From NCBI GenBank assembly GCA_001179505.1, contig CDMY01000745.1, positions 1 through 25,065 of the forward strand: a DNA stretch of 25,065 nt. Direction: 5' to 3'. Origin of the DNA: Vitrella brassicaformis CCMP3155. Lineage: Eukaryota > Protista > Chromerida. Numbering within the stretch: position 1 is the stretch's first letter; each line of letters opens with the position of its first letter. The position numbers were made by a program, and so were the translations under genes. Under the pieces are notes generated by a model. The model worked only from the letters and a program-made list of their open reading frames with translations. It ran no database searches and had not been told where the DNA came from. Positions 1 through 25,065 of this stretch are shown one piece after another.

Positions 1-859
1 GTTGAGCTGTTCATGCCACAGCGGGGGGCCATCAACAACCTCAAGCTAAGACCACTGGCCCAGGCGGCCCGCATTCCACCTCGTGTCGGCTGCATCGAGG
101 TTCGTGTTCGTGCGATCGGTCTGAATTTCCGTGACGTGTTGAACGTGATGGGATTGTATCCGGGCGACCCCGGTCCGCCGGGCGGCGACTGCTCGGGGAC
201 GGTGGTTGGCGTGGGCGAGGGCGTGAGTCATCTGTGTGTGGGAGATGACGTCTACGGCGTGCTACGTGACGACGGAGGCCAACCTGATGGCCATCAAGCC
301 CGCATCGATGACCTTCGAAGAGGCGGCCGCCCTGCCGGTCGTCTTTGTCACGGTCGAGGTGGCCTTCCGAGAGCTTGCCAAGGTCACCAAGGGAGACAAC
401 GTCCTCGTCCACGCGGCCAGCGGCGGCGTGGGGCTCGCGGCCATCCAGTACTGCAGGGCCGTCGGGGCCAATGTCTATGGCACGGCGGGCAGCCAGCACA
501 AACAGGACTCCCTACGACAGCAGGGCCTGCAGCTCGTCACGAGCTCGCGCGACGCCAACCAGTTCCAGGCCGACGTGAAGCAGACCAACAGCAAGGTCGA
601 CGTGGTGCTCAACTGCCTGATCGAGGACTTCATTCCCTTGTCGCTCGACGCGATGGCGCCCAAGGGCCGCTTCATGGAGCTGGGCAAGCGCGGCATCTGG
701 AACAAAGAGGAGGTGCTGGCCAGGCGGCCCGACTTGGCCATGTACGAGGCGATGGCCATCGACCAGATGATGGAGCAAGATCCCAAGTGGTTCGGCGGCA
801 TGCTCGACCGCCTCCGGGGCCTGGTCGATATTGGCAAGGTCAAGCCCATCCCTCTGCAC
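1..859 (+). CDS. Type I PKS/FAS enoylreductase (ER) domain, copy 1 (partial; frameshifted by a 20-nt deletion near 262)
   Basis: GLNFRDVL..GLYPG, LVHAASGGVGLAAIQ (NADPH-binding) and GRFMELGK motifs split over ORFs 13..1236 and 236..1258. Copy 2 has GCGCCCGGCTGCCTGCGGAC at this point, absent here. Confidence 0.92.
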
Positions 860-1159
860 NNNNNNNNNNNNNNNNNNNNNNNNNNNNNNNNNNNNNNNNN
901 NNNNNNNNNNNNNNNNNNNNNNNNNNNNNNNNNNNNNNNNNNNNNNNNNNNNNNNNNNNNNNNNNNNNNNNNNNNNNNNNNNNNNNNNNNNNNNNNNNNN
1001 NNNNNNNNNNNNNNNNNNNNNNNNNNNNNNNNNNNNNNNNNNNNNNNNNNNNNNNNNNNNNNNNNNNNNNNNNNNNNNNNNNNNNNNNNNNNNNNNNNNN
1101 NNNNNNNNNNNNNNNNNNNNNNNNNNNNNNNNNNNNNNNNNNNNNNNNNNNNNNNNNNN
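860..1159. other. Assembly gap (300 N)
   Basis: Run of N; same length as the other two gaps. Confidence 0.99.
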
Positions 1160-2430
1160 CCGATTGTATCCTGGCGACCCCGGTCCGCCGGGCGGCGACT
1201 GCTCGGGGACGGTGGTTGGCGTTGGGGAGGGCGTGAGTCACCTGAGTGTGGGCGATGACGTCTACGGCGTGGCGCCCGGCTGCCTGCGGACCTACGTGAC
1301 GACGGAGGCCAACCTGATGGCCATCAAGCCCGCATCGATGACCTTGGAAGAGGCGGCCCCCCTGCCGGTCGTCTTTGTGACGGTCGAGGTCGCCTTTGGA
1401 GAGCTTTGCCAAGGTCACCAAGGGAGACAACGTCCTCGTGCACGCGGCCAGCGGCGGCGTGGGGCTCGCGGCCATCCAGTACTGCAGGGCCGTCGGGGCC
1501 AATGTCTATGGCACGGCGGGCAGCCAGCACAAACAGGACTCCCTACGACAGCAGGGCCTGCAGCTCGTCACGAGCTCGCGCGACGCCAACCAGTTCCAGG
1601 CCGACGTGAAGCAGACCAACAGCAAGGTCGACGTGGTGCTCAACTGCCTGATCGAGGACTTCATTCCCTTGTCGCTCGACGCGATGGCGCCCAAGGGCCG
1701 CTTCATGGAGCTGGGCAAGCGCGGCATCTGGAACAAAGAGGAGGTGCTGGCCAGGCGGCCCGACTTGGCCATGTACGAGGCGATGGCCATCGACCAGATG
1801 ATGGAGCAAGATCCCAAGTGGTTCGGCGGCATGCTCGACCGCCTCCGGGGCCTGGTCGATGTTGGCAAGGTCAAGCCCATCCCTCTGCACACATTCGACA
1901 TGAGCAGCGCCGACCAAGTCACCGGCGGCATCGCGGCCTTCAGGTTCATGCAGAGGGCCCAGCACATCGGCAAGGTCGTCATGCAAATACCGTCCGCCAT
2001 CACGCCGCCCCACACAGGCGACACACAGCGCGACGAGGCGACACCGGCCGACCGCCAAGCTGACGGATGCTATGTCATCACCGGGGGGCTCGGCGGACTC
2101 GGAATGCTCGTCGCAGACTGGCTGGTGGATGAAGGCGCGAAACACATCGCTCTTGTGTCGAGGCGCGGCAGGCCGACCGATGCGGTGGCTGCCTCTGAGC
2201 TGTGGAAGAAGCTGACGGCACCCGAGCCTCAGGGCCGCTCCAAGGCGGCCATCCACTGCATGGCCGTGGACGTGTCCAGGAAGGACGAGTGCGAGAAGGC
2301 CTTTGCCGATCTGAATGAGCGACTGCCGAACAACCCAGTGAGGGGCATCTTCCACGCCGCTGGTGTGCCTGACGACGCTGCCCTCAGCAACCAGACCAAA
2401 GACAAGGTTGAGAAGGTCTACTTGCCGAAG
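1160..2430 (+). CDS. Type I PKS/FAS exon: ER copy 2 (+1 frameshift near 1406) and N-terminal part of ketoreductase (KR)
   Basis: ER motifs as in copy 1, ending QRAQHIGKVV; KR motifs YVITGGLGGLG and HAAGVPDD; exon ends YLPK at donor GTGAGT (2431). Confidence 0.93.
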
Positions 2431-2825
2431 GTGAGTGAGACCCCCAAGCTTGCTTCGACTCTCACTCATTCACTCATTCACTGAGTCAGTCAGTCAGCCA
2501 GTCAGCCAGTCAGCCAGTCAGTCACTTGGGTTGTGAGGCAGCCAGCCAGCCAGGCCGTGGCTGCTGCCCTCGCCCTTCCTCTCACTCACTCGCATCGCCA
2601 GTCACTCACACACTTTATCACTCTTTGCTTGCGCCATTCAGTCAGTCAGTCAGTCAGGCACTCACAATTCCGTCGCTCTCTCACTCAGTCCCAGCGAGCC
2701 AGCCAGCCAGTCAGTCGAGCACTCAGTTAGGAGACCCCCAACCGGAAGAATGAATGTATCGTTCCCCTAACGAGCATTGTTTGTTACTCATCCATCCATC
2801 GCTTCTGCCTCGTGTGTGTGTGCAG
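2431..2825 (+). other. Spliceosomal intron in KR with (CAGT/CAGC)n microsatellite
   Basis: GTGAGT...TGTGTGCAG; removal joins YLPK to VMGAWYLHEL, restoring the KR PKV.GAW.LH motif. Confidence 0.92.
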
Positions 2826-3587
2826 GTGATGGGCGCGTGGTACCTCCACGAGCTGTCGCTCGACGAGGACACCCCTCTCGACCACTTCATGATGTTCTCT
2901 TCCGTCGCCTCACTACTCGGCAACTTTGGTCAGGCCAACTACTCGTCGGCCAACTCCTGCCTGGACGCCCTCACCGAGTACCGCCGATCCAAGAAGCTCG
3001 CGGCGCAGAGCATTCAGTGGGGCCCGTGGATCCAGCAGGGCATGGCGGTCGAACTCAAGCAGCACCTCGACAAGGCGGGAATGCGCGGCATAACCAACGA
3101 TCTTGGTCTTCGCGTCCTCGGCGACGTCATGCGGCACTCTGAGAGCGTCGGGGTGACGTGCTGTCAGGTCTTCAAGTGGGACATCTTCCTGTCGAGGTAC
3201 GATGTCATCCCGCCCTTCTTCGAGACAGTGCGGTCAGCTGCCACGCGGGGCGCGGCGGCAGGCGTGTCGGTTAAGCTGCGCAGCATGGATGCAGCGGCCC
3301 TCAAGGAGTACATCCACACGACAGTCGTGGATGAAGCTGCAACGGTTCTCGGCATGACGGAAGCGCCGCCTCTGGATTCCCCTCTGCAGGAACTGGGCAT
3401 CGACTCACTCGGCGCCGTCGAATTCCGCAACGCCCTGTCCTCCAAGATCGGCGTCAAGCTGCCCGCCACCACGCTCTTCGACTACCCGACGCTCAACGCC
3501 ATCATTGACTTCATCTACAGTGAGGTCTCCGGGGGGGCGGAGGAGGCGGCCGCTGTGGACGAGTGGGGTGGGCCGTTGCCTGAGGCC
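2826..3587 (+). CDS. PKS KR C-terminal part and ACP, module copy A
   Basis: FSSVASLLGNFGQANYSSAN (catalytic Tyr), SIQWGPW, ACP LGIDSLGAVEFRN with phosphopantetheine Ser, LFDYPT. Confidence 0.94.
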
Positions 3588-3887
3588 NNNNNNNNNNNNN
3601 NNNNNNNNNNNNNNNNNNNNNNNNNNNNNNNNNNNNNNNNNNNNNNNNNNNNNNNNNNNNNNNNNNNNNNNNNNNNNNNNNNNNNNNNNNNNNNNNNNNN
3701 NNNNNNNNNNNNNNNNNNNNNNNNNNNNNNNNNNNNNNNNNNNNNNNNNNNNNNNNNNNNNNNNNNNNNNNNNNNNNNNNNNNNNNNNNNNNNNNNNNNN
3801 NNNNNNNNNNNNNNNNNNNNNNNNNNNNNNNNNNNNNNNNNNNNNNNNNNNNNNNNNNNNNNNNNNNNNNNNNNNNNNNNNNNNNNN
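3588..3887. other. Assembly gap (300 N)
   Basis: Run of N. Confidence 0.99.
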
Positions 3888-3986
3888 CCAGTCATCCACC
3901 CAGTCAGCAGACTGGAAGAATGAATGCATCGTCCCTCACGAACATTGTTCTCATCCATCACTTCCGTCTCGTGTGTGTGTATGCAG

Positions 3987-5717
3987 GTGATGGGTGCCTG
4001 GTACCTCCACGAGCTGTCCCTCGACAAGGAGACCCCTCTCGACCACTTCATGATGTTCTCTTCCGTCGCCTCACTACTCGGCAACTTTGGTAAGGCCAAC
4101 TACTCGTCGGCCAACTCCTGCCTGGACGCCCTCACCGAGTACCGCCGATCCAAGAAGCTCGCGGCGCAGAGCATTCAGTGGGGCCCGTGGACCCAGCAGG
4201 GCATGGCGGTCGAAGTCAAGCAGCACCTCGACAAGGCGGGAATGCGCGGCATAACCAACGATCTTGGTCTTCGCGTCCTCGGCGACGTCATGCGGCACTC
4301 TGAGAGCGTCGGGGTGACGTGCTGTCAGGTCTTCAAGTGGGACATCTTCCTGTCGAGGTACGATGTCATCCCGCCCTTCTTCGAGACAGTGCGGTCAGCT
4401 GCCACGCGGGGCGCGGCGGCAGGCGTGTCGGTTAAGCTGCGCAGCATGGATGCAGCGGCCCTCAAGGAGCACATCCACACGGCAGTCGTGGATGAAGCTG
4501 CAACGGTTCTCGGCATGACGGAAGCGCCGCCTCTGGATTCCCCTCTGCAGGAACTGGGCATCGACTCACTCGGCGCCGTCGAATTCCGCAACGCCCTGTC
4601 CTCCAAGATCGGCGTCAAGCTGCCCGCCACCACGCTCTTCGACTACCCGACGCTCAACGCCATCATTGACTTCATCTACAGTGAGGTCTCCGGGGGGGCG
4701 GACGAGGCGGCCGCTGTGGACGAGTGGGGTGTCCCGGTACCTGTGGCCATGTCTGAGAGCCTGGCTGTGGTGAGCGTGTCGTGCCGCCTGCCCGGCGGGG
4801 TGACAACCCCCTCATCCTTCTGGTCGATGCTCATGGACAAGACCGACTGTGTCGACGAGGTGCCGCTGACCCGCTGGAACGTTGACGAGGTCTACGACGC
4901 CGACCCCGATGCCAAGGGCAAGTGCTACACGCGAAAGGCGGCCTTCATGGAGGCGGCCGACATGTTCGACAACGCCTTCTTCAACATCGGCCCCGCTGAG
5001 GTCAACTGCATGGACCCCCAGCAGCGGCTGATGCTTGAAGTGGGCTACGAGGCCTTCCACAGCGCGGGCCTCAGCCGCGAGAAGCTCATTGGCCAGGACA
5101 TGGCCGTGCTCATCGGGTGCTGCAGCCAGGACTGGAACTTCATTGACTCGACGGACAAGAGCAGCAGCTACGCTGGCACGGGAGGTGCCGTCAGCATCGT
5201 CTCCAACCGCATCTCGTACGTGTTCGGTCTCAAGGGCCCCTCCATGACCATCGACACGGCATGCTCATCTTCATTGGTGGCCATGGACGTGGCGGTCAAG
5301 GACATGCGCATGGGGGTGTGCCGCGGTGCCCTGGTGGGAGGCGTCAACCTGATGCTCTCGCCCCACCCGTTCATTGCGCTCTGCAAGGCGCGCATGCTCT
5401 CGCCGGATTGCAAGTGCCAGACGTTTGACGCCAAGGCCAACGGCTACGTGAGGGGCGAGGGTGCGTGTGCCGTGGTGCTGCGGCGCGCGAGTGATGTGGA
5501 GGCGATGAAGCTGCGGCGGCTCGCTACTGTGCTTGGCTCGTCGGTCAACCACGATGGCCGAAGTGCCAGTCTGACGGCACCCAGCGGTCCCGCGCAGCAG
5601 GAGGCCATCAAGGAAGCGCTCAAGCAGGCCGGCGTGAAGCCATCGGCCGTCTCGTACATTGAGACCCACGGCACGGGCACATCCCTCGGCGACCCAATAG
5701 AGTTTGGAGCCCTTCAG
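3987..5717 (+). CDS. PKS KR C-terminal part and ACP (copy B) followed by ketosynthase (KS)
   Basis: Acceptor ATGCAG ends 3986; KR/ACP nearly identical to copy A; KS motifs CRLPGG, MDPQQRLMLE, DTACSSS (Cys), NGYVRGEG, HGTGT (His); donor GTAAGG at 5718. Confidence 0.96.
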
Positions 5718-5868
5718 GTAAGGTACCGTACCACGTGACCGTGTACTTGCAATGCAATTCAATGCAATGCATGTACTGTATGCATGACTGACTGTACTGA
5801 CTGTATGTTTCCATGATTTGTCCTTCGATGCGATGCGATGCGATGCGATGCTATGCTATGCGATGCAG
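5718..5868 (+). other. Intron in KS with (CGATG)n microsatellite
   Basis: GTAAGG...ATGCAG; phase-0 join EFGALQ|GVLG. Confidence 0.9.
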
Positions 5869-6433
5869 GGTGTGTTGGGTCCGGGTCGCAGTGACGGCAA
5901 CCCTCTTGTGCTGGGCGCTCTCAAGACCAACATCGGGCATCTGGAGGGAGCCGCGGGCATAGCGGGTCTCGCGAAGCTCATCATGACGCTCCTGCACGGC
6001 TGCGCGGCGCCCAACCTGTACTTGACTCAGCTGAACCCCTACCTTGACATCGAGGGCTTCCCGGTGGTCTTCCCCACCGAGCCCGTGCCGCTCGTCTCTG
6101 GCCTGCCCGCCAAGGAACGCATGGTCGGCGGCGTCAGCTCCTTCGGGTTCGGCGGCGCCAATGCTCACGTCCTCGTGGAGGCCAAGGCGCTCAGTGCCGC
6201 GCAGATCGATGAGATGCTCAAAAAGGACAGTGGGTCGGCGGCGCTGCAGAACAAGATCGGGTTCATGTTCACCGGGCAGGGCTCCCAGTACGTCGACATG
6301 GGGCGCAAGCTCTATGACAACGAGAAGGTGTTCCGGGAGTGCATCGACGAGTGCGCGACCATCTTGGATCCGCTGCTGCCCGTGCCACTTACAGGCATCC
6401 TCTACCCCAAGACCGACCAGGCCAAGACCAAAA
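5869..6433 (+). CDS. PKS KS C-terminus, linker and start of cis-acyltransferase (AT)
   Basis: KTNIGHLEGAAG (second His), SSFGFGGANAH, then FMFTGQGSQYVDMG; truncated by gap. Confidence 0.95.
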
Positions 6434-6733
6434 NNNNNNNNNNNNNNNNNNNNNNNNNNNNNNNNNNNNNNNNNNNNNNNNNNNNNNNNNNNNNNNNNNN
6501 NNNNNNNNNNNNNNNNNNNNNNNNNNNNNNNNNNNNNNNNNNNNNNNNNNNNNNNNNNNNNNNNNNNNNNNNNNNNNNNNNNNNNNNNNNNNNNNNNNNN
6601 NNNNNNNNNNNNNNNNNNNNNNNNNNNNNNNNNNNNNNNNNNNNNNNNNNNNNNNNNNNNNNNNNNNNNNNNNNNNNNNNNNNNNNNNNNNNNNNNNNNN
6701 NNNNNNNNNNNNNNNNNNNNNNNNNNNNNNNNN
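6434..6733. other. Assembly gap (300 N)
   Basis: Run of N separating the PKS AT from an unrelated gene. Confidence 0.99.
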
Positions 6734-6782
6734 GGGGTTGAGTGGGCAAGAGCGAGAGGTTGATGTGTTGTGATTGCTTCAG

Positions 6783-7177
6783 GCGAGAATCCCGCCTTGT
6801 TGCAGAGCTGCTACACGACATCCCTGAACATACTCAAGGTCACACACACACGCGCGCACACACGTGTGGGGCACAGTTTGGTGTTCTTCGGTGCCATTCC
6901 ATCGTTACATGAATGGTGTCTGGCTATGCTCAGGAGAATGATCTTCGGAGCATAGCTTTTTCCTGCATCAGCACTGGGATCTTCGAATACCCCAATGCTC
7001 GGGCAGCCAAGGTCAGCCCGATGCATAAGAGATGTGAATATGTGTGTGCCTTGCCGTGCTTTAAAGGTTGCCCTCGGTACGGTGCGTGACTGGCTGAGTG
7101 ATCCCGATAACTTTGCGAGCGTCGATCGCGTGGTGTTCTGCACCTCCTTTGCCAAAGACAAGGACATATAGGAGAGG
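6783..7177 (+). pseudogene. MacroD-type macrodomain (ADP-ribose binding/hydrolase), C-terminal half, 3 exons, in-frame TAG at 7169-7171
   Basis: Exons 6783-6838, 6934-7011, 7067-7177 splice to GENPALLQSCYTTSLNILK-ENDLRSIAFSCISTGIFEYPNARAAK-VALGTVRDWL...VDRVVFCTSFAKDKDI*ER, matching the MacroD pattern CY..SL...L.S.AF.CISTG.(F/Y)GYP..AA...L.T.R.WL...VDR..C...KD..IY. N-terminus lies in the gap. Confidence 0.85.
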
Positions 7178-7317
7178 GTGGTTGCCCAATCAAACAACAC
7201 ACACACACACACGGACCCATATACACACACACACCCCTCCACAGACCCACATACTCGGCTGTCTGCCTAAAGGTGCAAACACGTATCTCCTCTGTCTGTG
7301 TCTGGGTGCCGTGTCAG

Positions 7318-8482
7318 ATTATGGATGCTGTGTTACGTGGTGAGGAGGAGGGCGAAGGCGGTGCAGCTGAGGAATACGAACCGGCAGACGACATCGAAGA
7401 GGACACATCTCCGGTGACCTCTCAGAAAGCCCCCTCGTCAACAATAACCGCAGCGATAGGAAGCCTGTTGATGTCCATTGGGTCCGAGACGAAGCAGGCG
7501 ACGTCTCAGAAAGCCCCCTTGCCAACAACGACCGCAGCGAAAGGAAGCCCATCAATGTCCATTGGGTCCCAGATGAAGCTTGCGCGGTGCTTCAATAAAG
7601 CGTATTCCTCGGTGTGCGGGAAATTATCATATGCGGCTTGGCCCTTGATTCCCAACCGCTTCAGCTTGGGAGACTTTGGCATCTTCAAAAATGGCATCTT
7701 CCACAGCAAGGGCAATATCTTGGACTTGCAACCACCGCCTTGGGACCCGAACGATAAATGCCGCGGTCCAGCATCCTGTGTGGATGTATCCTGTGGCAAG
7801 ATCAAGACTGTCAAGATGGAAGGCAAGGTAGAAGTCGAGACCCTTCCAGCGACGGGGGACGTCAGTGTTGCCTTCGAGTTTCTCTCGGAGAACACCGCGG
7901 TCTTAAGGGCATTCGTGGAGAGGGAACAGATTAGCAACACTGATAAGGTCTTATCGCGACTTGTCCTGCATCCATCTTGGAAGAGGGGTTACAAGGTGGT
8001 GACAGCCGTTGACATTGGCAAGCAGTGTGTAGCTCTTGCTGCCGAGAAGAAGTTCGCCAAGGTGGAATTCAGGGGTGAAGCTAGTATACTCAAGCAACTC
8101 GAGACCCCGTGGAGCGCCAAGGTGATACAGATATGTACACACCCACGCACATGGAAAGAGAGGGCACGAAATGCAGAGAGGTCAGACAGACAGAGTGCGC
8201 GAATGAGAGAGCATACAGATGAGAATGGCATTCATGGAGTGGCATACGTTTGTTTGCCCTCCGCTCAGGACCAACAGGGCGACCAGCAGCAGCAAATACA
8301 ACCATTCACAGTGGAGAGTCGGGGAGGGGCCATGGTTCATCTCGTTGGGGCAGAAGGCGTGATAGGGCTTGAGCTGTTGGGATGGGAAGATGTTACTGTG
8401 GAGGATCCAAGAGGAATCTTCCGGGGAATCTTCCGTCACAAGAGGCCTCTGCCTGGTCAAGTCTTCATCACCACACTCACTG
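7318..8482 (+). CDS. Acidic linker plus gasdermin-like pore-forming domain (domain about 7573-8400; in-frame 147-nt intron 8122-8268)
   Basis: Acceptor GTGTCAG ends 7317. Motif order YAAWP...LGDFG.FKNG.F...GNI; FEF.SEN...L.A; I.N.DKVL..L; W...YKVVTAV; AAEK..AKVEF.GEA; GVIGLEL parallels the strand order I recognise in bacterial gasdermins. Recognition by eye, no search run. Confidence 0.62.
7416..7583 (+). repeat. 84-bp in-frame tandem duplication in the linker
   Basis: CTCAGAAAGCC at 7421 and 7505; protein TSQKAP..T.TAA.GS..MSIGS..K twice. Confidence 0.9.
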
Positions 8483-8786
8483 GTGAGTCAGTGAGAGAGT
8501 GAGATATGGTACAGACAGACCAAGTCATTTGACGCCCATGATTGTGCTCGTTTTCTGCTGATAATTGGTCTGTACTTATAGGCGACGTGGTGATGACATT
8601 GGATGTGTCAGCCCCTCCTACACGACCGAAAGAGTGAAGGCCGACGTGCACAACCAGCTGAGTATCCCTCCTGAGGTCCAGTGCTTAGTCTTTGCCCACC
8701 GTGAGCTCGAAGACGGCCACACTTTAGCAGACTACAACGTCCGGAGCAACGACACGATCAAGCTCAGCATCCGTCTGCGAGGCGGA
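8458..8786 (+). CDS. Ubiquitin-like domain with intact C-terminal RLRGG; intron 8483-8581; 2-nt frameshift at 8605-8608
   Basis: QVFITTLTG|DVVMTLDV(S)PSYTTERVKADV...IPPEVQCLVFAHRELEDGHTLADYNV...IRLRGG aligns with ubiquitin end to end; removing one GT from GATGTGTC restores the frame. Confidence 0.9.
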
Positions 8787-8867
8787 GGCTCGCTGCCATT
8801 ATCTGACTTCTCGGAGGAAGACGGGGAACCATTGAGAGCTCCGATTCCCCCGCGGCAGGACACAGGA

Positions 8868-8934
8868 CAGAGGCCGAAAGGACGCCCATTGATATCCAGT
8901 GGGTCCCAGATGAAGCTAGCGCGGTGCCTGAATA
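8868..8934 (+). repeat. Truncated second copy of linker end and gasdermin-like N-terminus
   Basis: KGRPLISSGSQMKLARC matches KGSPSMSIGSQMKLARC at 7537-7590; nucleotide similarity stops at AATA 8934. Confidence 0.88.
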
Positions 8935-9043
8935 TGCTAGAGACAGCCACAAGACACAAAATGGGGAGAGAAACTGATGCTCCCCACGGCACTCCATCCA
9001 TTCATGAATGTGTGTCTTTTCCTCTCTCTGTTGGCCGTTGTAG

Positions 9044-12000
9044 GTATCCCCTTGTGTGCAACCCTCCCTACGTGCCAGTCAAAGACAACCCCACTGGCTG
9101 CTACCTCAGGGACTTCTCTCTGCCGTCAGAATGGACCGGTCGCCGCATCCTCGCCACGTTCGGTGGCGCGTCGTCGGCCTACTACGTGTGGGTCAACGGT
9201 CAGCCGGTGGGCTACGCGCAGGACTCGTTCATGCCCAGCGAGTTTGACGTCACGGCCCTGGTGCGGCTTGGCGATGACAACACCAACACGATCGCCGTGC
9301 AGGTGATGCGGTTCTCCGACGGCAGCTACATCGAGGACCAGGACCACTGGTGGACATCGGGCGTATTCAGAGACGTGGAGACATTCGCAGCGCCCAGCAC
9401 AACCATCAGTGACTACGTCGTGCAGGCCACACTCGACAACAAATACCAGTAAGACAGCAAGGAACAGCAAGGAGGGTGTGAGCCAACGGCAGACACATGC
9501 ATGTGCTCTTGCCTTAATTGCAGGGATGGCATACTGAAGGCTCGTGTGCAGTTGGACGGCCTCCAGGATGACAAGAGCTACTCTGTCCAGTTCCGCCTCT
9601 ATGACTGGGAGGGCTTCACCATGGACCCATCGACCGAACAAGACATCAGACTGCCGGTAAGTCGGCACACACGCCGCTCGTGCCTCCCTCACACCCAAAT
9701 CGACTGTCGCATGTGTCGATCAGGACCTGTCGCCCATCTTCGAGCACACAGAGGCCGTCACCGGTGGCCAACAGACATCAACCGATGCAGCCCCATTCAA
9801 GCAGCGAGAAGAGATCCCTCTGCTTGCTGAGACATCCGCAGGCCAAGACCATCACGCATTTCTCGAGTGGACGGTGCGCGTGCCGTCTGTCCGCCCCTGG
9901 ACTGCCGAGACTCCCAACCTGTATTTCATGACCATCGGTCTGCTGGAGGGGGGCAAAAGTGAGGCGCTGCAGTGGGAGGGGATGAGGGTCGGCTTCCGCA
10001 CTGTGGAGATACGTGAGAGCCAGCTGATGGTCAACGGCAGGCCGATTGTTGTCAGAGGTGTCAATGGTCACGAACATGACCCGAAAGCAGGTGCACAAAG
10101 CAAACAAGGGAAGAGAGAGTGTGCTCACTTGTTGTATCCTTGTTGTGTTGTATTGTGTCGTGATGTGTGTCGTGGCGCAGGCAAGGCGGTGTCGCTTCAG
10201 TCGACATGGGCGGATTTGCGTCTGATGAAGCAGCACAACATCAACGCCGTGCGGACGTCTCGCTACCCCAACGCACCATTCCTATACGACATGTGCGACG
10301 AACTCGGCCTATTCGGTAAGACGACAAACAAACCAACACAACACGCACATGTAAACGCCCCTCATTGCCGCATTCATGCATGTGTGTATGGATGTGTACG
10401 TTCAGTTGTGGACGAGGCTAACATCGAGTGCCACGGCAAAGGCTACTCACCCATCCTAAAGTAACTAACACCTACCGCACACACTTCACAAGTGACGATC
10501 GCCGTTCTCACTGCCCGCTCCTGGATATATCAGGTACATATTCTTCAACTCGAGTGAGATCCCTTTCAGTCGCCTCGCATCGGACCCCGAGTACCGCAGC
10601 CAGTGGCTCGCGTGCGTCACACGCATGGCCCAGCGGGACAAGAACCACCCCTCCATCATCGTTTGGTCCCTCGGCAATGAGGCGGGCACGGGGCCCAACG
10701 TGCGGGCAGCATATCGGTGGCTGAAGCGTTACGATCCGGCCAGGCCTGTGCAGTACGAGTGTGGTGGGTCTCCCATTGACGTGTCGGACATCAAATGCCC
10801 CATGTACCCGCCGGTAGAGGTCATCAAGCAATACGGCCACCAGCAGACAGGTACACGAGGAGAGACGGCGAGAGATGGCGGGCATGCAGCCATGGACCGT
10901 GCGTGATATTCGTGTGTCTGTTGTGTTTCTGCCTGCCTGCTGCAGACAAGCGTCCGATGATATTGTGTGAGTACCAGCACGCCATGGGCAACTCCAACGG
11001 CAGCTTCAGGGAGTACTGGGAGGCGTTCAGCCATCACGCCAACCTGCAGGGCGGGTTCATATCGGGCTGGGTCGACCAGTGCGTCCCCAAGACGTTCGAC
11101 AAGATCGAGGCGTGGGCGTATGGCGGCGACTTCGGCGACACCATCAACGATGCCAACTTCAACATCAACGGCCTCGTGCTGCCGGACCGCACCATCAAGC
11201 CGTGCATGCACGAGGTCAAGTATTTCTACCAGCCGATCGCCGTCCACCTCCTCGGCGCCAAGGCAGCACCAGGCGGCGACACGGTCACGGTGACGATCCG
11301 CATCACTAATCAATTCATCCATCAGAGTGTCACACATGACATGATCCGCTTTGAGGCCGTCTTCAGCACCGACACGGCATTCGATGCCTACGAGAGCCAG
11401 GCTATCAAGTGCCCGACGCTCGAGCCTGGCGCAGGCGAGGAGGTCACGGTCGAGGGCAGGATGCCGCCCAAGAACGCTGCCATGGGCACAGAAGGGGGGA
11501 AGGAGGGCTGCATTCCTGACGTGTGGATCACTGTGAGGGCAATCCTCGGCAAGACGACTAAATGGGCTGATGAAGGGTAAGCCAGCACGAGCACGCCTGG
11601 CCACAGCACTCATCACGGTGTTCCTGTGTGTCTTGTCCGTGCAGGCATGTGGTGGCGACAGAGCGCCTCTCTCTGACCGACAGCTTCCGCGACGCTCTCC
11701 CGACCGCCCCCGGCCCCCAAACCTTTCTGCGCTTCCCGCCTGCCGGTGGTGATGCCGCTAAGGACCTGACGATAGAGGACTGCGGCGACTACGTGGCGGT
11801 GCAGGGAGAGGACTTCAAGCTCGCCTTCGACCGCGGCCGACTGGGGGGGCTCATATCGTGGGTGGCCATACCTTGGTCAAGACAGGAGTGGGCAGACCTC
11901 GCGACAAAGCCTGACCAGTAATGAGGGCGAAAGGAGGGAAACCACGCTTCTGCTACGCACCCATGTGTGTGTTGGTGGTCAGGGAGTTCGCGATTGAGTA

Positions 12001-13394
12001 CATTTGGGACGGTCATGGCCCGTCGGTGTGCTTTGTCCGCGCGCCAACTGACAACGATCGCGGGGGAGCGACTGCTGGCGGTGTCCTCGACATCGCAAGG
12101 CAGGTCTTTGAAAAGGGGCTCGGCAACATTTTGTCGTTCTCTAGCAAAATACTCAGAATCGCCATGAACAGGTGAGACAGCAAACATGCAGCACGCTGGT
12201 CAGGCATGGAAATAGCTCTTCTGTACTTGTGTGTGCAGGTCTCCAATAAGTGAGGTCATCAACTACGCGTCTCGTTGGGGGAGGGCCAAGCTCTACGACC
12301 TACACAAGCCCATCGGGCACTTCGATGAACACGTGCGCACATTGGAGAATCCGTCAGGCGGCAGCATCAAGGTCGCCGAGGTGTCTTTCGCCCAGACTAT
12401 CGCACCCGGCCAAGCAATCGATCCTTACTTCCAGGCACACGCACCGACCCGTGCACACTCTGACCCATGCACATAAGAAGACCCTCTCCAGCGGTCTCTT
12501 CTCGTTTTTCTTTGTGCAGGTGGACTACCATTACACGATTTTCCCCACTGGTGCAGTAAATCTCGGCTGCCGCGTATGCGTGACTCCCCAAGCGGCCCGC
12601 ATCCTTCCCCCTTTCCCGCGTGTCGTCAGCCAGCTGGTGTGGAAGGGACGAGGGCCGCACGAGAAATACAACGATAGGAAATCGAGCGCATTTCAGGTGA
12701 GAAAGGCAGCTACACACAGAGAGATACATGTATATGCATGGATGCATATGAAGCTCTGATGTCCGTCCATGTACGTGCGTGCATGCAGGGCGTGTATCGC
12801 AGCACAGTGGATGACCAGTACGTGCCCTACGTCAAGCCGTCCGAGCACGGCGGCAAGTGTGACGTTCAGTGGGCGGCCCTCCACACCACGTCCAAGACAC
12901 ATGGCCCCGCAAACCGCACCACTGGCAGCTGCCTGCACATCAAGGCGGCCCACTTCAAGGCCTCCCCTCAGCAAGACTGCCCACCACACACACCGCCTCT
13001 GCTGCACATTAATGCGTCCCGCTACAGCGTCAAGGAGCTGATGGGTGCAGCCCACACGAGCGATATCGGCCAGGGCATCGATGTGGACCCCAATGCACAC
13101 GTCCGCTCGCCCGTCCACCTGCATCTTGACCACAAATATGTATACATACATCCACACGGACGGACCAGGGAGGGCGAGGGACTGCATAACATGGGTGTTG
13201 AGTGTTGCTGTGTGTAGGCACATGGGTGTCGTGGTGAGTTGAGCTGGTATCCGTGTATGTACGAGCCCTACCTCATCCGACCCACCACGCAGGACAGGTC
13301 GCCCGCGTCGTTCGAGTACGGCATGTGGCTGCTGCCGGTGCACGTGGACAGCCAAGAGGATGTGCTCTCGATAGCTGCATGTGCGCCGCAGTGA
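9044..13394 (+). pseudogene. lacZ-like: LacZ-type GH2 beta-galactosidase, 5'-truncated, 12 introns, several lesions
   Basis: Spliced motifs NPTGCY, EDQDHW..SGVFRDV, DEANIECHG, NHPSIIVWSLGNE, CPMY, ILCEYQHAMGNS, YGGDFGD, RAPTDND, GRGPHE, PYVKPSEHG. Introns 9449-9523, 9657-9723, 10091-10180, 10316-10405, 10461-10533, 10851-10945, 11577-11644, ~11858-11982, 12172-12238, ~12372/12381-12519, 12697-12788, 13136-13217 (donor reads ATATGT). 1-nt deletion at ~13231; stop TGA 13392-13394. Confidence 0.92.
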
Positions 13395-13456
13395 ATGAAT
13401 TGCCGGGCGGGCGGTGACCATCTAACTCAATTCGTGCCGTGATTAATTGGTTGGTC

Positions 13457-14004
13457 GGGTGTGTGTAGGATGTGATGTGCCTTTCCATGCGGCACATGTA
13501 TGTAGACTGACCACATATTTCTCGTGTCGTGTTTGTTAGGAAGGTTTTCTGTGGCAGTGAGTGGTGTTTGGTGAATCGTTAACTGGGGATGCTCGGGTGG
13601 CTGGTGTGGGCTGCGATGTGTGCTTATTCTCTTTCGCCGGGCGAGGTATGTGGGTGCATGGTATACGAGAGGTATGGGGGCAGAGGGCGGGAGGACGGGA
13701 TACAGCATTCATGGCACCGTGTGAGCCTCTTGTCTTAGCCAGGCCTGCCGGGTCATTCTCCCTTGTCTGCATCACTGGCATGGCTGGCTGCTTCAACCGC
13801 TCTTGCCCTGGTGGATGATGACGCCTCCCTCTTCCCGTCCCCCTTCCTCGTTTCCGTCTTTTTCCTTACCTCCCTTCCCCTTCCTCGCCTGTCTTGCTGC
13901 TTTCGCTTGTGTTAGGAGTCAATTCCTTGGTGGGCGTGTGTGTAGGATGTGATGTGGCCTTCCCTGTGGCACGTGTATGTAGACTGACCACATATTTCCC
14001 GTGT
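13457..14004. repeat. ~72-bp direct repeat (13457-13527 and 13932-14004) downstream of the beta-galactosidase
   Basis: GTGTGTAGGATGTGATGTG...TATGTAGACTGACCACATATTT occurs twice about 475 bp apart. Confidence 0.85.
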
Positions 14005-14704
14005 TCTGACGTCTGTTCACGCATTTGTTCATGCATTTATTCATTTGGTGTGTTCGTCTCTGTGTGACGTCCCTATATGTAGCGGACGGTTGGGACAGCT
14101 AAATGTTGGCTGTAATGCTGTGACGTATCGGTGTGTTTTTGGTGGGATTCCTTGAGTACTCAAAATGAATGAATGCGTCCACACGCGTGACTGCACGAGA
14201 CACAGCAACGGTCATCGGGACTCGCAGTTTGGCATCCTGCACACATGGATGTGTCTGCCTCTGCAAAATCGACGTGTCCACATACACATCTGCGTGTGCA
14301 CGTATTTTTGCCACGCGTTGAGCACAACACACGCGATGGTTCGTTGACTGATTCCTTGACACAAACACGACGAATCAATCGATCCCTTGGCCCGAAATGA
14401 AGAAGTCTCATTCCTCACCTCATCACTCATCCCTCAGGCACAGACCATTGACGAATCACACACAGACACCGAGATGGCGGTCACTTCTTCGCGATCGTGA
14501 CGTCTCCCACGCCGATCCCGGTTAAATTTCTCAGGCATTTATCTGTTCTGTGTACGTGTTCGGTCGGCCAAGGTTGTTTTGATATCGTACGTGTACATAT
14601 GAATGAATGCCTTATGGGTCTCTCCATGCGTTCTCCATGCGTTCTCCATGCGATGACATGTATATGCCGTGGCTCATTGGTCTATCCATGCAAACAACCA
14701 TGTA

Positions 14705-15270
14705 TCACCAGGACGGTCCTTCTGTGTCGGGCGGGCTGAAAGTAGACGTAGACACAATGTCAACTGTCACGTATGGCGTGGGGCTTGGCGACTCGACGTC
14801 AGCTGCAATGGGCACGACAGTCGTTGTGGTGCCCTCGACCGCCCTCTCGGCCTCATTTAATGCCTTCTCTGCTGCACACACAGCACACAGACAGACGTGT
14901 GTATGTGTATGTATGTACCATATACACATACGGAATATGTGTCTCTTGTTTTTGCCTTCTTCCTTCATATCTTCTCTCTGTTCTTCCATCTTGTCTGGAG
15001 CCGACTCATTGGCTGCAATGCAGACGACAGATACCAACAATGTGAGCGGCAGGCATACGGACCCCCTCCCCTGCCTCTGGCTGCCTATCTCTGTCCAGCT
15101 CTTCCGTCTGCTGTTCCACCAGCTGCGACGGTATGGTCACGGGAGGCACGTCCTCAGGCGGCGGTGTAGTGGGCGCAGCGGTGGTGGTCGTGGTCACGAG
15201 CTGCCCCTCATCCTCCCCGTTGTCGACCGCCCGGCTCGGCATCTCGCTCACGGAGGGAGGGCCCGACTCC
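14705..15270 (-). pseudogene. 3' exons of an acidic, Ser/Thr/Pro-rich (mucin-like) protein, cut off by the minisatellite array
   Basis: Minus-strand exons ~15270-15085, 15012-14932, 14871-14705 with canonical sites (CATTGCAG; GTATGT...GTGTGCAG); peptides VTTTTTAAPTTPPP, EGTTTTVVP..SPSPTP; stop TGA. Confidence 0.6.
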
Positions 15271-16838
15271 ACGCCGACACGTGCATGTGCACGTGTGCGC
15301 ATAGGGGTATTCATTATATACACACTCTCCAAGTCCAAACGTGCATGCGCACGTGTGCGCACATAGACATTCATCACATATACACTCCACGTCGACACGT
15401 GCATGCGCACGTGTGCGCACAGAGACATTCACCATATAGACACACTCTACGTCGACACGTGCATGCGCAGGTGTGTGCACCGAGACCTTCATCATATACA
15501 CACTCCACGTCGACACGTGCATGCGCACGTGTGCGCACATAGACATTCATCACATACACACATTCCAAGTCGACACGTGCACGCGCAGGTGTTTGCACCA
15601 AGACATTCATCATATACACACTCCACGCCGACACGTGCATGTGCACGTGTGCGCATTGGGGTAATCATTCCAAAGCACTGATACATTCAGTGCGCATAGG
15701 GGTATTCATTATATACACACACTCCAAGTCGACACGTGCATGCGCAGGTGTGCGCACTGAAACATTCATCATATACACACACTGCAGGTCCAAACGTGCA
15801 TGCGCAGGTGTGCGCACTGAAACATTCATTATATACACACACTCCAAGTCGACACGTGCATGCGCAGGGGTGCGCACAGAGACATTCATCATATACACAC
15901 ACTCCATGTCGACACGTGCATACCCAGGTGTGCGCACTGAAACATTCATCATATACACACACCCCAAGTCAACACGTGCGTGCGCACGTGTGCGCACAGA
16001 GAGGTTCATCATATACATACACTCCAAGTCCAAACGTGCATGCGCAGGGGTGCGCACAGAGACATTCATCATATACACACACTCCGAGTCGACACGTGCA
16101 TGTGCACGTGTGCGCACTGATACATTCAGTGCGCATAGGGGTATTCATTATATACACACACTCCAAGGCGACACGTGCATGCGCAGGTGTGCGCACTGAA
16201 ACATTCATCATATACACACACTGCAGGTCCAAACGTGCATGCGCAGGTGTGCGCACTGAAACATTCATTATATACACACACTCCAAGTCGACACGTGCAT
16301 GCGCAGGGGTGCACACAGAGACATTCATTATATACACACACTCCAAGTCGACACATGCATACGCAGGTGTGCGCACCGAGACATTCATCATATACACACA
16401 CTCCAAGTCCAAACGTGCATGCGCAGGTGTGCGCACAAAGACATTCATCACATACACACACTCCATGTCGACACGTGCATGCGCAGGTGTGCGCACCGAG
16501 ACATTCATCATATACACACACTCCAAGTCCAAACGTGCATGCGCAGGTGTGTGCACCGAGACCTTCATCACATACACACACCCGACCTTCATCACATACA
16601 CACACCCCAAGTCGACACGTGCGTGCGCACGTGTGCGCACAGAGACATTCACCATATACACACACTCCAAGTCGACACGTGCATGCGCAGGTGTGCGCAT
16701 AGGGGTATTCATTATATACATACACTCCATGTCGACACGTGTATACCCAGGTGTGCGCACTGAAACATTCATCATATACACACACTGCAGGTCCAAACGT
16801 GCATGCGCAGTTGTGCGCACACAAACATTCATAATATA
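15266..16838 (+). repeat. 60-bp minisatellite array, left arm (about 25 units)
   Basis: Consensus ACTCCAAGTCGACACGTGCATGCGCAGGTGTGCGCACTGAAACATTCATCATATACACAC; units are in exact register with the 60-base lines 15721-16080. Confidence 0.97.
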
Positions 16839-17149
16839 GTAATGCCTCACTACAAAATCTCATCCCTTATCCATCAACCTATTTATCTATTGATCCATCA
16901 TCAGTTGATGTTTCTCTTGACATCATCTTTCAGTATACCAGCCACATCAAGCACCACATCTGTTCATTTCGTCTGAACCATCCGTTCATCGACATAAAGC
17001 TGTCGGTCAACAGCATCCAGTAGAAACGCTCACACACTTGCTGGACCACTCGCACCACAAACCACAAACTAAACACGCCGTTGACGTCATCGTGACCATG
17101 GTGTCTGCTTGTCGGCTGTGTCTCGCCGACACGGTCAGCATTTTTCGAG

Positions 17150-17338
17150 TCAAAGCGTGCCTCTGTCGTATGTGGATCGTACATGAGCCAGCGGCCCTCC
17201 TGAGAGAGACACCATCAACCATATCCCACAGCTGCACGGCATGGTCCCACCCGCCGCTCACTATTATGGGCTCGGTGGGGTGGAGACGGATGGAAAACAC
17301 CCCATTGGAATGGCCGGGGTACATACTAGACCCGGTGC
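17150..17338 (-). pseudogene. WD40-repeat exon fragment
   Basis: Acceptor GCACAG then GTGSSMYPGHSNGVFSIRLHPTEPIIVSGGWDHAVQLWDM, a canonical GH...SGGWD..V.LWD repeat; rest of gene not identifiable. Confidence 0.78.
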
Positions 17339-17738
17339 CTGTGCGTGCGGGGGCAAGCAGCAAGCACTGCTACATACGTGCATGCATATCACGTGTGTTG
17401 CCATTGAATTTCGCCTCTGAGCGTGACATTGACGTCTTGGCCACACGGAAGGGAGAAAAAGTGCTGGAGCTGTCTGTCAAAGCCGGTACAGGTCCTTGGG
17501 AATTTATGTCATGCACATCCATATCCTTAAACCCATTTAGGTATGGCGTATCGTGCGTCAAAATACCCTTAGTGGAGGGTGCCATCAGCCAACCGGCAGC
17601 TCGTAATGGACGACAAGAACGCCTCTCTTCATTTCAGTTGGACTGGAGGCATGTCAACGAATGGAGGGTCCATACGTGCATAGGCAACTACACGTGTCGC
17701 ATCGCGTTGCTGCGACGCTGTGCTGATGTCGTATGCAG

Positions 17739-17997
17739 GTATATGGCGGCAATGATCCTGAGACGAAGGACCCCATCGACTCCATTCCCACGAAGCGCTT
17801 CGAGCACTCCATCGTGCTTGCGGAAACGCCGTAAGCCACATCCACGCAGACTTAGTCCCTCTGTATGTGTCGCTCATCTCTCTTTTACTTCATGCTGCAG
17901 CCACTCACCCGTCGACTCCTGGCTGTATGATCGCGTTGAGGCCATCGACAAGAAAGACAAAGCCAAGGGGATGAGCGCCGCCCTGCTGTCATCTTGA
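17739..17997 (+). CDS. Two terminal exons of an unidentified gene
   Basis: Exons 17739-17830 and 17901-17997 with phase-consistent GTAAGC...GCTGCAG intron give VYGGNDPETKDPIDSIPTKRFEHSIVLAETPHSPVDSWLYDRVEAIDKKDKAKGMSAALLSS*. Confidence 0.55.
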
Positions 17998-18014
17998 GGC
18001 TCAAATCTGGGAGC

Positions 18015-18724
18015 CATGCGCACACCTGCGCATGCACCCGTCGACTTGGAGTGTGTGTCTATCATGAATGGCTCTGTGTGCACACCTCCGCATGCACGCG
18101 TCGACTTGGAGTGTGTGTCTATCATGAAGGACTCTGTGCGCACCCCTGCGCATGCACGCGTCGACTTGGAGAAGTGTGTGTATATGATGATTGTCTCTGT
18201 GCGCACACCTGCGCATGCACATTTAGACTTGGGGTGTGTTCTGTATGCGCACACCTGCGCATGCACGTTTGGACTTGGAGGGTGTGTATATGATGAATGT
18301 CTCTGTGCGCACACCTGCGCATGCACGTTTGGACTTGCGTGTGTAAATATGATGAATGTTTGTGTGCGCACACCTACGCGTACACGCGTCGACTTGGAGT
18401 GTGTGTATGTAATGAATGGCCTTGTGCGCACACCTGCGCATACACGATTGGACTGGGAGAGTGTGTGTGTGTGTGTGTGTCTACGATGAATGTGCGCACA
18501 CTGCGCATGCACGATTGGACTTGGAGTGGGTATATACGATGAATGTCTCTGTGCGCAGGTGTCCCTGTGCGCACACCTGCGCATACACGTGTCGACTAAG
18601 AGTGTGTGTGTGTGTGTGTGTGTGTATACGATGAATGTCTCTCTGCGCACATCTGCGATATGCACGTTTGGTCTTGGAGTGTGTGGATATGATGAATGTC
18701 TCAATGCGCACACCTGCGCATGCA
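18015..18724 (-). repeat. Same 60-bp minisatellite in inverted orientation, right arm (about 12 degenerate units, with (GT)n tracts)
   Basis: GTGCGCACACCTGCGCATGCACGCGTCGACTTGGAGTGTGTG is the reverse complement of the left-arm unit. Confidence 0.95.
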
Positions 18725-18789
18725 AACAGAATGAAAGCTTGCAAAGTGGTAGTCTCTCAACGCAATCTGTTTAGAGCTCCATCCGCAAT

Positions 18790-19180
18790 CTGTTCAGAGC
18801 TCCATTTCAGGCTCTGCAAAGTTCCGTTGAACCTGAAAGATAGAGTGCTTTTGGCAGAATCCGAGAGAAGTCTTCTTACTGTCTTAATCTCAGCAGAATG
18901 AAAACTTGAAAAGCCGTCTTTCAGGTAGCCTGTTCAGCCGTCCAATCCAGATTCTGCAAAGCTTAATTGGGACTCCAAGACACAATCAATGCTTTTGGAA
19001 GAATATTGAGGACGTCTTCTTATCGTGTCAGTGCGAGCAGAACCGCGTCTCACGCAGCCTGTTCAGTTGTCCACTCTGGCTGGCCAGATTCTGCAAAGTT
19101 CCGTTGAACCTGAAAGATATGGTGGTTTTCGAAGAATCCAAGAGAAGTCTTCTTACTGTCCTAATCTTACCAGAATGAAA
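18790..19180. repeat. Degenerate tandem repeat (subunits ~130-140 bp, 277-bp higher-order period)
   Basis: CTGCAAAGTTCCGTTGAACCTGAAAGAT...GAGAAGTCTTCTTACTGTC at 18814 and 19091; TGTTCAG...CTGCAAAG at ~18791, 18931, 19061. Confidence 0.85.
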
Positions 19181-19199
19181 CACGCTTTATCGAACTATA

Positions 19200-19516
19200 C
19201 AGGTGTGCGCATGCATGGAGCTACCTGTCGAAGTCATGGTTTCAAGTTCATCCCTCTCATCGCGGAGACCTTCGGAATACGAGGCGATCAGACCATCAAG
19301 CTCTTGAGGGAACTAGCCAAGAGGAAGCGTCGCCCGGCGGGATGTACATCAGAGGAGGATGCTGCTTTTCGAGAGGGGATCGTTAACCATTGGACGCAGT
19401 GTTTGTCTGTGGGGCTCATGAAGTATAATGCCTACCAGATGTCCAGCAGATCTCACAGAGCAGCTGAAGCACAGGAGCCTGACTTTGCAGACGTTTTTGC
19501 GAAGGAATGGAGATAA
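19200..19516 (+). mobile_element. 3' fragment of a non-LTR retrotransposon: end of restriction-like endonuclease (RLE) domain, CRE/R2-type
   Basis: C..HG.KFIPLIAETFG....TIKLLRELA...F......QCLSVGLMKYNA fits the F.P...E..G ... LS..L...NA tail of RLE ORFs; no RT in window. Confidence 0.68.
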
Positions 19517-19732
19517 GCAGAGGGCCGTACAGACTACACACACGGCCCATACAGCCATTTGATTTCTCTTGATTTCTGGAGCGTGCATGAGTGTGAGGTA
19601 TGGAGATAGTTTTTATTCCTCAGCTCTGTTTCAGTTCATGGAAGCAATGTTCACGTCTGCATGAAAGACTGATCAGACACACTGGTCGCCCCTTTTATAT
19701 AAATCTCTCCCTTCCAAAAAAGTAAGTATGAA

Positions 19733-19932
19733 GCGAGTACAGCAAGCATCTTACATGCACATTCCTAGCTGTTTTGCACTATTGCTTGCGAACTTCTCGC
19801 CAGCGGCAGAAAAATATAGAAAGACGCCATATCATCGTACACGAACTGAGAATCATGGTGGGTATTAGGTTGTGTGTGTACATAAGGATCAACACAAGGA
19901 TTGCCATATCAGGTATAAACAAAAAAACCATC
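19733..19932 (-). repeat. Duplicate of the 3' end of the 20323..21120 membrane-protein ORF (partner 20291-20491)
   Basis: ACAGCAAGCATCTTACATGCAC...GGATCAACACAAGGATTGCCA repeated 558 bp apart with substitutions and small indels. Confidence 0.92.
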
Positions 19933-20322
19933 TATAGACGTTTCTAGCTTCAGATATCGACTCTACTATCGAGTCAGTCAGCCATGTGAAGGAAGCTTTC
20001 AGATAAGATTAATTATGCCATGATCCACAGCATTGATTTTGCCGTGATTCACAGCATTCCTGCTCCATCCATCCCTCTCGCTTTCCTCACTCTTCTCCCT
20101 TGCCTTCCTGCCATCAGTCGCTTGACAGAAGACGCAACTGAACTGCAAAGTCAGTGAGGATACAGCAGCCCATAAACAAGGCAATCCGCATCGGCTCATG
20201 AAGCGCATATCTTATATCTTGCCTCCCTCCCCCCTTCTTCCCTTAGAAAAAGTATCACAAGAAAATAAACATATGCTACATCCCTCAACGGCGAGCACAG
20301 CAAGCATCTTACATGCACCTTC

Positions 20323-21120
20323 CTAGCTGTTTTGCACTACTGCTTTGCGAACTTCTCGCCAGCGGCAGAAAAATATAGAAAGCCGCCATATAATCGTGCA
20401 CGAACTGAGAATCACAGTGGGTACTAGGATGTGCGTATATATAAGGATCAACACAAGGATTGCCACATCCGGTATAACAAAAGAAACCATCCAGAGATCG
20501 TGAGAGGTCAGAAGTGTCTTACGAATGGCAATGAGCAGAATAGAAATAAGTTCTACAACAGTCATCACACCAATAGTGAGGCCTGCAATCATCGTTTCAA
20601 ATTCGAAGACCCCATATGCCATGTAAACGTTCCACGCAATGTTAAGGGCCAGTAAAAGCAGTGAAGCGATTTTTCGCAATTGAGACCCCTGACAATGCGA
20701 CCGGCACTCCTGCCACAGCAGCTTACCGATTGACTGCTGCTTCTCTCGAGCATTCAAAAGAAAACTGATGAACCGGTAACTAACAGTGGAGCTTGTCATG
20801 ATGGCAGAAAAAACGAAAATACCTTTCTTCCAAGATTTCAAGTTCCCCCACTGTTTCTCAGTGTACATAACCGTTAACACTAGAATAAATACTTCAGGCA
20901 GTGCAAAGAGCAAGATATAGAGATGCTGGCGAAGAGAAGGAGGTCCAGTCACAGCATAGTGCACATTCAAAGAAATCAAATCCACTGCAGAGAGACATAA
21001 AATAATGATGCCTGCAGGGACGTTTCGACCTCCATCTTGTAGAGAATGATCCCAGGCCCAGCCAAGTTGGATCCCAACTAGCAAATCCGACAAAAGGTCG
21101 GCAGCTAGAAAAAGGAGCAT
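20323..21120 (-). CDS. Intronless polytopic membrane protein (about 8 TM segments), unknown function
   Basis: Stop-free frame to 21258; first ATG at 21120 (265 aa); repeated hydrophobic segments separated by short charged loops. Confidence 0.7.
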   Translation of the reverse strand: MLLFLAADLLSDLLVGIQLGWAWDHSLQDGGRNVPAGIIILCLSAVDLISLNVHYAVTGPPSLRQHLYILLFALPEVFILVLTVMYTEKQWGNLKSWKKGIFVFSAIMTSSTVSYRFISFLLNAREKQQSIGKLLWQECRSHCQGSQLRKIASLLLLALNIAWNVYMAYGVFEFETMIAGLTIGVMTVVELISILLIAIRKTLLTSHDLWMVSFVIPDVAILVLILIYTHILVPTVILSSCTIIWRLSIFFCRWREVRKAVVQNS

Positions 21121-21188
21121 ACTCAGTTTCAATACCCTGTCAAAGGCGAGGTCGTTGATAGATATATGACATACTTGAGATGCTTTGG

Positions 21189-21740
21189 TCAAGATGGTGC
21201 GGATAAAAACTCCTCCGACCTTCCCTTGGCCAGAGCGGTGGCAATCGGAGATGGACAAATACTAAGCGAGCTACTTGGCTCTCCAGCATCCTCGCCAGTG
21301 TGTAAAGTTCGAGGCTCAGCGAGTAGAACAAAAAGCAAAAACTGGACCAATGCGCCGATCACTAACCATACCCACGTGATATAATCTCCGGAACCAACAG
21401 ATCCGCAACCAACAAAAGTATGTGCCCCAATTGAGAGATTCATTAGGACCCGCATCCAGGAAGAAAGGGGCCGTAGGACAAGCGACAGGATCCCTGTGAG
21501 TAAGACGAGCACCACTGATGCTGCCACGCCTATTCCGACGGCAACCATGATCGTCTCGTCCTCCCATGAACAAGATTTTCCCAGCTCCTCCCAAGGACAC
21601 GACCAATCGCGCGTCAAAATATATCCCGACATCGCTGCCCCCATAGCAGCGAAGAGAATAACGAGCCCGAAGATCGACCCAAAGTGTATCTGCGGGCGGT
21701 CAGTTAGCCAAATAATGCCGCCACAGGGCTTCTTCATCAT
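21189..21740 (-). CDS. Intronless membrane protein with about 4 TM segments, unknown function
   Basis: From MMKKP at 21740 (183 aa); hydrophobic stretches IFGLVILFAAMGA, IMVAVGIGVAASVVLVLL, VLMNLSIGAHTFVG, VWLVIGALVQFLLFVLL; Cys-containing loop WSCPW...SCSW. Confidence 0.6.
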   Translation of the reverse strand: MMKKPCGGIIWLTDRPQIHFGSIFGLVILFAAMGAAMSGYILTRDWSCPWEELGKSCSWEDETIMVAVGIGVAASVVLVLLTGILSLVLRPLSSWMRVLMNLSIGAHTFVGCGSVGSGDYITWVWLVIGALVQFLLFVLLAEPRTLHTGEDAGEPSSSLSICPSPIATALAKGRSEEFLSAPS

Positions 21741-21754
21741 CAAGAAACCCCACG

Positions 21755-22590
21755 GCTCGTCAGGCTCGCTTGTGAGGCTCGGAAATGTTGCTACATTGGA
21801 AGAAGGTTCTGCATGCACCGGAACACAACGAGCATAGGCACACCAAACACACAATGTCTACCTCGACTTGGCTAGCCCAATAACTCAATACGCATATGTA
21901 CTTACGTGTGCTAAGCGGCCCATGAGGCTCGTAAGGCTCGCTTGTGAGGCCCGAAAACGTTGCTACATTGGAAGAAGGTTCTGCATCTGCACCAGAGCAC
22001 AACGAGCATAGCCACAGCAAACACACAGTCTCTACCTCGACTTGGCTAGCTCAATAACTCAATGCGAATATGCACTTACGTGTGCTAAGCGGCCCATGAG
22101 GCTCGTAAGGCTCGCTTGTGAGGCCCGGAAACGTTGCTACATTGAAAGAAGGTTCTGCATCTGCATCTAAACACAACAAGCACAGACACAGCAAACATGC
22201 AGTCTCTACCTCGACTTCGCTAGCTCAATAATTCAATACGCATATACACTTACGTATGCTAGGCGGCTCATGAGGCGCGTAAGGCTCGCTTGTGAGGCCC
22301 GGAAACGTTGCTACATTGGAAGAAGATTCTCCATCTGCACCTAAACAGAACAAGCACAGGCACACCAAACATACAGTCTCTACATCAATTTGGCTAGCTC
22401 AATACGCATATGCACTTACATGTGCTAGGCGGCTCGTGAGACCCGCTTGTGAGGCCCGGAAAGGTTGCTACATTGGAAGAATATTCTGCATCTACACCAG
22501 AACATAACAAGCACAGGCACACCAAACACACACAGTCTCTACCTCGACCTGGCCAACTCAATATGCATATGCACTTACGTGTGCTACGGT
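21755..22590. repeat. ~174-bp tandem repeat, about 5 copies
   Basis: GGCTCGCTTGTGAGG at 21763, 21935, 22109, 22283 and a variant at ~22440; shared GTTGCTACATTGGAAGAA and TCTACCTCGACTTGGCTAGC. Confidence 0.95.
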
Positions 22591-23243
22591 ACGTGAAGCT
22601 ATGACTGAGTCCTCCAATGCATACATTCCTCAGCATCACATCCGTTTGCTGCTGTTGATCCTACCTCTCCTCGCGAACCACGACCTGAAAGGCGAAACGA
22701 TACACAGGATGGATACGATGGATGTATGTCCAGGACACACGTACACGAATTTCCTCCCCAACCCCCTCTACCTACCCTGTACTCTTCAGCTGTCTCTCTT
22801 TTCTGTCCGTCAGCAGCGGTAGTCTTTCCTTCTCCCGCTTGCACTTCCCCTTCACTCGTGAAGCTGTTCGAATGACGAGGAAGAGAGTGCTGAAAAGGAG
22901 TACCCAAGCAACCACAGCAGAGAGAAATGGCCTGCTCACGAAGGTGTTCCGTCATCCTGTTCAGTCGTAGGTGCTAGAGCTATGGCGAGTTGCGTAACAC
23001 AGTGGTCAAGCGAGGTATCGGCTAACGCACACCAAGCACAAAGAGCCTTCACGGAACACGCAAGAGTCTTTTGTCCGATTTCGGGAGGGACAGGTAGACA
23101 GAGAGAGAGCGGCTGCGCTATCCATCCATCTATCTATCCTCTACTTCGCATTCGCATTCGCATGGCTCTAGGGCGCGTATAACTGTTCTCCAGCCTGTGA
23201 GCGCATCATTCCGCAACACCCCTTTTCGCACACAGCATTAGGA

Positions 23244-23521
23244 ATTCCGAGTAAGGGGCACCCACTGCGTGGACACCCCGGGCCGCGAATTGGGCGGGAG
23301 TCGAAAGCATCGTGCGAAGTGGTGGTTCAATTATGCGTCACAGAGACGTGCACAGCACGAGTGTTGGCGAGAAGCACATCGACGCATGAAACAATGGCGA
23401 GAGCTCGAAAAACATGCAGATCTTGAAGGCAGACGTGGCGATAACATGCAGGTACTCAGAGGGCTAACATAAGACACGCCCCATGTTGCCGCTCCTGTTG
23501 CGCCCGAGTTGAAGACGTGCT
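23244..23521 (+). repeat. ~275-bp direct repeat, copy 1 (copy 2 at 24791-25065)
   Basis: ATTCCGAGTAAGGGGCACCCAC...GGTACTCAGAGGGCT...TTGAAGACGTGCT shared. Confidence 0.93.
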
Positions 23522-23920
23522 TCGCCAAGCATATCAATGTCTCGCTGGAAGCAATTGGATGTGAACCTATCGATATCCAGCGATGATATCAATAGACATG
23601 TATCAATCTAGCGAGCCTGTTGAAGGGGCTATTGAAGACTGCCTTCGATGACTATCAATCGGCTTGTCAATCCAATGGGAGCCGCCAGGATCAGCCCAAC
23701 GATGACCTGCACCAGCAACGCAACAAGGTAAATGAAATCGGCCACAGCCGCGCCACGTTAGATGAAGCAAGCCTCCTGAGTAGCTTCTCTTCGAATATCT
23801 TCACACACGGTGGTCACTCAATGGATGCTGCCGACCTCACTCGATTGCTGGCGCAGCCGGCGTCCGCATTCAAGCCGCCTGAGACGGTCGACGACAGGAC
23901 CTTCTCAGCACTGGGCGAGC

Positions 23921-24365
23921 CGTTACCAATTTAACGAAGAGCAGATGCGGGCGTTCCAAATCATCTGCAGCCACTTGCTGAACCACTACAAAGACCTGAG
24001 GGACAGTAAATACATCGCGGCATTGCGCATGTGCCTGACCGTCATGGAAGCCGTGAAGGCTTGCTCTGCTGAACTGCAATGCTGACATTGGCTATGTCTG
24101 GCGGCACTTACCGGTGTGGCTGCAGATAACACCGAAGGCTCGACAGTCGATTCGCTCCTGCACGTCTTCGATGACTCCGAGAGTGGCGAGAAGAGGCTGC
24201 GGCGCAAGCGGGGAAGCAGCAGACAGTCGATGGTGACCGCATTTGCAGAGAGGAGTCTTGCAAGCGTATCCACTACCAAGTCCACTGCACGATAGTCGGC
24301 GAGATCTCTCTCGTTAACCGCCAGAAGCTCAACAAAGTCGATGCGGCACTGAGGGACCTGCGAAA
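23921..24365 (+). mobile_element. Decayed PIF1-family (Helitron-type) helicase fragment
   Basis: Across frameshifts: FNEEQMRAFQII..H, LRMCLT (Walker A disrupted), AALTGVAADNTEGSTVDSLL (motif Ia), IVGEISLVNRQKLNKVDAALR (Walker B with D to G). Confidence 0.72.
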
Positions 24366-24790
24366 AGGCACCCAAGAAAGACCAAACTCAACCAGCTGCA
24401 TGACGGGACAAGGGAGAAACATCCCATCCACCACAAACTGGCGCGTTTCGTGTGTTAACAGTCAGTTGATGCAGTTTTTAAGCAGTTCGCGCCCAGAGAT
24501 ACCCTTGTTCGTTCCCTTTCTCCCGAAGAAAGCGCGATCTTTTTCAAGCAGCAGCGGTTTCAGGGAGCACCCTAGACGGCCTGACGGCCAAGCTTTTTTT
24601 AATAAGTTGCAGCTTTAGGGTACATCAGTTTAACGGTCACTGATCCAAACGTGAAAAAACACGAAGCTTCTCGACACATTGAAGTGTCTGTAGTACTGCA
24701 AGCAACACATCACCGCTACCGTATTTCCTTTTCCCTTTCATACGATCGTGGTCGAACGTTTTGTCTGACCGAACGTGTTGTTTCTTAAAG

Positions 24791-25065
24791 ATTCCGAGTA
24801 AGGGGCACCCACGCAGGGGCACCCACTGCGTGGGCACCCCGGGCCGCGAATTGGGCGAGGGTCGAAAAAAGCGTGCGAAGCGGTGGTACAATTATGCGTC
24901 ACAGAGACAAGCACAGCACGAGTGTTGACGAGAAGCACACCCACGCATGCAACAATGGCGAGAGCTTGAAAACATGCAGATCTCGAAGACAGACGTGGCG
25001 ATAACACGCAGGTACTCAGAGGGCTGCAGTAAGAACACAAGACACGCCCTTGTTGAAGACGTGCT
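24791..25065 (+). repeat. ~275-bp direct repeat, copy 2 (reaches window end)
   Basis: Matches 23244-23521 with indels, including a 14-bp internal duplication at 24801-24825. Confidence 0.93.

Follow-up and report, generated by a model that had tools for sequence, protein, structure and literature searches.

The window, by which the whole analysed stretch of 25,065 nt is meant (contig CDMY01000745.1 of assembly GCA_001179505.1, from the chromerid alga Vitrella brassicaformis CCMP3155), contains one unit, probably now in decay, of a tandemly repeated array in which a domain modelled as a gasdermin fold of bacterial type is fused to a ubiquitin-like domain. The fusion of bacterial-type gasdermin genes of Vitrella to ubiquitin is a design not described before: no paper on gasdermin with Vitrella or Chromera was found in the literature searched, and for bacterial gasdermin combined with a ubiquitin-like domain and a macrodomain only papers on viral macrodomains were among the matches listed. 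On balance the locus is probably an expressed but broken mosaic, in which the macrodomain belongs to the preceding unit and the three domains share an RNA, not a reading frame. Pyroptosis in animals and abortive infection in bacteria both have gasdermins as their executioners; to our knowledge, eukaryotic gasdermins outside animals and fungi are barely known.

Layout and transcription of the locus

The macrodomain exons, the middle domain, and the ubiquitin-like domain recognised in an earlier, sequence-only reading of the locus are all present (Table 1). Splice evidence was taken from the spliced contigs of public runs (X1, X2, and X7); X5 is an unspliced DNA run. The joints 7011/7067 and 7177/7318 are present in spliced contigs of X1, X2, and X7, 8121/8269 in X2 and X7, and 8482/8582 in X1 and X7, so that the three joints by which the domains had been linked (7177/7318, 8121/8269, and 8482/8582) are all found in RNA. 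The joint 6838/6934 is deduced, as the contigs skip a CA repeat located there and do not display it. A single RNA contig of 1363 nt bears both the middle domain and the ubiquitin-like domain, and the window gasdermin is transcribed at a level similar to that of its neighbours.

Table 1. Features of the macrodomain–gasdermin–ubiquitin locus and its surroundings in the window
Feature	Position	Strand	Evidence or remark
Assembly gap, 300 N	6434..6733	.	N run
Macrodomain exon (..GENPALLQSCYTTSLNILK)	6783..6838	+	Sequence; begins in phase 1
Macrodomain exon (ENDLRSIAFSCISTGIFEYPNARAAK)	6934..7011	+	Pfam Macro 2.8e-6
Macrodomain exon, end ..KDKDI*ER	7067..7177	+	85% identity to the C456 MacroD exon, which has ..KDQDIYER
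In-frame TAG in place of a conserved Tyr codon; end of ORF-A (ubiquitin A, tail, macro)	7169..7171	+	TAC in C456
GT..AG intron, the last of the MacroD gene itself	7178..7317	+	Spliced in X1, X2, X7; same intron position in C456
Homologue of the MacroD acidic last exon (IMDAVLRGEEEG..), with the first ATG of ORF-B at 7321	7318..7412	+	IMDGVLRGEDEE.. follows this intron in C456
Two tandem 83-nt leader repeats, in frame; the second bears the family's start Met	7413..7579	+	blastn 7413-7495 vs 7497-7579, 84% identity
Gasdermin-fold domain, exon 1, from the Met aligned with paralogue and bacterial starts	7573..8121	+	Conserved W, GD.G, F, GN, F, W kept; fold evidence via paralogue P0001
GT..AG intron within the gasdermin domain, frame open throughout but spliced out	8122..8268	+	Joint in X2, X7; segment absent from paralogues
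Gasdermin-fold domain, exon 2 (..VGAEGVIGLELL..), then 'RPLPG' leader	8269..8457	+	Alignment and RNA
Ubiquitin-like domain, first strand (QVFITTLTG)	8458..8482	+	P0001 has SILIKTLTG at the same place
GT..AG intron directly after TLTG	8483..8581	+	Joint in X1, X7; same position in every repeat of the host polyubiquitin (C33)
Ubiquitin-like domain, exon 2, end RLRGG at 8786, frame broken at ~8603-8607	8582..8786	+	Pfam ubiquitin 2.5e-11 on 8610-8965
TGA ending ORF-B (gasdermin frame)	8635..8637	+	17 codons past the frameshift (ORF table)
Post-ubiquitin leader (GSLPLSDFSEEDGEPLRAPIPPRQ); runs into the acidic tail in unit A, tail missing here	8787..8874	+	DNA and protein alignment with C761
Third gasdermin leader and start (..SSGSQMKLARCLN), donor at 8924 spliced to beta-galactosidase	8875..8934	+	87% identity to 7538-7597
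First retained exon of N-truncated GH2 beta-galactosidase, in frame with the shifted ubiquitin frame	9044..9448	+	Pfam Glyco_hydro_2_N, positions 51-169 only

Both lesions noticed earlier, the TAG at 7169–7171 and the frameshift at about 8603–8607, stand without differences in the RNA contigs and in X5; the closest copy, that of unit A on contig C761, is longer by one base at the frameshift site. Between 7172 and 8634 the frame (ORF-B) is open and leads from the middle domain into QVFITTLTG, which upholds the proposed fusion of a gasdermin domain to a ubiquitin-like domain. The larger claim, an in-frame passage from macrodomain through gasdermin to ubiquitin, holds for the single spliced RNA and the compatible exon phases, but not for the reading frame, as the ORF table of the spliced RNA contains no open frame across all three. 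Owing to the stop codon and the frameshift, the locus is thus transcribed and spliced, yet does not encode one three-domain protein, a caution against taking three domains on one spliced RNA for such a protein. The runs may all go back to one strain in culture, so that lesion-free alleles may exist. In the window the first strand of the ubiquitin-like domain and the rest of it lie in different frames, so that a beta-grasp domain ending in Gly-Gly is lacking there in an intact frame; it is present in P0001 (Pfam ubiquitin, 1.7e-16), a paralogue described below.

Upstream, the RNA contig runs from the exon at 6783–6838 into an exon of C761 (..KYIIHAVGPI), and the loose end of the RNA at 6781 corresponds to C761:23223-23252, an exact match that is unique across the genome. 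The neighbour of the transcript upstream of the gap is the end of C761, not the PKS, which is probably a mere scaffold neighbour. The end of C761 carries, in frame, a gasdermin fragment, ubiquitin, a tail, and the N-terminal half of the macrodomain. In this unit, A, only the last ~60 residues remain of the gasdermin-like domain; behind them come a ubiquitin-like domain, the acidic tail (VVFFVRTDWGDELPDDV), and the MacroD-type macrodomain, whose final three core exons are those at 6783–7177 in the window. On C761, ubiquitin A, tail, and macro share a single exon and frame. Unit B lies in the window: it opens with the last intron and acidic last exon of the macrodomain, from which the frame passes through the pair of leader repeats into a gasdermin-fold domain that is complete and on to the ubiquitin-like domain. 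Unit C, also in the window, consists of a third gasdermin start, of which only a stub is left, spliced to a beta-galactosidase truncated at its N-terminus; the joint concerned, 8923/9044, was recovered from X7 alone, where one side of it is covered by 27 bases. The N-terminal exon missing from this beta-galactosidase is present in its paralogue on C333, and the later introns of the window copy are confirmed in RNA.

The macrodomain, whose N-terminal half is outside the window at the end of C761, is of the MacroD type (MACROD1, 3.4e-19, in a search of PDB sequences), and Pfam Macro is matched on the exons of both C761 and the window. A stand-alone MacroD gene on contig C456 has the same exon structure, last intron, and acidic last exon, with exon identity of 81–85%; judged by sequence, the window/C761 macrodomain is a duplicate of that gene. 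Its motifs are present, but a complete macro fold with the catalytic motifs in one open frame is not, the TAG taking the place of the Tyr of the last helix. Because the transcript places it, in frame, behind the ubiquitin and tail of unit A, the macrodomain forms the C-terminus of that preceding unit and is no sensor for the gasdermin of unit B. The N-terminal sensor role first assigned to it is thereby contradicted, and for control of a pore by ADP-ribose the sole argument is adjacency.

The gasdermin-fold domain and its family

The middle domain of about 245 aa retains nearly all family-conserved residues in the window copy, and modelling of a paralogue and of a bacterial member assigns it a gasdermin fold of bacterial type. 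A family profile compared with PDB sequences found the bacterial gasdermins (bGSDM) 7n50 (6e-5), 7n51 (0.045), and 8sl0 (0.12). The paralogue, P0001, has 35–38% identity to the window copy; its AF2 model, with core pLDDT >90, was aligned by VIA-align to 9a84 with Z 10.5 and rmsd 3.5 over 148 residues, and the top 18 rows were all gasdermins. In an unbiased search of 48,161 chains with the model of the bacterial member P0024, gasdermins occupied the top 14 rows, and Z was 2.8 at rank 50. The gasdermin identity proposed from the letters of the DNA is thus supported. No model was matched in the copy of Pfam used (with PF04598, without PF26164 Bact_GSDM), PADLOC 2.0, or NCBIfam, and by the libraries tested the middle domain belongs to an uncatalogued family of ~240-aa proteins. 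In a cluster of look-alikes in the Atlas, Bact_GSDM is found in 12% of members, and in a quick tree the algal members group, with weak support, with the ~240-aa family of bacterial type. Pepco and EACC1 (PMC12642450), considered as the identity of the family, were rejected on size (117 aa and ~13 kDa). Palmitoylation of an N-terminal Cys was likewise discarded, as the family does not conserve the Cys6 that the window copy has.

Full gasdermin-like copies number only three in the genome, and none of the three has a macrodomain. An intact paralogue, of the kind that the earlier reading said should be sought, exists for the gasdermin–ubiquitin part: P0001, a protein of 512 aa encoded on C839 and also found in MMETSP transcriptome data. 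A macrodomain joined to a gasdermin occurs in no paralogue. Searches of the whole genome with the gasdermin domain, Macro, and ubiquitin-tail revealed no such union, no three-domain protein of macro, gasdermin, and ubiquitin occurs among 1.84 billion representative proteins, and a homologue search for longer fusions with the P0001 core found only P0001. The intact design on C839 consists of the gasdermin core, a linker, a ubiquitin-like domain, and an acidic tail, and the member on C740 has a TM segment, not ubiquitin, between core and tail. The 'PLP..G' leader before ubiquitin is common to the window, P0001, unit A, and the eukaryote-like contig L009, in which the ubiquitin-tail cassette sits after a lipase, not after the neighbouring gasdermin.

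The bacterial relatives adjoin protease genes in all four of the contexts examined (Trypsin_2+Lipase_3, Peptidase_C14+CHAT, CHAT, and CHAT+TPR-S); no linked protease was found at the algal loci. The bacterial member, as modelled, has a linker of low confidence (residues 221–240), after which the 14 C-terminal residues are placed in a docked position with pLDDT >90. In a MAFFT alignment the tails of P0001 and P0002 fall in the terminal 'DD' columns of the bacterial proteins, and the tail motif is present in 17 of 104 members, as against 3.6% of shuffles. An HMM built from the bacterial C-termini alone was not significant on the algal tails. In the AF2 model of full-length P0001 the tail is unplaced (pLDDT <50), ubiquitin and tail being of low confidence, and a complex prediction for the P0001 core (1–265) and tail (434–480), with a score of 0.01, gave no answer either way.

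Competing accounts of the locus

Within the broken mosaic, the window copy is most likely a recently inactivated paralogue. Some observations speak against simple decay. The window gasdermin keeps nearly all family-conserved residues, and its level of transcription is like that of its neighbours. The frame is kept from the last macro exon through the leader to gasdermin B, and again from ubiquitin B through the leader to the stub of gasdermin C, the leader repeat being a multiple of three. As such continuity would have a chance of only a few percent without selection, by a rough estimate, the locus may until recently have encoded a real polyprotein.

The locus may accordingly have been, until recently, a genuine polyprotein with the repeating plan [gasdermin, ubiquitin, tail, (macro), leader]n, cut after each Gly-Gly in the manner of polyubiquitin, with a TAG and an indel that are very young. 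This is a tentative account, to which we give clearly less than even weight. Besides the two in-frame unit junctions and the leader repeat of 28 codons, it would explain why the window ubiquitin retains a canonical RLRGG, why the family-conserved gasdermin residues are kept, and why ubiquitin A, tail, and macro share one exon and frame. It fits poorly with the loss of most of the unit A gasdermin, with a unit C that is merely a stub, and with a macro copy clearly taken from a stand-alone gene, and a multi-unit open frame was found in no other genome or paralogue searched. The polyprotein account concerns history and is compatible with decay in the present.

The intact design on C839 suggests how a protein of that design would work, namely that cutting at ubiquitin triggers the pore. 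As in the bacterial relatives, the C-terminal tail would lock the core until a cut in the linker, which in bacteria a protease encoded next door would make; in the alga the ubiquitin-like domain would occupy the linker, and a cut by a ubiquitin-specific protease after Gly-Gly would detach the tail and free the pore-forming core. The cassette on L009, placed after a lipase, speaks against this reading. A bolder account, which we regard as doubtful though worth stating, combines this mechanism with the history above: a chromerid gasdermin would have been rewired to a ubiquitin trigger by insertion of a ubiquitin-like domain from the host polyubiquitin at precisely the protease linker that separates the core from an inhibitory tail, a deubiquitinase-type cut would free the pore, and the window would be the relic of a multi-unit polyprotein that had captured an ADP-ribose hydrolase.

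If translated, ORF-B would yield a tail-less core with an N-terminal extension of ~84 residues. That it works today as a stand-alone tail-less gasdermin, read from the ATG at 7321 or 7573 of a transcript with a putative start in or near the intron 7178–7317, and controlled by the acidic extension, by expression level, or by other means, is unlikely. An unspliced contig spanning 7148–7346, a contig depth that is higher over the gasdermin–ubiquitin part than over the macro exons (a weak measure), and an intact core with its conserved residues speak for it, but the frame stops within a wrecked ubiquitin, and gasdermin cores of bacteria and animals are established to be toxic once freed of the inhibitory part (Johnson et al. 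2022, cited in PMC12642450). Finally, a working macrodomain–gasdermin–ubiquitin protein, whose pore would be controlled by ADP-ribose binding and which would be made by stop-codon readthrough and ribosomal frameshifting, agrees with the presence of all three domains on one spliced RNA with compatible phases, but is very improbable, as it requires two independent recoding events, the TAG replaces an ordinary TAC of the paralogue, the indel restores the paralogue length only if taken as a mutation, the macrodomain–gasdermin join occurs in no paralogue or relative found, and the macrodomain is a copy of a housekeeping-type MacroD hydrolase.

Under the favoured reading of a broken mosaic, the window records gene shuffling: units in tandem, capture of a MacroD gene, and truncation of a beta-galactosidase. 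The family places bacterial-type gasdermins in a free-living relative of the apicomplexan parasites, and points to a large protease-linked bacterial family of ~240 aa with the gasdermin fold that was missed by the family libraries tested. The position of ubiquitin in the algal genes, where bacteria have the protease-cleavage linker, offers a testable idea for coupling a pore-former to ubiquitin-specific proteases.

Comparison with known systems

The bacterial gasdermins (bGSDM; 7n50, 7n51, 7n52, 8sl0, and 9a84) resemble the family in their size of ~240 aa and twisted beta-sheet core (Z 10.5/10.6), in a profile match to 7n50 that is specific though weak (6e-5), in the short C-terminal peptide beyond a flexible linker seen in the model of the bacterial member, and in the protease genes that adjoin the bacterial relatives. 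Unlike them, the algal members have introns, a ubiquitin-like domain (or, on C740, the TM segment) between core and tail, and no linked protease, and the family is outside the Pfam copy used, PADLOC 2.0, and NCBIfam. With the eukaryotic gasdermins (GSDMD/E, the fungal RCD-1/HET-Q1, and Trichoplax GSDM) the family shares the fold (Z 6–8) and, as proposed here, an N-domain that forms pores unless a C-terminal part holds it in check; the algal proteins differ in having no large helical C-terminal domain and in their proposed trigger, a cut after the Gly-Gly of ubiquitin instead of at a caspase or subtilisin site. The hydrolases MacroD1, MacroD2, and YmdB are the best PDB sequence matches of the macrodomain, with the motifs NNANQSLLGGGGVDGAIH and ISTGIFEYP in common, whereas the window copy is a duplicate, truncated and interrupted by an early TAG, that follows a ubiquitin-tail module. 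As for ubiquitin fusion precursors, such as polyubiquitin and the ubiquitin–ribosomal protein fusions, the algal ubiquitin differs in being internal to a predicted pore-former, not N-terminal to a ribosomal protein, and in its diverged domains (LRAGG in P0001, ARGGGG in unit A); its processing is putative. In common with these precursors it has a ubiquitin fold ending in (R)GG and followed by more polypeptide, the intron after TLTG of the host polyubiquitin, and, at this locus, tandem in-frame units.

The window locus and its transcripts

Contigs from four public sequencing runs were compared with window positions 6734-10700, and spliced forms occur in three of them (X1, X2 and X7). The RNA-supported joints are 7011/7067, 7177/7318, 8121/8269 and 8482/8582; because the spliced contigs show them, the last three, proposed in the sequence-only reading, are real exon junctions. 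The joint 8923/9044 is present in X7 only, five beta-galactosidase introns downstream are also seen in RNA contigs, and 6838/6934 is inferred, as the CA repeat there was skipped in the comparison. A single RNA contig of 1363 nt corresponds to 7317-8119, 8267-8481 and 8581-8925, and the unspliced, DNA-like X5 spans 6776-9125, both with zero differences from the window.

Features of the window locus and their supporting evidence
Feature	Position	Strand	Basis
Macrodomain exons	6783-6838, 6934-7011, 7067-7177	+	Pfam Macro 2.8e-6
In-frame TAG	7169-7171	+	sequence
GT..AG intron	7178-7317	+	spliced RNA contigs
Long exon	7318-8121	+	sequence
Tandem 83-nt leader copies	7413-7495, 7497-7579
Intron	8122-8268	+	spliced RNA contigs
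Exon ending QVFITTLTG	8269-8482	+	sequence
Intron	8483-8581	+	spliced RNA contigs
Ubiquitin exon, RLRGG end at 8786	8582-8786	+	Pfam ubiquitin 2.5e-11
TGA ending the gasdermin frame	8635-8637
Third copy of gasdermin start	8875-8934
Beta-galactosidase	9044-~13000	+

Both lesions reported previously, the TAG and a frameshift, were found again in RNA contigs and in X5; since RNA and DNA alike carry them, assembly errors are ruled out. Contig C456 has a stand-alone MacroD gene that matches in exon structure (..FLAKDQDIYER, intron, IMDGVLRGEDEE..), with a long acidic tail and exons 81-85% identical to the window macrodomain exons; it has TAC at the position of the TAG. At the frameshift site the closest copy, the ubiquitin of contig C761, reads TTGGAGGACGTCAG versus TTGGATG-TGTCAG in the window, which is one base short. 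The spliced RNA holds three frames: ORF-A (ubiquitin A, tail and macrodomain) ends at the TAG; ORF-B begins at 7172 (first ATG, 7321), covers the gasdermin domain and ends at the TGA; and the ORF-C frame comprises the remaining ubiquitin, a leader and then beta-galactosidase.

Fold of the middle domain

No curated model in PADLOC 2.0, NCBIfam or the Pfam set without Bact_GSDM matches the middle domain. A six-frame search of the genome (72.7 Mb, 1064 contigs) revealed three full gasdermin-like copies: that of the window, P0001 of 512 aa on C839 (core, linker, ubiquitin ending LRAGG, tail ..IVFLLHTDWGDKLTDHD..) and P0002 of 452 aa on C740 (core, TM segment, tail ..VVLEVEMDWGDELSDDM..). In the latter two the domain begins at the initiator Met, aligned with the window Met at 7573. 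The three-copy profile matches 469 proteins among 1.84 billion representatives, mostly of ~240 aa and starting at residue 1 (MGLA..FN..L....AAW.P......LGDYG....GVF...GN), many with an acidic ..DD[VLIF] C-terminus; the window copy retains the nearly invariant residues, but its N-terminal Cys is not a conserved trait of the family.

Judged from the family profile and from predicted structures of its relatives, the middle domain is a gasdermin, as had been proposed. The three top PDB sequences for the family profile are bacterial gasdermins (7n50, 6e-5; 7n51, 0.045; 8sl0, 0.12). The AF2 model of P0001, with a core pLDDT > 90, aligns best by VIA-align with the Vitiosangium bGSDM pore (Z 10.5, rmsd 3.5 over 148 residues) and 8sl0 (Z 10.4); rows 3-18 are all gasdermins (Trichoplax, GSDME, GSDMA3, GSDMB, GSDMD, RCD-1, 7n50-52), and cholesterol-dependent cytolysins and MACPF proteins lie below Z 5.7. 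For the bacterial member P0024 (mean pLDDT 92), gasdermins occupy rows 1-14 of an unbiased comparison with 48,161 PDB representatives (Z 10.6 to 6.0; rank 50, Z 2.8); Foldseek agrees, and language-model look-alikes in a protein atlas also point to gasdermin. Pepco and EACC1, protease-linked small effectors, were ruled out as the family's identity, being different and smaller proteins.

A probable tandem array with broken units

The RNA contig ending at 6781 runs on as ..AAGTATATCATACACGCCGTCGGACCCAT (coding KYIIHAVGP), a nucleotide string with a single genome occurrence, 24 bases from the end of C761. This end encodes no more of a gasdermin-like domain than its final ~60 residues (..VEFRGDASILKQLET..GKEGVVGL..), then RIFITTSTR, an intron and a ubiquitin-like exon ending ARGGGG, a leader GSLPLTPDFSEEKGEPLRAPIPLRQ, an acidic tail (..GRSVVFFVRTDWGDELPDDVEED..) and, in the same exon and frame as the tail, the macrodomain start (..LWQGDITTLKCDAIVNNANQ / SLLGGGGVDGAIHNAAG..KYIIHAVGPIG). 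The macrodomain exon is of MacroD type (best PDB matches MACROD1, 3.4e-19, and MACROD2, 4.3e-19), and its intron donor (GTAAG after CCA) gives a continuous frame from ubiquitin A via the tail into the macrodomain. From this order, therefore, the window macrodomain is the C-terminal end of the upstream unit A and not, as first read, the N-terminal part of the window gasdermin. The unit A ubiquitin intron is 658 nt long versus 99 nt in the window. A repeated segment, present in two copies 5' of unit A (C761 5049-5434 and 7303-7784) beside a 300-N gap, could be a mobile element responsible for the loss of the 5' portion of the unit A gasdermin.

After RLRGG the window repeats the unit A leader (GSLPLSDFSEEDGEPLRAPIPPRQ), the tail being absent; two tandem leader copies also precede the gasdermin domain. 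A 60-base stretch spanning the gasdermin start recurs with 87% identity (..SSGSQMKLARCLN), and donor 8924 joins this stub, unit C, to a GH2 beta-galactosidase exon beginning at Pfam position 51/169. The stub (MKLAR at the joint) takes the place of the missing first exon, for positions 1-50 of the N-terminal sugar-binding domain, which the paralogue at C333:12076-12694 (-) keeps. RNA contig depth is greater over beta-galactosidase than over the neighbouring genes.

The window copy is probably a recently inactivated unit of this array: it has two lesions and has lost its tail, unit A is truncated, unit C is a stub and beta-galactosidase is truncated. Points in favour of some past or present function are the open frame that persists through both unit junctions and the leader repeat, the conserved core and transcription of the locus. 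It is a tentative possibility, compatible with recent inactivation, that the array formerly encoded a genuine polyprotein; that ORF-B is a working tail-less gasdermin appears unlikely. A single macrodomain-gasdermin-ubiquitin protein made by recoding is very improbable, as the TAG and frameshift split the frames and no other gene in the genome joins a macrodomain to a gasdermin; the intact paralogue sought does exist as a gasdermin-ubiquitin protein, P0001, and none with a macrodomain was found in genome searches.

Upstream of the N gap at 6434-6733, window 1-6433 (+) encodes polyketide-synthase modules (ER/KR-like, KS, start of AT) with two further 300-N gaps and an internal duplication (2754-3587 resembles 3924-4760). 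It probably has no relation to the gasdermin locus and is most likely its neighbour through scaffolding alone. Window 15266-18724 holds long minisatellite-like arrays, with HTH/CA-rich repeats in translation on both strands.

The ubiquitin-tail module and bacterial relatives

Intact P0001 shows the order core, ubiquitin, tail, and the protein is represented in transcriptome data as well. The ubiquitin domains of the algal gasdermin genes have an intron after TLTG in common with the host polyubiquitin gene on C33, so recruitment of the ubiquitin module took place within the eukaryote. In the polyubiquitin gene (C33:178700-180700) every repeat has an intron between TLTG and K. The algal 'DWGDELxDD' tail may be a homologue of the bacterial C-terminal peptide: MAFFT sets it in the terminal DD columns of the bacterial family, and its motif is enriched in bacterial tails (17/104 versus 3.6% of shuffles); a tail-only HMM gave no significant match. 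AF2 left the P0001 tail unplaced; in the P0024 model a linker of low confidence precedes the 14 C-terminal residues, whose placement is confident. The tail would restrain the gasdermin core, and a cut after the ubiquitin Gly-Gly would free it.

In a eukaryote-like locus, L009 (GCA_029979955.1, JARPNH010007142.1, 800-4542), the gene of gasdermin-like P0151, the closest relative of P0001, lies head-to-head with a minus-strand Lipase_3 gene. After Lipase_3 come two ubiquitin-like modules that share the 'PLP..GG' leader and TLTG intron with the algal gasdermin genes, the last ending ..RRIEFEVHKDWGHEVADDF before the stop and carrying the acidic tail motif of those genes (..KDWGHEVADDF, stop); more than one effector could therefore make use of the ubiquitin-tail cassette.

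A quick tree clusters the window copy with P0001 and the L009 protein, P0002 lying near, within the ~240-aa family (SH-aLRT 85-92), which is compatible with a single acquisition from bacteria but not decisive. No paper in the literature searched treats gasdermin together with either Vitrella or Chromera. Certain family members are fusions; in the metagenomic proteins P0043, P0070 and P0077 the partner is a ParA/MinD-like ATPase with the gasdermin-like part C-terminal, a TIR-like domain with a TM segment, or peptidoglycan-binding domains. A protease gene stands beside the gasdermin-like gene in all four readable bacterial neighbourhoods: Trypsin_2 fused to Lipase_3, Peptidase_C14 with CHAT, CHAT with a TIR gene nearby, and CHAT with TPR-S. 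Known bacterial gasdermins follow the same operon logic, with a protease beside the gasdermin.

What the first reader, a model, noticed from the sequence alone, without database searches (positions are those of the whole stretch)
8458..8934. Ubiquitin with intact RLRGG sits between two gasdermin-like starts: relic of a repeating polyprotein
After RLRGG comes an acidic spacer (DFSEEDGEP) and then the same GSQMKLARC sequence that opens the first gasdermin-like domain. The ancestor may have been Macro-GSDM-Ub-GSDM(-Ub)n, cut into units by deubiquitinases as polyubiquitin precursors are. That would yield a GSDM with a conjugatable diglycine end and a second GSDM with a new N-terminus.
Basis: partly seen in the sequence, partly recalled or inferred. 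Interest (0 to 1): 0.72.

Follow-up and report, generated by a model that had tools for sequence, protein, structure and literature searches.

The report
Broken gasdermin-ubiquitin gene spliced to beta-galactosidase
The repeated "start" after the ubiquitin is real, but RNA shows it is a short duplicated piece used as a splice site onto a truncated beta-galactosidase copy, in a decayed member of an algal gene family where ubiquitin sits between a bacterial-type gasdermin pore domain and its tail.

Summary
Observation partly confirmed. A ubiquitin-like domain lies at 8458-8789, split by a 99-nt intron. RLRGG, the acidic spacer and a second GSQMKLARC (60 nt, 87% identical to 7538-7597) are all present. 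However, a 1-nt deletion near 8605, seen in DNA and in RNA from two studies, puts RLRGG out of frame, and the spliced frame stops at 8635-8637. The second "start" covers only 9 codons. Its Arg-Cys codons supply a GT donor at 8924 that one RNA contig joins to 9044, an exon of a 5'-truncated GH2 beta-galactosidase duplicate. Upstream, a TAG replaces a Tyr codon in the Macro domain. No paralogue has gasdermin-Ub-gasdermin. The family layout is gasdermin, then Ub ending in GG, then a short acidic tail like the C-terminal tail of bacterial homologues, then (on contig C761) Macro. This copy has lost the tail. The end of C761 probably abuts the window's assembly gap. That would give two successive gasdermin-Ub units plus a third start, so a tandem-duplication relic is plausible; a working polyprotein is not. 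The scan had already noted the Ub-inserted gasdermin on other DNA of this genome (s1-215898); I reached the same reading independently. The splice to beta-galactosidase, the lost tail and the C761 link are added here.

The parts
6434..6733 (.). Assembly gap (run of N) between a polyketide-synthase stretch and the Macro exons. The 3' end of contig C761 probably belongs here.
   Evidence: sequence; fit of the C761 end
6783..6838 (+). Macro-domain exon (ENPALLQSCYTTSLNILK). Boundaries inferred from the paralogue C456, not from RNA.
6934..7011 (+). Macro-domain exon (Pfam Macro positions 88-117)
   Evidence: E 4.8e-7; the joint giving intron 7012-7066 appears in 3 RNA runs
7067..7177 (+). Macro-domain exon carrying an in-frame TAG at 7169-7171, where paralogue C456 has Tyr (DIYER)
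7318..8121 (+). One exon, joined in frame to the Macro exon by RNA. It holds the acidic Macro C-end, two 84-nt linker repeats (7413-7580), and then the first part of the gasdermin-like domain from the Met at 7573.
   Evidence: a bacterial-only HMM matches 7573-8121 at E 3e-40
8269..8482 (+). Exon with the last part of the gasdermin-like domain (to about 8457) and ubiquitin strand 1 (8458-8482, QVFITTLTG; the final G codon is split by the intron)
8483..8581 (+). GT-AG intron inside the ubiquitin domain, at the same position as in C839 and C761
   Evidence: runs X11, X7
8582..8789 (+). Rest of the ubiquitin-like domain. A 1-nt deletion at about 8605/8606 shifts the frame: the spliced frame stops at TGA 8635-8637, and RLRGGG (8772-8789) is in the -1 frame.
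8790..8860 (+). Post-ubiquitin spacer (SLPLSDFSEEDGEPLRAPIPPRQ) shared with C761. Similarity to C761 ends at about 8860, where C761 continues into the tail and Macro.
8875..8934 (+). Third copy of the 60-nt linker plus gasdermin start (ATG 8910-8912, GSQMKLARC). The GT at 8924-8925 is used as a splice donor.
8924..9043 (+). Intron seen in RNA run X7 (one contig; an unspliced contig is also present). By DNA similarity its last ~36 nt (from 9008) match the intron of the beta-galactosidase paralogue on C333.
9044..9448 (+). First retained exon of a 5'-truncated GH2 beta-galactosidase copy (GH2_N profile positions 49-169). The upstream exon carried by the C333 paralogue is absent from this contig.

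Best explanation
The stretch is the ubiquitin-like domain and post-ubiquitin spacer of a decayed, still transcribed member of a small algal gene family. In that family a bacterial-type gasdermin pore domain is separated from its short acidic C-terminal tail by an inserted eukaryotic ubiquitin that keeps GG. In this copy three things have gone wrong. A Tyr codon of the upstream Macro domain is now TAG. One base is missing in ubiquitin strand 2, so the spliced frame stops at 8635-8637 and RLRGG is out of frame. The tail (and whatever followed it) has been replaced by a 60-nt copy of the linker plus the first 9 gasdermin codons. The Arg-Cys codons of that copy provide a GT donor that is spliced to an exon of a 5'-truncated beta-galactosidase duplicate. 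The 'second gasdermin start' is therefore an exon end in a chimeric transcript, not the start of a second domain. Shown: the anatomy, the splice joints, the lesions and the paralogue layouts. Inferred: that nothing useful is translated past the breaks (transcribed pseudogene); that contig C761 abuts the gap, making the locus a relic of tandem gasdermin-Ub-tail-Macro units (about 75% for the abutment; about even odds that the third start is a unit relic rather than a local 60-75-nt duplication); and that in intact family members cutting after GG would detach the inhibitory tail.
For: RNA contigs give these GT-AG joints: 7177->7318 (Macro to gasdermin exon, in frame, 3 runs), 8121->8269, 8482->8582 and 8923->9044. 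A single 1363-nt contig covers 7317-8925 in spliced form with no differences. The frame break is shown, and the TAG versus Tyr in C456. Gasdermin identity rests on four results. A profile of the three paralogues finds 502 proteins, mostly about 240 aa. A bacterial-only HMM hits the window exon at E 3e-40. The AF2 model of paralogue C740 has pLDDT 88, and the top 20 VIA rows are all gasdermins, best Z 9.7 and 9.5 to the Vitiosangium bacterial gasdermin. A Flavobacteriaceae homologue sits immediately upstream of a CHAT protease, with a caspase-family gene next. For the tail: bacterial homologues end in an acidic tail that typically closes with DD plus a hydrophobic residue, often with an upstream Trp. 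MAFFT places 49 of 54 such tails on C839 residues 460-475, after its ubiquitin. A tail HMM scores C761 10.7 bits (0 of 2000 shuffles reach it), C740 6.6 (1 of 2000), C839 2.1 (94 of 2000) and the window -1.5. In the AF2 model of C839 the post-Ub strands have pLDDT 71-94, and VIA alignments to gasdermins run from residue 1 to 466-477. For the beta-galactosidase truncation. For the C761 fit: it holds the genome's only orphan close Macro N-half, at a contig end, and the window holds the only orphan C-half, at a gap edge. The two ends carry 21 + 49 nt of an intron that is 67 nt long in paralogue C456.
Against: The gasdermin exons themselves (about 255 codons of domain) carry no stop. GG is retained, and the beta-galactosidase catalytic exons are open. 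The RNA is readily assembled despite premature stops. So some product could still be made: a tail-less gasdermin from ATG 7321, or a short beta-galactosidase from ATG 8910. The 8923->9044 joint rests on one contig in one run, with 27 nt on its shorter side. The C761-window adjacency is circumstantial. No sequence-family model (Pfam, PADLOC, NCBIfam) recognises the domain as gasdermin, and the PDB profile hit to 7N50 is only E 0.05. The window's own spliced protein was not folded.
Confidence: 0.65

Rival explanations
1. One reading: the locus is a relic of a Macro-GSDM-Ub-GSDM(-Ub)n polyprotein that deubiquitinases cut into units, giving a gasdermin with a conjugatable GG end and a second gasdermin with a fresh N-terminus.
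For: GG is kept in all three Ub-bearing copies, and in C839 and C761 the frame stays open past GG. The Macro and gasdermin exons are spliced in frame. C761 plus the window would give two consecutive units and a third start.
Against: No copy anywhere in the genome goes from Ub into a gasdermin domain. In the paralogues Ub is followed by the gasdermin's own tail, and by Macro on C761, so the repeat unit, if any, is GSDM-Ub-tail-Macro. A cut after GG would not free the next gasdermin's N-terminus. In this copy the frame is broken twice.
Confidence: 0.1
2. The second GSQMKLAR is a one-off local duplication of a minisatellite-like linker unit, with no tandem gene array behind it, that happened to create a usable splice donor.
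For: The unit already exists as two tandem 84-nt copies at 7413-7580. The third copy is only 60-75 nt long. It is unique in the genome. Its left flank is the post-Ub spacer, not Macro sequence.
Against: If C761 abuts the gap, then Macro-linker-gasdermin start is the normal junction between successive units. A third such start right after unit 2 is then what one deletion of tail-Macro would leave.
Confidence: 0.3
3. The locus is functional as several separate products of one RNA: a truncated Macro protein; a tail-less (hence uninhibited) gasdermin started at ATG 7321, nine bases after the TAG, by reinitiation; and a short beta-galactosidase started at ATG 8910.
For: The gasdermin exons are free of stops. 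The ATG at 7321 lies 9 nt after the TAG in the spliced RNA. The duplicated piece brings the family's native start codon in frame with the beta-galactosidase exon. The catalytic exons are open.
Against: Internal initiation on a long eukaryotic mRNA is unusual. A gasdermin lacking its tail would be expected to be toxic (PMC13475620 on tail inhibition). The beta-galactosidase lacks positions 1-48 of its first domain and the whole N-terminal exon of its paralogue.
Confidence: 0.1
4. Programmed recoding (TAG read-through plus a -1 shift in the ubiquitin) restores a full Macro-gasdermin-ubiquitin-beta-galactosidase polyprotein. Alternatively, the breaks are sequencing errors.
For: Both breaks leave the downstream frames open for long stretches.
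Against: By eye I saw no canonical slippery heptamer at 8600-8612 (inspection only). The paralogue shows a plain 1-nt deletion. The same letters are present in the assembly and in RNA contigs of two studies, with no variant reported.
Confidence: 0.03

Closest known systems
Bacterial gasdermins with adjacent caspase-like/CHAT proteases (bGSDM; structures 7N50-7N52, 8SL0, 9A84; described in PMC9134750 and PMC13475620)
   Same: Same fold: VIA Z 9.5-10.2 to the Vitiosangium bGSDM, and all top 16-20 rows are gasdermins. Homologues are about 240 aa with a short acidic C-terminal tail. A bacterial homologue lies next to CHAT and Peptidase_C14 genes. Per PMC13475620, the Runella tail G248-T268 wraps the beta-sheet core and is removed by cleavage at L247-G248.
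   Different: Pfam, PADLOC and NCBIfam models do not recognise the family. The algal genes have introns. A eukaryotic ubiquitin plus linker (about 190 residues in C839) is inserted in the segment between the last core strand and the tail. The window's copy has no tail and is frame-broken.
Natural ubiquitin-fusion precursors (polyubiquitin, Ub-ribosomal protein fusions) cut after GG by deubiquitinases (textbook knowledge)
   Same: The domain is a bona fide ubiquitin derivative: 50-53% identical to the alga's own polyubiquitin. It ends in GG and is followed in frame by further polypeptide.
   Different: Ubiquitin is internal, with a large protein on its N-terminal side. It is a single unit, not a head-to-tail Ub repeat. 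Cleavage is untested. In the window's copy the Ub frame is broken.
bGSDM fused to an extra C-terminal domain (GKIL_3049 bGSDM-LysM, PMC13475620)
   Same: A gasdermin of bacterial type carrying an additional globular domain via a flexible loop.
   Different: There the extra domain follows a complete autoinhibited bGSDM. Here the extra domain (Ub) is placed between the pore domain and the tail, and on C761 a Macro domain follows the tail.
Chimeric transcribed pseudogenes / exon capture after segmental duplication (general genome biology)
   Same: A 5'-truncated duplicate (beta-galactosidase) is transcribed from an upstream gene and joined through a donor recruited from coding sequence. The locus carries nonsense and frameshift lesions.
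   Different: Nothing unusual for this class, apart from the identity of the partners.

Membership tests
Ubiquitin family (PF00240) | Profile match to the beta-grasp domain | tested here: met
   E 9.2e-12 over profile positions 15-72 for 8583-8934; 50% identity to the genome's own polyubiquitin
Ubiquitin family (PF00240) | Whole domain readable in one frame of the mature RNA | tested here: not met
   The splice 8482->8582 continues in a frame that stops at 8635-8637. A 1-nt deletion relative to C761 causes this.
Ubiquitin family (PF00240) | C-terminal GG that is cleaved or conjugated | not testable with these tools
   GG is present in the -1 frame and in C839 and C761. Cleavage needs an experiment.
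Gasdermin (bacterial type) | Gasdermin N-domain fold | tested here: met
   Tested on paralogues, not on the window's own spliced protein. C740 model: pLDDT 88, VIA top 20 rows all gasdermins, Z 9.7. C839 model: Z 10.2. The window exon is 36% identical to C740 by the six-frame search and matches the bacterial-only HMM at E 3e-40.
Gasdermin (bacterial type) | Recognition by curated gasdermin sequence models | tested here: not met
   No Pfam, PADLOC or NCBIfam hit. The PDB profile's best hit is 7N50 at only E 0.05. The Atlas lists Bact_GSDM in 12% of one neighbouring cluster.
Gasdermin (bacterial type) | Short C-terminal inhibitory tail after the pore domain | tested here: not met
   The window copy has no tail motif in the frame-B product after Ub (tail HMM -1.5 bits), and its DNA similarity to C761 ends before the tail. 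Paralogues C761, C740 and C839 have it.
Gasdermin (bacterial type) | Partner protease encoded next to it | tested here: inconclusive
   Met for a bacterial homologue (CHAT and Peptidase_C14 neighbours). No protease gene was looked for or seen beside the algal copies.
Polyprotein of repeated units cut at Ub-GG | Two or more like units in one open frame | tested here: not met
   TAG at 7169 and the frameshift at 8605 break the frame. The second gasdermin is 9 codons long. No GSDM-Ub-GSDM exists in the genome.
Macro domain (PF01661) | Profile match and an intact frame | tested here: inconclusive
   Positions 88-117 match at E 4.8e-7. The N-half is missing (gap), and a TAG replaces the Tyr of the last helix.
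GH2 beta-galactosidase | Complete N-terminal sugar-binding domain | tested here: not met
   Only profile positions 49-169 are present. The exon with positions 2-49 exists on C333 but not on this contig.

The most novel reading that the evidence does not exclude
C761 plus the window is what remains of a head-to-tail array of gasdermin-ubiquitin-tail-Macro units that was once read as one precursor. In the intact family members, a deubiquitinase-type cut after the ubiquitin's GG is the activating step, because it severs the pore domain from its inhibitory tail. That would be a ubiquitin-gated gasdermin.
Probability: 0.12. Interest if true: 0.8.

Novelty: new variant of a known kind. Interest (0 to 1): 0.45.

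Why it matters
For this stretch alone the result is sobering. The apparent repeat of a gasdermin start behind an intact ubiquitin is a broken, chimeric copy, so it should not be used as evidence for a gasdermin polyprotein. It is still useful as a natural comparison for the intact relatives on C839 and C740. The copies show which parts travel together: pore domain, Ub with GG, tail, and sometimes Macro. They also show that ubiquitin sits in the segment between the last core strand and the tail, which in bacterial gasdermins is where proteases cut. I found no paper holding both 'gasdermin' and 'Vitrella', and none of eight papers on bacterial gasdermins, C-terminal regions and ubiquitin-like fusions listed a gasdermin-ubiquitin fusion in its title or abstract; only one was opened. 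If cutting at GG releases the tail, that would be a new way to arm a cell-death pore, in a close relative of apicomplexan parasites, and it is directly testable with recombinant protein.

Tried and rejected
- The word-based protein search with the window's gasdermin exon found nothing. Pfam, PADLOC and NCBIfam gave no family. Only the profile search of the representative library opened the family.
Only one bacterial context was seen. The contigs of P0003 and P0004 were too short to be informative.
- A search with the C761 Ub-tail-Macro piece, meant to find an RNA-derived protein bridging C761 and the window, found nothing.
- I checked whether an alternative acceptor could restore the ubiquitin frame. 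No AG lies in the right register between 8582 and 8612 (read).
- I asked whether the post-spacer part of the window (PKGRPLISS...) is a diverged tail. It shows about 44% DNA matches to the C761 tail region, which is chance level, and the tail HMM is negative. Rejected.
- I asked whether the beta-galactosidase has its own 5' exon in the window. None was found.
- I looked for canonical -1 slippery sites at the shift. None was seen.
- Exons were handled separately by reference, and the folds are of paralogues C740 and C839.

Full report
**What the window is**

The window is an entire 25-kb scaffold (C745) of a 72.7-Mb, 1064-contig eukaryotic assembly with GT-AG introns. Earlier notes of this scan name the organism as Vitrella brassicaformis. 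The size and contig count fit my memory of that assembly, but no tool confirmed the name here. Bases 1-6433 encode polyketide-synthase modules. A run of N follows (6434-6733). After it come Macro-domain exons, the gasdermin-like domain, the ubiquitin-like domain, and GH2 beta-galactosidase exons.

**Checking the observation**

- Pfam ubiquitin matches 8583-8934 at E 9.2e-12 over profile positions 15-72.
- That piece is 50% identical to the genome's own polyubiquitin.
- The first strand, QVFITTLTG, lies on the preceding exon at 8458-8482.
- IRLRGGG, the spacer SLPLSDFSEEDGEPLRAPIPPRQ and GSQMKLA(RC) are read in one frame.
- The repeated start is a true DNA repeat. 8875-8934 is 87% identical to 7538-7597, and the upstream copy is itself part of two tandem 84-nt units at 7413-7580.
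- Similarity ends at 8934, nine codons into the gasdermin.

**RNA evidence**

Three runs behave as RNA: they show GT-AG joints that are absent from a DNA run. The introns are:

- 7012-7066
- 7178-7317
- 8122-8268
- 8483-8581
- 8924-9043
- further introns inside the beta-galactosidase

From these joints:

- The Macro exon 7067-7177 is joined in frame to the exon 7318-8121.
- One 1363-nt contig covers 7317-8119, 8267-8481 and 8581-8925 in spliced form with no differences.
- The 8923->9044 joint is seen in one contig of one run, with 27 nt on its shorter side. An unspliced contig (8896-9072) is also present.
- The contigs are therefore consistent with one transcription unit: Macro, gasdermin, ubiquitin, spacer, GSQMKLAR, beta-galactosidase.
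- The joint falls in the Arg codon of GSQMKLAR and continues in frame with YPLVCNPPYVP of the beta-galactosidase exon.

**The lesions**

- The Macro exon reads ...FAKDKDI*ER. The paralogue on C456 reads ...LAKDQDIYER and then IMDGVLRGEDEE after the same intron. The TAG at 7169-7171 therefore replaces a Tyr codon.
- After the ubiquitin intron, the frame set by the splice reads GDVVMTLDVSAPPTRPKE and stops at 8635-8637.
- The rest of the ubiquitin, including RLRGG, is in the -1 frame.
- Alignment with C761 shows a single missing base at about 8605/8606.
- RNA contigs from two studies cover both spots with no gaps and no other letters, so these are not assembly errors.

**What the domain before the ubiquitin is**

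- Family libraries and the word search gave nothing.
- The genome has two further full copies, on C740 and C839, and a fragment on C761.
- A profile of these copies found 502 proteins at E <= 0.001, mostly about 240 aa with the match starting at residue 1.
- An HMM built only from 101 of those proteins of 230-270 aa hits the window exon 7573-8121 at E 3e-40, and the next exon at 2.4e-5.
- One such protein comes from a Flavobacteriaceae genome. It lies immediately upstream of a CHAT protease, followed by a Peptidase_C14 gene, among TIR, patatin and subtilisin genes. This is the arrangement described for bacterial gasdermin systems.
- The AF2 model of the C740 domain has pLDDT 88 and pTM 0.83.
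- Foldseek's first 12 rows are gasdermins, though only at E 1.7e-3 or weaker.
- In VIA-align the first 20 rows are all gasdermins. The best are the Vitiosangium bacterial gasdermin at Z 9.7 (rmsd 3.1 over 142 residues) and Z 9.5.
- "Gasdermin-like" is therefore supported by fold and by context. It is not supported by curated sequence models.

**Where ubiquitin sits in the family**

- Bacterial homologues end in a short acidic tail that typically closes with DD plus a hydrophobic residue, often with a Trp a few residues upstream.
- The three algal copies carry a conserved (V/L)xxx(T/M)DWGD(E/K)LxD motif. In C839 and C761 it lies after the ubiquitin. In C740 it lies after a long hydrophobic linker.
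- MAFFT placed 49 of 54 bacterial tails on C839 residues 460-475 without any guidance.
- A tail-only HMM gave these scores:

| Copy | Score (bits) | Shuffles reaching it (of 2000) |
|---|---|---|
| C761 | 10.7 | 0 |
| C740 | 6.6 | 1 |
| C839 | 2.1 | 94 |
| Window | -1.5 | not tested |

- In the AF2 model of C839 the post-ubiquitin segment forms two strands with pLDDT 71-94, while the linkers are disordered.
- Gasdermin structures align from model residue 1 through 466-477.
- According to PMC13475620, the Runella tail (G248-T268) wraps the beta-sheet core and is removed by cleavage at L247-G248.
- Ubiquitin, which is 50-53% identical to the alga's own ubiquitin, is thus inserted in the segment where bacterial gasdermins are cut.
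- The ubiquitin keeps GG in all three copies, and the same intron position.
- The scan had already noted this layout on another piece of the genome (s1-215898). I saw that note only after reaching the same reading.

**What this copy has instead of the tail**

- The window and C761 are alignable from the ubiquitin through ...RAPIP(P/L)RQ, to about 8860.
- C761 then continues with the tail, an acidic stretch and a Macro domain in one open frame.
- The window instead switches to the 60-nt linker/start copy.
- By DNA similarity the last ~36 nt of the 8924-9043 intron (from 9008) match the intron of the full-length beta-galactosidase paralogue on C333; the two flanks also translate alike for about 20 codons before the exon.
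- The C333 upstream exon (...IYTNVK, GH2_N positions 2-49, plus a hydrophobic N-terminal region) has no counterpart on this contig.
- The beta-galactosidase copy is therefore 5'-truncated, although its catalytic exons are open.

**Is it a relic of repeated units?**

- The Macro search found exactly one orphan close N-half and one orphan C-half. The N-half is at C761 positions 2-69, at the contig's very end. The C-half is at window positions 88-117, right after the gap.
- C761 stops 21 nt into an intron after ...HAVGPIG. The window resumes 49 nt before the exon ENPALLQSCY.
- In the paralogue C456 the same intron is 67 nt long.
- I therefore think it likely, at about 75%, that C761 abuts the window at the gap.
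- The locus would then read: gasdermin fragment, Ub, spacer, tail, Macro, linkers, gasdermin, Ub, spacer, linker/start, beta-galactosidase. That is two units, 72-92% identical in DNA, followed by a third start.
- This supports a tandem-duplication origin with a gasdermin-Ub-tail-Macro unit.
- A simple local duplication of the minisatellite-like linker remains a fair alternative for the third start.
- Nothing shows that such an array was ever a working polyprotein. A cut after GG would not free the next gasdermin's N-terminus.

**Verdict**

The motifs are real, but the reading as an intact ubiquitin between two gasdermin starts does not hold at the level of the mature RNA. The locus is best seen as a transcribed, decaying chimera. 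Its value is comparative, for the intact gasdermin-ubiquitin-tail genes of the same genome.

I did not build, search or fold the joined spliced protein of this locus. Exons were used separately by reference.

Noticed in passing
window 1-6433: Polyketide-synthase modules (ER/KR/ACP/KS/start of AT) with near-identical duplicated stretches and several N gaps. The join to the Macro exons across the 6434-6733 gap may be a scaffolding error, since C761 fits that gap edge.
   Followed up: partly
L004 (G000:C761:20170-23275), 2294-2824: One open frame runs from the ubiquitin-like exon (ending ARGGGG) through the shared spacer and the gasdermin-type tail (VVFFVRTDWGDELPDD) into a Macro domain. The gasdermin upstream is only a C-terminal fragment, preceded by unrelated sequence with long minus-strand ORFs that have no Pfam hit.
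   Followed up: partly
L012 (G000:C740), 1498-3072: Paralogue in which the gasdermin domain and the tail are separated not by ubiquitin but by a Pro-rich and strongly hydrophobic (transmembrane-like) stretch. This part also contains an assembly gap.
   Followed up: no
L018 (Flavobacteriaceae MAG, NVXD01000017.1), 1850-12747: The bacterial homologue sits in a defence-island-like cluster: patatin, TPR-S, YEATS-TIR and TIR genes upstream; CHAT protease, Peptidase_C14, a TIR protein and a subtilisin downstream.
   Followed up: partly
P0003 (285 aa, from run SRR23318454): By far the closest non-Vitrella relative (E 1.6e-45). It shares the ETPW motif with the window's copy. Its source organism is unknown and the contig is only 1.5 kb. 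It may be another alga.
   Followed up: no
P0041 (772 aa) and P0078 (728 aa): Homologues fused to other domains: a ParA/MinD-type ATPase in front of the gasdermin-like domain, and peptidoglycan-binding domains behind it.
   Followed up: no
L005 (G000:C333), 1642-2559 minus strand: The full-length beta-galactosidase paralogue starts with an exon encoding several hydrophobic, membrane-like segments ahead of the GH2 sugar-binding domain. This is unusual for this enzyme family.
   Followed up: no
window 6800-10500 (run X13): A 2025 marine-sediment metagenome run holds 36% of the sampled words of this stretch. This suggests that this alga, or a very close relative, occurs in that sediment.
   Followed up: no
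window 7190-7250: A CA-rich microsatellite inside the 7178-7317 intron attracts many foreign contigs (depth spike and loose ends). Depth there is meaningless.
   Followed up: no
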